The notes beneath the pieces were generated by a model. It saw only the letters and a list, made by a program, of their open reading frames with translations, was not told the origin of the DNA and searched no databases. The position numbers were made by a program, and so were the translations under genes. From an uncultured Gammaproteobacteria bacterium (lineage in GTDB: Bacteria > Pseudomonadota > Gammaproteobacteria > Steroidobacterales > Steroidobacteraceae), in NCBI GenBank assembly GCA_963736185.1, contig CAVTNZ010000011.1:4912-68911 (forward strand): a stretch of DNA of 64,000 nucleotides, given 5' to 3'. Within the stretch, counting starts at the first letter, position 1. Every line of letters starts with the position of its first letter. Below, in pieces: positions 1 to 64,000 of the stretch.

Positions 1-596
1 CTGGCCCAATGCGCCTCGATCCGTTCGGCCAGCGCCTCGACATAGCCTGGATCGGCGTAATAGTCGTTCACGAAGCGTGTTTCCGGAAGCCACCTCCAAC
101 GCCTCAATGCGTGCACGGTTCGATCGAACACCGAACCGGTGGTGGAGGAGCAATATTGCGGATAGAGCGGCACCACCAGCAGGCGCTTCACGTTCTGTTC
201 GGCCAGGGATTGAATGCCGGCGTCGATGCCGGGGTTGCCGTAGGTCATGGCGAGCGCCACGCGCACGCCATCGCCCAGCATCCCGCCCAGCCGGCTTTCG
301 ATCTTGCTCTTGAGCCGCTCGCTGTAGACGGCCAAAGGCGAGCCTTCCGGCGTCCAGATCTGCCGGTAATTGCGGGCGCTGCGAAACGGCCGCAGCGGCA
401 GCACGATGCCGTAAAGTATCGGCAGCCAGATCCAACGCGAGGTATTGATGACCCGCCGGTCGCCGAGAAATTCGCGCAGATATCTTTGCACCGCGAAATA
501 GGTCGGTGAATCGGGCGTACCCAGATTCACCAGCAGCACGCCGATCCGGTCCGGCGTCGCGGGTGCCGTCTGCAGCACGGCGCGGTAATAAGCCAT
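1..596 (-). CDS. hemH: ferrochelatase (N-terminal part; C-terminus lies beyond the left window edge)
   Basis: Not in the ORF track because it runs off the left edge. My translation of the minus strand from ATG (596-594) gives MAYYRAVLQTAPATPDRIGVLLVNLGTPDSPTYFAVQRY..., and later ...LVVPLYPQYCSSTTGSVFD.... LLVNLGTP and PLYPQY are classic ferrochelatase signatures. Confidence 0.85.
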   Translation of the reverse strand, partial: MAYYRAVLQTAPATPDRIGVLLVNLGTPDSPTYFAVQRYLREFLGDRRVINTSRWIWLPILYGIVLPLRPFRSARNYRQIWTPEGSPLAVYSERLKSKIESRLGGMLGDGVRVALAMTYGNPGIDAGIQSLAEQNVKRLLVVPLYPQYCSSTTGSVFDRTVHALRRWRWLPETRFVNDYYADPGYVEALAERIEAHWA

Positions 597-672
597 TGCA
601 CTTCCTCGTCAGAGCCCGATCACGTCCAGCGCGCCAGTATACTGCGTGCGTGATCCCTCACGCCGCCGCACC

Positions 673-1365
673 ATGTTTTGGTTGAGCCCCGACGAAAGCG
701 AGGCCCTGCGCCTGAGTTTGAGCGTCGCCGCACGAAGCCTCGCGGTGAGCGCGCCCGCAGCCCTGATCGTCGCCTGGGTCCTGACGCGCCGCCGCTTCGT
801 CGGGCATACGCTGCTCGATGTCCTGGTGCACCTGCCGCTGGTTCTGCCGCCCGTCGCCGTCGGTTATGGATTGCTGCTGTTGTTCGGCGTGCGCGGTCCC
901 ATCGGCGGCTGGCTCAAGAACACACTGGGTATTGAGCTGGTCTTCACGCGCAACGGCGCCGCGCTCGCCACCGCGGTGATGTCCTTTCCGCTGATGGTCC
1001 GGGCGATACGCATCTCCCTCGAGAGCATCGACCGCGGTCTGGAGGATGCGGCGCGGACATTGGGCGCGGGCGCCTTCGACCGCCTCGCCACCATCACCCT
1101 GCCGCTGATGCTGCCCGGACTGCTGGCCGGCGCCATCACCGCGTTTTCGGCCGCGCTGGGCGAATTCGGAGCGGTCATCACCTTCGTGTCGAATATTCCC
1201 GGCGAGACCCGCACGCTGCCGTTGGCGCTGTACTCCGCATTGCAGGAGCCCGGATCCGAACATGCCGCGGCCCGGCTTGCCGCGATTTCTGTGACACTGG
1301 GGATCGGCGGCCTGTTGATCGCGGAATGGCTTTCGCGCCGGGTGCGCCGCATGCTGGGGCGTTGA
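673..1365 (+). CDS. modB: molybdate ABC transporter permease
   Basis: ORF 646-1365, with the start placed at Met-10 (MFWLSPDESEALRLSLSVA...). Multi-TM ABC permease with the EAA-type loop LEDAARTLGAGAFDRLATITLPL. The stop TGA overlaps the modC ATG by 1 nt. Confidence 0.88.
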   Translation: MFWLSPDESEALRLSLSVAARSLAVSAPAALIVAWVLTRRRFVGHTLLDVLVHLPLVLPPVAVGYGLLLLFGVRGPIGGWLKNTLGIELVFTRNGAALATAVMSFPLMVRAIRISLESIDRGLEDAARTLGAGAFDRLATITLPLMLPGLLAGAITAFSAALGEFGAVITFVSNIPGETRTLPLALYSALQEPGSEHAAARLAAISVTLGIGGLLIAEWLSRRVRRMLGR

Positions 1366-2474
1366 TGCTCTCGGTGACCGCCATCAAGCAGCGCGAGGCG
1401 TTTCGCCTCGATGTGAGCTTCCAGTCGCCGACCCCGGGCGTGGTCGCCCTCTTCGGCCCGTCGGGATGCGGCAAGACCACCACGGTGAATCTCGTCGCAG
1501 GCCTGCTGCGGCCGGACCGGGGGCGCGTGGCGCTCGGCGACACGGTGCTATTCGACGCAGCGGCCGGCATCGATGTGCCGGCGGAGAAGCGCGGCATCGG
1601 ATACGTGTTTCAGGACGCGCGCCTGTTTCCGCACATGAACGTCGCCGCCAACCTGAAATTCGCCCAACGGCGCGCGACGCGAACCGGGACGATCGGATTC
1701 GACCGGGTCGTCGGCATGCTCGAGCTGCAGCCGCTCATGAGGCGCCGTGTGCATCAATTGTCCGGGGGCGAAAAGCAGCGGATCGCCATCGCCCGCGCGC
1801 TGCTGACGCAACCGCGACTGCTGCTGCTCGACGAGCCGCTCGCCTCGCTCGATCGCGGGCGCCGCGAGGAGGTGCTGCCCTATTTGGAGACGCTGCGGGA
1901 CGAGCTGCGTCTTCCCATGGTTTACGTCAGTCACCGATTCGACGAGGTGCTGAGACTGGCCACGCACATCGTGCTCATGCGCTCCGGAAGCGTCGCGGCG
2001 CAGGGCGAAATCGGCGCGATCAGCCTGGATCCGCGGCTGCGCGCGATGATCGATCCCGACGCGGTCGGCGCGGTGGTCGACGGCACGGTGATGGGCCGCG
2101 AACCGGACGGCGGACTGCTCCGGGTGCGCGTCGGCTCGGGGGAGCTGCACCTCGATGCCGCGGGTCCTCCCGGTACGACATTGCGGGTCCAGCTGCTGGC
2201 CCGCGACATCATCGTGGCGACGCAGAACCCGGAATTCCTCAGCGTGCGCAATCGTTTGCAGGGCGTCGTCACGGCGGTCGAGGACGACGGCGCCTCGGAT
2301 CTCATCTCGATCGACGTGGGCGGCGCCGACGCGGGCGGCGGCGCAACGATCCTGGCGAGGATCACCAAGACAGCCACCCGCGAGCTCGGGCTCGCCCCCG
2401 CAAAGCCCGTTTGGGCCCTGGTGAAATCCGTCGCTCTGCGCGGCGTTACTTCAACCGGGTTCCCACATGCATGA
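1365..2474 (+). CDS. modC: molybdate ABC transporter ATP-binding protein
   Basis: ORF 1326-2474, with the start placed at MLSVTAIK (1365). Walker A GPSGCGKTT, ABC signature LSGGEKQRIAIARAL, Walker B LLLLDEP. It also has a C-terminal TOBE/Mop-like extension typical of ModC. Confidence 0.88.
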   Translation: MLSVTAIKQREAFRLDVSFQSPTPGVVALFGPSGCGKTTTVNLVAGLLRPDRGRVALGDTVLFDAAAGIDVPAEKRGIGYVFQDARLFPHMNVAANLKFAQRRATRTGTIGFDRVVGMLELQPLMRRRVHQLSGGEKQRIAIARALLTQPRLLLLDEPLASLDRGRREEVLPYLETLRDELRLPMVYVSHRFDEVLRLATHIVLMRSGSVAAQGEIGAISLDPRLRAMIDPDAVGAVVDGTVMGREPDGGLLRVRVGSGELHLDAAGPPGTTLRVQLLARDIIVATQNPEFLSVRNRLQGVVTAVEDDGASDLISIDVGGADAGGGATILARITKTATRELGLAPAKPVWALVKSVALRGVTSTGFPHA

Positions 2475-2949
2475 TTCCGATGATGTGGTCGGACGATTCG
2501 AGTCCGAGCACGGCCTTCACGTCCGGATCGTACGCCGCCGCACCGGTCTTCCACATGACGCCGTAGCCCAGCCCGTGCGCCGCCAGAAAGAGATTTTCGG
2601 CGGCCGCGCCCGCGGCCACGACCTGTTCGATCTGCGGCACCTTCGGGTGCTCACGCACGCGGCAACCCACGACGATGAGCGTCGGCGAGCGCAGGATCTT
2701 ATCCCTGTCGGCCGCGACCTGCTCGCCGGTCAACGCGGGAGTGCGCCGGCGTTTGGCCTCCGCTGCAGCCGCGGCGAAGGGCTCCCTGGCCGCACCATGA
2801 AGCACGACCAGATGCCACGGCTTCAGGCGCCCATGGTCGGGCGCGCGCCCCGCGGCATTCAGGATCAGCTCGAGGTGGGCGTGAGTCGGCCCCGGCTCGC
2901 CCAATCGCGCGGCCGAGGACCTCGTATCCATCGCTTCGATTAAATCCAT
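2446..2949 (-). CDS. small nitroreductase-fold protein (YdjA-like)
   Basis: 167-aa ORF. The segments ...HGRLKPWHLVVL... and ...AAENLFLAAHGLGYGVMWKTG... resemble small nitroreductase-family proteins. It has a 29-nt convergent overlap with the modC 3' end. Confidence 0.75.
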   Translation of the reverse strand: MDLIEAMDTRSSAARLGEPGPTHAHLELILNAAGRAPDHGRLKPWHLVVLHGAAREPFAAAAAEAKRRRTPALTGEQVAADRDKILRSPTLIVVGCRVREHPKVPQIEQVVAAGAAAENLFLAAHGLGYGVMWKTGAAAYDPDVKAVLGLESSDHIIGIMHVGTRLK

Positions 2950-3080
2950 CTATTCCTTGTATGCGTTCAAAATTTTGGCGGGACGGGTGCGGCAATCGGC
3001 TATGATTCGCGAGACCGGCGAGCCCGCTCCGCATGGGATGTCTCGTCGGGAATTATACCCACTGTTTTCAAGGAGCCCTC

Positions 3081-3656
3081 ATGAAGCGAATCGTTTTGGC
3101 GCCGCTTGCCGCGTGCGTCTGCGCCGCGGCTTTTGCAGCGCCGGTCACCTATGTGCTCGACCCGAAGCATACCTACCCCAGTTTCGAGGCGGACCACATG
3201 GGCGGCCTTTCGGTCTGGCGCGGGAAGTTCACGGACACGACCGGCAAGGTCGTCTACGACAAGGCCGCCAAATCGGGCACGATCGATGTGACCGTGAACG
3301 TGGACTCCATCGACTTCGGCAATGCGAAACTGGATGAACACGCCAAGTCCGACGAGCTTTTCGATGCGGCCAAGTTCCCCACCGCGACCTACTCCGGAAA
3401 GTTCACCAAATTCGACGCGAAGGGTCCGACCGAGGCCCAGGGCACGTTCACGCTGCACGGCGTGAGCAGACCGTTGACCCTCAAGATCGACTCCTTCCTG
3501 TGCAAGCCGAATCCGATGACCCACAAGGAAGTCTGCGGAGCCGACGCCACGGCCTCGTTCGACCGGTCCGACTACGGTATCGATTTCGGTCAGAAGTACG
3601 GCTTCAAGATGTGGGTGAAGCTCCAGATCCAGGTCGAGGGAAGCCCCGCCGGCTAG
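3081..3656 (+). CDS. yceI: YceI-family periplasmic lipid/polyisoprenoid-binding protein
   Basis: ORF 3033-3656, with the start placed at [19 protein letters not shown] (signal peptide), 5 nt after AGGAG (3071-3075). [27 protein letters not shown] and [11 protein letters not shown] fit the YceI family. Confidence 0.85.
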
Positions 3657-3665
3657 CGCGCTTCA

Positions 3666-3692
3666 GCCGGCGCTCCCGCCAGGAGCGTCGGC
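3666..3692. terminator. candidate bidirectional hairpin terminator between convergent yceI and soxG
   Basis: Imperfect inverted repeat GCCGGCGCTCC-cgcca-GGAGCGTCGGC (one mismatch) sits between the two stop codons. No clear U-tract is present. Confidence 0.3.
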
Positions 3693-4244
3693 TCATCCCG
3701 CGAACCCGTACTCGGCGGCCGCCTCGGCGAGCGCATGCCGGAAACTGCGGGTCAGGCTGCGGAACAGGAGCACCTCGAACACGGGCGCCGAATTCGAGTC
3801 GTCCGGCAGGCGCCACACGGTCACCCCGATATGCGAGGCCACCGTGGAGGCCGCGTCCCCCACCTTGAATGCCTGCGGATGCACATCGATCGGAATCAAT
3901 TTGGCCAGCGTTTCGCGCACGCAGGCGCCCGACAGCCGGATCAACGTGTAGCCGTCGCTCTGATCCGATACCGATGCCACGCCGTCCAGCTGTTCCATGA
4001 GCCTCGCGGAGAAATCGTTGCCCTCGCCCTCGACCAGCGCCAGCCACGCGCCGGGTCCCGTGCCGGTGAACACGACGCCGGGTGCGGCCGATCGGCGGGG
4101 GCCCCGCGGCAGCTCGACGCCGAACAGCTCCCGAACCCGTTGACGCAGCGCATCCGAGGCGCCTTTCCTCGCCATGACCGCGGCGATACCGAATCCGTCG
4201 AGGATCGACGCCGTGACTCCTGGGAACATCGAGGTCTCAGACAT
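3693..4244 (-). CDS. soxG: sarcosine oxidase gamma subunit
   Basis: ORF 3693-4301, with the start placed at MSETSMFPG (4244), overlapping the soxA stop (4237-4239). Its size (~183 aa) and last position in a soxB-D-A-G order fit SoxG. Confidence 0.82.
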   Translation of the reverse strand: MSETSMFPGVTASILDGFGIAAVMARKGASDALRQRVRELFGVELPRGPRRSAAPGVVFTGTGPGAWLALVEGEGNDFSARLMEQLDGVASVSDQSDGYTLIRLSGACVRETLAKLIPIDVHPQAFKVGDAASTVASHIGVTVWRLPDDSNSAPVFEVLLFRSLTRSFRHALAEAAAEYGFAG

Positions 4245-7200
4245 GCAGGCGGGCTCCTTCCGGGTCGAAGAACAGGGGCGATACCACCTCGACCTCCGCA
4301 TCGCCGGATCGAACCGGGCAGAAGGCGCGCACGCGCTCGCCGTGGCGCTCGGGTCCGCGCTTCAGGAATCCCAATCCTATCCAGTGTCCGAGCATGGGCG
4401 AATAGGCCACCGAGGTGAGATAGCCTTCATCGTTCTCCAGGCTGGGAGTCGCGCCCGGGGCGAGGAAATGCGCGCCGCCATACAGCCGCACCGACCGGTC
4501 GACCGGCCGGATCCCGACGAGCGACGGGCGTTCGGGATCCGTGAGCCCGGGCCTTTCGGCCAGCACCCGTCCGATGAAATCCTTTTTCCTGGACATCATG
4601 CGCCCGAGCCCGAGATCGGCCGCGGTCGTGGTTCCGTTCAACTCATTGCCCGCCACATGGCCTTTCTCGATGCGCATGACACCGAGCGCCTCGGTGCCGT
4701 AAGGGGTCACACCGAGGCCCTCCCCGGCCTTCATGATCGCGCGGATCGCCGAGTCGCCATGCCGGGCGGGAACCGCAAGCTCGTAGGCCAGCTCGCCGGA
4801 GAAGGAGATGCGGAACAGCCGGGCGCGCAATTTCGCCCAGGAAAATTCCGCGCACGCGAGATACGGGAAGGCGCGGTCCGACAGATCGAACGCGTCGCCC
4901 AGCAGCCGTTGCAGGAGCTCGCGCGATTTCGGCCCTGCGACGGCGTATTGGGCCCACTGCTCGGTGACCGAGACGATCTGCACGTCGAGCTCGGGCCACA
5001 GGATCTGCCGGGCGTGTTCCAGGTGCGCCATGACGCCGGCGGCATTCGCCGTGGTCGTCGACATCACGTAGCGGTCCTTCGCGAGCTGCGCCGTGGTGCC
5101 GTCGTCCATGACGAACCCGTCCTCGCGCAGCATCAACCCGTAACGCGATTTTCCGACCGGCAGCGTCGAGAACATGTTGATGTAGACCCGGTCGAGAAAC
5201 GCGCCGGCGTCCGGCCCCTGAATATCGATCTTCCCCAGCGTCGACACATCGCACACGCCGACGCCCGAGCGCACGGAGCGCACCTCGCGCGTGACCGTCT
5301 CCTGCCAGCTCGACTCGCCGGGCGCGGTGAACCATTGGGCGCGCAGCCATTGGCCGGCCTCGACGAAGGTCGCACCCTGCTCGCGCGCCCAATCGTGCCC
5401 GGCGGTGAAGCGCGTCGGACGAAAATGCGCGCCGCGGTGCGGACCCGCGAGCGCGCCGATCGACACCGGCGTATAGGGCGGCCGCGCGGTGGTCGTGCCC
5501 ACGCTCGGAATGGAGCGTTCGGTGAGCGCGGCCATGATGGCGAGCCCGTTGACGTTCGACGTTTTTCCCTGATCGGTCGCCATCCCAAGCGTCGTATAGC
5601 GTTTCAGGTGCTCGACCGAACGGAACCCCTCGCGCTCCGCAAGCTCCACGTCCTCGCGGGTCACGTCGTGCTGCAAATCGACGAATGCCTTGCCGACGGA
5701 GTCCTCGACGAACCAGAGCGCACTCGCGCGGACCCGGTCGTCGGAGCTCTTCCAGGAGGGCATTGCTCGTGCAGCGAATCCGGTCGCGACGGCCGCCTGA
5801 ATGCCGGCCTGCGCGCCCTGCCTGAGCGAGTCGCCCAGCCCGAACGATCCGGCGCAGGCGCCCGCGGTGCCCATGCCGCGCGGCAGATCACCCGGCACGA
5901 AGGCCGAGATCTGCTGCGACCACTGCGGCTTGCTTCCGAGATGCGTCGACAGCGCCAGACTTGGGTTCCAGCCGCCGGATACGGCCAGCAGATCGACCGC
6001 GTATCGCGCGATCCGCCCGTCCGGGCCGCGCACCGAGATGCGCGACAGCCGCTGCCAACCCTCGGTGCCGACGACTTGCGAGTTCAACAGGACGTGCACG
6101 TGGCCGCGCTGCGCCGCGCCGGACGAGCGCGGGGTCCACGTCGGATCGCGAGTCGATCACCGCCTCCACGGCGACGCCCGCCTGCACCAGATCGGCGGCG
6201 GTCTTCCATCCGTCGTCGCTCGACGTGAAAATCGCGGCGCGCCGTCCGGGCGCGACCGCGAAGCGGTTGACGTAGGTGCGGACGGCGGCGGCCAGCATGA
6301 CGCCGGGCCGATCGTTGTCCCCGAACACGATGGGGCGCTCCACGGCGCCCGCCGCGAGCACGCTGCGCCGCGCGACGATTTTCCACAATCGCTGGCGCGG
6401 CCGATGGGCCGCCGGCACGGCGAGGTGGTCGCAAACGCGCTCCAGCGCGCCGTAAGTCCGCGCGCCGCTCAAGCCGCCGTCGTACGCGCCGAATACCGTG
6501 GTGCGCGGCATGACTCGAACGTTCGGCATGCAACGAAGTTCCGATTCGACCCGCCATGCCCAATCGCGTCCGCTGAGATCGTCGATGACGTGACGGTCGC
6601 CGTTCAACCGGCCGCCCAGCACGAAGTCCTCATCGCATAGAATGACCCGCGCGCCCGCGCGTCCGGCGAGCAGCGCGGCGGCGAGGCCCGCCGGACCGGC
6701 ACCGATGATCAGCACGTCGCAAAATGCGTGCGCCTTGTCGTACGTGTCGGGATCGGGCTCGCGGCTGGCGCGCCCGAGCCCCGCCGCCCTGCGGATCATG
6801 GGCTCATAGAGCTTTTCCCAGAGCGCGGCCGGCCACATGAAGGTCTTGTAGTAAAAGCCGGCCACGAAGATCGGCGACAACAGGGAATTGACCGCGCCCA
6901 GATCGAAGCCGACGCCCGGCCACGAGTTCTGGCTGCGCGCCACGAGCCCCTCGAAGAGCTCCGCGACCGTCGCACGGGTATTGGGCTCGCGCCGGGCGCC
7001 GCCGCGAAGTTCGACCAGCGCATTGGGCTCCTCGGATCCCGCGGCGATCACGCCGCGCGGGCGGTGATACTTGAAGGAGCGGCCGACCAGGTGCACGCCC
7101 GCCGCGAGCAGCGCGGACGCCAGCGTATCGCCGGCGAAACCCCGGTATCGATGCCCGTCGAACTCGAATCCGAGCGGGCGTGCGCGATCCACGACCCCAT

Positions 7201-7252
7201 GATGCGGCAGGCGATACGGCTGCGACGGCGTGCGATCGCGGGCGGCGCTCAT
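4237..7252 (-). pseudogene. soxA: sarcosine oxidase alpha subunit, reading frame interrupted by an apparent single-base frameshift near 6100-6115
   Basis: Two consecutive minus-strand ORFs (7339->5888 and 6099->4237) read together as one ~1005-aa SoxA. N-terminal part: FEFDGHRYRGFAGDTLASALLAAGVHLVGRSFKYHRPRG and the dinucleotide motif DVLIIGAGPAGLAAAL. C-terminal part is GcvT-like: VGVCDVSTLGKIDIQGPDAGAFLDRV. The span 7252-4237 is 3016 nt (3n+1). The frames switch at ...VDPALVRRGAA | HVHVLLNSQVVGTEG.... Confidence 0.8.
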
Positions 7253-7530
7253 GAGCGGCCCTGCGCCGCGTCGAGCGGCTTGCCGAGCGCCACCGCGAGG
7301 ATCTCGTGGGTGCGGGTGTCGCGGGTCACCTTGAGCCACCCCCGGCAGCCGAAGACGTGATACCAGAGCTCCTCGTGCGCGCCCGCGGGATTGACGCGCA
7401 GGTATACCTCCTCGAAAAATCGATGCTCCGCGTCGGGCGCCGCGGGATCCGGACGCTTGAATGCCGCATCGCCACGGTACGAGAACTCGCTCAAATCACG
7501 TTCGCCGCAAAAAGGGCATTGGATGCGCAT
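7249..7530 (-). CDS. soxD: sarcosine oxidase delta subunit
   Basis: 93 aa, MRIQCPFCGERDLSEFSYRGDA.... The Cys-containing N-terminus, the size and the position between soxB and soxA all fit SoxD. The stop overlaps the soxA ATG (ATGA). Confidence 0.88.
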   Translation of the reverse strand: MRIQCPFCGERDLSEFSYRGDAAFKRPDPAAPDAEHRFFEEVYLRVNPAGAHEELWYHVFGCRGWLKVTRDTRTHEILAVALGKPLDAAQGRS

Positions 7531-7578
7531 CGATCTATCGAAACCTTGTGGGTGGAAGTGGGAAGCTCGTCTCTCGGG

Positions 7579-8832
7579 TCAATGCAGATTCGGCTGGGCG
7601 CCGACGCCCCTCTCATCGATGAGCCGGCCCTTCGCGAATCGATCGAGACGATAGGCCCGCGCCACCTCGTGAGGCTCGTCGCGCGCCAGCAGATGGGCGA
7701 AGCACCAGCCCGAAGCGGGTGTCGCCTTGAATCCGCCGTAGCACCATCCGGCGTTCAGGTACAGACCCGGTACGGGGGTATGGTCGATGATCGGCGAACC
7801 GTCCATCGACATATCCATGATGCCGCCCCAGGAGCGCAGCACCCGGACCCGCCCGAGCGCGGGCATCAACGCCATCCCGCCCTCGCAGACATCCTCGACG
7901 GTGGGAAGATTTCCGCGCTGCGCATACGAGTTGTACCCATCGAGGTCGCCGCCGAACACGAGGCTGCCCTTGTCGGATTGGCTGATGTAGAAATGCCCGG
8001 CTCCGAACGTCAGCACGCCCGGAATGAACGGCTTGATCGCTTCGGACACGAACGCCTGCAGCACGTGGCTTTCGATCGGCAGCCGCAAATCCGCCATCGC
8101 GGCGAGCCGCGATGTGTTGCCCGCCACGGCCAGGCCGACCTTCTGCGCACGAATCGCGCCGCGCGTGGTCTCGACGCCGGCGACCCGGCCGGCCTCGCGG
8201 ATCAGCCCCGTCACCTCGCAATTTTGAATGATGTCGACCCCGCGCCCCGAGGCCGCGCGCGCGTACCCCCAGACGACCGCGTCGTGGCGCGCCGTGCCGC
8301 CCCGCCGCTGCAGCAGTCCGCCCTGGATCGGAAACCGCGCATTGTCGAAATCGAGAAAAGGCAGCATGCGGCGCACCGCCGCCGCGTCGATCAGCTCGGC
8401 GTCCACACCGTGCAGCCTCATGCCGTTGCCACGCCGCGCATAAGCGTCGCGCTGCGCATCGGAGTGATACAAATTGAGCACGCCGCGCTGGCTGACCATG
8501 GCGTTGTAGTTGAGGTCCTGCTCCAGCCCCTCCCACAGCTTCATCGACAGCTCGTAGAACGGGTTGTTGCCGGGCAGGAGATAATTGGAGCGGATGATGG
8601 TGGTGTTTCGGCCTGCATTGCCGGACCCGATCCAGCCCTTCTCCACCACCGCGACGTTCGACAGCCCATGCACCTTGGAAAGATAGTGGGCCGTGGCCAG
8701 ACCGTGGCCGCCGCCGCCGACCACCACGATGTCGTACGCCGGCTTCGGAGCGGCGTCCCGCCACGCAGGCTGCCAACCGCGATGATCGGTCAGGGCTTGG
8801 CGGACCAGATTGAAAATTGAGTAGCGCATCAA
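7579..8832 (-). CDS. soxB: sarcosine oxidase beta subunit (FAD-dependent)
   Basis: 417 aa with the FAD motif YDIVVVGGGGHGLATAHYL. It resembles SoxB/DAO-family proteins along its full length and is the first sox gene of the operon. Confidence 0.9.
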   Translation of the reverse strand: MMRYSIFNLVRQALTDHRGWQPAWRDAAPKPAYDIVVVGGGGHGLATAHYLSKVHGLSNVAVVEKGWIGSGNAGRNTTIIRSNYLLPGNNPFYELSMKLWEGLEQDLNYNAMVSQRGVLNLYHSDAQRDAYARRGNGMRLHGVDAELIDAAAVRRMLPFLDFDNARFPIQGGLLQRRGGTARHDAVVWGYARAASGRGVDIIQNCEVTGLIREAGRVAGVETTRGAIRAQKVGLAVAGNTSRLAAMADLRLPIESHVLQAFVSEAIKPFIPGVLTFGAGHFYISQSDKGSLVFGGDLDGYNSYAQRGNLPTVEDVCEGGMALMPALGRVRVLRSWGGIMDMSMDGSPIIDHTPVPGLYLNAGWCYGGFKATPASGWCFAHLLARDEPHEVARAYRLDRFAKGRLIDERGVGAQPNLH

Positions 8833-8883
8833 CGGTGCAATCCAAAGTCAGGGCTCGGCGCCGGCGGGAGATTCTACGTCGAA

Positions 8884-10260
8884 TCACGCCGGACGCGCAC
8901 GATCGGCGTACGGGAACCACCAGGGCTTGCGTTCGACGGCTTGCGCCATCTCGACGTGCTTTTCCCCGGGCAAATCGCCCCGGGCGATGCCGAGCGCATG
9001 GCGGATGCCCGGGTGGCGCAGCCCGCTGAACGGGCCCAGGCCGCCCACCGTCGGATCGTTGATTCGGAAAAAACCCCGGGCCATCGCCCGCACCACGCGG
9101 CAGGCAGCCTGCGGATCGGTCGTATGGATCGAGGCGATGGGCGGCGAGTCGAGCGGCGGCGCATCGAATTCGGCGCAGAGGCGCACTGCCTCCGCGAGGT
9201 CGGAAACCGGCGTGACCGTACACACCGGCCCGAGAAGCTGCTCCCGCATCGGAACGCTGCCCGCCGGCACGTCCGTCAAGATCGTGGGCTGAAAGAAATG
9301 TCCGGGCAGCCCGGACGGCCGAAACCGCCGGCCGCCCAGAATGAGCTTCGCCCCCGCGCGCAGCGTCCGACCCACCTGATCTTCCAGCTTTCGTGCCGCC
9401 TCGACCGAGATCAACGGTCCGAGATCGGTCGATGATCTGGCCGGATCGTCCACATCGAAAAATCCCACGCATTGATGCAGCCGGTCGACGAACTCCCGGG
9501 CCACGGAGCGCTCGACATAGATGTGGCCGCCCGGCAGGCAGCCCTGCCCCCCGCCCACGAGGCGGCTCCATGCGACCGCCGGCACGGTCAGGTCGAGATC
9601 CGCATCCTGGCAGATGATTTGTGCGCCGACCCTTCCGACTTCAAGCTCGAGACGTTTGTCCCGGGCGGCGGCCGCGATTTCGATGCCCGCTGCGCTCGAT
9701 CCCGTGAACAGGATCGCTCCGACACCCGGATGGGCAACCAGCGCCCCTCCCACGGCCGCTCCGCCGGTCACGACGGATACGAGCCCGTCGGGCAGCCCAT
9801 CGAATTCGCGCGCGAGCGCCAGACAGGTCAACGGGTTTTGCAGCGGAGGTTTGCAAATCACACCCTGGCCGGCCGCCAGCGCGCGGGCGACGGCCGCGCC
9901 CATCACCGGCAGCGGCAGGTCGAAGGGCAGCAATACGGCGGTCACGCCCACGGCATCGGCGACGGCGCAGTCGCGCGCAAGAACATCGAAGCTCGTCGCG
10001 ACCGCGTGCACGCAGTCCAGAGATTCGCAGCGCGCCAAGCCGCTCTCGCGCGTGGAGAGGTCGGCCAGTTCCCCGGCCCGGGCGCCGATGCGGCCGGCGA
10101 TCCCCTTCAACGAGGCTGCGCGCTGCGCGGCCGGCGCAGCCCGCCACGCGCCCGCGGCAGCCCGGGCGGCAGCCACGGCCTGCTCGAGCGCCTCGGCGCC
10201 CGACTCGGGGACCTCCCCCAGCGGAGCCAAAGTTGCTGGATTCGTGATCATCTGAGACAT
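8884..10260 (-). CDS. divergent aldehyde dehydrogenase superfamily protein
   Basis: 458 aa with ALDH landmarks: FTGSSAAG, LELEVGRVG (where ELGGK is usual), GGGQGCLPG (catalytic Cys region) and EQLLGPV. It ends 51 nt upstream of soxB on the same strand. Confidence 0.72.
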   Translation of the reverse strand: MSQMITNPATLAPLGEVPESGAEALEQAVAAARAAAGAWRAAPAAQRAASLKGIAGRIGARAGELADLSTRESGLARCESLDCVHAVATSFDVLARDCAVADAVGVTAVLLPFDLPLPVMGAAVARALAAGQGVICKPPLQNPLTCLALAREFDGLPDGLVSVVTGGAAVGGALVAHPGVGAILFTGSSAAGIEIAAAARDKRLELEVGRVGAQIICQDADLDLTVPAVAWSRLVGGGQGCLPGGHIYVERSVAREFVDRLHQCVGFFDVDDPARSSTDLGPLISVEAARKLEDQVGRTLRAGAKLILGGRRFRPSGLPGHFFQPTILTDVPAGSVPMREQLLGPVCTVTPVSDLAEAVRLCAEFDAPPLDSPPIASIHTTDPQAACRVVRAMARGFFRINDPTVGGLGPFSGLRHPGIRHALGIARGDLPGEKHVEMAQAVERKPWWFPYADRARPA

Positions 10261-10307
10261 GGTGCGGCACCCCCATCGCCGCTCGAACGCACGTATGATG
10301 CCCGACC

Positions 10308-10979
10308 GTGACCCGCTTCGACCAAATACGTCTCCGTGCGGCGGAAGCCGGCCTCGAGGTTCGCGGCGCGTTCCACCCGCAACCCGGGGAGCTCGGCGCC
10401 TCGGTCTCCGGGCCCGTCACGGTGGTGCTGCTTGGCTTCATCGGCGGCCGGCAATGGGAGCGCTTTGCGTCGGCTGCCGAGGCGCGCGATGGACTTCCGC
10501 ATCCGCTCGACCGCTGGTCGCGCCGGATGATCGGCTCGCTCGCGCGGGAATTCGACGCGCTGGATTTCTATCCGAGCGGAGCCCCGGCGGCCCCCGTGCC
10601 CTTCCAACGCCTGGCGCTTCGTTGCGAGCCGGTGCATCGGAGTCCGATCGGCCTGCTCATCCATCCCCGCTGGGGTTTGTGGCATGCGTATCGGGGCGCG
10701 CTCCTGTTGCCGCTCGCCATCGAGCTGCCGCCCTCCGCGCCGGGCGCCCATCCGTGCGAGAGCTGCCGGATGCGGCCGTGCCTGTCCTCCTGCCCGGTCG
10801 GCGCCTTTCGCCCGGGCACGTTCGAGCTCGATGCGTGCGTCGATCACGTGGCGAGCGATGCAGGACGGGACTGCCGGGAGCGCGGTTGCCTGGCGCGCCG
10901 CGCGTGCCCGGTCGGCGCGGAATTTCGGTATGGCGAGGATCAAGCGCGATTTCATATGCGGGCATTTCTGCAACCCTGA
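10308..10979 (+). CDS. putative iron-sulfur (4Fe-4S ferredoxin-type motif) protein, family uncertain
   Basis: 223 aa. The Cys clusters CESCRMRPCLSSCP and CRERGCLARRACP resemble ferredoxin-type cluster ligands. I recognise nothing in the N-terminal two thirds. Confidence 0.5.
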   Translation: MTRFDQIRLRAAEAGLEVRGAFHPQPGELGASVSGPVTVVLLGFIGGRQWERFASAAEARDGLPHPLDRWSRRMIGSLAREFDALDFYPSGAPAAPVPFQRLALRCEPVHRSPIGLLIHPRWGLWHAYRGALLLPLAIELPPSAPGAHPCESCRMRPCLSSCPVGAFRPGTFELDACVDHVASDAGRDCRERGCLARRACPVGAEFRYGEDQARFHMRAFLQP

Positions 10980-11009
10980 CCCGCGAGCCCCGCCGAAAGG
11001 CGCGCACGG

Positions 11010-11987
11010 TCAGCTCCGGGGGCGGATGGCGTGCGCCTTTTTCAGCAGCGCCTCGGCCATGCGGATGCTGGCGTAATCGATCAGCCGGCCGTCGAGCGAC
11101 ACCGCCCCGCGTCCCTCCCGCGCCGCCTCGGCCATCGCCTCCATGATGCGTCCGGCCTTGGTCAATTCGGCATCGGACGGGGTGAACACCTCGTTGCACA
11201 GCGCGATCTGCGAGGGATGGATGGCCCATTTGCCCTCGTAGCCGAGCACCGCCGCGCGGTTGGCGGCGGCCCGAAACCCGTCGGGATCGCCGAAATCGCC
11301 GAACGGACCGTCGATGGGTCGAAGCCCGTAGGCCCGGCAGGCCACCATCATCCGCGTTTGTGCCGCATGCCAGGGATCGGTCCAGTGATACTCCCGCCTG
11401 CCGTCCGGGCCCTTGTCGGTGAGCACGCCCGAGTCGCGATTGACGCCGCCGATGACGGTGGTGCGCGCGCGCGTCGATGCCGCATAATCCGCCACGCCGA
11501 AGGACATCGCCTCCAGCCGCCTGCTCGATTGCGCGATGGCCTCGACGTTCGCCATTCCGAGGGCGGTCTCGATCAGCACCTCGAAGCCGATCCGTTTGGT
11601 GCGCTTCATCGCCGTCTCGATTTGCGTGACCATCATGTCGACCGCGTACACGTCGGCGGCCACGCCCGTCTTCGGTATCAGGATCATGTCGAGCCGCGGA
11701 CAGGCCTCGACTATCTCCACCACGTCGCGGTACATATAGTGGGTGTCGAGACCGTTGATGCGGACCATCATGGTCTTCGATCCCCAATCGATCTCGTTGA
11801 GCCCCTGGACGATGTTCCTGCGCGCCTGCGCCTTGTCGTCCGGCGCGACCGCGTCCTCGACATCGAGGAACACGATGTCGGCGGCCGATTTCGCGGCCTT
11901 CTCGAACATGGCGGTGTTCGAACCGGGGACGGCGAGCTCCGAGCGCTGAAGGCGCGAGGTGGCTGGCTCGATGGTGGTGAAGCTCAT
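11010..11987 (-). CDS. mclA: malyl-CoA lyase (L-malyl-CoA/beta-methylmalyl-CoA lyase)
   Basis: 325 aa. It resembles Methylobacterium MclA, as I recall it, along nearly its full length: RSELAVPGSN, FLDVEDAVAPDDK, MMVRINGLDTHYMYRDVVEIVEACPRLDMILIPK, GKWAIHPSQI. HpcH/CitE fold. Confidence 0.88.
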   Translation of the reverse strand: MSFTTIEPATSRLQRSELAVPGSNTAMFEKAAKSAADIVFLDVEDAVAPDDKAQARRNIVQGLNEIDWGSKTMMVRINGLDTHYMYRDVVEIVEACPRLDMILIPKTGVAADVYAVDMMVTQIETAMKRTKRIGFEVLIETALGMANVEAIAQSSRRLEAMSFGVADYAASTRARTTVIGGVNRDSGVLTDKGPDGRREYHWTDPWHAAQTRMMVACRAYGLRPIDGPFGDFGDPDGFRAAANRAAVLGYEGKWAIHPSQIALCNEVFTPSDAELTKAGRIMEAMAEAAREGRGAVSLDGRLIDYASIRMAEALLKKAHAIRPRS

Positions 11988-12014
11988 GATTTCTCCGTTG
12001 ATGATGGCTTGCGG

Positions 12015-14717
12015 TTATCCGGTCGCCCCGAAACCCGCCGCGGCGCAGTTGATCGACATGAGGAGCGCGACCCGCAGCTCCTCGCTGCTTCGCGCGCGAT
12101 GAGCCCGGAGCAGATGCACCTGCTCGCGGCTGACCTCGTTCAACGTCTTCAGGCGGCGGGTCAGGCGGCGCCTGAACTGCGGAAAGCGCTCGGCGATGCA
12201 CGCGCCCCCGGAAATGCGCAGGATCATCTCCGAGGTCAGCCGGTACTCCTGCTCGACCTGTGCGAAAATCGGTTCGCGCACCCCCTCGTCCTCGACGAGG
12301 CCCGAGTATTCGCGCGCGATCGCGAGATCGACCTGCGACAGCGTGCGCTCCACATCGTCGAGGATCAGCCGGAAGAGCCGCGCCTCGCGGAACATGCGCC
12401 TGAGCAGCTCGAGCCCGCGCTCCTTGCGCACGTCCAAAAAGGCCTTGATTCCGCTGCCCACGCCGTACCAGCCGGAGAGCATGTGCCGGTTCTGGGTCCA
12501 GGCGAACACCCAGGGGATCGCGCGAAGATCGGCCAGCGTTCTTGCCTGGGTGCGCCGTGCCGGACGCGAGCCGATGTTCAGCATCGCGAGCTCCTCCAGG
12601 GGGCTCGATGCCTGCAGATACTCGAGCATCGTCGGCATCTCCATCAGCCTACGGTACGCCGACCAGGCCGCGCCCGACAGCGCCTCCATGGCTTCGTGGA
12701 ACTCGTGCACCGGAACGAGCGCCGCATCGCGCTCCGAACGCAGCACGTGCTCCACCACCGATGCCCCCAGCAGCTCGATCTGATACGCCGCGGTGCCGCG
12801 ATTGGCGTACTTGAAGGAGACGACCTCGCCCTGCTCGGTGACGCGAAACTGACCGCGGATCGACCCGGCCGGCGAGGCCGCGATCGCGCGCCCCGCGGGT
12901 GCGCCCCCGCGGCTCACGGAGCCGCCCCTGCCGTGAAAGAAGGCGATGGTCACGCCGAGCTCGCGGCCGAGCCGGGTGAGCGTGCTCTGCGCTTTCGCAA
13001 GCTCCCAATGCGCGGTGAAGTATCCGCCGTCCTTGTTGGAATCCGAATAGCCGATCATGACCTCCTGGATTTTCCCCTGCACGTACAGGCTCCGCTGCAC
13101 CAGCGGCACGGCCAGCAGCTCCTTGAGAATGGGCGCGGCCCGGCGCAGATCGGGAATGGTCTCGAGCAGCGGCACGATCGGCAGGGTGCAGCGCTCGACC
13201 GCGAGCGTGTCGGCGAACAGGCCGCCCTCCTTGGCGAGCAGATAAACCCCGAGGATGTCCGCCGCGCTTCGCGTCATGCTGAGGATCAACGCGCCGAACG
13301 CCTCGCGATCGATCTCGCCACGCATGCGCGCGATGGTTCGGAAGGTCTCCAGCGTTTCCGCCGCGTCGGGGGGCAGCCCGACGTAGCGCTGGAGCTCGGT
13401 GCGCGGCGCGGCCAGTTCGGAGCGCAGCCATGTCTTCCATTCCTCCGACTCCGGCTGCGGCGGCTCCGCGCCTGCATGGCGGAGACGAAACATGGCGGCG
13501 AGCGTCTGGTTGACCCGCATGCTGTTCTCGCGCACGTCCAGCCGCACCGTGCTGAACCGGAAGATGCCGACCTCGCGGCGCAGCGGCAGGAGCAGCGCAT
13601 CGGCCAGCCGCCCGGCGCCGGCGGTCCCGAGTGCGCCGCGCATGAGATCGATATCCTCGATCAGCCGGTCGGCGTTCGCGTAGCCGGGATCATCCCCGAC
13701 GAGCGGCTGCGGCCCCGCGGACTCGGCTCGGGCGATGGTGAGGTCGAGCTTCGCCATCATGCAGCCGACGAACTGGCGGAAACTCTCCCCGCGGTTGCGC
13801 GCCGCGGCGGCCCGGCCGTGCGGCAGGGACTCGATGGCGTGCGCAACCGCGCGTCGGAACGACTCGGGAAGCTCGAGTGCCCGGTCCTCGATGCTCAGAT
13901 TGCGCACGAGATCCAGCAGACGGCCGCGATAGCGCCTGAGACTCGCGAGCCGCGTGGCCCGCAGGGCGCTCCGCGTCACCTCGCTGGTGACATAGGGGTT
14001 GCCGTCCCGATCGCCGCCTATCCAGGAGCCGAACTGGAAAAAAGAGGGGACGTCGAACTCCTCGCCCGGAAACTGCTTGGCGAAGGCCCGCGCCACCTTG
14101 CCGAGGAGCTGAGGCGCCACGTCGAAGAGATTCTCGTTGAAAAAATACAGGCCCCAGGCGACCTCCTGCTCGACCGTCGGCTTCTCGAGCTTCAGCTCCC
14201 CCGTGAGCCACAGAAGCTCGATCTCCTCCGCCAGCGTCTCGATCAACTCCTGGCGCTCGCGGTCCGTCCATCGCGGGGATTCGAGCTCCAGCAGCCGCAG
14301 GTAGATTCGCCGATGACGCTCGAGCACGGTGACCCGTTTGGCCTCGGTCGGATGCGCGGTGATCACGGGACGCACCTTCAGATCGGTCAGAGCCCGCCGC
14401 ACGTCGTCGGCGCTCAAGCCCTCCGCGGCGGCCGCCGCGAACACGCTCGCGAAGGTCCCCCGCACCTGCTCATGGCCGCGCTCGCGCTCGACCTCGCGCC
14501 GATTGCGCATGTCGCGATTCTGTTCGGCAATCGACAGCAGCTGGAACCAGATGCCCTGCGCCTGAAGCGTGCGCGCCAGCAGCTCCGCGGGCATCCCCGC
14601 GGTGGTCCGATCGCCCCTCAGCACCGCGGCAACCCCGGGCTCATGGCGCTCGACCACCTCGATCAGAAGGTCGAACAGCAATTCCGCCCGCGAGAAGCCG
14701 CCGGGCGCCTCGCGCAT
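12015..14717 (-). CDS. ppc: phosphoenolpyruvate carboxylase
   Basis: 900 aa with the PEPC signatures VITAHPTEAKR and FFHGRGGSVSRGGAP. Confidence 0.9.
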   Translation of the reverse strand: MREAPGGFSRAELLFDLLIEVVERHEPGVAAVLRGDRTTAGMPAELLARTLQAQGIWFQLLSIAEQNRDMRNRREVERERGHEQVRGTFASVFAAAAAEGLSADDVRRALTDLKVRPVITAHPTEAKRVTVLERHRRIYLRLLELESPRWTDRERQELIETLAEEIELLWLTGELKLEKPTVEQEVAWGLYFFNENLFDVAPQLLGKVARAFAKQFPGEEFDVPSFFQFGSWIGGDRDGNPYVTSEVTRSALRATRLASLRRYRGRLLDLVRNLSIEDRALELPESFRRAVAHAIESLPHGRAAAARNRGESFRQFVGCMMAKLDLTIARAESAGPQPLVGDDPGYANADRLIEDIDLMRGALGTAGAGRLADALLLPLRREVGIFRFSTVRLDVRENSMRVNQTLAAMFRLRHAGAEPPQPESEEWKTWLRSELAAPRTELQRYVGLPPDAAETLETFRTIARMRGEIDREAFGALILSMTRSAADILGVYLLAKEGGLFADTLAVERCTLPIVPLLETIPDLRRAAPILKELLAVPLVQRSLYVQGKIQEVMIGYSDSNKDGGYFTAHWELAKAQSTLTRLGRELGVTIAFFHGRGGSVSRGGAPAGRAIAASPAGSIRGQFRVTEQGEVVSFKYANRGTAAYQIELLGASVVEHVLRSERDAALVPVHEFHEAMEALSGAAWSAYRRLMEMPTMLEYLQASSPLEELAMLNIGSRPARRTQARTLADLRAIPWVFAWTQNRHMLSGWYGVGSGIKAFLDVRKERGLELLRRMFREARLFRLILDDVERTLSQVDLAIAREYSGLVEDEGVREPIFAQVEQEYRLTSEMILRISGGACIAERFPQFRRRLTRRLKTLNEVSREQVHLLRAHRARSSEELRVALLMSINCAAAGFGATG

Positions 14718-14721
14718 CGGC

Positions 14722-15612
14722 TCACCGTCCCCTGGCGAGGGCGAGCGCGACCGTGGCGCCGAGTTCGGCCGCGCTGGGGGCGACGAGCAGCCCGTAGGAT
14801 TTCATGATCTCGGACTTTTCCGCCGCACTGTCCCCCTCGGCGGAGATGATCGCGCCCGCGTGCCCCATGCGCCGCCCTTTCGGCGCGGTGAGGCCGGCGA
14901 CATAGCCGACCACGGGCTTGGTCATGTTCTCCTTGACCCATTTGGCCGCTTCCGACTCCTGCGGGCCGCCGATCTCGCCGATCATGACCACGGCCTCGGT
15001 CTCCGGATCCTGCTCGAACAGCCGCAGGTGATCCAGAAACGAGCTGCCGTTGATCGGATCGCCGCCGATGCCGACGCTCGTGGTGATGCCGATGCCGAGC
15101 GCCTTCATTTGGGCGCCCGCTTCGTAGCCCAAAGTGCCGGACCGGGACACCACGCCCACGTTGCCGCGCACGTAAATGTTGCTCGGCATGATGCCGAGCA
15201 TCGCCTTGCCGGCGCTGATGATGCCCGCGCAATTCGGCCCGACGATGGTGGTGCGCGCGTCTTTCGGATAGCGCCGCAGATAGCGTTTGACGCGCATCAT
15301 GTCCTGCGCCGGAATGCCGTCGGTGATGATGCACACCAGTCGAAGACCGGCGTCGGCCGCCTCCATCAACGCATCCGCAGCGTAGGGCGGCGGCACGAAC
15401 GCGAGGCTGGCCTCGGCGCCGGTCTCCCGGACCGCATCCTTGACCGTGTTGAATACGGGCCGGTTCAGATGGCTCTGGCCGCCTTTCCCGGGCGTCACTC
15501 CGCCGACCACCCGGGTGCCGTACGCAATCATTTCGCTGGCATGGAAGGTCGCCTTGTCGCCGGTGAATCCCTGCACGATGACGCGCGTGCTCTCGTCGAT
15601 GAGTATGCTCAT
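14722..15612 (-). CDS. mtkB: malate--CoA ligase (malate thiokinase) alpha/small subunit
   Basis: Last 296 codons of ORF 14722-16224, with the start at MSILIDEST (ATG 15612-15610, ATGA overlap with the mtkA stop). Succinyl-CoA-ligase-alpha-like ([16 protein letters not shown]). Called Mtk rather than SucD because of the mtkA-mtkB-ppc-mclA order and the separate sucAB cluster elsewhere. Confidence 0.8.
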
Positions 15613-16772
15613 GCCGGCCCCCGGGACGCCGCGACCGCTTTGTGAGCGGCCTCCGCCAGGGTGTCGGCCGAGACGATGGGCAGCCCGCACCCGGCGATGA
15701 TGCGCCGGCCCTCCTCGACGTTGGTGCCGGCGAGACGCACGACCAGCGGCACCCTGAGCCCCTTCGCCGCCTGCACGACTCCCTGCGCCACCCAGTCGCA
15801 GCGGTTGATACCGGCGAAAATGTTCACCAGGATCGCCTTGACGTTGTGGTCGGAGAGCACGAGATTGAACGCCGCGGCCACGCGCTCGGGCGATGCACCG
15901 CCGCCGACGTCCAGGAAATTGGCGGGCTCGCCGCCCGCGTGTTTGATCATGTCCATGGTCGCCATCGCCAGACCCGCGCCGTTGATGATGCAGCCGATGT
16001 CGCCGGTGAGCCCGACGTAGTTGAGCCCGAAATCCGCCGCCTGGGCCTCGCGCGGATCCTCCTCCGCCACATCGCGCATTTCGGTGACCTTGGCGCGGCG
16101 GAACATGGCGTTGTCGTCGAAGGACATCTTGGCGTCGAGCGCCAGCACACGATCGTCCTTGGTCACCACCATGGGATTGATCTCGACCATGGTCGCATCC
16201 AGATCGCGAAACGCGCGGTAGCACCCGAGAATCATGGTGACCGCCTGGCTGACCTGCTTGATGTTGAGGCCCATTCCGAACGCCAGTTCGCGCGCTTGAA
16301 ATGCCTGCAGTCCCACCGCAGGGTCCACCTGCTGCTGCAGAATGGTCTCCGGGCGGCTGGCGGCGATCTCCTCGATCTCGACGCCGCCCTCCGCCGAGGC
16401 GATCACGCGAATGCGCTCGATTTTCCGATCGAGCACGAACCCCAGGTACATCGCCCGCACGAAGGGCTCGGCCTTCTCGACATACAGGCGATGCACGGTT
16501 TTACCCCCGGGCCCGGTCTGATGGGTGACGAGCGTGGCGCCGAGCAGCGCCTTGGCGGCGGCCGCCACTTCCTGATAGGTGCGGCAGAGCTTGACGCCGC
16601 CCGCCTTGCCCCGCCCGCCCGCATGAATTTGCGCCTTGACGGCCCAATGCCACCCGCCCAGCTCGGTCGCCACGTAGACCGCCTGCTCCGCGCTGTACGC
16701 AACACCTCCCGGCGGTACGGCCACCCCGAAGCCGGACAGGAGTTCCTTCGCTTGATATTCGTGAATGTCCAT
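15609..16772 (-). CDS. mtkA: malate--CoA ligase (malate thiokinase) beta/large subunit
   Basis: ORF 15609-16829, with the start placed at [12 protein letters not shown] (frame arithmetic gives 16772; +/-1 nt). ATP-grasp SucC-like protein. The Mtk call rests on context. Confidence 0.8.
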
Positions 16773-16981
16773 GGATCCCTTGGTTCTTGTACGCCGCGCG
16801 AATGTGCCGGAAGCGCCCTGGACGCGCAAGTTGAGTGCGCATGTCGATCGATCAAAGGTCGATTCTACGAAGATATCGTAACCTATTTAATTGACGTTTT
16901 TCGTCCCTATGAGGACCGGTTCATATCTGATTGCGCATCGACCCGGCGCGCGGCCGAAGGAGTTTGTGGTAAAAGAATTCG

Positions 16982-17794
16982 ATGCATCGACACCCCGCTT
17001 CGCGACTTCGCACGACTTCAATCATCCTCCTGGGCGCCCTGGCGGCGTGGTGTGCCGGCGCTCGTGGAACCCTGCACACCCCCGGGCAAAAATCCGCCGA
17101 TCTGCCGCCGGACGCGGGCCCGGACGGTTACCGCCAGATCGTGCAGAACCAATGCGTGGTGAACTGGACGCAGCGTCAGAATCCAGCGCCCTGCGAGAAG
17201 GTGTTTCTGGCCGACGCGAACGCCGACAACTCCGGTTATGCCCTGCTCGCGGATCCCGACGGCGGCGCGCACTATCTGCTCATTCCCACCCAGACGATGA
17301 CCGGTACCGACAGCACGGAATTGCTCGACCCCAACCTCCCCAATTATTTTGCCGAGGCGTGGCACGCACGCGATCTGTTGGGGAAGTTCGTCGGCCATCC
17401 GGTGCCCAACACCGACGTGGGGCTGGCGGTGGCCACCGCGGCCACGCGCAAGCAGCACCAGTTCCACATCCACATCGAGTGCCTGAGGCCCGAGGCGGTC
17501 GCCTCGCTGAAGGCGGTGGCCGATACCCTCACCGATCGATGGACGCCGGTGACGGTGGCCGGCTTTCCCTTTCAGGCGATGCGGCTTTCGACCGCGGCAT
17601 TGGATGCGACGAACCCCTTCGATCTGGTGGCGAACCTCAGCCCGGACGCGCGTCACCACCTGGGAAGCTATACCGTGGTGGTCGCGGGCGCCCGGTACTC
17701 CGACGGGCCCGGATTCGTGGTGTTGACGGGTAACGGTCCGAGCGGCGATCTGCTCATGGATTCGGGCTGCATCGTGGCCGGCGGAGGCAGCTGA
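16982..17794 (+). CDS. cdh: CDP-diacylglycerol pyrophosphatase
   Basis: 270 aa with an N-terminal hydrophobic anchor/signal. SGYALLADP..HYLLIPT and QFHIHIECL fit the Cdh family. Confidence 0.78.
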   Translation: MHRHPASRLRTTSIILLGALAAWCAGARGTLHTPGQKSADLPPDAGPDGYRQIVQNQCVVNWTQRQNPAPCEKVFLADANADNSGYALLADPDGGAHYLLIPTQTMTGTDSTELLDPNLPNYFAEAWHARDLLGKFVGHPVPNTDVGLAVATAATRKQHQFHIHIECLRPEAVASLKAVADTLTDRWTPVTVAGFPFQAMRLSTAALDATNPFDLVANLSPDARHHLGSYTVVVAGARYSDGPGFVVLTGNGPSGDLLMDSGCIVAGGGS

Positions 17795-17802
17795 ACCTTC
17801 CC

Positions 17803-18651
17803 CTACGGGGCATCCCCCGCGCCGCGCCGCGCCGCGGCGGCTTTCGCCGCGCGCACGAAGACCCGGGGGTCGCCGAGCCGATCGCAAAGATCGGAAAATG
17901 ACGGCAACGGAGCGCTCCACCTCAACGTGTCGACATCGGCGAAAAGCGCCGCATCGACGCGAAGCGTCGCCAGATCCTTGAACTTCAGGGCAAGCTCGCG
18001 CCGCTCGCCGAGCACCTCCGCAGGGAAATCCTCGATCCTGCCGTAGCGGGTGAGCAGGCGGGCCGCCCCTTTGGCGCCTATTCCCGCGATGCCCGGATAG
18101 CCATCCGCGCTGTCGCCCACCAGCGCGAGATAATCGGGAATGAGCTCGGGATTCACGCCGAACTTGGCCCGCACGCCGTCGGCGTCACGGATGGACCTGC
18201 TCTTCCGATCGACCTGCACCACCCGCCCCGCGCGGACGCATTGCGCGAGATCCTTGTCCGGCGTCCAGATGCACACCTTCTGCACGCGCGAATCGCGCGC
18301 CGCGATCGCGGCGGCCGACGCCAGCGCGTCGTCCGCCTCGAGCTCCACCATCGGCCATACCACGACACCCATCGCAGCGAGCGCCTCCTCCAGGGACAGG
18401 AATTGGGCCTGCAGCGCGGGTTCGATGCCGTCGCCCGTCTTGTAGCCGCTCCACAGCCCGTTGCGGAACGACTCGATGACGTGGTCGGTGGCGACGCCGA
18501 GGTGGGTCGCCCCTTCTTCGATCATCTGCAGCACCCCGTTCAGCACTCCGACTACCGCCCCGGACGGGCGGTCCGCGCCCTTGGTGAAGCGGCGCAGGCC
18601 GTAAAAATGGCGGAACAGCTCATAGGTGCCGTCGATGAGATGGACGATCAT
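17803..18651 (-). CDS. 5'-3' exonuclease / flap endonuclease family protein
   Basis: 282 aa: MIVHLIDGTYELFRHFY, ELEADDALAS, TPDKDLAQC, and the H3TH motif GYPGIAGIGAKGAARLL. Confidence 0.8.
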   Translation of the reverse strand: MIVHLIDGTYELFRHFYGLRRFTKGADRPSGAVVGVLNGVLQMIEEGATHLGVATDHVIESFRNGLWSGYKTGDGIEPALQAQFLSLEEALAAMGVVVWPMVELEADDALASAAAIAARDSRVQKVCIWTPDKDLAQCVRAGRVVQVDRKSRSIRDADGVRAKFGVNPELIPDYLALVGDSADGYPGIAGIGAKGAARLLTRYGRIEDFPAEVLGERRELALKFKDLATLRVDAALFADVDTLRWSAPLPSFSDLCDRLGDPRVFVRAAKAAAARRGAGDAP

Positions 18652-18833
18652 GCCGCGAATTACATCACATCCCGCGCCGCGCGCGCCCGATGCGGGAAGT
18701 ACGGATGTTCCCGCGCGGCGGCTGATCGGAAAATGTGTTGAACATTCGTTGAATCGGGGATCGGGGCATGAAGATGATGGGTTTCTTTACGGCGGCGGCG
18801 CGAGCCGCGCGCGGCGGCTGAGGGCACACGCAA

Positions 18834-19664
18834 ATGGCTGCCTACACCACGGAACGCGTTCTCGAGGTAAGACACTGGAGTGAACGGCTGTTCAGTTTCA
18901 AGACCACGCGCGGCACCGGCCTGCGCTTCGAGAACGGGCAGTTTCTCATGCTCGGGCTGGAGGTGGACGGCCGCAGGATCGTGCGCGCGTACAGCATCGC
19001 AAGCGCCAACTACGAGGAGCATCTGGAGTTCTACAGCATCAAGGTGCCCGGCGGCCCGCTGACCTCGAGGCTGCAACACATCGAGCGCGGCTCGGGCCTG
19101 CTGATGAGCACCAAGCCGACCGGCACGCTGGTGCTTCGCGATCTCAGGCCCGGAAGGCGGTTGATCATGCTCGCCACCGGCACCGGCATCGCCCCGTTCG
19201 TCGGCATCGCCAAGGACCCCGATACGTACGAGCGCTTCGAACAGGTCATCCTGCTGCGCGGCGCCAGGACCAACGCCGATCTCGCCTACGGCGACAACGT
19301 CATCGGCAGGCTTCGCGGCGATGAATACCTGGGCGAAACGGTGCGCGAGCGGCTCCTCGACTACCCGACCGTCACGCGTGACATCGGCCGCAACCGCGGT
19401 CGCGTCACCACCGCGGTCGAAACCGGGCGGGTGTTCACCGATCTTGGAGTCGGCCCTCTCGATCCACTCAACGACCGATTCATGATCTGCGGGAACATGC
19501 GCATGCTCACCGATTCGACGGCGCTCCTCGAGGCGAGGGGATTTGCGCCATCGCCGCAAATCGGCGTGCCGGGCGACTATCTGGTGGAACGCGCGTTCGT
19601 CGAGTCGCTCGACGTCGCGGCGCCCCGGGGCGGACAACCGGCGGCCACGGCCGCGGCCGGGTAG
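18834..19664 (+). CDS. fpr: ferredoxin--NADP(+) reductase
   Basis: 276 aa: RAYSIAS (FAD RxYS motif), LIMLATGTGIAPF (NADP motif). The N-terminus VLEVRHWSERLFSFKTTR is like bacterial Fpr. Confidence 0.85.
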   Translation: MAAYTTERVLEVRHWSERLFSFKTTRGTGLRFENGQFLMLGLEVDGRRIVRAYSIASANYEEHLEFYSIKVPGGPLTSRLQHIERGSGLLMSTKPTGTLVLRDLRPGRRLIMLATGTGIAPFVGIAKDPDTYERFEQVILLRGARTNADLAYGDNVIGRLRGDEYLGETVRERLLDYPTVTRDIGRNRGRVTTAVETGRVFTDLGVGPLDPLNDRFMICGNMRMLTDSTALLEARGFAPSPQIGVPGDYLVERAFVESLDVAAPRGGQPAATAAAG

Positions 19665-19666
19665 GC

Positions 19667-21463
19667 TCAGGCCAGCGTCAGCAGGCGCACCCGTCCGTAA
19701 CTCTTCGGAAGGCTCGTCGTCCCCACATACGAACACCGGGCGTCCACGGCCCCCTCCAGACTCAGCCGGGCGGCACACGGCTCGGTCACGAACACCCCGC
19801 CCGGGGGGGCCACCGGCACTATCCGGGCCGCGAACGACAGCTGCGGTCCGAAGATCGAGGGTGTTCCCTCGACCGGGTCCACACCGCGATCGGCGGCGCC
19901 GTAGTGAACCGCGATCCGGAACGACAGACGCCGCCCCGGCTCGAGCTCCTCGGAGAGCTTCGCCGTCGCCGCCTGGATCTCGAGCGCCGCCGCCGCGGCG
20001 TCGCCGGCCGTGCGAAAAACGGCATGCACGGCATCCCCCCAGGTCTTGCGAAGCACGATGGACGCGGAATGTCGGCGCAGCACCTCGGCCGCCGTCCTCG
20101 GCAGCAGTTCCGTCCAGTAGCGCCGCGTATCGGCGGCGTTCAGGGATGAATAGCTGACCGCGTCGGCGAACAAGAACCCGTAGCGCGTGCGCCGCTCGCA
20201 GCCCTGCGACCGGGTGTCGATCGCCGCGCGGATTCGCCGGCGATCCGGATGTCGATCGACCTGCCAGCCGCCGCCGGAGGGGGCAAGCACCATCCACGGC
20301 GCGCTCAGCGCATCGGCGTGGCTGAGCGATAATCCGAGCGCCGACTCCGCACAGGTGATTTCGTGATCGTCGCCCTCATCGAGCAGCAGACTCGACCAGG
20401 TGTAGGAGCCCTCGTCACCGGACGCATCGCGGGTTTGGGCCGTGGTCCGCGCCGACCCCGAGGGATCATCCCGTGCCGTTGCGTGGATCACGTGCAGTTG
20501 GATCCCGCGGGCCGTCAGATCCCGCCACCCGCCGTCCGCACCGTCGCCGACGCAATAGACGAGTGCCGGCCGATCGGAATCGTCCAGATCCTCGGCGGTT
20601 TCGAACGGCGCGGACCGCTGATCGGCGCAAAGCAGCAGTCCCACGGGGGGCCGATACCAGCCCTCGATGAGATCCGCACATTCCGGACGCACGGAGCACA
20701 GCCGCCGCATTTGCAGGAAGGTTCTCGATCGAGCCCAGGAGTTCTGGCGGCACAGGGGATTCGCGCGCAGCACCGCGCTCTGCAGGAGCGCCCGGTCCCC
20801 GAGCACCAACGCCGCTTCCGCGAGCGTGGCCCAGTGAAAGTACGCCGCCTCCTCCTCGCCGGGCGCGTTGAGCTCGGTGACCCGCCGGGTCACCGAGCTT
20901 GCCAGACGGATCGCCCTCGAGGCATCGCCCGCGAGAGCCCAGAGCAATGCCGCGTTCTGAAGGCTGTACGTGCCGTCCGTCCGCGATGCCACCCGCTCAT
21001 AGGCCTCCGCCGCCCGGGTCAGCAGCAGCCCCGCATCCGCGCGGCGGGTGAACGCCAGATCCTTCAGCAACCGCGCCTCGAGCGCGGCGAAATCCTCGTG
21101 CGGATTGCCCCCCAGGGAAGTGGCACGAAACGCTTCGAGCGCCGCCTCCGTCGAGCCGCACGATGCGAGCGCGAGCACCGACAGGTACGCAAGCGCCTGC
21201 GAATCGGGGAACCTGCGCAGCGACTCCTGCGCGCGATCGAATGCCGCGACGAAGTTGCCGGTTCGCTGCAGGCGCCAGGCGGAGGCCAGCGCAACGCGCT
21301 CGTCTTGCGTCGGATCGATGGACAAGGGGCCGCTCCTCGGGGAAGTCGCAGCGTACAGCGGCAGGCCGCTTTTCGCATCACCGCCCCGAAGGGCCGGGCT
21401 GGGTGGCGCCGGATTGCGTCGCATCGGTCCCGGTGACCGATGCGACGTGCACCCGGACATCAA
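19667..21463 (-). CDS. multidomain class III adenylate/guanylate cyclase with a long helical-repeat (TPR-like) N-terminal region
   Basis: 598-aa ORF. The C-terminal ~190 aa carry FLFADAVSYSSL, KTWGDAVHAVF, RIAVHYGAA and GPQLSFAARI. The N-terminal ~270 aa are helical repeats. The start is uncertain: Met at 21463 overlaps the urcA-like stop, and an alternative is MRRNPAP at ~21424. Confidence 0.7.
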   Translation of the reverse strand: MMSGCTSHRSPGPMRRNPAPPSPALRGGDAKSGLPLYAATSPRSGPLSIDPTQDERVALASAWRLQRTGNFVAAFDRAQESLRRFPDSQALAYLSVLALASCGSTEAALEAFRATSLGGNPHEDFAALEARLLKDLAFTRRADAGLLLTRAAEAYERVASRTDGTYSLQNAALLWALAGDASRAIRLASSVTRRVTELNAPGEEEAAYFHWATLAEAALVLGDRALLQSAVLRANPLCRQNSWARSRTFLQMRRLCSVRPECADLIEGWYRPPVGLLLCADQRSAPFETAEDLDDSDRPALVYCVGDGADGGWRDLTARGIQLHVIHATARDDPSGSARTTAQTRDASGDEGSYTWSSLLLDEGDDHEITCAESALGLSLSHADALSAPWMVLAPSGGGWQVDRHPDRRRIRAAIDTRSQGCERRTRYGFLFADAVSYSSLNAADTRRYWTELLPRTAAEVLRRHSASIVLRKTWGDAVHAVFRTAGDAAAAALEIQAATAKLSEELEPGRRLSFRIAVHYGAADRGVDPVEGTPSIFGPQLSFAARIVPVAPPGGVFVTEPCAARLSLEGAVDARCSYVGTTSLPKSYGRVRLLTLA

Positions 21464-21831
21464 TGCAACGCGGCGACACTGATCGCTTTCACGCCATTGC
21501 GGCTGTCGTACAGGTGTGTGAGGCGCGCATTGTTGATGGCTCGCACGCCCGATGCGACCGCCCTGTCGACACAGGCCTTCACCGGCGCGGCCATGGCCAG
21601 CGGCTCCAGCCCTTGATAACCGCAGACCTGCTCCGCCGCCTCGCGGATGCGGTTGTAAAGAACCGTGACACCCTTCTGGCTGTTCAGATCGAGATCGGCA
21701 TAGCGGACTGTGCGGCTGGGGACATCATTGGCCTCCCCCGCATTCGCACCGAAAGCCACCGTGGACAGACCGAGGGCCACGACGGCGGCCAGGGCGATGT
21801 GTTTGGCGTTGTTGAGAGCGTTGGTTTTCAT
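21460..21831 (-). CDS. UrcA-family secreted protein
   Basis: ORF 21460-21906, with the start placed at MKTNALNN (21831). It has a signal peptide ending AFGANA. VRYADLDLNSQKGVTVLYNRIREAAEQVC matches the UrcA-family core as I recall it. Confidence 0.68.
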   Translation of the reverse strand: MKTNALNNAKHIALAAVVALGLSTVAFGANAGEANDVPSRTVRYADLDLNSQKGVTVLYNRIREAAEQVCGYQGLEPLAMAAPVKACVDRAVASGVRAINNARLTHLYDSRNGVKAISVAALH

Positions 21832-21956
21832 GACTGGCTCCTTGAAGTGAATGATTTGTCGTCGAGGGTCATGTTGGGCGCCTGGCCGCCATTCTTCTGT
21901 CAACACACGGACACAAGCCGTACAATTTCCGGCGCAACGAAGATCAGAGGTGCGTC

Positions 21957-22655
21957 TTGGCGATCACCGTCAGTACCGTGCTGGGGCGCAATTCGCTGTT
22001 TCGCGGCCTGTCGGCCGCGACCCTCGAGCAGGTCGGCCGCCTCTGCACGCGGCATTTCTATTCGCGGGACGCGGTCATCTTTTCCCAATCGGATCCGGGC
22101 GATGCGCTGTTTGGGGTCATCACCGGGCGGGTGCGGATCAGTGCGAGCAGCGCCGGCGGGCGCGAGGTGTTCCTCAACATCATGGAGCCCGGCGATACGT
22201 TCGGCGAAATTGCATTGCTCGACGGGCGTCCGCGCACGGCGGCCGCGATCGCCATGGCGCCGTCGGAGCTGTTCGTCGTCCAACGTGGACAGTTCCTGCG
22301 GCTGCTCGCGAACGAACCCGTGCTGACGGATCACCTGCTGCGATTGCTGTGCGCGCGGCTTCGATGGGTCAGCGGCTTCGCGGAGGAGTCGGCCCTGCTG
22401 TCGGTGCCGGCGCGGCTCGCGCGGCGGCTGCTATCGCTCGGCCGGCTGCACGGACGCGACACCGGCGGGGGAATCGAACTGAAGGTATCGCAGGATGAAA
22501 TGGCGCGCTTCCTGGGGCTGTCCCGCCAGATCGTCAATCAACATCTGCAGAGCTGGAAGGCGCGGCGGTGGGTGGGCCTGGGCCGCGGCAAAATCACGAT
22601 CTTGGACGCCCTCGCGCTCGATGCGGTGGTCGCGGGCGAGCAATCCGCGATCTGA
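21957..22655 (+). CDS. Crp/Fnr-family transcriptional regulator (cNMP-binding domain + HTH)
   Basis: 232 aa, with a TTG start per the track. cNMP-binding barrel FGEIALLDGRPRTAAAIA and C-terminal HTH SQDEMARFLGLSRQIVNQHLQ. Confidence 0.85.
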   Translation: MAITVSTVLGRNSLFRGLSAATLEQVGRLCTRHFYSRDAVIFSQSDPGDALFGVITGRVRISASSAGGREVFLNIMEPGDTFGEIALLDGRPRTAAAIAMAPSELFVVQRGQFLRLLANEPVLTDHLLRLLCARLRWVSGFAEESALLSVPARLARRLLSLGRLHGRDTGGGIELKVSQDEMARFLGLSRQIVNQHLQSWKARRWVGLGRGKITILDALALDAVVAGEQSAI

Positions 22656-22685
22656 GGTTTTGACGGCCGCGGTCCGCAGGCCGCC

Positions 22686-23249
22686 TCAATGGCCGAGCAC
22701 GATGTCCTGCGATTTCACCACCCGCGCGATCTGCGGAAATATATTGTCCACGGCAAAGGCGTGTAGCGGCGCCGAACGCGAGGTGGTCACGTCTTCCGCG
22801 ATGACCACGTGGTAGGACAGCTCCCAGGCCGAGCGCGCAGTGGATTCCACGCCAAAGTTGGTCGCAATGCCGCCGAGAACCACCGTGCGAATTCCACGGC
22901 GGCGCAGCTGCAGGTCGAGATCCGTTCCCGTGAACGCCCCCCAATGATGTTTCAAAACGACGAGGTCTCCCTCCTGCTTCAAGCCCTCCACGATCTCCAT
23001 GAACGAAGCCGGCGTGGCCTCCTTCGGGAGGGTGGACTTGTCGACCGAGCTCGAGGGAATCTCGGCGCGGTCGCGAAACCCGACGTGCACCAGCACGACG
23101 AGCGCGCCCGCCGCGCGGAAGCGACTTGCCAATTGCTTCGCGCCCGCCACCACCTCGGCGGCGGGGCGGGGAGCTTTGTCGCCCGCGACGATTCCATTTT
23201 GCAGGTCGATGAGAACGAGCGCCGTGGTGGCGGGATCGAGGGTGGGCAT
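22686..23249 (-). CDS. isochorismatase/cysteine-hydrolase-fold protein
   Basis: ORF 22686-23288, with the start placed at MPTLDPATTALVLIDLQNG (23249). The region where the nucleophile Cys usually sits reads GGIATNFGVEST, so catalytic status is unclear. Confidence 0.75.
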   Translation of the reverse strand: MPTLDPATTALVLIDLQNGIVAGDKAPRPAAEVVAGAKQLASRFRAAGALVVLVHVGFRDRAEIPSSSVDKSTLPKEATPASFMEIVEGLKQEGDLVVLKHHWGAFTGTDLDLQLRRRGIRTVVLGGIATNFGVESTARSAWELSYHVVIAEDVTTSRSAPLHAFAVDNIFPQIARVVKSQDIVLGH

Positions 23250-23363
23250 GAGAACTCCTGTGCTTCGAGCAGTTTGAGCGACTCGCAATCATTGTCCCAT
23301 CGGGAGGCAGATGTGGTCGGACCATGCCTGCATGCTCTTGTAGGCATAATCGCTCGAAGTGCA

Positions 23364-23383
23364 GACGTTTCCGCGGAAACGTC
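23364..23383. promoter_or_regulatory. 20-bp perfect palindrome GACGTTTCCGCGGAAACGTC in an AT-richer intergenic region
   Basis: Read directly. It lies 115 bp upstream of the isochorismatase-like start (23249) and 133 bp downstream of the stop of the 23516-23827 gene. Confidence 0.3.
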
Positions 23384-23515
23384 GACTAAGGTGAATTATC
23401 TAATAGATGTTTCAACGTATTGATTTGGTACAATTTAAACTCGATACGGGGCGACAGAATCGGCCTGGGTCACCAGCACGAACCAGAGCAAATCGAGCGG
23501 CTGATCGAGCTCGGT

Positions 23516-23827
23516 TCAGGACGCCGGATCCTTCGATCCGCGCGACGTCCCCGCCACATAGCGCCGCTCCCCGGTGTCGGGATCGAATAGCACTTCCACG
23601 GGGTCGCCGCTCGACGGGTCGATGAATTGCTCACCGGTCCTCTGCCAGGGGCCGTCGAGAGGCTTCTCGATGCGGCGGTATCGCCAGCGCTCGAACACCG
23701 TGCCGACGAGTACGATCACGCCGAGGGTCAGCGCCTGCCAGCCGGGCGCGTGCACTCCGCAGGCGATCAGCGCCGCGCCGATGCACGCGAGGATCGCGGC
23801 CGCCACTATCACCACGGTCCGCAACAC
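23516..23827 (-). CDS. hypothetical small membrane protein
   Basis: 103 aa with two hydrophobic helices followed by a charged tail. It starts 3 nt after the ybjQ stop, so it is probably co-transcribed. No family recognised. Confidence 0.5.
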   Translation of the reverse strand: MLRTVVIVAAAILACIGAALIACGVHAPGWQALTLGVIVLVGTVFERWRYRRIEKPLDGPWQRTGEQFIDPSSGDPVEVLFDPDTGERRYVAGTSRGSKDPAS

Positions 23828-23829
23828 GC

Positions 23830-24153
23830 TCAGGCCGCCGGTTCCAACACCACCGCCGTGCCGTACGCGACGATCTCACTCATGGTCTGCCCGATCTCGG
23901 CCGAATCGAACCGCATCATGACGACGGCATTGGCATGCATGAGGTTCGCGTTGCGGACCATCCGGTCGACCGCATGGCGCCGGGCCTCCTCGAGCAATTG
24001 GGTGTACTCCGTGATTTCGCCACCGACGATCGAGCGCAGCCCCGCCATGATGTTGCCGCCGAGCCCGCGGCTCCTGACAACCACGCCGAAGACCTGACCC
24101 TTGACCTCGCGTACACGATGTCCCGGCACATTTTCTGTCGTCACGACAAGCAT
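23830..24153 (-). CDS. ybjQ: YbjQ/UPF0145 family protein
   Basis: 107 aa. GNIMAGLRSIVGGEITEYTQLLEEARRHAVDRMVRNA...ANAVVMMRFD fits the YbjQ family. Confidence 0.85.
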   Translation of the reverse strand: MLVVTTENVPGHRVREVKGQVFGVVVRSRGLGGNIMAGLRSIVGGEITEYTQLLEEARRHAVDRMVRNANLMHANAVVMMRFDSAEIGQTMSEIVAYGTAVVLEPAA

Positions 24154-24485
24154 GATGGCTCCGCCAGCGTTGGAAACGAAACGGTTTTCGGAAGCCTACG
24201 GGATCCGACCGTGCCTGACGGTGCCTCAGTTCACGAAAATATCATAATTGATTGATTTTGCTGATAACTTAGGCGGGAAGCGGGTCGGGCGACCCACCAC
24301 CTGAAGGGCTAAGGAGAATGCCCGTAACCGGCCGCCCGCGGCTTGCAGCACGCTGCATGAGAATCGTGGTCCAGTCAGGATTTACAGGGGCGTGCTATGA
24401 TCCGTCGCGGCGCTTGTACTAGGGGCAGCTCTGCTGTCCGTCCTCGGAATCACTGTTTCGCCTATTAGACACCGGCGGGGTACTT

Positions 24486-24815
24486 GTGGTCGACGAGAAC
24501 TCGATTGATACCGCGGAGCGGCTAGACGCTGCGATGGCGATCCAACGGTCGATACGAATTGCAGATTTTCGCCGTCGCATTACGGATAGAAGCTATTTAT
24601 CGTACGCACTCTTGGGATTGGCGTTTCTTCTCCAGCTAGTCGCAGTTGTGGTGGACCATTTCGCGCATGCTTCGATTGCCGTCGTAACTATCTTGCCCGC
24701 GTTGATCATCGTATTAACGGCTCGCGCGTCGCGTCGTCGATATGCGCAACGTCGGCTTGACACTTATCTGCGAAGTCAACCGTCGTCCGGTCCCTTCTTT
24801 CCGCGGGTCAGATAA
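24486..24815 (+). CDS. hypothetical membrane protein
   Basis: 109-aa ORF (GTG start) with two hydrophobic helices (YALLGLAFLLQLVAVVV, IAVVTILPALIIVLTA). No family recognised. Confidence 0.4.
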   Translation: MVDENSIDTAERLDAAMAIQRSIRIADFRRRITDRSYLSYALLGLAFLLQLVAVVVDHFAHASIAVVTILPALIIVLTARASRRRYAQRRLDTYLRSQPSSGPFFPRVR

Positions 24816-25174
24816 TCAGGAGCGTCTTAGCTTCCTGTTTTTTCCTAGTTCCGGCGGTCGTTGCAGGGACAAGAAGGTGGGGTTGGCCATTACATCAGAT
24901 GCTGGTGGAAGCAGCGCTGCTGCTGCCGATTGTTGCGTATGTCCTGTTGAGGCTTTGGTTCGGCTACCGGAGCGGCGGGCATCGATAGACTCTTCCAGCA
25001 CTCCGCTCAATCACACGTTTCAAGTTACCGCTATCCTGCTGGCGGAGCTCGCAGTGCTGCGATCAACCCTATGCCGGGCACATCCGGGAACGATCGTGTT
25101 CAATCGGTGATTAAATCCTTCCCATAAATAACCGAAAACGTGCGAGTTACTCAGACGGTGGGTACGTTTCGCAG

Positions 25175-25759
25175 ATGAACCGGAAAAAAAACGACTGCTT
25201 ATCGACGCGTCTCGCTATTGCGATTTGCGGAACCCTTTTAGTCTGCTGCGGTTGCGAAAAGCGCGGACAACCGGCCCTCCAACCTTTTGTGGGGGCTCTG
25301 GGTAATGTATGGCCGCGAGCCAATTCTGATCTTGGGTTGACAATCGAGGCGCGAGATACAAGCGGGAAGATCATCTTGCATTGTGTACTAAAAAACACCT
25401 CCCTGGCCCAGGTACCGGTGGTGTTTGACGAATCCACGCTTCCGTGGAAAACGCGGGGAAAGCTAGGGATTACCGCCATCACCGCTAACGGGAAGATATT
25501 TTCTCAGCCACCGCCCTCGCCGGAAACTGCGAGCATAGGACCTCCAAGCAAGCTGGTGGCATTGAAAGTTGGTGATTCGCTGGAAGGAGATATTGATCTA
25601 TCCTCCTTAGAAATTGGGCGGTTGCCAAAAGGCGAAGACATTGCCCTTGTGTGGTCATTCTGGCTCGGAATCAAAGGTGAAGATCAAGCGCCGTACTTTT
25701 TTGGTGCGGCAGTAAATCCATTCTTTAGCGGCGTTGCCTTTTTTAAGAAGACAACGTAG
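25175..25759 (+). CDS. hypothetical secreted protein / possible lipoprotein
   Basis: 194 aa with the N-terminal signal-like segment LAIAICGTLLVCCGC (non-canonical lipobox). The rest looks beta-rich. No family recognised. Confidence 0.5.
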   Translation: MNRKKNDCLSTRLAIAICGTLLVCCGCEKRGQPALQPFVGALGNVWPRANSDLGLTIEARDTSGKIILHCVLKNTSLAQVPVVFDESTLPWKTRGKLGITAITANGKIFSQPPPSPETASIGPPSKLVALKVGDSLEGDIDLSSLEIGRLPKGEDIALVWSFWLGIKGEDQAPYFFGAAVNPFFSGVAFFKKTT

Positions 25760-25851
25760 GCACAGAACGGATGGAGAAAGGGAGAAAACATTGCGCAATG
25801 TAATTTGAACGATTGTGGTTGCACAAGAAATAAAAATAAGGGTCGTAGCCG

Positions 25852-26851
25852 TCAGTCGCGGAATGCCCTGACCTGAGCGTCCCGCCCCGGCTGCGTCCAG
25901 AATTCCGGCGTCAATCCGATCGGCGGTTCGGTTGGGATTGGCGTGGCGCGTCGCTGGAACGTGCGACGTACGGCTTCGACCAGTGCCGCCCGGTCGAAGT
26001 GTTCGGTGCGGGCCAGGTAGTCAATGTCAAAGAAATCCTTGATGCGGCTGTTGCGGATCCCCAGCGAGACAATGGCCTCGAGCTTCTCGGCGATGACGGT
26101 CTCCGGCCGATATGCGCGGATCAACGCCGCGGGATCGCCGAGGACAGCGGGGTACTCCATCTCCTCGGCCTGTGGCCAAACGGCATCGCCGAATCCAATA
26201 TCGGATCTGCAGCTGCTCGTGGATGGTGCCGAGTCGAGCACCGAACACGACCCTACTAACGCCCGAGTATTCGTCCTGGGCGCGGATTGGCTCGATAGCG
26301 ATGCTCGATGAATCGAACCTGATCCCATCATCATCAACGTCGGTGTTACAAATGCTGGCGATGTCGCGGCGCACGGATTCCGTGTCGCTGCTGCCATATG
26401 CGAGCAGATCGAGGTCGAGCTTCGACCGATAGGGCTGATCCGCCCACAGCCGCAGAAGCATCGCTCCCTTGAGCACGAATCGCTCGCGCACCGGTGAACG
26501 CCCGAGGCGATAGAGAAAGCGCTCGAAGAAGTAGTTTCGAAGCGTGATTTGGAAGTCCTCGCCGCGTTGGCGCGCGAGGTTGAGCAGGCGCGCTCGGACG
26601 GAAGCCGCGCGATCTCGTGTTCCCTTACTCTTCAACCCGCCGCTTCCAGGTAGGGTCGCATCACGTTCGAGACCCCGGCAAACCTTCGCGAAACGCCACA
26701 GCGCGTCGGCGCCGCGCGGATGCTGCTTGAGGTAATCCTTCAGCGCTTCCCTTAGGGCCTGAAGAGATTTGGATTTCCCTGAACATCTCTGGACGCGCCC
26801 GGATCGAAGGTGCGCGAATATTGATTCGCGAACTTGGCGCCGAATCGTCAA
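25852..26851 (-). pseudogene. AbiEii/AbiGii-type nucleotidyltransferase toxin gene, frameshifted (near 26200-26206)
   Basis: ORF 26027-26851 contains ASVRARLLNLARQRGEDFQITLRNYFFERFLYRLGRSPVRERFVLKGAMLLRLW and ...DEYSGVSRVVFGARLGTIHEQLQI. ORF 25852-26397 continues in another frame with (D)IGFGDAVWPQ...VIAEKLEAIV...IKDFFDIDYL. One extra base in ...CAGATC-C-GATATTGGATTC... explains the shift. The first ~80 codons are not AbiEii-like. Confidence 0.72.
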
Positions 26852-28543
26852 TCAAGAATGTCCCGCTTGCGGGCGGATCTCAAGCCAGCCGCGATAGTTC
26901 ACGATCAGTCCGATGAGGCGATGACGGATCTCGACGTGAAAATGAAAGCGATCGTTGATTACCATTTCATACGAGTCGCCTCCTGGAGCCAGGAGCAGTG
27001 GTAGAGGCAGGCCCCACAGCGACCAGCGCCGGACTACGAGGCACAGTTTGGCTCCCTCGACGACCAGCGCCAAATCGAAGGTCAACGGTCCAAAGCGCTC
27101 ACACAGCAGATGCGCAGACGTTCCGCGGCCCGCCGATTGGAAACTGATGAACGATCGGCCGGCGAACGTGCGAGTCCAGCGTTCGCCGCCAACGCCGGGA
27201 GTGAACTCCACTTGCACCGGCACCTGCTGGCTCGCTGCGGGAAACCCCATCGCGAACGCGACCAGACGCGCCAGCGGATGGCGCCCGCGCAGGACCTCGG
27301 CTTGCCCCGCGGCGACTTGCGGACTTGTGCAGTGATGCATCGCGCGCAGCGGCGCCGGCAGCGCGTCCCATGCATCGCCGAGGATGCGCTGATAGAGCGG
27401 CTGCGTGGCCGCCGCCGGATCGGACGTGCGCGTCCCGGTGTAGATGGTGCGTCGAGCAAACAGCGCATCGTAGTCCTCGAGTTCTAGGTCGGCGGTCGCA
27501 GCCCGAGCCCCGGCCACAGGACGCCGTGCGGCGAAGCATCGCTCGATCATCGCCTTGCAGGCCATTGATGGAATCAGGGGACCATCGTCCCCTTCGGCGA
27601 GCAGGTGCCAAGAGCGAGTTACCGGGACGCCGTGGGCGTCGGTGCCGGTAACGGCGACGAACATGCCGCCGCGATGCTCACCCCAGCGCACACGATTGCT
27701 GACCTCGTGGATCAGGAAAGCGAACGGGAGTAACGAGGGCAGCAGGCGGAGGCGCACAAGCCACGCTAAACCGTTGAGCATGCGATGCAGGATTTCCGGT
27801 ACCGGCCCCGCCCCCATCCACAATGACTCGAGTCCAGGCCACAGCTCCGGCAGCACCTGCAGATCCGGTACGTCTACCAAAGAGAAGCGGATATTACGGA
27901 GCGGCAGGTGTCCAGGAGGGCTGATGGTATAGCGCAGCGACTCCGTCATGGCCACGCCAAACGATCGCTGCCCTCTTCGAACCAACGCCAGACGCTTGCC
28001 GGAATAACTCGCAATGGCGCGAATGACATTCACGCCGACCCCTGCATACGGCGAGGGCGCGATGCCGCCGGTGATGGTGCCGAGCGTAGTTAGACCGTGC
28101 GCCAGGCGCCGGAGCACAGCAGCAGTGAGTACCGGAAAGCTGCTCACGCCCGAGAGGATGAATACTCCGCGCTCGCGAGCCTCGCGATCGAACTGAGCGA
28201 TGCCCTTGACGAAGTCGGAACCGTCGGCGAGGTCAAGGTAGTCGATGCCAAGGACGAGGCAGGCCTTGATGATGCGGTACGGTTCCTCGCCATAGCACTG
28301 GAACGGGCCGGTTGCATCGACCACTAGGTCTGGGCTGACCGCACGGATCTGCGCGAGCGCATCGCCATCGCGGTCGAAGCGCAGCGCACTTCGGGAGGCA
28401 CCGGGCTCGAGGTGATCGCAGAAGGCCTGTGCCTTCGAGAGAGAGCGCCCGGCGATCAGCAGGGTCACGCGCTCATCGCCGGCCAGCAGCTGGGCCAGGC
28501 GCCCACCGAATGTTCCGTAACCGCCGAGAATCAGAACCTTCAT
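26852..28543 (-). CDS. saccharopine-dehydrogenase-like NAD(P)-binding domain fused to a DUF4166-like C-terminal domain
   Basis: ORF 26852-28657, with the start placed at MKVLILGGYGTFGGRLAQLL (ATG 28543-28541, Rossmann GxxGxxG). The C-terminal ~200 aa resemble DUF4166 as I recall it. Confidence 0.72.
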   Translation of the reverse strand: MKVLILGGYGTFGGRLAQLLAGDERVTLLIAGRSLSKAQAFCDHLEPGASRSALRFDRDGDALAQIRAVSPDLVVDATGPFQCYGEEPYRIIKACLVLGIDYLDLADGSDFVKGIAQFDREARERGVFILSGVSSFPVLTAAVLRRLAHGLTTLGTITGGIAPSPYAGVGVNVIRAIASYSGKRLALVRRGQRSFGVAMTESLRYTISPPGHLPLRNIRFSLVDVPDLQVLPELWPGLESLWMGAGPVPEILHRMLNGLAWLVRLRLLPSLLPFAFLIHEVSNRVRWGEHRGGMFVAVTGTDAHGVPVTRSWHLLAEGDDGPLIPSMACKAMIERCFAARRPVAGARAATADLELEDYDALFARRTIYTGTRTSDPAAATQPLYQRILGDAWDALPAPLRAMHHCTSPQVAAGQAEVLRGRHPLARLVAFAMGFPAASQQVPVQVEFTPGVGGERWTRTFAGRSFISFQSAGRGTSAHLLCERFGPLTFDLALVVEGAKLCLVVRRWSLWGLPLPLLLAPGGDSYEMVINDRFHFHVEIRHRLIGLIVNYRGWLEIRPQAGHS

Positions 28544-28553
28544 GGGATCGGGT

Positions 28554-29063
28554 TCATGCGATAAACCGTTCCCGATCGACGGTGCGCGGCAAGTAGCAGG
28601 TTTCGCGGCGACCGAACATTCGGAAGCGATTGCGGGCCACCCATTCGTAGAGCACATCAGCGAGTCGTCGCGGCAACACGCGCAGGATTCCGGCCAGCGA
28701 CCAGGGGAGACCTAGGCCCACGGCGAGGCGGATCGATCCGTCCGCCTTGATGAGGGCAACGCCGTCGATCAGCAGGATATTGGTTTCGTAGTTCTCGGGG
28801 TCCAGGCCGTAATGAACATAGAGCGAGCGACCGAGCGCAGACTGGGCGGAGAGCAAGCGGTACCGTCTCTCACGATCGTAGCGCAAGACCAATTCGACCC
28901 AACGCGAACAGAGCACGCAATGCGCGTCGAAGATGAATATCGGACGATCGTCAGGAAAGGGCAGCACCCGCGGATCGCTCCGGTAGCTGTACGGTGCTGG
29001 GCGCGCACGCGGGCCGCTAAGGGCCGACACGGCTAGGCCCGTCCCGAGCCCAGAGCGACACAA
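28554..29063 (-). CDS. DCC-family thiol-disulfide oxidoreductase (DUF393)
   Basis: 169 aa with IFIFDAHCVLCSRWV (the D-x-x-C-x-x-C motif of the DCC family). The N-terminal 31-nt overlap with the upstream gene suggests the true start may be an internal non-ATG codon. Confidence 0.75.
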   Translation of the reverse strand: MCRSGLGTGLAVSALSGPRARPAPYSYRSDPRVLPFPDDRPIFIFDAHCVLCSRWVELVLRYDRERRYRLLSAQSALGRSLYVHYGLDPENYETNILLIDGVALIKADGSIRLAVGLGLPWSLAGILRVLPRRLADVLYEWVARNRFRMFGRRETCYLPRTVDRERFIA

Positions 29064-29716
29064 CCCACCTGCTCGACCCGGACGTCACTCAGATGTTGCT
29101 CGAGGCCTTCCACCAATCGAGTGCGCGTGTCGGCTTGGTTGTGCAGCGTCCCCCGCGCATTGAACCAGCACATCAGTCCGGCGGCGACCGCGTTCTGCGG
29201 CACATCGCCTTGCACCAGCGTCGCGCCAAACAGCCTGCCGCCTGGTTTGAGCAAGGTCTTCAAATGCTCGAAAACTACGCCCTTGTCTGGCCAGGGTGCC
29301 GGCAGGCAATGCACCACATAGTTCAAGGCGATGGAGTCGAAGCGGCGCACATCGAGCACGATCGGTTGCAGCACATCGGCCCGATAAATCTCCGGGTGGT
29401 AGCATGCGATGCGCCGCGCAGTGTGCGGGAGGGTGTTCAGGTCGAGAAGCCCGACGCGCGGCGCGGCATGCGAAAATCGGGCGTGGTCCAGAAAGTAGCC
29501 GGTCCCCACCCCCACCTCCAGATGATTGTTGCTCAGGTGCTGGCGGTACGCGGCGAGGATGCGGTTGTTCGGGCAGCGCCAGACCCAGGGACAGAGACCG
29601 CGGAAGACGAGCAGATCGTAGAGCGCCAATCCGGCGCGGGTGAAGGCGACCTGGCCGCGGTCTGCGTCTCCCAGACTGGGCGCAAGGGCGGAGTCACTAT
29701 CGAGCATGAGGGTCAA
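29033..29716 (-). CDS. class I SAM-dependent methyltransferase
   Basis: 227 aa with SAM motif I HLEVGVGTGYFL and a post-I acidic residue (GLLDLN). Confidence 0.78.
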   Translation of the reverse strand: MTLMLDSDSALAPSLGDADRGQVAFTRAGLALYDLLVFRGLCPWVWRCPNNRILAAYRQHLSNNHLEVGVGTGYFLDHARFSHAAPRVGLLDLNTLPHTARRIACYHPEIYRADVLQPIVLDVRRFDSIALNYVVHCLPAPWPDKGVVFEHLKTLLKPGGRLFGATLVQGDVPQNAVAAGLMCWFNARGTLHNQADTRTRLVEGLEQHLSDVRVEQVGCVALGSGRA

Positions 29717-29819
29717 GTGACACGTCCATGTTGCCAGCGAACGACGGTTCTGACCATTAGGCTCGCTGAAATAGCAATTGCTGCGGCGGACATTGCACTC
29801 TTGCTAATCTCATTGACGG

Positions 29820-30395
29820 TCACGACAGATCTCGACCCCTTTTGCTGCCGCGGTCCAACAGGCGCGTGATCCCGCCGCCCAATTTAATGAGTGTCGTGAT
29901 TGTCGACCGGGGTAAGGCAATCATCTGGTCATACCAACGGCTGAGGCGTTCGACGAAATCCAGCATCTCTCTTAGGCGAAGCTGCACGGCTGGGTCCACG
30001 CTATCGTCGTCTCGTGTCATTTCGACGCACTCCCGGAGTGCCGCCGTGGCGGGGTCTAGTTCCCGGGCTTTCCGCCCTGCGGCGATCCGCGACACCAGGT
30101 TCCAAAGATCTGTTTCGGCAGTGTAGAAAGTTCGTCGATCACCCAGAATTGGGACTGATCGAATGATGTTCCATGACTGTAACTCACGAAGCGAATTGGA
30201 TACATTGGACCGCGCGATCCCCAGTAAATCCGCAATCTCCTCGGCCGCCAGCGGCTTCTTCGATGCATACAACAACGCATGAATCTGGCTTACGGAGCGG
30301 TTTACTCCCCAGCGCTCCCCTAAGTTTCCCCACTCCAAAACGAATCGTCTGACGGCTTCCGGTAAGATATCGTTTGTGTCTGTAGTTTCTGTCAT
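29820..30395 (-). CDS. GbsR/MarR-family transcriptional regulator
   Basis: 191 aa. FVLEWGNLGERWGVNRSVSQIHALLYASKKPLAAEEIADLLGIARSNVSNSLRELQSWNIIRSVPILGDRRTFY matches the GbsR-type winged-helix pattern. Confidence 0.8.
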   Translation of the reverse strand: MTETTDTNDILPEAVRRFVLEWGNLGERWGVNRSVSQIHALLYASKKPLAAEEIADLLGIARSNVSNSLRELQSWNIIRSVPILGDRRTFYTAETDLWNLVSRIAAGRKARELDPATAALRECVEMTRDDDSVDPAVQLRLREMLDFVERLSRWYDQMIALPRSTITTLIKLGGGITRLLDRGSKRGRDLS

Positions 30396-30411
30396 AACAG
30401 AAATTACAGAC
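30378..30411. promoter_or_regulatory. candidate operator: inverted repeat GTCTGTAGTTTCTGT-cata-ACAGAAATTACAGAC centred on the GbsR-family start codon
   Basis: Read directly. The arms match at 14 of 15 positions, and the spacer contains the ATG (30395-30393) of the regulator. Confidence 0.35.
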
Positions 30412-30551
30412 TAAACAACACCTGTTGTCAAGTTAGTTCGAGGATTTACGTCGCTCACAATCCCACTTTTCGGGGACCCTTATCGGCCAGGACGCGTAAG
30501 CGACGTTTGCCGCTGTTTCTTCAAGTCGCTTGGCGCACTAGTTCTTTTAAG

Positions 30552-30587
30552 ATATAAACATTTATATAAAGCTAGACACAAATGTCT
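30552..30587. promoter_or_regulatory. two small palindromes upstream of the NTase-like/HTH pair (ATATAAACATTTATAT and AGACACAAATGTCT)
   Basis: Read directly at 30552-30567 and 30574-30587, in an AT-rich stretch 14-49 nt before the ATG at 30601. The stretch contains TATATA/TATAAA -10-like hexamers. Confidence 0.3.
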
Positions 30588-30600
30588 TATACTTCCCGTC

Positions 30601-31164
30601 ATGTCGAATCTCCCGGCTTTCGATTCACTGGGACTGTTGCCGCCTGGCGATTACGAACTCACGTTCGAGGAGTTACGCCGCTCATTTCTAGTTGTCGGGC
30701 CCGGCAACGCTGATAGCACATGGGACGCCACCTGGCGTGAGTCGCTCGACGGCAATCTCGAAGTAATGACCCGGCAGTTGTGGCAGGTCGGCATTCGCGA
30801 GGTCTTTGCCGATGGTTCCTTCGTGGAAGAGAAAGATCATCCCAATGACATCGACGGATATTTCGCTTGCAGCTTAGCGGATTTGTCGAGCGGCGAACTC
30901 ACTCGAAAATTGAATCTGCTCGATCCGTATAAAATTTGGACCTGGGATCCGCGGTCCAGACAGGCCTTTCGCGGGTATCCCAAGAAGCAACTTCCCATGT
31001 GGCACCGCTATCGCGTCGAGCTATATCCGCATGTGGCAGGATTTTCGAGCGGCATCCGCGATCCGCAGGGGCACGAGCTAGAGTTTCCATCGGCCTTTCG
31101 TCAGTCGCGCCGCGATGGCAGACCACGCGGCATTATCAAATTGAAATTCGGAGGACTGCCATGA
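30601..31164 (+). CDS. minimal pol-beta-fold nucleotidyltransferase-like protein (uncharacterised family)
   Basis: 187 aa. VFADGSFVEEKDHPNDIDGYF fits hG[GS]-x9-Dh[DE]h, and the N-terminus reads LLPPGDYELTFEEL. The stop overlaps the next ATG (ATGA at 31161-31164). No obvious SD precedes 30601. Confidence 0.6.
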   Translation: MSNLPAFDSLGLLPPGDYELTFEELRRSFLVVGPGNADSTWDATWRESLDGNLEVMTRQLWQVGIREVFADGSFVEEKDHPNDIDGYFACSLADLSSGELTRKLNLLDPYKIWTWDPRSRQAFRGYPKKQLPMWHRYRVELYPHVAGFSSGIRDPQGHELEFPSAFRQSRRDGRPRGIIKLKFGGLP

Positions 31165-31616
31165 TCCGTAACGAAGCCGAATACCAGGAAGCCTCAAAGA
31201 GATTGGGCGACGAGCTAAAGCGGCTCGGCGAGCATCGTGCGCGGCTCAAAGAAGCGGGTCTTGGGGACGTTGAGATCAAACGCGTCATCGATCCACTCGA
31301 ATCCTTTCACCTGCAGTTAAAGGAAGAAGTTGAGGCCTACGAACGATTGAAGCGTGGAGAATTCGAAGAGCTCGATAACCTTCGAGGCGTTGGCCACTTA
31401 CTCATTACCTCGCGCATTGCGCAAGGCATTTCCCAGCGTGAGCTCGCGCGACGTCTGGGTGTGCACGAAACACAAGTCTCTCGCGATGAGCGAAACGAGT
31501 ATTTCGGCATCACGCTCGAACGTGCAGCCAAGATTTTAGACGCGCTCAACGTGCGGCTGCGGACCCAGGTGGCGATCGAACCACTGCCGCCCTCCCCCGT
31601 CGCGCAAGCGTCATGA
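31161..31616 (+). CDS. XRE-family HTH protein with an N-terminal coiled-coil (antitoxin-like)
   Basis: Within ORF 30936-31616, with the start placed at MIRNEAEYQEASKRL (ATG 31161). The HTH is GISQRELARRLGVHETQVSRDERNEYFGITLERAAKILDAL. Confidence 0.78.
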   Translation: MIRNEAEYQEASKRLGDELKRLGEHRARLKEAGLGDVEIKRVIDPLESFHLQLKEEVEAYERLKRGEFEELDNLRGVGHLLITSRIAQGISQRELARRLGVHETQVSRDERNEYFGITLERAAKILDALNVRLRTQVAIEPLPPSPVAQAS

Positions 31617-31657
31617 CGACCAGTTCAAGTCGTCAGTTAGCATCAGGTGATCGGACT

Positions 31658-31689
31658 TGGTGGCGCGAGCCGGACTCGAACCCACGGCC
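31658..31689 (-). other. tRNA 3'-end-like fragment with encoded CCA (T-arm + acceptor strand), not a complete tRNA
   Basis: The minus strand reads GGCCGTGGGTTCGAGTCCGGCTCGCGCCACCA: a TTCGAGT T-loop, an imperfect T-stem (one mismatch), a 7-nt acceptor strand, discriminator A, then CCA. No D-arm or anticodon arm is recognisable further 5'. Confidence 0.4.
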
Positions 31690-31936
31690 ATTTTTGGCCC
31701 TAGCGAAGCCATTCCGACAGCTATTTTCGCGGTATATTCCGACCACTTTGGGGCCCTGGCTTTTGGAGTTTTTCAAAAGGCCCCAACACAGGCCCCAAAA
31801 AGCGTCCGGCTGTACGCGAATGACCTCGGACGTCAGTGGACGATGAAACGCTACTTTTCTATTAGTTTTCCCGGAGTTACCTGTTTTTCTTCAGGTATCC
31901 CGGACGTTTGTGGACGTCCCCGGAAGTCTGCGGAAG

Positions 31937-32009
31937 TGGGACGGCTGGGACTCGAACCCAGGACCAAAGCCTTAAAAGGGCCTTGCTCTACCAACTGAGC
32001 TACCGTCCC
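31937..32009 (-). tRNA. tRNA-Lys (anticodon UUU)
   Basis: The minus strand reads GGGACGGTAGCTCAGTTGGTAGAGCAAGGCCCTTTTAAGGCTTTGGTCCTGGGTTCGAGTCCCAGCCGTCCCA. It folds as a 73-nt cloverleaf: acceptor 7 bp, D-stem GCTC/GAGC, anticodon stem AGGCC/GGCTT with loop CTTTTAA, and T-stem CTGGG/CCCAG. CCA is not encoded. Confidence 0.92.
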
Positions 32010-32022
32010 ATCGGAGCCGCGC

Positions 32023-32028
32023 ATTATA
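32023..32028 (-). promoter_or_regulatory. candidate -10 hexamer (TATAAT) for tRNA-Lys
   Basis: The minus strand reads ...AGCTATAATGCGCGGCTCCGAT-GGGACGG, a perfect TATAAT 13 nt before the mature 5' end. No convincing -35 was seen. Confidence 0.35.
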
Positions 32029-32082
32029 GCTATTCTTGGATCGCGCGCCATGCCAGGCTCGCGCGCAGGCGCCGGTCCGGTA

Positions 32083-32790
32083 TCACCGATATCGGGTCGG
32101 ATCCGCCGCTCCCGCCGCTGCAAAACCCGCTGCGCGCAATCGGCAGGAATCGCAGCGCCCGCACGCCAGCCCCTCCGCGCTCGCCTGGTAGCAGGATACC
32201 GTCATCGAATAATCCACGCCAAGACGGAGGCCCTCGCGCACGATCTCAGCCTTCGACATCTCGATGAGCGGCGCATGGATCTCGACGCGTGCGCCCTCCA
32301 CGCCCGCCTTCGTCGCGAGCCGCGCCAGATGCTCGAACGCCGCGATGAACTCCGGGCGGCAGTCCGGGTATCCTGAATAGTCCACCGCATTCACACCGAT
32401 GAAAATATCCCGGGCGCCGAGGACCTCGGCCCAGCCGAGCGCCAGCGCGAGCATCATGGTGTTGCGCGCGGGAACGTAGGTGATCGGAATGCCGGTGCCC
32501 GGCGCCTCGGGTATCGCAAGCGTCGGATCGGTGAGCGCCGAGCCGCCGATCCCGGCGAGGTCCACCCGCATGATCCGATGCTCGCGGGCGCCGAGCGAGG
32601 CGGCGACGCGCGATGCCGCGAGGAGCTCGGCCCCGTGCCGCTGGCCGTACTCGACGCTGAGCGCAAACGCCTCGAATTCGCGGGCTCGGGCCATTGCCAG
32701 AACGGTCGCGGAGTCGAGCCCGCCCGAGAGCAGCACGACGGCGGACTTGCCGGCGAGGCGCTCAGTTTCGCGCTCACTTTGCCCGTTCAT
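32083..32790 (-). CDS. queC: 7-cyano-7-deazaguanine synthase
   Basis: 235 aa with the PP-loop [10 protein letters not shown] and the C-terminal Zn-Cys cluster CGRCDSC. Confidence 0.9.
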
Positions 32791-32810
32791 CTTCCTGGTT
32801 CATCTTCCTG

Positions 32811-33473
32811 TCATCTTCCTGGCACATCGCCCCACAGCACCTTGTGCAGCTGCAATTGAAAGCGCACCGGCAGCCGGTCCGCGAGGATCCAGTCGGCGAG
32901 CGCCGTCGGCGAGACCTGCGCATAGCTGGGCGAGAACAGCACCTGGCAGCGCTCGGCGAGCGAGTGCTCGCGCAGATACGCCCTGCTCCAGTCATAGTCC
33001 TCGCGCGAACAGATCACGAACTTCACCTGGTCGTGCGGCGTCAGGCAGGCAAAATTCTCCTCGAGGTTCCGCGACGATTCGCCGGACCCGGGCGTCTTCA
33101 CGTCGACCACCCGGGAAACGCGCGGATCGATGCCGGCGATGCGCATCGCGCCGCTCGTCTCGAGCGATACCCGGTAGCCGGATTCGCAGAGCCGGGTGAG
33201 AAGCGTGGTGCAATTCGGCTGCGCCAGCGGCTCCCCGCCGGTCACGCACACATGGGGCGCGTCGAAACTCCCGACGGTTTCCAGGATGGCCTCGATGTCC
33301 CGCCATTCGCCCTCGTGAAACGCGTAGGCGGTGTCGCAGTATCGGCAGCGCAGCGGGCACCCGGTGAGCCGCACGAACACCGTGCGAAAACCGACCGAGT
33401 CGGCCTCACCCTGCAGCGAATGAAATATCTCGTTGATGCGCAGCCGTTCGCGCTTCGTCTGTACTTCACTCAA
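32811..33473 (-). CDS. queE: 7-carboxy-7-deazaguanine synthase (radical SAM)
   Basis: 220 aa: INEIFHSLQGEADSVG and the radical-SAM cluster CPLRCRYCDT. Confidence 0.9.
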   Translation of the reverse strand: MSEVQTKRERLRINEIFHSLQGEADSVGFRTVFVRLTGCPLRCRYCDTAYAFHEGEWRDIEAILETVGSFDAPHVCVTGGEPLAQPNCTTLLTRLCESGYRVSLETSGAMRIAGIDPRVSRVVDVKTPGSGESSRNLEENFACLTPHDQVKFVICSREDYDWSRAYLREHSLAERCQVLFSPSYAQVSPTALADWILADRLPVRFQLQLHKVLWGDVPGR

Positions 33474-33488
33474 TGCCGCTCCGCCGTC

Positions 33489-34330
33489 TCAATGGCTCTC
33501 GGCCGCCATCTTCTCCAGACGCTGCTGCGCCAGATGGCCTGCCGGTGTGTCGCCGTACGTCGTTTGAACCTGCGTCAGGGCGTCCTTGGCCGCCTTGAAC
33601 TGCTTGAGCTCGTAGTCGCAGTAGCCGACCTTGAGCAGCGCGTCGGGCACCTTGCGCGACTGCGGGTACTTGTCGACCACCTTCTGAAAGGCCGCCAGCG
33701 CCTCGGGAAACGATCGGTTCACGTAATAGGCTTCCCCCAGCCAGTACTGGGCGTTGTCCGCGAGCGGGCTCGTGGGATAGGTGCTCAGAAATGATTGAAA
33801 GGCCTGAATTGCCTGGTCGTATTGGCTGTTCTTGAGCAGCCCGATCGCCGCCTGGTAGCTCACGGAATCGGCCGCGCCCGTGCCGGTAGACGACGGGCCG
33901 GCTGCGGCCCCCCGGCGGCCGCCGCGGCGGCCGCCGGGAGCACGGTGCTGCCCGGCGGTCCGGCGGGCTGCGCTGCGCCCGAGGCCGGAGCCGATCCGCC
34001 CGCGGTTCCGGCCCGCGCCTCGAGCGCCTTGATCCGCTGATCGAGATCCGCGTACAGGTCGCGCTGTTGTTTACGGCTGGTATCGAGGGCGTGATTGAGC
34101 TCGTCGATGTCGTTGTGCATCGAGCGCAGATCCGCCTGCAGGGTGCCCATCTGATTCGAGATATCGAGCAGACTGTTGTTGGACACCACCCGCTCGATCC
34201 GCGCCAATCGCGTCTCGAGATCGTTGAGCTTGATCTGAACCGGATCCTCCTCCGGACTGGTCGCGCAGCCGGCGAGCACCAGCGCGGCCATGCAGGCCGC
34301 GGCGACTGCCGATACGCGCATGCTCATCAC
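33489..34330 (-). pseudogene. cpoB: Tol-Pal cell-division coordinator CpoB (YbgF), apparently frameshifted in the Ala/Gly/Pro linker
   Basis: ORF 33860-34330 gives a signal peptide plus coiled-coil (LNDLETRLARIERVV...). ORF 33489-33863 gives the TPR domain (YQAAIGLLKNSQYDQAIQAFQSFLSTYPTSPLADNAQYWLGEAYY). The C-terminal frame stays open upstream (GAAAGPSSTGTGAADSV...). The frames change within the GC-rich linker that includes a C6 run at 33908-33913. Confidence 0.8.
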
Positions 34331-34878
34331 GGCCCGTAGACGAGTTCCACTCGCCGATTCTTGGCCCAGGCCGCCTCGTCATCGCCCTCGACCGCCGGCC
34401 GTTCGGCGCCGAAGCTCACGGTGGTGAGCTGATTTTCGGACACGCCTTGCAGCATCAGCGCGCGCCGCACCGCCTGTGCGCGCCGCTCGCCGAGACCGAT
34501 GTTGTATTCGCGCGTACCGCGCTCGTCGGTATTGCCCTCGAGCTTGAGCTTCGCGGCCGGATGCGCCGTGAGGTACTGGGCATTGGCGGTGACGATGGCC
34601 GCGAACTCGGGTTTGATGTCGGATTTGTCGAAGTCGAAGTAGATGATCCGGCTCTCGGCCGAACCCGCGGGTCCGGCCACGATCTGTCCGGCGCCCATGG
34701 CGTTCCCGTCCGCACCGAGCGGCGTCGCGGAGGTGGACGCTCCCTCGCCGTTCGGATTTGCCGAGCCCGCAACCGGACTGCCCGCATTCGGATGTTCGAC
34801 GGTGGTGTTCTTCTTGGGGCAGCCGGCAAGAAGCGCAGCCGCTGCGAACAAACAGGCGATCGATACCATTTTTTTCAT
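34327..34878 (-). CDS. pal: peptidoglycan-associated lipoprotein
   Basis: ORF 34327-34890, with the start placed at MKKMVSIACLFAAAALLAGC (lipobox). It has an OmpA-like C-terminus (LEGNTDERGTREYNIGLGERRA). Confidence 0.9.
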   Translation of the reverse strand: MKKMVSIACLFAAAALLAGCPKKNTTVEHPNAGSPVAGSANPNGEGASTSATPLGADGNAMGAGQIVAGPAGSAESRIIYFDFDKSDIKPEFAAIVTANAQYLTAHPAAKLKLEGNTDERGTREYNIGLGERRAQAVRRALMLQGVSENQLTTVSFGAERPAVEGDDEAAWAKNRRVELVYGP

Positions 34879-34957
34879 TGAATATTCCATCCGGATGCTG
34901 CCAAAGAGATTGAAGCCATATGGGCCATTATGAACTTAGTTTCGCAATTCATCGACA

Positions 34958-36259
34958 TCAGAACGGCGACCACGCGGGCTCCTGCACCTCGCCCTCGCTC
35001 GACACCAGCTTTTCCTGCACGCGGCCGTCCGAGCTGACCATCGCGAGGACGCCGCGCCCGTGGTCGCGGCTCGCGTAGATGATCATGGCGCCGTTCGGCG
35101 CGTAGCTCGGCGAGACGTCGAACTGCCCCTTGGTCAAAACCTCCACGTCGCCCCGGCCCTTCAGGTCCATGACCGCGATCCGGTACGCCCCGTCTTCCTG
35201 CGTGACGAAGGCGAGCTGCGATTCATCCGGCGAGAGCCGCGGCCGCGCGTTGTAGTTGCCCTGGAAGGTGAGCCGGCGGGGATGATCTCCGGGATGGATC
35301 CCCACCCGGTAGATCTGAGGGCCGCCCGCCCGATCGGACGTGAAGTAGATGCTCTGGCCGTCCCGCGACCACTCCGGTTCGGTGTCGATGCCGGGATCGT
35401 CGGTGATGCGGGTGAGTGCGTTGGTGGTCAGATCGAGAATGTAGATGTCGAGGTTTCCGTCGCGGGTCGAGAGCGTCAGCGCCAGCTTCTTGCCGTCCGG
35501 CGAGAAGGCCGGCGCTTGATTCACACCGGCCTTCGCGGAAACGCGCCGCCGCTCGCCCGTCTTGAGGTATTGAACGTATATCGAGGGCAGCCGGTCCTCG
35601 AACGAGACGTAGGCCAGATTCTGACCGTCCGGCGACCACGCGGGCGACATCAACGGCTCGTTCGACTGCATGACGATGTGCGGGTTCTCGCCGTCCGAGT
35701 CCGCGACGATCAGGCGGTAGTTGCGATGCGGCAGCGACCCGAGCACGGACACGTACGCGATGCGCGTCGCGAACGCGCCGCGTATCCCCAGTATCTTGTC
35801 GAAGATCATGTCCGCAATCTGATGACTCGCGAGCCGCAGCCCCGCGCGATTCGCGCTGATCTGATAGCCGAGCAGGCGTTGACGGGTGAGGACGTTGTAC
35901 AGCTCGAAGTTGATGGTGTAGCGGTCGGGCGTCTGGGGGACCATTTGGCCCACCACGATGTAGTCGTTGCCGAGCCGCCGCCAGTCGTCGAAGCTGATGC
36001 CCGCGCCCGCGTGCGGTTGTTCCACCATGTCCTTGCGGTCCATGGGCTTGAAGCGCCCGCTGCGCGCCAGATCGCTGCTCACGACGGTGGCGGCATCGAG
36101 CGGGGCATCCGCCGAGTCGGCGGAGAGGAACGGAACGATCGCGATCGGGACCGCATTGTCCTGCCCGCGGGTCACCTCGACGACGAACTCGCTGGCGCCG
36201 CTGGTTGAGATCAGCAGGCATGCGAGCGATGCGGCCACGGCGAACAGCGTTTTATTCAT
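34958..36259 (-). CDS. tolB: Tol-Pal system beta-propeller protein
   Basis: 433 aa with a signal peptide and repeated P.WSPDG propeller motifs (SPAWSPDGQNLAY, APAFSPDGKKLA, PEWSRDGQSIYF). Confidence 0.92.
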   Translation of the reverse strand: MNKTLFAVAASLACLLISTSGASEFVVEVTRGQDNAVPIAIVPFLSADSADAPLDAATVVSSDLARSGRFKPMDRKDMVEQPHAGAGISFDDWRRLGNDYIVVGQMVPQTPDRYTINFELYNVLTRQRLLGYQISANRAGLRLASHQIADMIFDKILGIRGAFATRIAYVSVLGSLPHRNYRLIVADSDGENPHIVMQSNEPLMSPAWSPDGQNLAYVSFEDRLPSIYVQYLKTGERRRVSAKAGVNQAPAFSPDGKKLALTLSTRDGNLDIYILDLTTNALTRITDDPGIDTEPEWSRDGQSIYFTSDRAGGPQIYRVGIHPGDHPRRLTFQGNYNARPRLSPDESQLAFVTQEDGAYRIAVMDLKGRGDVEVLTKGQFDVSPSYAPNGAMIIYASRDHGRGVLAMVSSDGRVQEKLVSSEGEVQEPAWSPF

Positions 36260-37139
36260 CGGGTTTGAACCTGAATGCGAAATTTCGTTGAAACAGCGCC
36301 GGATCCGGCGGATCCGGCAATGGCGAGGCGCGATACACCGCGTTCTCGATCGACTGGCGCACCGCCGCGTCCCCGTTGCATTGAGTCACCTTGGCGCTGG
36401 TGACTTCGCCTCCGGGTACCTGCGTGACCTCGACCAGGCAGTCGACTCCGACCCTTGCCGAGGGCGGCTTGATCCACGCATTCTGAATCCTGTTGCGAAG
36501 GCTCGCCACATAGCGATCCTTGAGCGGGCTCGCCTCCACGGCCGAGACATGCTCCTCCTCGCCGAGTTCCTTGCGCAGATCCTCCGCCGCAGCCTTCTCC
36601 TCCGCGGCCGCCTTGGCCTGGGCCGCGGCCTTCGCCTCCGCCGCGGCCTTCGCCTCCGCCGCGGCCTTGGCCTCCGCGGCGGCCTTGGCCTCCGCCGCAG
36701 CCTTGGCCTCCGCGGCGGCTTTGGCCTGCTGCTCAGCCTGCTTCGCCGCGCTCGCGGCGGCCCTCGCCTCGTCGGCGGCGTTCGCCTCGGCCTTGGCGCG
36801 CTCGGCGGATTTCGCCTGCTGTTCGACGGCCTTCGCCTGCTGCTCCGCCTGCGTCTCCGCGGCCGCCCTCTGAGCCGCGGCCTGCGCCTCGGCCGCCGCT
36901 CGTGCCTGGGCCTCGGCCACGGCACGCGCCTGGACCGCCTGTTCCGCCTTGGCTTGCTGGGCGGCGTGCAACATGCGTGAATCGACGACGGTCGCATTGA
37001 TCGGGGCCGACGACATGCTGACCGGCGGATGCGAGGACGGCATCACGGCCATGAGCACCAACGCCGCCACGATCCCTCCGTGCAGCAGCACCGAAAAGAG
37101 CACCGGCCGGGTGTTTTCGCGCAGAAACCCCGACATCAA
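36252..37139 (-). CDS. tolA: Tol-Pal system protein TolA
   Basis: 295 aa with an N-terminal TM anchor, a long Ala/Lys/Glu-rich helical domain and a C-terminal TolA domain. It sits between tolR and tolB. Confidence 0.85.
   Translation of the reverse strand: MMSGFLRENTRPVLFSVLLHGGIVAALVLMAVMPSSHPPVSMSSAPINATVVDSRMLHAAQQAKAEQAVQARAVAEAQARAAAEAQAAAQRAAAETQAEQQAKAVEQQAKSAERAKAEANAADEARAAASAAKQAEQQAKAAAEAKAAAEAKAAAEAKAAAEAKAAAEAKAAAQAKAAAEEKAAAEDLRKELGEEEHVSAVEASPLKDRYVASLRNRIQNAWIKPPSARVGVDCLVEVTQVPGGEVTSAKVTQCNGDAAVRQSIENAVYRASPLPDPPDPALFQRNFAFRFKPDE
36591..36734. repeat. about eight tandem 18-bp units (GCCTTSGCCTCCGCSGCR) inside tolA encoding (AEAKAA)n
   Basis: Read directly. The translation is AAEAKAAAEAKAAAEAKAAAEAKAAAEAKAAAQAKAAAE. 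Confidence 0.8.
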
Positions 37140-37618
37140 TGCGCCCCGTTGCCGGGCTGTCGAGGCGCTCCCTGGACCCGCGGGGCGGGCCGCTCGGGAT
37201 CGGTCAGAAGGCCCACCTTGTCCGCGCCTGCGCGCTGCAGCAGCACCATGGCATGCGCCACCACACCGTACGGAACGGTGGTATCGGCCTTCACCAGCAC
37301 GGGAGTCTCGCGGTCGCGCCGCAGAAGGGCCGCGGTGCGCGCGCTCACGGTGTTCTCCGAGGCCGGCTTGTCCTGGTTCGGGCCGAAGTTGATGTACAGC
37401 TGCCCGCGCGCATCGATGGTGACGATCAACGGCTCATGCTTCTGCAGGAACGCCGGATCGATGGGCTTCGCGCCGGCGCTCGGCAAATCCACCTTGATCC
37501 CTTCCTTCAGGAGCGGCGCCGTGATCATGAAAATGATGAGCAGCACCAGCATCACGTCGATGTAGGGGACGACGTTGATCTCCCCCATCAGCTTCCGGCG
37601 TCGCAGCGGTGCGGCCAT
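37136..37618 (-). CDS. tolR: Tol-Pal system protein TolR (ExbD family)
   Basis: 160 aa with INVVPYIDVMLVLLIIFMITAP. It sits between tolQ and tolA. Confidence 0.9.
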   Translation of the reverse strand: MAAPLRRRKLMGEINVVPYIDVMLVLLIIFMITAPLLKEGIKVDLPSAGAKPIDPAFLQKHEPLIVTIDARGQLYINFGPNQDKPASENTVSARTAALLRRDRETPVLVKADTTVPYGVVAHAMVLLQRAGADKVGLLTDPERPAPRVQGAPRQPGNGAH

Positions 37619-37624
37619 GTGATG

Positions 37625-38308
37625 TCAGCTCTGCGCCCGTGCCGATCCGTGGCGTTGCAGGATGGTGGAGAACTCCTCGACGAAGGTGTCGAATCGCAGT
37701 TCCAGCCGGCTCACCTGGTCGGCGAAGCGGTTGTAGGCGATCACGGCGGGAATGGCGGCGAACAGGCCGATGGCGGTGGTGATCAGCGCCTCGGCGATGC
37801 CGGGAGCGACCGCCGCCAGAGTGGCCTGCTGCACGTTCCCGAGATTGTGGAACGCGCTCATGATCCCCCAAACGGTGCCGAACAGACCCACGTAGGGGCT
37901 GGTGGAACCGACGGTCGCCAGCGTCGCGAGATTGCGCTCAAGGCGCTCCATCTCGCGCATCTGCGCCACGCGCATCGAGCGCCGCGCCCCCTCGAGCAAG
38001 AGGTCGGCCGCGGTGCCGAGCTGGCGCAGACGGCTGAATTCGCCGAATCCGGACTCGAAAATGCTCTGCAACCCGGTGCCCGCCCGCCCCTTGGTCTCGA
38101 CGTTGCGGTAGAGGGTCGCGAGGTCCCCGCCCGACCAGAACTGGGTCTCGAACTGGTCGGCGCCGTGGCGCGAGCGGGAGATCTCCTGGCGCTTGCGAAA
38201 AATGATCGCCCATGACACGAGCGATGCCGACAACAGCAGGGCGACCACGATCTGAACGATCGGGCTCGCATCGAGCACCATGGTCCAGACCGACAAATCA
38301 TTGGGCAT
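37625..38308 (-). CDS. tolQ: Tol-Pal system protein TolQ (MotA/ExbB family)
   Basis: 227 aa with three TM segments and the conserved LATVGSTSPYVGLFGTVWGIM. Confidence 0.9.
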   Translation of the reverse strand: MPNDLSVWTMVLDASPIVQIVVALLLSASLVSWAIIFRKRQEISRSRHGADQFETQFWSGGDLATLYRNVETKGRAGTGLQSIFESGFGEFSRLRQLGTAADLLLEGARRSMRVAQMREMERLERNLATLATVGSTSPYVGLFGTVWGIMSAFHNLGNVQQATLAAVAPGIAEALITTAIGLFAAIPAVIAYNRFADQVSRLELRFDTFVEEFSTILQRHGSARAQS

Positions 38309-38716
38309 TACGCCACTCCATGAACAAATCCTTCGGGATGGGCCGTGCCTTCATCGTGCTCGCGTCGAGACAGGCGATGCGGGCCGTGGCATCGATCAGC
38401 TGCACGTCGCCACGCCGTATCGTTTGCTTGAACACGATTGTGGCACCGGTGAGCTTCTCGAGCTCCGCGGTGACGATAACTTCATCCTGCAGGAGAGCCG
38501 GCCGCAGAAAATCCACGTTGACGTTGACCACCACGAACTGAAGTCCGCGCTCGGCGCGCAGCCTGACCTGATCCACGCCCAGGGCACGCAGCCACTCCGT
38601 GCGGCATCGCTCCATGAATTTCAGGTAATTCGCGTAATACACCACCCCGCCCCCATCGGTGTCCTCCCAATAGACGGTGACGGCGAACTCGAATGAGGTG
38701 GCGGAGGTCGCCGGCA

Positions 38717-38717
<1 letters not shown>
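38298..38717 (-). CDS. ybgC: tol-pal-associated acyl-CoA thioesterase
   Basis: 139 aa hotdog-fold protein: VYWEDTDGGGVVYYANYLKFMERCRTEWL. It lies immediately upstream of tolQ. Confidence 0.85.
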
Positions 38718-39766
<1,049 letters not shown>

Positions 39767-39769
39767 GCC

Positions 39770-40375
39770 TTATGCCTTTGCCGCCGATCTGAGCGCGCGG
39801 CGGATCAATTCCGTCGTGGACAACCCCGGCTCATCCGCCGCCTTCAACAGGCGCGTCGCCTCCGGCGGCTTGTAGCCGAGCGCGATCAGGGCGGCGAAGG
39901 CCTCGCCCTGGGGGCTCAACGTCGACGCGCCGGCCGGTGCCGCCCCGTCCACCGCCGAAGCCGGCGCGGCGAGCTTGCGCACGCTGTCGCGCATCTCGAT
40001 GATCACGCGTTCCGCGGTCTTGCGCCCGATCCCCGGGATGCGGGTCAGCATCGCGGTATCCTCTGCCTCCACGATACGCAGGAAATCCTCGACGCTCGAT
40101 CCCGACAGTATTCCCAGGGCGATCTTCGGACCGACACCGGACACCTTGAGCAGACCCCTGAACAGGCGCCGTTCGCCGTCGGTACCGAAGCCGAACAAGA
40201 TATGAGCGTCCTCCCGCACGACCAGGTGCGTGAACAGCGCCACCGGCTCGCCGACCGACGGAAGCCCGTAGAAGGTCGACATCGGCGCCTCGAGCTCATA
40301 CCCCACGCCGTTCACGTCCACCATCAAGGCCGGCGGCTGCTTCAACGCGAGGCGCCCCCGGAGAAACCCGATCAT
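39770..40375 (-). CDS. ruvA: Holliday junction DNA helicase subunit RuvA
   Basis: Last 201 codons of ORF 39770-40855, with the start at MIGFLRGRL (ATG 40375-40373, ATGA overlap with the ruvC stop). HhH motifs GVGPKIALGIL and IPGIGRKTAERV. Confidence 0.9.
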   Translation of the reverse strand: MIGFLRGRLALKQPPALMVDVNGVGYELEAPMSTFYGLPSVGEPVALFTHLVVREDAHILFGFGTDGERRLFRGLLKVSGVGPKIALGILSGSSVEDFLRIVEAEDTAMLTRIPGIGRKTAERVIIEMRDSVRKLAAPASAVDGAAPAGASTLSPQGEAFAALIALGYKPPEATRLLKAADEPGLSTTELIRRALRSAAKA

Positions 40376-40908
40376 CCGCGGCTCGCCGCGAGCTTGACGG
40401 CGGCCTGCGTGAGGGAGCTCTGGACCCGTCCGCGAAGCGCATGGCAGACCGCGGCGGCGAGCGCATCGGCGGCATCCGAGGCCACGGGACCCTCGAGCTT
40501 CAGAATGCTGCGCATCATGAGCTGCACCTGCGTCTTCTCGGCGCTGCCGGAGCCGACCACCGCCTGCTTGATCTGCCGTGTCGCGTACTCGAACACCTCG
40601 GCATTGGCGTCGATGGTGCCGCAGATCGCCGCGCCGCGCGCCTGACCGAGCTTCAGTGCGCTGTCGGGATTGCGGTTGACGAACACCCGCTCGATGGCGA
40701 TCTCGGAGGGCCGGTACTGCGCCACGATGCTGCGGACACAGGTGAAGATCTCGCAGAGGCGCGCGGCAAATTCGCCGTTGCGCGTGCGTATGACGCCGCT
40801 CGCCACATAGGTGAGCCTCGGGCCCAGGGCATCCACCACGCCAAAGCCGGTGCATTGCGATCCGGGATCGATGCCGAGCACCCGCACGGTCGCGGCTTTA
40901 GGCGCCAA
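40372..40908 (-). CDS. ruvC: crossover junction endodeoxyribonuclease RuvC
   Basis: 178 aa with VLGIDPGSQCTGFGVV. The start could be an internal GTG (VRVLGIDPGS). Confidence 0.9.
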   Translation of the reverse strand: MAPKAATVRVLGIDPGSQCTGFGVVDALGPRLTYVASGVIRTRNGEFAARLCEIFTCVRSIVAQYRPSEIAIERVFVNRNPDSALKLGQARGAAICGTIDANAEVFEYATRQIKQAVVGSGSAEKTQVQLMMRSILKLEGPVASDAADALAAAVCHALRGRVQSSLTQAAVKLAASRG

Positions 40909-41024
40909 GCGTCTTGCCCGTGGCGTTTCGGGCGGCGGTCATTGCGGTTGACATGGCCGAGTATGATACCGGCAATGGCCGGCCAAACCCACCCGCCACG
41001 CGCCAAGGACGATGGAAACGACCG

Positions 41025-43157
41025 ATGGAAACCACCATTCCCAGCCCGACCGCGAGCGAACGGCTCGACGCCGGCTTTGCCGCCGTACGTTCACTGGAGC
41101 TTTCGCAGGCCCGGGAGCCCACGCGCAGGGCGGCGCTCGAGGTGGCCGAGATCGTGCGCACGCTCGACGCGGACGAGGACGTGGTGATGGCCGCGATGCT
41201 GCAGCCGTTGATGGAGGAGAAGCTGCTCGACCGGGAAGCCGCTGAGCGCCAATTCGGCGGCGCCGCGGTGCAGCTCGCCCGCGCGCTGAGTCAACTGGGG
41301 CGTTTCGGATTGCCCGCCGATTGGACCCCGGATCGGGGCCTGGAGAGCTCCCAGGCCGAGGCGCTGCGCAAGATGCTGGTCGCCGTGGTCGGCGACGTGC
41401 GGCTGGTCGTGGTGAAGCTCGCCGAGCAGCTGCAGCGCATGCGCACGGCGAAGTCGCTCGACGCGGCGCTCAGACGCAAGCTTGCCATCGAGACCCGCGA
41501 GGTCTATGCGCCGCTCGCCAACCGGCTGGGCGTCTGGCAGGTCAAATGGGAACTGGAGGATCTGGCCTTCCGGTATCTTCAGCCGGCCGATTATCGGCAC
41601 ATCGCCGCGGCCTTGAAGGTGCGCCGGTCCGAGCGGGAGCGCTACATCGCGGAGCTGACGGGCCTTCTGCTGCGTCAGTTGCGCGCCGCCGGGATCGAGG
41701 CGCAGATCGACGGCCGCCCGAAGCACATCTACAGCATCTGGCGCAAGATGCAGACGAAGCGTCTGGCTTTCGAGCAGATCATGGATATCCGCGCCGCCCG
41801 CGTCCTCGTGGGCTCGGTGTCGGACTGTTATGCGGCGCTCGGTGTCGTGCACTCGCTCTGGCCGTTCATTCCCGGCGAGTTCGACGACTACATCGCGACC
41901 CCGAAGGACAACATGTACCGCTCGATCCATACCGCGGTTCTCGGTCCGGGCAATCAGCCGGTGGAAATCCAGATCCGCACCCACGACATGCACGCCCATT
42001 CCGAGCGCGGCGTGGCCGCCCATTGGCGCTACAAGGAGGGGGGCCGTTCCGATCAGGCGTACGAACGCAAGATCAACCAGCTGCGGGCGCTGCTTGCGCC
42101 CGAAAATCAGGACACCGCCCACGATTTCCTCGACCGCATGCGCGTCGAGCTCTTCCAGGACCGCATCTACGTGCTGTCGCCCAAGGGCGAGATCGTCGAC
42201 GTGCCGGTCGGCGGCACGCCGCTCGATTTCGCCTACCAGGTGCACACCGACCTCGGCCACCGCACGCGCGGCGCCAAGATCAACGGCCGCATCGTCGGGC
42301 TCGACTACGCACTGAAGAACGGCGAGACCGTGGAGATCATCGCGGCGAAGACGCCCCAGCCCTCGCGCGACTGGCTGTCGCCGCAGTCCGGGTACCTCGC
42401 AAGCCCGCGCAACCGCAACAAGGTGAAGGCCTGGTTCCGCAAGCAGGACGAATCCCAGAACAAGATCGAGGGGCGCGCGATGCTCGAGCGCGAGATCCAG
42501 CGCCTGGGGGTGAACGTCCCGCCCATGCCCGAATTGCTGGCGGAACTGCACATGGCGAGCGCGGAGGAGCTGCATGCGGCGATGGGATTGGGGGAGATCA
42601 GCGCGGCACAGGTGGCCGGCGCGATTCAGCGTCTGCTGCACACCCGCACGGTGCGGCCGGACGAGGCGGCGAAGCCGCGCGCGCCCGCGCAGCGCGAGCC
42701 GCAGGCCGCGATCCAGGGCATCGGCGATCTGCTGTCCACGTACGCACGGTGCTGCAAGCCCGTGCCACCGGAGCCCATCGCCGGTTACATCACGGTCGGA
42801 CGCGGTGTGAGCATCCACAGCCAGAGCTGCGCGAATCTCGCGCGGCTCGCCATCAAGTCGCCGGCGCGCGTATTGCCGGTCGCCTGGGGCGCGAGGGGAG
42901 CGCACGCCCCGCATGAATCCTTTCCGGTCGACATCGAGGTCCACGCCTTCGACCGGCGCGGGCTGGTCAGGGACGTGAGCGCGGCGCTCGCCGACGAGAA
43001 AATCAGCATCCGGGCGATGACCACCGCGACCGATGCCCGCGATCACCTGGCGCGCATGCAGATCGGCATCGACGTGGCGGACCTGCCGCAGCTCTCGCGG
43101 CTGCTCGCGAAGATCTCGAAGCTGCCCAACGTCGTGAGCGCACGCCGCAGGAAGTAG
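41025..43157 (+). CDS. relA: GTP pyrophosphokinase, RelA-type (p)ppGpp synthetase
   Basis: ORF 40914-43157, with the start placed at METTIPSPT (41025; uncertain). Synthetase core RPKHIYSIWRKM and DIRAARVLV, followed by TGS and ACT regions. The hydrolase HD motif is degenerate (MLQPLMEE where LHDVIED is expected), hence RelA rather than SpoT. Confidence 0.85.
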   Translation: METTIPSPTASERLDAGFAAVRSLELSQAREPTRRAALEVAEIVRTLDADEDVVMAAMLQPLMEEKLLDREAAERQFGGAAVQLARALSQLGRFGLPADWTPDRGLESSQAEALRKMLVAVVGDVRLVVVKLAEQLQRMRTAKSLDAALRRKLAIETREVYAPLANRLGVWQVKWELEDLAFRYLQPADYRHIAAALKVRRSERERYIAELTGLLLRQLRAAGIEAQIDGRPKHIYSIWRKMQTKRLAFEQIMDIRAARVLVGSVSDCYAALGVVHSLWPFIPGEFDDYIATPKDNMYRSIHTAVLGPGNQPVEIQIRTHDMHAHSERGVAAHWRYKEGGRSDQAYERKINQLRALLAPENQDTAHDFLDRMRVELFQDRIYVLSPKGEIVDVPVGGTPLDFAYQVHTDLGHRTRGAKINGRIVGLDYALKNGETVEIIAAKTPQPSRDWLSPQSGYLASPRNRNKVKAWFRKQDESQNKIEGRAMLEREIQRLGVNVPPMPELLAELHMASAEELHAAMGLGEISAAQVAGAIQRLLHTRTVRPDEAAKPRAPAQREPQAAIQGIGDLLSTYARCCKPVPPEPIAGYITVGRGVSIHSQSCANLARLAIKSPARVLPVAWGARGAHAPHESFPVDIEVHAFDRRGLVRDVSAALADEKISIRAMTTATDARDHLARMQIGIDVADLPQLSRLLAKISKLPNVVSARRRK

Positions 43158-43160
43158 CGA

Positions 43161-44588
43161 TCAGCGGTTGATCGCGTCGATGGCCTTCTTGTCCGCGGCC
43201 AAAGCCGCCTCGTGAACGGCCTCGGAGAGCGTCGGGTGCGCGTGGATGGTGCGTTGGATGTCCTCGGTGCTCGCGGAGTATTCCATCGCCAGCACGGCCT
43301 CGGCGATGAGCTCGCCGGCCAACGGACCTATCACGTGCACGCCGAGGACCTCATCGTCGTCCTTGGCCGCCACCACCTTGGCCATCCCCTGCGCGGCCTC
43401 CATGGCACGTGCCCGCCCGCTCGCCGCGAACGGAAAGACGCCCACCTTGTAGGGCCGGCCGGAGGCCTTGACCTGCTCCTCGGTCTGCCCGACCCAGGCG
43501 ATTTCGGGCGCGGTGTAGATGACCGACGGGATCACCCGGTAATTCACGTCCCCGTACTGCCCGGCGATCAGGTCGGCGACCATGATCCCCTCTTCCTTGC
43601 CCTTGTGCGCCAGCATCGGGCCGCGCACCACGTCGCCCACCGCCCAGACGTTCGCCGCACCGGTCCGGCAATGCTCGTCCACCTGGATGAAGCCGCGTGC
43701 GTCGAGTTGCACTCCCGTGCCGTCGGCGAGCAGATCCTGGGTGAAGGGACGGCGCCCCACCGCGACCACCAGCTTGTCCACCTGCAGGGTGTGCTCGCCG
43801 GTGCCGTCCGAGTAGGTCACGTCGACCGCCGAGCCCGACACGGCGGCGCGTGCCACCTTGGCGCCGAGCTTGATGTCGAGCCCCTGCTTCTTGAAGTGCC
43901 GCTGCGCCTCCTTCGCGAGGGTCTGGTCGACCATGGGCAGGAAATCGGGCAGCGCCTCGAGCACCGTGACCGCGCTCCCGAGACGCCGCCAGACGCTGCC
44001 GAGCTCCAGGCCGATCACACCCGCGCCGATGACGCCGAGCCGTCGCGGCACGGCGTCGAACTCCAGCGCGTCCCACGAATCGACGATGTACCTGCCGTCG
44101 TGCGGAACCGCGCTCAAGCGGATCGGAGCCGAGCCCGACGCCAGGATCACGTTCTTCGCGGTCAGTGTCTTCTCCACCCCGTCAGACCCCACGACCAGCA
44201 CCCTGTTTCCCGGCAACAGCCGCCCATGGCCCTGGATGCCCACGACGCCCGCGGCCTTGAACAGCGAGCTGATCCCGCCGGTCATGGTCTTGACGATCGA
44301 CGCCCGGCGCTTTTGCATCTGCGCGAGATCCAGTTCAATGCCCCCGATCTTGACGCCGTGGACGGCGAATTCCTCCTTCGCCCGGACAAAGAGCTCCGAG
44401 GATTCGAGCAGCGCCTTCGAGGGTATGCAGCCGGCGTTCAGACAGGTGCCGCCGAATGCGTAGCTGCCGTCCCGGTTGCGCCATTCGTCGATGCATGCGA
44501 CGGACAGCTTGTTCTGCGCGGCACGGATGGCCGCGGGATATCCGGCCGGCCCCGCGCCGATCACGATGACGTCGTAATCCCCGCTCAT
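43161..44588 (-). CDS. lpdA: dihydrolipoyl dehydrogenase (E3)
   Basis: Last 475 codons of ORF 43161-46085, with the start at [17 protein letters not shown] (ATG 44588-44586, ATGA overlap with the sucB stop). Redox-active [13 protein letters not shown]. Confidence 0.9.
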
Positions 44589-45814
44589 ACGCCGAGCACC
44601 ATGCGCGCCGGATCCTCGAGGCATTGCTTGACGGTGACCAGGAACTGCACCGCCTCGCGGCCGTCGATGATGCGATGATCGTAGGTCAAGGCGATGTACA
44701 TCATCGGACGGATCGCCACCTGGCCGTCGACGGCCACGGGCCGCTCCTGGATCTTGTGCATCCCAAGGATCGCGCTTTGCGGCGCATTGACGATCGGCGT
44801 CGACAACAGCGAGCCGAACACCCCGCCGTTGGTGATGGTGAACGTGCCGCCGGTCAGTTCCTCCATGGTGATGGAGCCGGCGCGCGCGCGCGCGGCGAAA
44901 TTGCCGATCGATTTCTCGATGTCCGCGAAGGAGAGCTGATCGGCATCCCGCAGCACCGGGACGATCAATCCGCGGTCGGTCGACACCGCGACTCCCACGT
45001 CGAAATATTCGTGGTACACGATGTCGTTGCCCTCGACCGAGGCGTTCACCGCGGGAAACTTTTTCAGCGCCTCGACGCAGGCTTTGGCGAAGAACGACAT
45101 GAAGCCGAGCTTGACGCCATGCTGCTTCTCGAACGAGTCCCTGTAACGCGCGCGCAGCTCGTTGACGGCATGCAAATCCACCTCGTTGAACGAGGTCAAC
45201 AGGGCCTGGGTCGCCTGCGCCTGCACCATGCGCTCGGCGATGCGCGCGCGCAGGCGCGTCATGGGAACGCGTTGATCGAGCCGCCCGCCGCGCCTGCCCG
45301 GCGCGTCGCCGCCCGCGGTCGCCGCCGCGGGCACGGGCGCGGGCGATGCGACGGCGGCGGATGCCTCCTGGGAGGCGAGAAAATTCACCACGTCCGATTT
45401 CGACACGCGTCCGTCGCGTCCGGCGCCGGCCAGTGCCTTGGGATCGAGCTTGTTCTCCTCCGCCACGCGCTTGGCGGCCGGGCTCAGTTTGACGCCCGTG
45501 TCGGTCCCGGCGGCGGCGATGGCGGCCGGCCCGCTCGTGCCGGTGCCCGAGCCGGTGCCCGCGCCGGACACCGCCGCCGATTCGTCGATGAGCGCCAGTA
45601 TCTGACCGCTGGTCACGGTGGCCCCGTCCTTGAGCTGGATCTCGGTGAGCACTCCGGCCGCCGGGGCCGGCACCTCGAGAACGACCTTGTCGGTCTCCAG
45701 ATCGACGAGATTCTCGTCGCGCGAAACGCGATCGCCGGGCTGTTTGTGCCACGAGACCAACGTGGCGTCCGCCACCGATTCCGGCAGCTGAGGCACCCGT
45801 ACTTCGATTGTCAT
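44585..45814 (-). CDS. sucB: dihydrolipoyllysine-residue succinyltransferase (E2 of 2-oxoglutarate dehydrogenase)
   Basis: 409 aa with a lipoyl domain ([13 protein letters not shown]) and a catalytic C-terminus ([11 protein letters not shown]). Confidence 0.9.
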
Positions 45815-48708
45815 GAACCCGTCCTAGTGTGAGCCGTCGCCGGGAGGCGCATCGTCTGTCGTGAAGTTTCTTCCGGCGGAACGCCCTGCAGAGCGGCGGT
45901 GACCAGATTCTTCTGCTGTTGCTCGTGCAGGCTGGAGATGCCGGTCGCGGGCGCGGCGGCGCCGCGGCGGCCGGCGTACAGGAGCTCGTCCTTCGGACCG
46001 AGCGGGGCCTGCAGCCGATGGCGTATCTGGTACCAGCCGCCTTGATTCTGCGGCTCCTCCTGGCACCAGACGATCTCGCGTGCATTCTCGTACTTGCGCA
46101 GGATCGACTCGTACTCCTCCGAGGGGAACGGGTACATCTGCTCGAGACGCACGATCGCGACGGCGTTGGTCTTCGCCTCGCGCCGTGCCTTCAACAGATC
46201 GAAATACACCTTGCCGCTGCAGAGCACGACGCGGGTGACCGCCGACGCATCGAGGTCGTCAACGTCATCGATCATGGTCTTGAAGCCGCCGCCGGCGAGC
46301 TCCTCCAGGCGCGACACCGAGAGCGGATGACGCAACAGGCTTTTCGGCGTCATGATGATGAGCGGCTTTCTCAGCGGCCGCACCATCTGCCGGCGCAGCA
46401 TGTGGAACATCTGCGCGGGTGTCGAAGGCACGCACACCTGGATGTTGTATTCGGCGCAAAGCTGCAGGAACCGCTCCAGCCTGGCGGAGGAATGCTCGGG
46501 GCCCTGGCCCTCGTAACCGTGCGGAAGGAATAGCGTGAGTCCGGACAACCGACCCCATTTGGCTTCGCCCGAACTGATGAACTGGTCGATGATGACCTGC
46601 GCACCGTTCGCGAAATCGCCGAACTGACCCTCCCAGATGGTCAGGCAACGGGGCTCGGTGGTCGAGAACCCGTACTCGAACCCCATCACGGCTTCCTCCG
46701 AGAGCACGGAGTCGGTGACGGTGAAGGTCGGCTGGCTGCTCGCAAGGTGTTGCAAGGGAACGTAGGTCCTGCCCGTGGTCTGATCGTGCAGCACCGCATG
46801 GCGGTGAAAGAAGGTCCCGCGGCCGCTGTCCTGGCCCGTCAGCCGCACCGGATACCCCTCCTGGATGAGGCTCGCGTAGGCGAGATTCTCGGCGCATCCC
46901 CAATCGAGCGCGAGCTCCCCCGCCACCATGCGCTCGCGCGCCTGCATGATGGCGAGCACTCGGGGCTGCAGCGTCCAATCGGCCGGGTAGGTGGTGATCG
47001 CCTTGCCCAGCGCCCGCAATCTCTGCATGTCGACCGCGGTCTTCACCGGCTCCGACCAATCGGCGCCGAGATATTCGCTCCAATCGACGGTGTACTTGTT
47101 GCCGATGAGGCCGAGTGCGGCGCGCGCCTGCGGTTTGCCCTCGTCCAGACCCGCACGATACTGATCCATCATCGCGGCGGCATCCGCCGGGGCGATCACG
47201 CCCTGCGCCGCCAGCTTGTCCGCATACAGCTGGCGCGCGGTCGGTTTCTTGCGGATCACCCGATACATCAACGGCTGGGTCGCCGCCGGCTCGTCGGCCT
47301 CGTTGTGGCCGTGACGGCGATAGCACACCAGATCGATGACCACGTCCTTGTGGAACTTGCGCCGGTAGGCGAGCGCGAAATGCGTGACGAAGCAGACCGC
47401 CTCGGGATCGTCGGCGTTGACATGGAAGATCGGCGCCTCGATCATCTTCGCGACATCCGAGCAATACAGCGTGGACCGCGCGTCGCGCGGATTCGAGGTG
47501 GTGAAACCGACCTGGTTGTTGATGATGATGTGAACCGAGCCGCCCGTGTAGAAGCCCCGGGCCTGCGACAGCTGCATCGTCTCCATCACCACGCCCTGAC
47601 CCGCGAAGGCGGCGTCGCCGTGAATCTGCACCGCGAGCACCTTGTCGCCCTTGGCGTCGCCGCGACGCTCCTGACGCGCCCGCACCGAGCCCTCCACCAC
47701 GGGGTTCACCACCTCGAGGTGGGAGGGGTTGAACGCGAGCGCGACATGAACGTTGCCGGCCGGGGTCTTCAAGTCCGCGGAGAATCCCTTGTGATACTTC
47801 ACGTCGCCCGAGCCCCGCAGCAGCTGGAGGTCGTAATGGCCCTCGAACTCGATGAAAAGATCCTTCGGCGACTTGCCCAGCAGGTTCACCAGCACGTTGA
47901 GGCGCCCCCGGTGCGCCATGCCGATGACGGTCTCCTCGATGCCGGCGCGCCCCTCCTGCTGCACGAGCTCGTCGAGCAGCGGGATGAGGCTGTCGCCACC
48001 CTCGAGCGAGAAGCGCTTCTGGCCGACGTACTTGGTATGCAGATAGCGCTCCAGCCCCTCGGCGGCCGTGAGCTGCCAGAGAATGTTCTTTTTCTCCTCC
48101 GCGTTGAAGCGATGCTGAACCCGCTCTGCCTGGAAATTATCCTGCAGCCACAGCCGCTCCTCGGTATCCGAGACGTGCGCGAATTCGGCTCCGATGGTGT
48201 CGCAATAGATGAATCTGAGGGTGGCGAGAATGTCGTTGAGCTTGCTGCGGGCCGGCAGCGCCGCGGTGCGGCTGCCGGTGAAGAATTCGGTCTGCATGTC
48301 CGCCTCCGACAGACCGAAATATTTGGGGTCGAGAATGTAGGGCATGGCGCGCGGCGACAGGCCCAACGGGTCGAGGTTCGCGATCAGGTGGCCGCGATTC
48401 GCATACACCTGGATCAGGCGCGACACGGCCGCCTGTTTGGCGCTGGCGGCTCCGGCCGAGTCGCCGACCGCGGCCGCAGCGCCGGGCGCCGGCCTTTGCA
48501 GTTGCGCCGCGAGGCGCTCGCGGATCTGCCGGTGAGTTCCGGCGGCGCCGGGCGCCGCACCCCCCGCGAGACCCGCGAAGCAGCGTGCCCAGCCCGGATC
48601 GACCGAGTCCGGGTCTTTCAGAAACTGTTCGTAGAGATCCTCGACGAAATCGGCGTTTCCACCATACAAGGCCGTGGTGGCGAATTGATCGGCCAGTGAG
48701 TCGCTCAT
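45811..48708 (-). CDS. sucA: 2-oxoglutarate dehydrogenase E1 component
   Basis: 965 aa. [33 protein letters not shown] and the rest are typical of SucA. ATGA overlap with sucB. Confidence 0.92.
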
Positions 48709-48835
48709 GGGTCCTTCGGAAGGGGTGAAAACCTCAATTACATCAAGGTGATGAGCAGGAAAAGAAATCGAAAAAATCAGGCATGCAGTTTAGCCCAATG
48801 GGGCACAATATGGAATGTGACGCAGGCCGCCGAAC

Positions 48836-49459
48836 CTACAGAATGTAGACGTCCGCGAACTGCCGCAGCATCCCCATCTCGTGCCCGATGAGGACGAGAT
48901 AGGCCGCCAAGATGCAATACAAGATCACCTCGACCTTCAGCACCCGCATGAACCGATAGCCCGCCAGCAGCACCATCAGTGCGACGCCGACTCCGGTGAT
49001 CGTCATCTTGAGTCCCGCGAACACGGCCACATTGCCCTGCACGAACAGCCTCATGAAGGGATTGACCTCCACGGCCCCGTCGGACAACAGCTTCAGGGTC
49101 AGAAATGCGTCCACCACGCTCAATATCAAGATGAAGATCGACACCGCCCAGAGGTGGGTGGCGTGCCAGTCGAGCACGTGGAACCGGCCGTCCTGCACGC
49201 GCCGGGCGGGACGGCGGCGGCGGGGCCGGACGCTGCCGTACAGCAGCGACCACCAGATGCGCTGGCGCCGGTCCGGCCGAGTTCTGCGATCCAGCGCTTC
49301 CCGGCTTCCCGCCGCCTGCGCGGCGGCAAAATCGTCGGGAGTCGGCGGGAGGCAGCTCATCGAACCACTATCCCGATTTCGCGGCCGGTCGGGCAGGCGA
49401 TGAGTCATAATACGGGCCGCCGCGGCGCATTTTTTGCCGCTCCTCACGGGGTCGAACAC
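48836..49459 (-). CDS. DUF5658-like membrane protein with an Arg-rich N-terminal region
   Basis: 207-aa ORF (start uncertain; MSCLPP at ~49360 is an alternative). SVVDAFLTLKLLSDGAVEVNPFM plus further TM helices resemble DUF5658 as I recall it. Confidence 0.5.
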   Translation of the reverse strand: MFDPVRSGKKCAAAARIMTHRLPDRPRNRDSGSMSCLPPTPDDFAAAQAAGSREALDRRTRPDRRQRIWWSLLYGSVRPRRRRPARRVQDGRFHVLDWHATHLWAVSIFILILSVVDAFLTLKLLSDGAVEVNPFMRLFVQGNVAVFAGLKMTITGVGVALMVLLAGYRFMRVLKVEVILYCILAAYLVLIGHEMGMLRQFADVYIL

Positions 49460-49471
49460 GCGGCGCGCAGA

Positions 49472-50908
49472 TCACGCCGCGCTCACCATCTGCGCCATGA
49501 AATCGCCGACGTTCATGGCCGAGAGGGCCGCGCGGTCGGCGAACATCCGTTTGATCGATTCGGCCTGCTTCGCGCCGAAATGCGCACCGACGCTGGCCTC
49601 GAACTTCTTGACCAGCACCGGCATACCCTCGGCGCGGCGCTTGCGATGCCCGATGGGATAGTCCACCTGAATGCGCGGGCTCGAGCTGCCGTCGTCGAAG
49701 TGCACCTGCACCGCGTTGCCGATGTAGCGCTTGTCGGCCGCGTAGTACTCCTGCGTGAACGCCGCGTTCTCGCGGACCTCCGTTTTGGCCCGAAGCGCAT
49801 CCACCCGCGGGTCGCGCGCGATCTCGTCCTCGTAATCCGCCGCCGTGAGCCGGCCGAACAACAGCGGAATGGCGACCATGTATTGGATGCAGTGATCCCG
49901 ATCGGCGGGATTCGCCAGGGGTCCGGTCTTGTCGATGATGCGCACCCCCGGTTCCTGCGTCTCGATGGTCACCCGGCTCACCCGGTCCAGACGGTCGCGC
50001 ACCTGGGGGTGCAGGGTCATCGCCGCCTCCACCGCCGTCTGAGCGTGAAATTCGGCCGGAAACGAGATCTTGAACAGGATGTTCTCCATCACGTAGCTGC
50101 CGAACGCCTGCGGCGCCGCCAATGCCCTGCCCTTGAACAACACGTCCTGGAAGCCCCAGGTCTTGGCGCTGAGCGCGGACGGATAGCCCATTTCGCCCTT
50201 GAGCGCGAACAGCGCATGGCGCACCGCGCGGCTGGTCGCATCGCCCGCCGCCCAGCTCTTGCGCGAACCCGTGTTGGGTGCGTGCCGATAGGTGCGCAGC
50301 GCCCCACCGTCGATCCAGGCGTTCGAGACCGCGTTGATGATCTGATCGCGGCTGCCGCCCAGCATCGCCGTCACGACCGCGGTGGATGCGACGCGCACCA
50401 GCAACACATGATCCAGGCCCACGCGGTTGAAGCTGTTCTCCAGGGCGAGAACGCCCTGGATCTCGTGCGCCTTGATCATGCCGGTGAGCACATCGCGCAC
50501 CTTGAGCGACCGGCCGCTGCGCGACAGATAATCCGCGGTCGCGAGGATGCCGCCCAGGTTGTCGGACGGGTGGCCCCATTCCGCCGCGAGCCAGGTGTCG
50601 TTGAAATCGAGCCACCGGATCATGGCGCCGATGTTGAAGGCCGCATTGATGGGATCGAGCTCGTAGGAGGTGCCGGGAACGCGCGCGCCGCCCTGGAGGG
50701 TCGCGCCCGGAACCACCGGCCCGAGCAGTTTGGTGCACGCCGGATACTTCAGCGCCTGGAAGCCGCAGGCCAGGGTGTCCATGAGACAGTAGCCGGCGGT
50801 TTCATACGCGAGATCGCTCTTGATCTCGTGGCCCGACGCGTAGTCCGCGATCGCCGCCAGCAGGGAGTCGGGAGCCGGCCGCTCGGCCGACTTGATATCG
50901 TGTGACAT
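49472..50908 (-). CDS. prpD: 2-methylcitrate dehydratase
   Basis: Last 478 codons of ORF 49472-51550, with the start at [11 protein letters not shown] (ATG 50908-50906). MmgE/PrpD family throughout. Confidence 0.9.
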
Positions 50909-50934
50909 GAATGCCTTTTCTTCTCGCGTCCGCT

Positions 50935-52107
50935 CTAAGGACGCCTCTCCAGGGGCTGAAATTCCATATTCTCCGGGCCCGTGTAATTGGCGCTCGGGCG
51001 GATGATCTTGCCGTCGATGCGCTGTTCGATGACGTGCGCCGCCCAACCGGAAGTGCGGCTCATCACGAACAGCGGCGTGAACATGGCGGTGGGCACCCCC
51101 ATGAGATGGTAGGACACCGCCGAATACCAATCCAGGTTCGGGAACATGTTCTTGGCGCTCTTCATGACCGCCTCGATGCGCTCCGCGACCCGGTAGCCCT
51201 TCAAGTCCCCGGCCGCCTCCGCGAGCGTGCGCGAGACCTCCTTGATGATCTGGTTGCGCGGATCGGCGATCGTGTAGACCGGATGCCCGAAGCCGATGAT
51301 GACTTCCTTTGCCGCAATCCGGCGCCTGATGTCGTCTTCCGCATCGTCCGGCGAGGCATAGCGCCGTTGAATCTCGAAGGCCACCTCGTTGGCGCCGCCG
51401 TGCTTGGGCCCCCGCAGCGCGCCGATCGCGCCGGCCTCGCAGGAATAGAGGTCCGAGCCCGTGCCGGCAATGACCCTGGCGGTGAAGGTCGAGGCGTTGA
51501 ATTCGTGCTCCGCATACAGATTGAGCGAGGTGTGCATGGCGCGCACCCACTCCTTCGGGGGCTTCTTCCCGTGCAGCAGATGCAGAAAATGCGCGCCGAT
51601 GGAGTCATCGTCGGTCTGGAGCTCGATGCGCCTTGCGCCGGTGGCGAAGTGATGCCAGTAGCAGAGCATCGAGCCCAGCGAGGCGAGCAGGCGATCCGCG
51701 ATGTCGCGCGCCGCCCCGATGGGATGGGCCTCGGCCTCGGGCTCCACGCACCCGAGCGCGGACACCCCGGTGCGCATCACGTCCATCGGATGGCTCGATG
51801 CGGGCAATTGCTCGAGGATCGTGAGCACCGCCTTGGGCGGAACCCGCAGACTCCTGAGCTTGGCCTTGTAGGCGGCGAGTTCCGAGCGGTTCGGAAGCTT
51901 CTCGTGCACCAGAAGGTGGGCGATCTCCTCGAATTCGCACTGCGTGGCGATATCGAGGATGTCGAATCCGCGGTAGTGCAGATCGTTGCCGCTTCGCCCC
52001 ACCGTGCAGAGCGCGGTGTTGCCGGCGGGAACGCCGGACAGCGCCACCGATTTCTTCGGCTTGAGTCCCGTCGGCGACGTGGCCGCCGCAGCCTGCGTTT
52101 CGCTCAT
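50935..52107 (-). CDS. prpC: 2-methylcitrate synthase
   Basis: Last 390 codons of ORF 50935-52725, with the start at [12 protein letters not shown] (ATG 52107-52105, overlapping the prpB stop). Citrate-synthase motifs [13 protein letters not shown] and GFGHPVY. Confidence 0.9.
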
Positions 52108-53012
52108 TTCTCTTTCCCCTCTCGGAACAGTTCGTCGAGCTTGGCCTCGTAGGAGTGATAATCGAGGTACTTGTACAGATCGGCCCTGCTCTGCATTCGA
52201 TCGATGACGTTCTTCTGGGTTCCATCGCGGCGGATGGCCTCGTAGGTCGCGAGCGCGGCCGCGTTCATGGCGCGATAGGCGGAACAGCAATAAAGCACCA
52301 CGTCCACCCCCGCGGACCCGAGTTCGTCGCGCGTGTACAGCGGCGTGTGCCCGAATTCCGTGATGTTGGCGAGGATGGGGACGTCGACGGCCTGCTTGAA
52401 GCGACGGTACATGCCGAGGTCGGTCATCGCCTCCGGAAAGATCATGTCCGCGCCGGCCTCGACGCACGCGACCGCGCGCTCGACGGCCCTGTCGATCCCC
52501 TCGACCGCCAACGCATCGGTCCGCGCCATCACCACGAAGCCGGCATCGGTGCGCGCATCGACGGCCGCCTTCACGCGATCGACCATTTCCTCCCGGCTGA
52601 CGACTTCCTTGCCGGGCCGGTGACCGCAGCGCTTGGCCTGGACCTGATCCTCGATGTGCAGGCCGGCGGCACCGAACTTGATGAACGATTTGACGGTGCG
52701 GGCGATGTTGAACGCGCCACCCCACCCGGTGTCCGCGTCCACGAGGAGCGGCAGCGGACAGGCATCGGTGATGCGGCGGATGTCGGTCAGCACGTCATCC
52801 AGGGTGCTGATGCCGAGATCGGGAACGCCCAGCGAGTTCGCGGCAACTCCGCCGCCCGACAGATACAGCGCCTTGAAGCCCGAGGCGGCCGCCAGGCGGG
52901 CGGTATAGGCGGTGATGGCCCCAACGACCTGCAGCGGATGCTCCTCGGCGACGGCGGCGCGCAAACGGGCGCCCGGGGACATCGGGGATGGGATGCTGTT
53001 CGGTATCGCCAT
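52104..53012 (-). CDS. prpB: methylisocitrate lyase
   Basis: 302 aa with [11 protein letters not shown] and the active-site loop KRCGHRPGK. Confidence 0.9.
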
Positions 53013-53142
53013 GATCTTGAATTCCTACAGGATGGAAACTATAGAGCCATCGCCGCCGCGGCCGGGTGACAAAATCGATCAAATCGTCTGAGCGATTTTG
53101 CAACACCGCATCCCGCCCGGATGGCGGACGCGCCGCTGCGGC

Positions 53143-54204
53143 TCATCCCTGCTGGCCGCGCCGAAATTCACCGGGGGAGGCGCCGGTCCATTTCTGAAAC
53201 GCGCGATGGAACGCACTGCGCTCGGAAAATCCCAACTCCAGGGCGATGTCCACCACGCTTCGGTCCGAGTCGCTCAGGTAGCTGATCGCCAGATCGCGGC
53301 GCAGCTGATCCTTGATTCCCTGATACGTCGCGCCCTCCTCGTGCAAACGCCGCCGCAATGTCGCGGCGGTCATGTTCAGCTCCGCGGCGAGGGTGTCGAA
53401 ATCCGGCACCTCCCCGGGGAGCCGCTGGCGCAACCGGCGGCGGATGCGCGCGCTCACGCTGCTGCCGTTCTTGTACTTGGTCACGATGTTCTCGGGGGCG
53501 GTGCGCAGGAACTCCTTGATGCTGCGCTCGTCCTGCACCACGGGCAAACCGAGGTAGCTCGCATCGAAGGCGATGCCGGTGAACGGGGCATCGAAGCTCA
53601 GATCGTTCGAGAACATCACCCGGTATTCGTCGCTGTGCGGCGGCTGCGGGTAGCAGAATTGCGCGCGAAGGATCGGTATCCTCCGGCCGACCAGCCAGCA
53701 GGCGACCCCATGCAATAAAAGGAGCAGCACCTCCTGGCCGAAAACCCGGTGCGGCCGGACCTCACGCCGTTCGCGCAGCACCAGGGTGGCTTCGCCATCG
53801 TCGCACTCCAACGACCCCGCGATGTCGTCGAGGATGAGCCCATAGAAGCGCAGGCTGCGCTCCAGCGCATGACCCAGCGTCCGGCAACTCAGCACCGAAT
53901 GACACAGCATGGCGAAGCTGCCCGACTTCATCCGCCGCGAGTCCTGACCGAAAAACTCGTCGTCCAGCGTCACCGCGATCAGACGCCACAATTTTCCATA
54001 GTGTTCGGCGGAGACCCGCGCATGCGGGCTTTGCAGCAGCGTCGGCGACAATCCCACGGCGATCAGGAGCTCGTCCGCGTCCAGCCGGCGGGCCCGGACC
54101 GCCTCGAGCGCCGCCGCGACGAAACAGATCGCCACCGTGCCCGGCTCCGGCCGGCCGGCAGGGGCGGAGTGGCCCGGAAACAGGTCGATCGATGACTCCC
54201 GCAT
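53143..54204 (-). CDS. AraC-family transcriptional regulator
   Basis: 353 aa with the C-terminal AraC HTH (VVDIALELGFSERSAFHRAFQKWTGASPGEFRR). Divergent from mmsA. Confidence 0.8.
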   Translation of the reverse strand: MRESSIDLFPGHSAPAGRPEPGTVAICFVAAALEAVRARRLDADELLIAVGLSPTLLQSPHARVSAEHYGKLWRLIAVTLDDEFFGQDSRRMKSGSFAMLCHSVLSCRTLGHALERSLRFYGLILDDIAGSLECDDGEATLVLRERREVRPHRVFGQEVLLLLLHGVACWLVGRRIPILRAQFCYPQPPHSDEYRVMFSNDLSFDAPFTGIAFDASYLGLPVVQDERSIKEFLRTAPENIVTKYKNGSSVSARIRRRLRQRLPGEVPDFDTLAAELNMTAATLRRRLHEEGATYQGIKDQLRRDLAISYLSDSDRSVVDIALELGFSERSAFHRAFQKWTGASPGEFRRGQQG

Positions 54205-54304
54205 GGAGGCGGTAGTTTACGCGATGCAGAGGGCCTAATATATGCGTGTCCTGGCCCGAGCCGCTGCGCTCGGGCCGTTACGTCAATCGGAAGGGGTATT
54301 CTCA

Positions 54305-55831
54305 ATGACCAGCTCTGTCGCGGCGCTCAAACCGCAAGCACCCACCGTCAAAATGCTGCTCGACGGCAAGTTCATCGACTCGAAGTCCACCGAGTGGCAC
54401 GACGTGGTCAATCCGGCGACCCAGGAAGTGCTCGCTCAGGTGCCGTTCGCGACCGATGCGGAGATCGATGCGGCGGTGGCCTCGGCCAAGGCGGCGTTCA
54501 AGACGTGGAAGAACACGCCGATCGCGGCGCGTGCCCGGATCATGCTGAAGCTGCAGGCGCTGGTGCGCGAAAACATGAGCCGCATCGCGCAGACGCTGTC
54601 GGCGGAACAGGGAAAGACCCTCGCCGACGCGGAGGGCGACGTGTTCCGCGGCCTCGAAGTGGTGGAGCATGCCTGCTCGATCGGCACGCTGCAGCTCGGC
54701 GAGTTCGCCGAAAACGTGGCCGGCGGCGTCGACACCTACACCATGCGCCAGCCCATCGGCGTGTGCGTCGGGATTTCGCCGTTCAATTTTCCCGCAATGA
54801 TTCCGCTGTGGATGTTCCCGATGGCGATCGTGTGCGGCAACACGTTCGTGCTGAAGCCCTCAGAGCAGGATCCCATGACCCCCATGCTGCTCGCCGAGCT
54901 CGTGCTGCAGGCCGGGGTCCCGCCCGGCGTGCTCAACATCGTCCATGGCGGCAGGCGCTCGGTGGAGCTGTTGTGCACGCATCGCGACGTGGCGGCGGTG
55001 TCCTTCGTCGGATCCACGACCGTCGGTACGCTGGTTTACAACATGGCATCCCAGCACGGCAAACGGGTGCAATGCATGATGGGCGCCAAGAACCACGCGG
55101 TGGTCATGCCCGATGCGAACAAGGATCACGCGCTCAACGCCCTCGTGGGCGCCACCTTCGGCGCGGCCGGTCAGCGCTGCATGGCCACCTCGGTGACCGT
55201 GCTGGTCGGCGAGGCGAAGAACTGGATTCCGGACATCGTCGCGAAAGCGAGGACCCTGAAGGTGAGCGCGGGAACCGAGAAAGGCGCGGACCTCGGACCG
55301 GTGGTGTCGAAAAGCGCGAAGAACCGCGTTCTCGGCCTCATCGACGACGGCGTGAAGGAGGGCGCGAAGCTCGAGCTCGACGGCCGTTCCATCAAGGTGG
55401 CGGGCTTCGAACAGGGCAACTTCATCGGCCCGACGATATTCTCGGGCGTCAAGCCCGACATGAAGATCTACACCACCGAGATATTCGGCCCGGTGATGGT
55501 GGTCCTCTGCGTCAATTCGCTGGACGAGGCGATAGCGCTGATCAACGACAACCCCATGGGCAATGGAACCGGAATTTTCACGCAAAGCGGCGCCGCGGCC
55601 CGCAAGTTCCAGAGCGAGATCGATGTCGGCCAGGTCGGCATCAACGTGCCGATCCCCGTGCCGGTCCCCTTCTTCAGCTTCACCGGTTCGCGCGGCTCGA
55701 AGTTGGGCGATCTCGGGCCCTACGGCAAGCAGGCGGTGCAGTTCTACACGCAGACCAAGACCATCACCACGCGTTGGTTCGACGATGCGACCGTATCGAG
55801 CGGCGTGAACACCACCATCAGCCTGAAGTGA
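54305..55831 (+). CDS. mmsA: methylmalonate-semialdehyde dehydrogenase (CoA-acylating)
   Basis: ORF 54242-55831, with the start placed at [10 protein letters not shown] (ATG 54305). MmsA-typical [32 protein letters not shown] and catalytic GQRCMA. Confidence 0.9.
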
Positions 55832-56589
55832 GAATCGAGGATACAGCGGCCGTCGTCAGCGGCGGCGCTTCCGGATTGGGACGGGCCGTCGCCGAGCGCA
55901 TCGTGGCGCAGGGCGGACGCGCCGTCATCCTCGACGTGCAGGAGGAGGCCGGACAGGCCGCCGCGCGCGAGATCGGCGCGACTTTCGTGAAATGCGACGT
56001 GAGCTCCGAACCGGAGGTCGACGCGGCGATGGGGCGCGCCCGGCAGACCCTCGGACGCATCGACCTGCTGGTGAATTGCGCGGGCATCATCGGCGCGGGG
56101 AAGCTCCTCGGCCGCGAGGGACCGATGGCCGGCGCATTCTTCGAGAAGGTGGTCCGCGTCAATCTGATCGGAACCTTTCTGTGCGACAAGGCCGCCGCGG
56201 CCGTAATGCGCGACAACACGCCCAACGAGGAGGGCGAGCGCGGGTTGTTGATTCACACCGCCTCGGTGGCCGCTTATGAGGGACAGATCGGCCAGGTGGC
56301 CTACGCGGCAACCAAGGCGGCCATCGTCGGAATGACCCTGCCGATCGCGCGCGAGCTCGCCGGACTCGGCATCCGCTGCGTCTCGATCGCGCCCGGGATC
56401 TTCATGACGCCGATGCTCGCGAGCGTTTCCAAGGAGGTTCAGGAATCGCTAGGCGCCCAGGTGCCCTTTCCTCCCCGCCTGGGCAGGCCCGAGGAGTTCG
56501 CCCGGCTGGTGCAATCCATCATCGAGATTTCGACCTTGAACGGCGAGGTGATCCGTCTGGACGGCGCCATTCGGATGCAGCCGCGCTAG
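55828..56589 (+). CDS. short-chain dehydrogenase, 3-hydroxyacyl-CoA dehydrogenase type-2-like
   Basis: Last 253 codons of ORF 54394-56589, with a GTG start at 55828 overlapping the mmsA stop. [12 protein letters not shown] (TGxxxGxG), catalytic Y-x3-K (YAATKAA), and a C-terminus ...[13 protein letters not shown] like HADH2-type enzymes. Confidence 0.78.
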
Positions 56590-58082
56590 TGGCCGCCGTC
56601 ATCGCCGTGGACGAGGCGGCTCCGGGCGGACGGGAGCTCCACCGCGGCATCGGTTCGCGGCAGCTCGGCATGATCGCCATCGGCGGTGCCATCGGCACCG
56701 GGCTTTTCTTCGCCAGCGGAAGCGCGATCTCGCAGGCCGGCCCCGGCGGCGCGATGCTGGCCTACGCCATCATGGGCTTTGCCGTCTACTGCATGATGCA
56801 ATCGCTGGGCGAAATGGCGACCCAGCTGCCGATCCGCGGCTCCTTCGAAACCTACGCGGAACGCTTCGTCGATCCCTCCCTCGGTTTCGCGGTCGGCTGG
56901 AACTACTGGTTCAGCTGGGCCATCACCCTGGCGGCGGAGCTCGTGGCCGGTTCGCTGATCGTCAAATTCTGGTTCCCGCATTCCAGCTCGACGTACTGGG
57001 CGATGGGATTTTTCTCCCTGCTGCTGGCTCTCAACCTGCTTTCGGTGAAGGCCTATGCCGAGGCCGAGTACTGGTTCGCGAGCATCAAGGTCGCGACGGT
57101 TCTGATCTTTCTTCTGGTCGGCGTGCTGATGATCGCGGGGCTCCTGGGCGACCACAACGGCGGTTTCGCGAATTGGACGCTGGAGGACGCCGCCGGCGGC
57201 ACGCGGGCGCCGTTCGTCGGCGGAGTGTCCTCGATGCTGCTGGTGTTCCTGGTGGCGGGTTTCGCGTTTCAGGGGACCGAGAGCGTGGGGCTGGCCGCCG
57301 CCGAGACCGACAATCCGGGCAGGAACGTGCCGAAGGCGATCAGGAGCGTGTTCTGGCGCATTCTGCTGTTCTACATCGGCTCGATCCTCGTGGTAGGCAC
57401 GCTGATCGGCTACACCAATCCCGATCTGCTGCACGGCGATGAAAGTCACGTGGCGCTCTCCCCCTTCACCATGGTGTTTCAGCATCTGCCGCGGTTCGGC
57501 TTCTATGCCGCCAGCCTCATGAACGCCGTGATCCTGTCGGCCGTCTTGTCGTGCGGAAATTCATCCATGTATGTCGCGTCGCGCATGCTGTACGCCATGG
57601 CGCACAGCGGCAAGGCGCCGCGGATGTTCGGCCGCGTCAACGCCCGCGGCGTACCCACCGCCGCCCTGCTGGTCACGGGCGCCGTCAGCGCCATGGCGTT
57701 CTTCTCGACGTTCATCGGCGATCAGAAGATCTACCAGATTTTTTACAATGCGTCGGGGCTCAGCGGCTTCCTGATCTGGCTGGGCATAGCCATCTGTCAT
57801 CTGCGCTTCCGCAGGGCGTGGGTGGCGCAGGGCCGGAGCCTCGACGAGTTGAAGTTCAGGGCGCGCTTCTATCCCTACGGCCCCTGGCTGGCGTTGATGC
57901 TGTTCGTGGTCGTGCTGTTCGGCGCCAACATCGGCGTATTCCAGACGCCGGTGTTTTCCTGGTTCGATTTCATCACCGGCTATCTGATGATCCCCGTGTT
58001 CGTCGCGCTCTATCTCGGCCACAAGTTCTGGTGCAAGACACGCCTGGTAAGGCTCGAGCACTGCAACTTCGAGATGGAATGA
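56589..58082 (+). CDS. APC-superfamily amino acid permease (LysP/AroP-like)
   Basis: 497 aa with a GTG start overlapping the preceding stop by 1 nt. It has 12 predicted TM helices and the consensus IAIGGAIGTGLFFASG. Substrate not assignable. Confidence 0.85.
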   Translation: MAAVIAVDEAAPGGRELHRGIGSRQLGMIAIGGAIGTGLFFASGSAISQAGPGGAMLAYAIMGFAVYCMMQSLGEMATQLPIRGSFETYAERFVDPSLGFAVGWNYWFSWAITLAAELVAGSLIVKFWFPHSSSTYWAMGFFSLLLALNLLSVKAYAEAEYWFASIKVATVLIFLLVGVLMIAGLLGDHNGGFANWTLEDAAGGTRAPFVGGVSSMLLVFLVAGFAFQGTESVGLAAAETDNPGRNVPKAIRSVFWRILLFYIGSILVVGTLIGYTNPDLLHGDESHVALSPFTMVFQHLPRFGFYAASLMNAVILSAVLSCGNSSMYVASRMLYAMAHSGKAPRMFGRVNARGVPTAALLVTGAVSAMAFFSTFIGDQKIYQIFYNASGLSGFLIWLGIAICHLRFRRAWVAQGRSLDELKFRARFYPYGPWLALMLFVVVLFGANIGVFQTPVFSWFDFITGYLMIPVFVALYLGHKFWCKTRLVRLEHCNFEME

Positions 58083-58099
58083 CGACGGCGATACCGCCC

Positions 58100-60241
58100 T
58101 TAGAGTAGATCCCGCTTGATGATGCTCGGGGTCTCCCGGCGGAATATCTCCACGTCGCCCTTCTTGGCCACCACCCATTCCTTCAGGTGGAACGCTTCGG
58201 CGGTGGCGGTCAGATCGCCGCCGACCTGGATGGTGCAGTCCCAATCGCCGCGCTGCCATCGGTGCATGTGCTCCAGCTCCATGCGGCAGCTGGTGGGATC
58301 GCCTTCGGTGATCTCGATGATCCGCCTCGACGAGGCGGTCGTGGTCGTGCCGACGGCCGAAACGAACGTGGTGGTGGGTTGGCCTTCGTTGTCGTAGCGG
58401 ATCCGGCCGCCGGCTTCCCGGATCGGCATCTGCGCGCCATTGGGCGCGGTCGGCGGCGCCTTGACCCACTGCAGACCGTTGGCATAGCCCCCGCCCTTGT
58501 GGCCGGCCTGCGCGGCGTGGATCATGGGGATGGTGAAGGGCGCTTCGCTCGAAGGGACCGGACGCACCGGAAGCACCAGGTGCGAGGCGCCCAGCGCGAT
58601 GTCGAGCGTGGCGATATGCGGTGAGGGCCAGATCAGCGGCCACAGGCTCTCCGAGATGGCCGCACGGATACGACTCCCCTTCTTGAACCGGTGAGCGATC
58701 ATGTACAGGGGCAGCTCGACGTCGTAGAACTCCCCCGGCTTCAGAGCGGTGGGGTTCTCCATCGACCCGCGGTGTGTGAGATTGAGCACGTTGTAGCTCA
58801 CGAGCCAGGACTTTGCGTCCGGCGTCACCTCGGTCAGCCGCACCGCGATCTGCGCGACCGGCACATCCGCGCCCACCCGGATTTTCGCGACGGGATAGCC
58901 GAGAATCTCCAGATCGCGATCGAGCGGCGCGGAATCGAACACCAGCGAGTTGCGGTCGTCCGGGCTCTGCTCGAACTCGGTCGGGCGCCCGTAAACCCAC
59001 TGTGGCTTGGTCACGCCGACGATCTTGTCGCCGACGTATTTGACGTGATCGTGGGAGTTTGCCGTGCGCGACAGCCGCCCGCCGGCATCGAAGTAGAGGT
59101 TCGAGGAGGCGATGCGGGGAGACGGCCAGACATCCTCCGCCACCCACCGGCCGGGCACCTCCGCCGGAAACGCCTCGGAATCCGCCTCATACATCATGTA
59201 CACCCTCAGCATGGGCTCCTGCATGATTCCCGTGTCGACGCCCTCGAGCCATTGCTGCCACCAGCGCACCTCCTCGTACGGCCAGTCGAGTCCCAGGGGA
59301 GTCGCGAGATTCGGGAAGATATGGCCCCAGGGGCCGATCAGCCCCTTGCGCGGAACCTTCAGGTTGGCGAGAAGCTCACCGATGACGTTTTCGTACGGAT
59401 CGCCCCAGCCGTCGACGACGTAGACCGGACACACGATGGCTGCATAGTCGGTGGCGATCGAGCCGCGCTTCCAGTACGCATCGTAGGTCTGATGCGTCGA
59501 CCAGGTCCTGAGGATCGCCGGCGTCGCCTCGAGGCGCTGACGCCACATCGTCTCCCATTGCGCGCCCACGAGCTTCGGATCGGGCGGCGCCGCCATGTCG
59601 CCCTTGAAGGCGGTACCCCACCCCATGTTCTGCTCACCGTAGGCGCCGCCCATGTAGTGGGCATCGTCGGTGTAGCGGTCGACGACGCATCCCATGGGCA
59701 TGATGGCCTTGAGTGCGGGAGGCCGCATGGCGGCGATCTGCAGCGCATTGATGCCGCCCCAGGATATGCCCCGGATGCCGACCGAGCCGTTCGACCAGGA
59801 CTGCTTGGCGAGCCAGGCCACCACCTGCACCCCATCGGTCAACTCGGGCACATCGTATTCATCGACCATGACGCCTTCGGAGTTCCCGGTCCCGCGAATA
59901 TCCACCCTCACGAAGGCCACCCCATAGGGTGCAAGGTTTTCGCCGGTTTTGTCGTCGCGCCAGCGCAGATCATCCCACAGGCGGTAAGGCAGATACTCCC
60001 AGACCACCGGCACGGGGTGAGTTTCCGCCCGCTCCGGGATCCAGAATCTGGCCGCCAGCCGCACGCCGTCGGACATCGGAATCCACTGGTTCTCGACGAT
60101 CTTGAACGGTCGCCTGGCCGGAAGCTTCCAGGCGGGCGCAGCCGTCGATCGGTCGCTGAGCAGCGCGAGCGGACCGCCGATCGCGGCGAGCGACGCCGAC
60201 GCAGCGGTACCCACCAGCATTCTTCGCCGCGAAATCGTCAT
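58100..60241 (-). CDS. CocE/NonD-family (X-Pro dipeptidyl-peptidase S15-like) hydrolase with a Tat-type signal
   Basis: 713 aa with the twin-arginine N-terminus MTISRRRMLVGTAASASLAA and the serine-hydrolase nucleophile elbow GISWGG. Confidence 0.78.
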   Translation of the reverse strand: MTISRRRMLVGTAASASLAAIGGPLALLSDRSTAAPAWKLPARRPFKIVENQWIPMSDGVRLAARFWIPERAETHPVPVVWEYLPYRLWDDLRWRDDKTGENLAPYGVAFVRVDIRGTGNSEGVMVDEYDVPELTDGVQVVAWLAKQSWSNGSVGIRGISWGGINALQIAAMRPPALKAIMPMGCVVDRYTDDAHYMGGAYGEQNMGWGTAFKGDMAAPPDPKLVGAQWETMWRQRLEATPAILRTWSTHQTYDAYWKRGSIATDYAAIVCPVYVVDGWGDPYENVIGELLANLKVPRKGLIGPWGHIFPNLATPLGLDWPYEEVRWWQQWLEGVDTGIMQEPMLRVYMMYEADSEAFPAEVPGRWVAEDVWPSPRIASSNLYFDAGGRLSRTANSHDHVKYVGDKIVGVTKPQWVYGRPTEFEQSPDDRNSLVFDSAPLDRDLEILGYPVAKIRVGADVPVAQIAVRLTEVTPDAKSWLVSYNVLNLTHRGSMENPTALKPGEFYDVELPLYMIAHRFKKGSRIRAAISESLWPLIWPSPHIATLDIALGASHLVLPVRPVPSSEAPFTIPMIHAAQAGHKGGGYANGLQWVKAPPTAPNGAQMPIREAGGRIRYDNEGQPTTTFVSAVGTTTTASSRRIIEITEGDPTSCRMELEHMHRWQRGDWDCTIQVGGDLTATAEAFHLKEWVVAKKGDVEIFRRETPSIIKRDLL

Positions 60242-60268
60242 CGAGTCCCCTCCCTCATGTGGTTTTCC

Positions 60269-61072
60269 TCAAGTGTGCGCCCTGCTCCAGCGCTGAATCA
60301 CCCCCTGAATCGCATCCAGCCCGTCCGTCAAAGCGGCCGGTCCCGGCTGCAGGATCAGCGGGGACTTGATCTCGTGCAATTCGCCGTCCCGCACCGCGGG
60401 CACCGCGTCCCAGCCCGGCCGCGCGGCGACGAGATTCGGCCTGAAGCGCTTGCCGCACCACGACCCGAGAATCACGTCGGGCGCGCGGCGCACCACCTCG
60501 ATGGGATCGGCGAGTATCCTGTCCCTGCCGAGCGCGCACGCGGCGCGTTCGGGGAACACGTCGTCGCCGCCCGCGATGCCGACCAGCTCGCTCACCCAGC
60601 GTATGCCCGTGATCTGCGGCTCGTCCCACTCCTCGAAATACACGCGGGGCCTGCGCGCAAGCGTTGCCGCTCCTTCGCGGACCGACTCGATGTGCTTTTC
60701 GAGCTCGCACGCGTATCGTTCGGCGCGCGCCGAGGCCCCCACCAACGCGCCCAGCCTGCGCACGTATGCGAGAATTCCCTCGACCGAGCGATGGTTGCTG
60801 ATCCACACCTCCACGCCCGCCTTGATCAGCGCCTGTGCGATCTCGGATTGAATGTCGGAGAAGCCGACCACGAAATCGGGCTCGAGAGCGAGGATCCGGT
60901 CGAGCTTCGCGCTGGTGAACGCGGAGACCTTCGGCTTTTCGCGCCGCGCCCTCGCCGGCCGCACCGTGAACCCGGAAATGCCGACGATGCGATCCTCCTC
61001 GCCGAGCGCGTACAGCACCTCCGTCGGCTCCTCGGTGAGGCAAACGATCCGATGCGGGTAGCGGCGAGCCAC
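60269..61072 (-). CDS. BtuF/TroA-like cobalamin-binding-type protein without a signal peptide
   Basis: Last 267 codons of ORF 60269-62632, with a GTG start at 61072, 3 nt after the acyl-CoA dehydrogenase stop. RIVCLTEEPTEVLYALGEEDRIVGISGF... resembles periplasmic-binding-protein-fold (PF01497-type) cobalamin binders, but the N-terminus has no hydrophobic signal. Confidence 0.6.
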   Translation of the reverse strand: MARRYPHRIVCLTEEPTEVLYALGEEDRIVGISGFTVRPARARREKPKVSAFTSAKLDRILALEPDFVVGFSDIQSEIAQALIKAGVEVWISNHRSVEGILAYVRRLGALVGASARAERYACELEKHIESVREGAATLARRPRVYFEEWDEPQITGIRWVSELVGIAGGDDVFPERAACALGRDRILADPIEVVRRAPDVILGSWCGKRFRPNLVAARPGWDAVPAVRDGELHEIKSPLILQPGPAALTDGLDAIQGVIQRWSRAHT

Positions 61073-61074
61073 CG

Positions 61075-62862
61075 TCAGAGCACGCCCTCGGCGAGCGCCT
61101 CGGCGGCTCCGTGAACGATGGAGTGTGCAAGACCGGGCGCCTGGGACAGCACATGGTGCGCGTAGAAGCCCGCGGTCTCGATCTTCGCCGCATAGAAACC
61201 GGCGGGCAGCGACGACCCGTCCCGCGCGCCGAGGCGCTCGCCCGCGATCTTTGCCGAGCGCAGCAGCTGCCAGCCGCCGGCGACGATTCCGAACAGCCTG
61301 AGGAGCGGGACCGCACCGACGGACACCTGTTTGAAGTCGGTGCCGTACCGCGAGACGACGAACTCCACCGAGCGCTCGAGGGCGTCCACCGCGTCGGCGA
61401 AAACCGCCGCCGCCGCGGCGAGCTTCGGCGTGCCGCGCAAGCCGCCGAGGAGCGAGCGCATTTCGCCGATCAACGCCTTCGCCGCGGCGCCCGAATCGCG
61501 CGCGAGCTTGCGGCCGACCAGATCGTTGGCCTGGATCGCAGTGGTGCCCTCGTATATCGGCGTGATGCGCGAGTCGCGGAATTGCTGCGCCACGCCGGTT
61601 TCCTCGATGAACCCCATGCCGCCGTGAACCTGCACGCCGAGCGACGCCACCTCGACGCTGGTCTCCGTGCACCAACCCTTGACGACGGGAATCAGCAGAT
61701 CCGCGAAGGCCTGATGTTTCCTGCGCTCCTCGGGCTTCGGATGCAGGCGCGCGGCGTCGAGCGAGACGGCGGCCACGGCGGCGAGCGCGCGCATCGCCTC
61801 GGTCTGCGATTTCATCAGCATCAGCATGCGCCGCACGTCCGGGTGCCGCACGATCGACACGCGGCCCCTTTCCCCCGGCTCCGTGCCCTGGACACGCTCG
61901 TTGGCGAAGGCGAGCGCACTCTGCAGGGCGCGTTCGGACAGACCCACGCCCTCGAGCCCCACCGCAAATCGCGCCGCATTCATCATGATGAACATGTATT
62001 CGAGGCCGCGGTTCTCCTCTCCGACCAGCTCGCCGATGGCGCCGCCCTTCTGCCCGTAGGCCAGAACGCAGGTGGGGCTCGCATGAATGCCGAGCTTGTG
62101 CTCGACCGACAGGCATCGCACGTCGTTGCGTTCGCCGATCGAGCCGTCCGGACGGACCAGGAACTTCGGCACCAAAAACAGCGATATTCCCTTGACGCCT
62201 TCCGGCGCCCCGGGGGTGCGCGCCAGAACCATGTGGATGATGTTGTCCGTGAGATCGTGTTCGCCGTAGGTGATGAAGATCTTCTGGCCGGAGAGCTTGT
62301 AGCGGCCGTCCCCGATCGGCTCGGCGCGCGTGCGTACCGCCGCGAGATCCGATCCCGCCTGCGGCTCGGTGAGGTTCATGGTGCCGGTCCAGACACCCGC
62401 GACCATTTTCGGAAGGTAGGTCTTTTTCTGCAGCTCGGATCCGCGCAGATCGATGGCCTCGATGGCGCCCCGCGTCAGCATGGGACAGAGCGTGAACGAC
62501 ATGTTGGCGCCGTTCCACATCTCCTCGACGAGCGCCGACAGCACGCGCGGCAGCCCCTGGCCGCCGAACTCCCGCGGACAAGCCAACGCGTTCCAACCGC
62601 CCTCGACGAACGCGCCATAGGCGTCCTTCCACCCGGCCGCGGTCGAGACTTCGGTGTCGCGCCAGCGAACGCCGGCGACATCGCCGGAGCGGTTCAGCGG
62701 CGAGAGCACGCCGCCCGCGAACTTCGCAGCCTCCTCGAGGATGGCCTCGGCGACATCCGAGACCGCGTCCTCGGAGCCGGGAAGCTCGGCAATGAGCCTC
62801 CGATCAACCAGCTCGCGCAGCACGAACCGCATGTCGTCGAGCGGTGCCTGATATTCTTGCAT
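61075..62862 (-). CDS. long-form acyl-CoA dehydrogenase
   Basis: Last 595 codons of ORF 61075-63150, with the start at MQEYQAPLDDMRFVL (ATG 62862-62860). ACAD motifs GTMNLTEPQAGSD and IFITYGEHD, plus an extra C-terminal helical domain. Confidence 0.85.
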   Translation of the reverse strand: MQEYQAPLDDMRFVLRELVDRRLIAELPGSEDAVSDVAEAILEEAAKFAGGVLSPLNRSGDVAGVRWRDTEVSTAAGWKDAYGAFVEGGWNALACPREFGGQGLPRVLSALVEEMWNGANMSFTLCPMLTRGAIEAIDLRGSELQKKTYLPKMVAGVWTGTMNLTEPQAGSDLAAVRTRAEPIGDGRYKLSGQKIFITYGEHDLTDNIIHMVLARTPGAPEGVKGISLFLVPKFLVRPDGSIGERNDVRCLSVEHKLGIHASPTCVLAYGQKGGAIGELVGEENRGLEYMFIMMNAARFAVGLEGVGLSERALQSALAFANERVQGTEPGERGRVSIVRHPDVRRMLMLMKSQTEAMRALAAVAAVSLDAARLHPKPEERRKHQAFADLLIPVVKGWCTETSVEVASLGVQVHGGMGFIEETGVAQQFRDSRITPIYEGTTAIQANDLVGRKLARDSGAAAKALIGEMRSLLGGLRGTPKLAAAAAVFADAVDALERSVEFVVSRYGTDFKQVSVGAVPLLRLFGIVAGGWQLLRSAKIAGERLGARDGSSLPAGFYAAKIETAGFYAHHVLSQAPGLAHSIVHGAAEALAEGVL

Positions 62863-62876
62863 GGTCGTATCCTCGA

Positions 62877-63734
62877 TCAGCCGTACGTGTAGAAGCCGCG
62901 CCCGCTCTTGCGGCCGAGCAGTCCGGCCGCCACCATCTCGCGCAGAAGCGGCGCCGGGCGGTATTTCGGATCCCCGAAGTCCCGTTGAAACACCTCCATC
63001 ACCGACAGCAGGGTGTCGAGACCGACCAGGTCCGCCAGCGCGAGCGGACCGATCGGGTGATTGCAGCCGAGCTTCATGCCCTCGTCGATGTCCGCTGCGC
63101 TCGCGACGCCGTCCTGAAGCGCGAAAATCGCCTCGTTTATCATCGGGCAAAGCACGCGGTTGACGGCGAAGCCCGGCGAGTTCCTGACGCTCACGGCGGC
63201 CTTTCCGACGTGGCGGACGAACTCCGCCGCCCGCGCCTGGGTCTCGTCGCTGGTCAGCAGACCGCGGATCAGCTCCACCAGCGCCATGAGCGCGACGGGG
63301 TTGAAAAAATGCATGCCGATGAACCGGTCCGCACGGGACGTGGCCGCCGCGAGAGCCGTGATCGAGATCGACGAGGTGTTGGTGGCGAGGATGGCCTCGG
63401 GCCGCATGATCTCGTCGGCCTGCTTCATGATGCGCTGCTTCACCTCGAGATTTTCGGTCGCAGCCTCGATCACCAGGTCCATCGCGGCGAGGTCCGAATA
63501 CCGGGTGCTGCCGCGGATCCGGCCGAGCGTCGCGGCGCGATCCGCCGCGCTCAGCTTCTCCTTCTTCACCAGCCGATCGAGGCTCGTCCCGACGGCCAAG
63601 ATCCCCCGCTCCACCGCGGCATCCGAGACATCGACCATCACGACGTGCAAACCGGCCGCGGCGCTCACCTGCGCGATGCCGTTGCCCATGGTCCCGGCGC
63701 CGATTACGCCGATTTTCTTCAAAGCCTTGGTCAT
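62877..63734 (-). CDS. hbd: 3-hydroxybutyryl-CoA dehydrogenase
   Basis: 285 aa: IGVIGAGTMGNGIAQV, NTSSISIT, GMHFFNPV, GRKSGRGFYTY. Confidence 0.9.
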   Translation of the reverse strand: MTKALKKIGVIGAGTMGNGIAQVSAAAGLHVVMVDVSDAAVERGILAVGTSLDRLVKKEKLSAADRAATLGRIRGSTRYSDLAAMDLVIEAATENLEVKQRIMKQADEIMRPEAILATNTSSISITALAAATSRADRFIGMHFFNPVALMALVELIRGLLTSDETQARAAEFVRHVGKAAVSVRNSPGFAVNRVLCPMINEAIFALQDGVASAADIDEGMKLGCNHPIGPLALADLVGLDTLLSVMEVFQRDFGDPKYRPAPLLREMVAAGLLGRKSGRGFYTYG

Positions 63735-63776
63735 TGTAGCGGACGCTCCCTGGGTTCGATGGCCGTGCGGCGCATC

Positions 63777-64000
63777 ACATGTTGCGGCGGTACCTGCCGC
63801 CGACCTCGTACAACGTTTCCGTAATCTGCCCGAGCGAGCATGCGCGCACCGCCTCCATGAGCACCTCGAAGGTGTTGCGGTTCGCGATCACGGCGCCCCG
63901 CAGGCGCTCGAGGATCGGCGGCGCAGCGGCGGCGTTGCGCGCCTGGAATTCGCGCAGCCGCTCGAGCTGCGATTGCTTCTCCGCCTCGCTCGAGCGCGCG
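63777..64000 (-). CDS. C-terminal end of an acyl-CoA (methylmalonyl-CoA-type) mutase catalytic subunit; rest lies beyond the right window edge
   Basis: My translation of the minus strand gives ...EKQSQLERLREFQARNAAAAPPILERLRGAVIANRNTFEVLMEAVRACSLGQITETLYEVGGRYRRNM*. This resembles the C-terminal tail of B12-dependent mutase large subunits. Only ~74 aa are visible. Confidence 0.55.

Follow-up and report, generated by a model that had tools for sequence, protein, structure and literature searches.

What is the role of the two small, overlapping genes at positions 30601–31616 of the window, the whole 64,000-nucleotide stretch of DNA that was analysed? An earlier note had read them as a toxin–antitoxin or abortive-infection-like pair of a nucleotidyltransferase (NTase)-like protein and an HTH protein, and had proposed profile searches, structure searches and a survey of homologues as checks. 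The analysis described here partly supports that interpretation. The window carries, undamaged, one example of a widespread and still uncharacterised pair consisting of a DUF6932 protein and a repressor, which we tentatively read as a mobile, autoregulated switch.

Two coupled genes in a low-G+C patch

Gene A occupies positions 30601–31164 and encodes 187 amino acids, and gene B, on the same plus strand at 31161–31616, encodes 151. These coordinates agree exactly with those reported earlier, as does the 4-nt ATGA overlap that places the start codon of gene B on the stop of gene A. The DUF6932 match of gene A, the homologue clusters described below and the dN/dS ratios indicate that both are real genes rather than chance ORFs. 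Relative to the closest locus, dN/dS is 0.10 for gene A and 0.016 for gene B, and by this measure purifying selection acts on both. A locus from an independent assembly, L085, carries an identical gene A preceded by the same genes, together with the beginning of gene B. An ORF at 31613–31846, which begins with an ATGA on the stop of gene B, was rejected as a third gene; in the related locus L001 it closes after 9 codons.

The pair lies in a separate patch of low G+C (0.52–0.56), about 2 kb long. The earlier note had placed it on a low-G+C island together with a decayed AbiEii gene. That gene is present as a pseudogene at 25855–26851 on the minus strand, in which Pfam model positions 1–99 and 99–199 lie in different frames. 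It is separated from the pair by some 3.4 kb of genes with G+C of about 0.60–0.68, encoding saccharopine dehydrogenase/DUF4166, DCC1-like, methyltransferase and then MarR-like proteins, the last already partly inside the patch. The low G+C of the pair thus stands, but the idea of a single contiguous island that also takes in the AbiEii relic is rejected. The MarR-like gene is the divergent neighbour of the pair and is followed by metabolic genes.

Downstream of gene B, alignment with L001 by blastn (90.7% identity overall) continues to 31875, delineating a conserved non-coding stretch at 31617–31875 that moves with the module. Within it, the minus strand at 31658–31715 resembles the 3′ part of a tRNA or tmRNA, with T-arm, acceptor and CCA (Rfam tmRNA 3′ end, E 0.037); this fragment is probably a relic attachment site. 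The nearby tRNA gene mentioned earlier is a tRNA-Lys(UUU) at 31936–32009 on the minus strand, about 320 nt past gene B. No tRNA gene was seen near the L001 module.

Gene A encodes a DUF6932 protein with nucleotidyltransferase motifs

Comparison of the gene A product with Pfam revealed a match to DUF6932 (PF22014) that scores 99.1 bits, where the cut-off is 27 (E 3.9e-28). The match spans residues 5–181 and model positions 1–141 of 142, and no other Pfam family was found at E values up to 1. Residues 12–25 read LLPPGDYELTFEEL and residues 68–88 read VFADGSFVEEKDHPNDIDGYF. The latter segment, V68–F88, is encoded by 30802–30864 and contains the NTase-type motif that had been noticed earlier: G72-S73, nine residues, then D83-I-D85. 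The protein fits the pattern hG[GS]-x9-13-Dh[DE]h together with a third carboxylate, E140 (encoded by 31018–31020), in the strand formed by residues 139–144. Alignments show G72 and S73 to be invariant in both subfamilies of DUF6932, and D83, D85 and E140 to be nearly so (at least 90%), with aspartate at position 140 in some members. The window copy retains every invariant residue. Relative to a second, short subfamily, gene A carries an insertion of about 40 residues.

On the PF22014 match, the invariant residues and an AF2 model, gene A is predicted to encode a minimal pol-beta-type nucleotidyltransferase. The profile search proposed in the earlier note thus assigns it to an uncharacterised family, but the structure search gave no significant match. 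Foldseek was run on two models, with pLDDT values of 76 and 86 (AF2 model 85.7). The best E values were 0.04 and 0.14, with TM of at most 0.45, and no match fell below 0.001. The matches are mostly to nucleotidyltransferases and are dominated by MNT, AadA, CCA-adding enzyme, CdnE and pol beta, with the aminoglycoside nucleotidyltransferases represented by AadA, AAD(9) and ANT(4′). A BFVD search likewise yielded no significant fold match, and no relative was found among PDB sequences searched with gene A and with its profile. The proposed NTase fold consequently rests mostly on the motifs, the structural support being weak and non-significant.

The family is large. Homologues of gene A form more than 3,681 clusters (DUF6932 subfamily clustered at 90% identity), and its subfamily is present in 485 species-level genomes; the short subfamily comprises more than 900 proteins. 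DUF6932 also occurs fused to GT2 glycosyltransferase and TPR proteins. No relatives were found in INPHARED phages and only 3 in IMG/VR, so gene A is not a typical phage gene. Matches to a “nucleotidyltransferase” of Mycobacterium abscessus prophages were set aside as weak (E 2e-3, over half of the protein) and differently arranged.

Gene B joins a family-specific helical domain to an XRE HTH

The second product consists of an N-terminal helical domain and a C-terminal XRE HTH. The HTH assignment made earlier is borne out by Pfam HTH_3, which matches residues 85–134 (E 2.3e-10), encoded by 31413–31562. Pfam returned HTH families only for this protein, and no Peptidase_M78. The closest solved HTH domains are those of HipB and of restriction-modification controller proteins. 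The preceding region of about 75 residues, encoded by 31161–31385, bears the motifs MIxNExxY and EYE and gave only weak matches of coiled-coil type. A search with the N-terminal 80 residues recovered fragments of B only and no new architectures. By these comparisons the domain is family-specific, and besides the HTH it is the sole part of B conserved wherever a DUF6932 gene precedes. In alignments covering both subfamilies, Y60 is invariant and Y8 is present in at least 90% of rows.

The pair is strictly conserved, widely spread and mobile

Relatives of the pair were surveyed in the best 80 of 485 loci, with the typing of neighbours confined to the closest large ORF on either side. An HTH partner follows gene A in all 80, and the 4-nt ATGA or GTGA overlap recurs in 77 of 77 loci. 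A third universally conserved gene beside the pair was looked for and none was found. The paired loci, 65–92% identical, are distributed over at least six phyla; their hosts are soil and peat bacteria and include Gammaproteobacteria, Acidobacteriota, Planctomycetota, Nitrospirota and Myxococcota, among others. The surroundings include a TrwC relaxase, a T4SS coupling protein, conjugative elements, plasmids, integrases and defence islands. From its distribution and contexts, the module is judged to spread horizontally.

The same arrangement extends to the short subfamily, 24–30% identical, in which an HTH partner overlaps or directly abuts the DUF6932 gene in eight of nine sampled cases. In these cases B mostly has an additional M78 peptidase domain, as in L081 and L082. 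In this subfamily the two genes come first in a five-gene operon, and B is a CapH–CapP-like fusion of HTH and peptidase.

Loci with a damaged member are confined to L001 and L002, the closest relatives of the window copy, both of which have lost the 5′ end of gene A and the promoter while B is intact. Apparent disruptions of B beside an intact A were dismissed in L006 and L058, where frameshifts in long-read (nanopore-type) metagenome assemblies are probably sequencing errors, and in L042, where there is a run of N. These breaks were not counted against toxicity of A.

A predicted palindromic operator precedes gene A

The promoters of the related loci contain a conserved palindrome, TTGACA-N4-TGTCAA, lying on the −35 box ahead of gene A in 65 of 78 loci, compared with 0.6% of shuffles; the consensus is CTTGACATATATGTCAAG. 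When 703 kb of related loci were scanned, 54 of 56 near-consensus palindromes lay no more than 110 nt ahead of gene A. A distinct palindrome, ACACAAC-N4-8-GTTGTGT, is found in the short subfamily, which would make sense if every B had a recognition site specific to it.

In the window, both palindromes reported earlier (30552–30567 and 30574–30587) are present, each individually too short for significance. The inverted repeat ATATAAA-CA-TTTATAT at 30552–30567 stands where most relatives have the operator and −35 box. Read in register, 30555–30570 (TAAACA-TTTA-TATAAA) differs from the consensus at four positions, all G/C to A/T. The second, AGACA-CAAA-TGTCT at 30574–30587, lies inside TAGACA-CAAA-TGTCTT at 30573–30588, which comes closer to the family palindrome than any other site in the window. 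It has three mismatches, keeps the GACA-N4-TGTC core and is located 28 nt ahead of the ATG, over the likely −10 region; its TAGACA half-site is found also in L045, L048, L094 and L095. The autoregulatory operator suggested in the earlier note thus appears as a conserved promoter palindrome in most relatives and, putatively, as a variant in the window. A scan found no sigma-70-like site upstream of the window gene A, and, as had been remarked, no SD is visible ahead of 30601.

The pair recurs beside cyclic-nucleotide immune operons

In 16 of the best 80 of 485 loci the pair has a type III CBASS or Pycsar operon as its immediate neighbour, with the pair upstream and the two divergently oriented. 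These operons are complete and of at least four architectures: TRIP13-HORMA-HORMA-cyclase-NucC, cyclase-HORMA-TRIP13-TIR-SAVED, one with another SMODS cyclase, and a Pycsar operon of PycC-E1-JAB with a TIR-cNMP effector. A PycTM effector directly follows B in 6 of the 80 loci and in L086, and overlaps the stop of gene B in L028 and L053. The associations are scattered over a tree of A+B that has no support values, and gene A is retained in all loci with CBASS or Pycsar effectors. Most loci, the window among them, have no recognisable immune operon beside the pair.

A possible toxin–antitoxin-like switch and its alternatives

We tentatively favour, at somewhat less than even confidence, the reading that the window pair is a stand-alone, mobile, autoregulated module acting like a type II toxin–antitoxin or abortive-infection switch. 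In its initial step, which we hold to be very likely from the distribution of the palindromes, a dimeric XRE-type B would repress the operon that encodes it by binding the promoter palindrome, the site in the window copy being the GACA-N4-TGTC variant at 30573–30588. On balance, A and B would then be translated in a coupled manner through the ATGA overlap and interact via the N-terminal domain of B. A itself is probably a catalytically competent minimal nucleotidyltransferase, as judged from G72-S73, D83xD85 and E140. The remaining events are modelled on known systems, and we put each forward with reserve: phage infection or stress might lead to the loss, cleavage or titration of B, de-repressing the operon, and free A might nucleotidylate a tRNA 3′ end or a protein, in the manner of MenT/AbiEii or MntA, so that growth stops. 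MenT toxins modify tRNA acceptor ends by nucleotidyl transfer, and MntA is a minimal nucleotidyltransferase able to AMPylate its partner protein. In relatives, the promoter region that B would control also abuts CBASS or Pycsar operons or drives downstream cargo genes.

Several observations favour this switch. The two small, co-directional genes are coupled and patchily distributed by horizontal spread, and the strict pairing with overlap persists across phyla and into the distant short subfamily. The DNA-binding partner has a predicted operator in its own promoter, a palindrome nearly exclusive to the promoter of gene A, with a separate one in the short subfamily. Family-wide conservation of the catalytic residues, weak structural matches that are mostly to nucleotidyltransferases, mobile contexts and purifying selection on both genes point the same way, as do the toxin-first order and C-terminal HTH shared with HigBA and MqsRA, the match of the long HTH + M78 partners to RmrA, the RosmerTA antitoxin, and the damaged L001 and L002, in which A and not B was lost. 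Against it, the term DUF6932 was found in no searchable paper, A has no significant structural match, the fusions to GT2 glycosyltransferase and TPR proteins are not toxin-like, and the window copy lacks a recognisable sigma-70 promoter and SD. When the remote relative PDC-M63AB was tested in E. coli NILS69, it did not confer defence (10.1101/2024.12.20.629700).

The retention of A beside CBASS and Pycsar effectors, at the position of a regulator, fits a sensor better than a toxin. The comparative data also raise the main rival, absent from the earlier note and to our minds rather unlikely: that A+B controls the transcription of neighbouring immune operons as a two-protein switch. B would be the repressor and A an enzyme that responds to a signal by taking B off the DNA, for instance through nucleotidylation of Y8 or Y60, while stand-alone copies such as that of the window would be orphans or act in trans. 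The 16 loci next to complete cyclic-nucleotide operons, the PycTM effectors that follow B, the scatter of these associations over the tree, the five-gene operons headed by the short-subfamily pair with its CapH–CapP-like B, and the conservation of Y8 and Y60 in both subfamilies are all consistent with such a role. So are the position and orientation, upstream and divergent as for CapH+CapP (10.1101/2022.04.27.489752), and the enzyme-plus-repressor logic, which is that of CapK+CapS (PMC13373217). It is weakened by the majority of loci, including the window, with no recognisable adjoining immune operon, by the restriction of neighbour typing to the nearest large ORF per side in the best 80 of 485 loci, by a tree without support values, and by the fact that co-location with defence islands is equally typical of toxin–antitoxin modules. 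Nor do we know of any precedent for a transcription factor modified by a nucleotidyltransferase in this way. More doubtful still is the specific proposal that DUF6932 + XRE forms a new class of switch, in which a phage or DNA-damage cue would lead A to nucleotidylate B at Y8 or Y60 and so de-repress CBASS, Pycsar or other cargo, with the window copy an orphan or a toxin–antitoxin-like derivative.

Two further explanations are improbable. The window copy could be transcriptionally silent or decaying within a functional family; degradation of the canonical operator and −35 box to TAAACA-TTTA-TATAAA, the missing sigma-70-like site and SD, and the loss of the 5′ end of gene A from L001 and L002 would suit this view. 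Yet both ORFs are intact with all invariant residues, the low dN/dS ratios and the identical A of L085 speak for maintenance, the GACA-N4-TGTC site and an A/T-rich region remain, and a short or absent leader could make an SD dispensable. Least credible of all, to our minds, is that A is a small-molecule nucleotidyltransferase, inactivating for instance antibiotics or xenobiotics, in a mobile resistance or stress cassette under the control of B. The AadA, AAD(9) and ANT(4′) matches and the soil and peat hosts agree with this; the same alternative was raised for MNT modules by Makarova et al. 2009 (PMC2701414), and the Xre-MNT pair of Streptococcus suis affects streptomycin resistance (PMC8406773). 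However, the C-terminal helical domain with which ANT enzymes bind their substrate is missing from A, strict 4-nt coupling and a co-conserved partner domain would be needless for simple transcriptional control, and the neighbours are relaxases and defence operons rather than resistance genes.

Whichever reading holds, DUF6932, a large family, is shown here with an obligatory co-evolving repressor partner, operators particular to each subfamily, mobility and recurrence at the regulator position of CBASS and Pycsar operons, and it becomes a concrete target for experiments. Should A be a toxin, it would represent a new family of nucleotidyltransferase effectors in toxin–antitoxin and abortive-infection biology; if it modifies B, a new way of switching on immune operons. 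Defence and toxin–antitoxin annotation libraries currently miss the pair, and its addition is warranted in either case.

Comparison with known systems

No named, characterised system matches A+B, in keeping with the earlier note. The only model of the defence libraries matched by gene A is PDC-M63A of PADLOC (2e-08, residues 12–96 only), a candidate of which it is only a remote relative; the short subfamily matches better (1.8e-16), and gene B does not match PDC-M63B. AbiE and MenAT resemble the pair in combining a pol-beta-type nucleotidyltransferase with a DNA-binding, autoregulating partner and in being mobile and linked to abortive infection. Gene A, however, has no AbiEii/DUF1814 match and is 187 residues long rather than roughly 300; the order is reversed, with the enzyme first and the partner downstream; and in place of the AbiEi winged helix with its C-terminal domain there is an XRE HTH preceded by a helical domain. 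The features that define these systems are absent from the pair, and the true AbiEii of the window is the separate pseudogene.

HEPN-MNT modules share with gene A a minimal nucleotidyltransferase of similar size with G-S...DxD, and MNT/MntA are among its weak fold matches, but no sequence or structure match is significant. The partner here is something other than a HEPN RNase, none of the ORFs adjoining the pair was seen to encode a HEPN protein, and in HEPN-MNT it is the nucleotidyltransferase that serves as antitoxin. The Xre-MNT of S. suis is a published autoregulated pair of XRE and nucleotidyltransferase, with the XRE gene first and with toxicity only under forced periplasmic export (PMC8406773). 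RosmerTA, a family in which toxin-first order is common (PMC10440598), is approached by the short subfamily, whose HTH + M78 partner matches the PADLOC model RmrA at 1.7e-11, so that the gene ahead of it would hold the place of RmrT. The window pair differs: its B has no peptidase, matches RmrA at E 0.02 over the HTH only and has an extra domain N-terminal to the HTH, and gene A matches none of the RmrT models.

Upstream enzyme genes, partners with an N-terminal part and a C-terminal HTH, and promoter palindromes also relate the pair to HigBA and MqsRA, although the upstream protein is not an RNase of the RelE or MqsR type and the HTH of gene B is nearest to HipB and restriction-modification controllers. 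In HigBA and MqsRA the toxin is encoded ahead of an antitoxin that combines an N-terminal part for binding its partner with a C-terminal HTH, and autoregulation acts through promoter palindromes. CapH+CapP and CapK+CapS, finally, which stand immediately and divergently upstream of CBASS, Pycsar and other immune operons, are like A+B in pairing an enzyme with a repressor at a palindromic operator, and 16 of 80 relatives share their position. The enzyme here is NTase-like rather than a peptidase or kinase, its gene comes first and overlaps that of the repressor, and most copies have no adjacent immune operon; in the window no peptidase is present and the divergent neighbour is MarR-like. The known switches of immune operons work through ligand binding (CapW/BrxR), proteolysis (CapH+CapP) and phosphorylation (CapK+CapS), and nucleotidylation of B by A, if true, would stand beside these three as a fourth regulatory logic.

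Coordinates and genomic setting

The two genes, A (30601–31164; 187 aa) and B (31161–31616; 151 aa), overlap by ATGA exactly as an earlier note on this DNA had claimed. The peptide motifs it cited are all found in the two proteins, and no Shine-Dalgarno sequence precedes 30601, again in agreement with it. Both inverted repeats it reported upstream of A were located, ATATAAA-CA-TTTATAT at 30552–30567 and AGACA-CAAA-TGTCT at 30574–30587, as was the nearby tRNA gene, a tRNA-Lys(UUU) on the minus strand at 31936–32009, 3′ of B. The pair was also said to sit on a low-G+C island close to a decayed AbiEii gene. The low G+C content is confirmed, at 0.52–0.56 over 30000–32000 versus 0.60–0.69 on either flank. 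The AbiEii gene is real, a PF08843 pseudogene on the minus strand at 25855–26851 in two frames (model positions 1–99 and 99–199), but ∼3.4 kb separates it from the pair, and the low-G+C patch that it occupies (24000–26500) is a different one; no AbiEi partner of this pseudogene is present.

Upstream of the pair and divergent from it are a MarR-like gene (29820–30395, minus strand), a methyltransferase gene, a DCC1-like gene and a saccharopine dehydrogenase/DUF4166 gene, an arrangement matched in an independent assembly (L085). The inverted repeat ACTAAACAACA / TGTTGTCAAGT at 30410–30433, just 5′ of the MarR-like gene, is probably the operator of that regulator itself.

The 260-nt non-coding stretch 3′ of B (31617–31875) contains a tRNA/tmRNA-like 3′ fragment made up of T-arm, acceptor and CCA (31658–31715, minus strand; Rfam tmRNA, E 0.037). 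The blastn alignment of the window with a related locus, L001 (90.7% identity overall), continues through this stretch and ends ∼60 nt short of tRNA-Lys, and no tRNA gene lies near the L001 copy. The fragment is probably a relic attachment site travelling with the module. GGCCC-N-GGCCCC motifs of similar sequence occur on either side of the module in L001 (4930–4965 and 6125–6150), coinciding exactly with the point at which the 5′ end of A has been replaced, and also 3′ of B in the window (31770–31805). These motifs may delimit a small mobile or recombination element.

Conservation of the pairing

With one genome scanned for each species, 485 loci were found, of which the best 80 were studied; the relatives all come from metagenome-assembled genomes. 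The hosts of these 80 are Gammaproteobacteria, Acidobacteriota, Planctomycetota, Nitrospirota, Myxococcota, Eremiobacterota-like and Alphaproteobacteria assemblies, and identities of 65–92% despite such varied host groups indicate horizontal spread. The earlier note had proposed a survey for an overlapping HTH gene consistently following the NTase-like gene, and this is what we find: a B homologue lies directly 3′ of A in 80/80 loci, and it starts with ATGA or GTGA at the stop codon of A in all 77 with a readable B start. Relative to L001, A has a dN/dS of 0.10 and B one of 0.016; judged by these ratios, both genes are under purifying selection. That A and B are translated together and cannot be separated functionally is well supported.

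Apparent disruptions of B were rejected in three loci, as frameshifts in long-read (nanopore-type) metagenome assemblies (L006 and L058) or a run of N (L042). Genuinely altered copies are confined to L001 and L002, in which the 5′ end of A and its promoter have been replaced or lost and B is intact.

Protein A

Protein A is a full-length member of the Pfam family DUF6932 (PF22014; E 3.9e-28, 99 bits against a cut-off of 27), with homologues in more than 3,681 clusters at 90% identity and, within phmmer reach, 634 clusters at 50% identity. NCBIfam models gave no match, the sole match in PADLOC is a weak one to the candidate PDC-M63A (2e-08, residues 12–96), and the PDB contains no sequence relatives of A or of its family profile.

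The pol-β nucleotidyltransferase motif ascribed to A is present. G72-S73, D83 and D85 are invariant in close relatives; when the alignment is widened to a subfamily of 24–34% identity, G72 and S73 are still invariant, and D83, D85 and an acidic residue at position 140 (Glu, sometimes Asp) are kept in at least 90% of sequences. In an AlphaFold2 model built from a deeper alignment (pLDDT 85.7), D83/D85 and E140 lie on adjacent strands (84–89 and 139–144), after a long helix (43–62) and the G-S turn. Retention of the complete catalytic set is well supported by these alignments. Foldseek searches returned nothing significant for A in BFVD or for its models in the PDB; the weak matches (best E 0.04 and 0.14) are mostly pol-β-type nucleotidyltransferases, among them the minimal NTases 2rff and 1no5, MNT/MntA, AadA, AAD(9), CCA-adding enzymes, CdnE and pol β. 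Because the motif is present and the fold matches are weak and non-significant, we label A ‘NTase-like’.

In three other proteins, P0128 (865 aa), P0161 (803 aa) and P0164 (435 aa), DUF6932 is the C-terminal domain, together with a GT2 glycosyltransferase domain and, in P0128 and P0161, TPR repeats. Such fusions point to a function of the domain beyond two-gene conflict modules.

Protein B and its promoter DNA

Protein B carries the canonical XRE HTH expected of it, at residues 85–134 (Pfam), and the closest solved HTH domains are those of HipB and restriction-modification controller proteins. The ∼75 helical residues N-terminal to the HTH have no solved relative. This domain keeps MIxNExxY and EYE motifs in every DUF6932 partner and is thus the signature of such partners; Y60 is invariant and Y8 is found in at least 90% of alignment rows. 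The domain is likely to be a contact or substrate for A.

The sequence TTGACA-N4-TGTCAA, with at most two mismatches, lies 25–63 nt 5′ of the start of A in 65 of 78 related loci, with a TAAAAT-like −10 box 17 nt past its first hexamer. Shuffled upstream regions match the palindrome equally well in 0.6% of cases, and a search of 703 kb of locus DNA gave 56 near-perfect sites, 54 of them at the promoter of A. In the short subfamily, a distant DUF6932 group of ∼146-aa proteins with more than 900 members, the palindrome differs: ACACAAC-N4-8-GTTGTGT, immediately 5′ of the start codon and sometimes in two copies. Subfamily-specific promoter palindromes are as predicted for an autoregulating repressor, and the assignment of B as a sequence-specific autorepressor is well supported. 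The copy in the window departs from this pattern: its 16 nt aligned with the canonical site (TAAACA-TTTA-TATAAA, 30555–30570) carry four G/C to A/T changes. The GACA-N4-TGTC core is retained at 30573–30588, 20 nt downstream of the canonical register, and the TAGACA half-site is common to L045, L048, L094 and L095. A scan upstream of the window's A found no sigma-70-like promoter.

Distant relatives

A short DUF6932 gene heads a five-gene operon on Rhizobium and Nostoc plasmids and four long chromosomal contigs (L081, L082, L096, L097, L099 and L100), followed by an overlapping gene for a ∼487-aa HTH protein, DUF4186, a radical-SAM-like gene and a gene for a ∼423-aa protein without assignment. 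In the two long partners scanned, those of L081 and L082, an M78 (ImmA/IrrE) peptidase domain follows the HTH; PADLOC RmrA covers both domains in L082 (1.7e-11) and the HTH alone in L081 (2.4e-08). The HTH partners of two other members, L084 and L098, are short, as in the window. In the M. abscessus prophage prophiGD21-3 (L091), three overlapping genes beside an integrase (1338–3882) encode an ‘immunity repressor’ of 386 aa, a ‘nucleotidyltransferase’ of 170 aa and a protein of 292 aa without assignment. The 170-aa protein shows weak similarity (E 2e-3) to short DUF6932, in the N-terminal half of the latter, and the trio may be another relative of the module in which the genes have been rearranged.

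Neighbouring genes and immune operons

Typing of the large ORFs closest to the pair, one per side (74 and 73 loci), by a crude ORF call that makes the counts approximate, revealed no universally conserved third gene. The upstream neighbour is a TrwC relaxase in 8 loci, and the downstream one is a DUF6094 methyltransferase in 4–6; further mobile or conflict neighbours are ParD, AIPR, TOTE primase, resolvase, RepA, DDE transposase and Fic, with a T4SS coupling protein and DUF3363/DUF932/SSB by the pair in L088 and an integrase and AbiEi in L089.

A cyclic-nucleotide defence operon is found directly upstream on the opposite strand in 16/80 loci. Its composition is TRIP13-HORMA-HORMA-cyclase-NucC (type III CBASS; PADLOC E down to 1e-127) in L018, L026, L043 and L052; cyclase-HORMA-TRIP13-TIR-SAVED in L025, L036, L039, L056 and L067; another SMODS cyclase in L068 and L076; and PycC (5e-216)-E1-JAB with a TIR-cNMP effector in L027, L028, L058, L063 and L078, an arrangement also seen in the independently fetched contig L086. 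The intergenic region between the pair and the divergent operon spans 37–383 nt and contains the palindrome, and the defence-operon loci are dispersed across a neighbour-joining tree of A+B (without support values). A PycTM effector lies directly 3′ of B in 6/80 loci and L086, overlapping the stop codon of B in L028 and L053. No cyclic-nucleotide defence operon or recurrent mobile neighbour lies beside the window's own pair.

The five PycC loci and L086 share a seven-gene cassette (∼1–6600 of each locus). One side of it carries genes for a TIR-cNMP-binding effector, JAB, a ThiF-type E1 and the PycC cyclase, and the other side those for DUF6932, the HTH protein and the PycTM effector. In gene content, the cassette joins a Pycsar-like cyclase to CBASS type II-like E1/JAB genes and a pair of effectors.

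Proposed function and comparison with known systems

The best reading, which we put forward tentatively from the combined analysis, is that the window's stand-alone copy works as a toxin-antitoxin or abortive-infection-like switch. B would repress the operon and restrain A through its N-terminal domain, and nucleotidyl transfer by A would be the growth-arresting output, by analogy with AbiEii and MenT. Further analogies that favour this reading are the gene layout of HigBA and MqsRA, the RosmerTA-like long partners of the short subfamily and the associations of Xre with COG2856 that Makarova et al. reported (PMC2701414). The main rival, which we hold to be rather unlikely, makes A the input and not the output, as an enzyme that modifies B so that the promoter opens. 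It has parallels in CapP, which cleaves CapH (10.1101/2022.04.27.489752), and CapK, which phosphorylates CapS (PMC13373217), and it accounts for A being kept alongside CBASS/Pycsar effectors and for the pair's place at the regulator position, but it leaves unexplained that the majority of copies stand alone. It is improbable that the window's particular copy is silent, and very improbable that A is a small-molecule (resistance) NTase controlled by the XRE protein.

A literature search by name found no paper that uses the term DUF6932, and one for an NTase-HTH regulator of immune operons found no description. Deletion of a remote relative, PDC-M63AB, in E. coli NILS69 left phage infectivity without detectable change (10.1101/2024.12.20.629700). 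The module lacks the defining features of AbiE/MenAT, HEPN-MNT and CapH+CapP and, with the window's short B, those of RosmerTA (PMC10440598), which the long partners of the short subfamily resemble; the pair thus falls outside these named systems, as first proposed. It does have the generic sequence-level features of a type II toxin-antitoxin. In HigBA and MqsRA, the toxin gene comes first and the partner has a C-terminal HTH, a layout that the order of A and B parallels.
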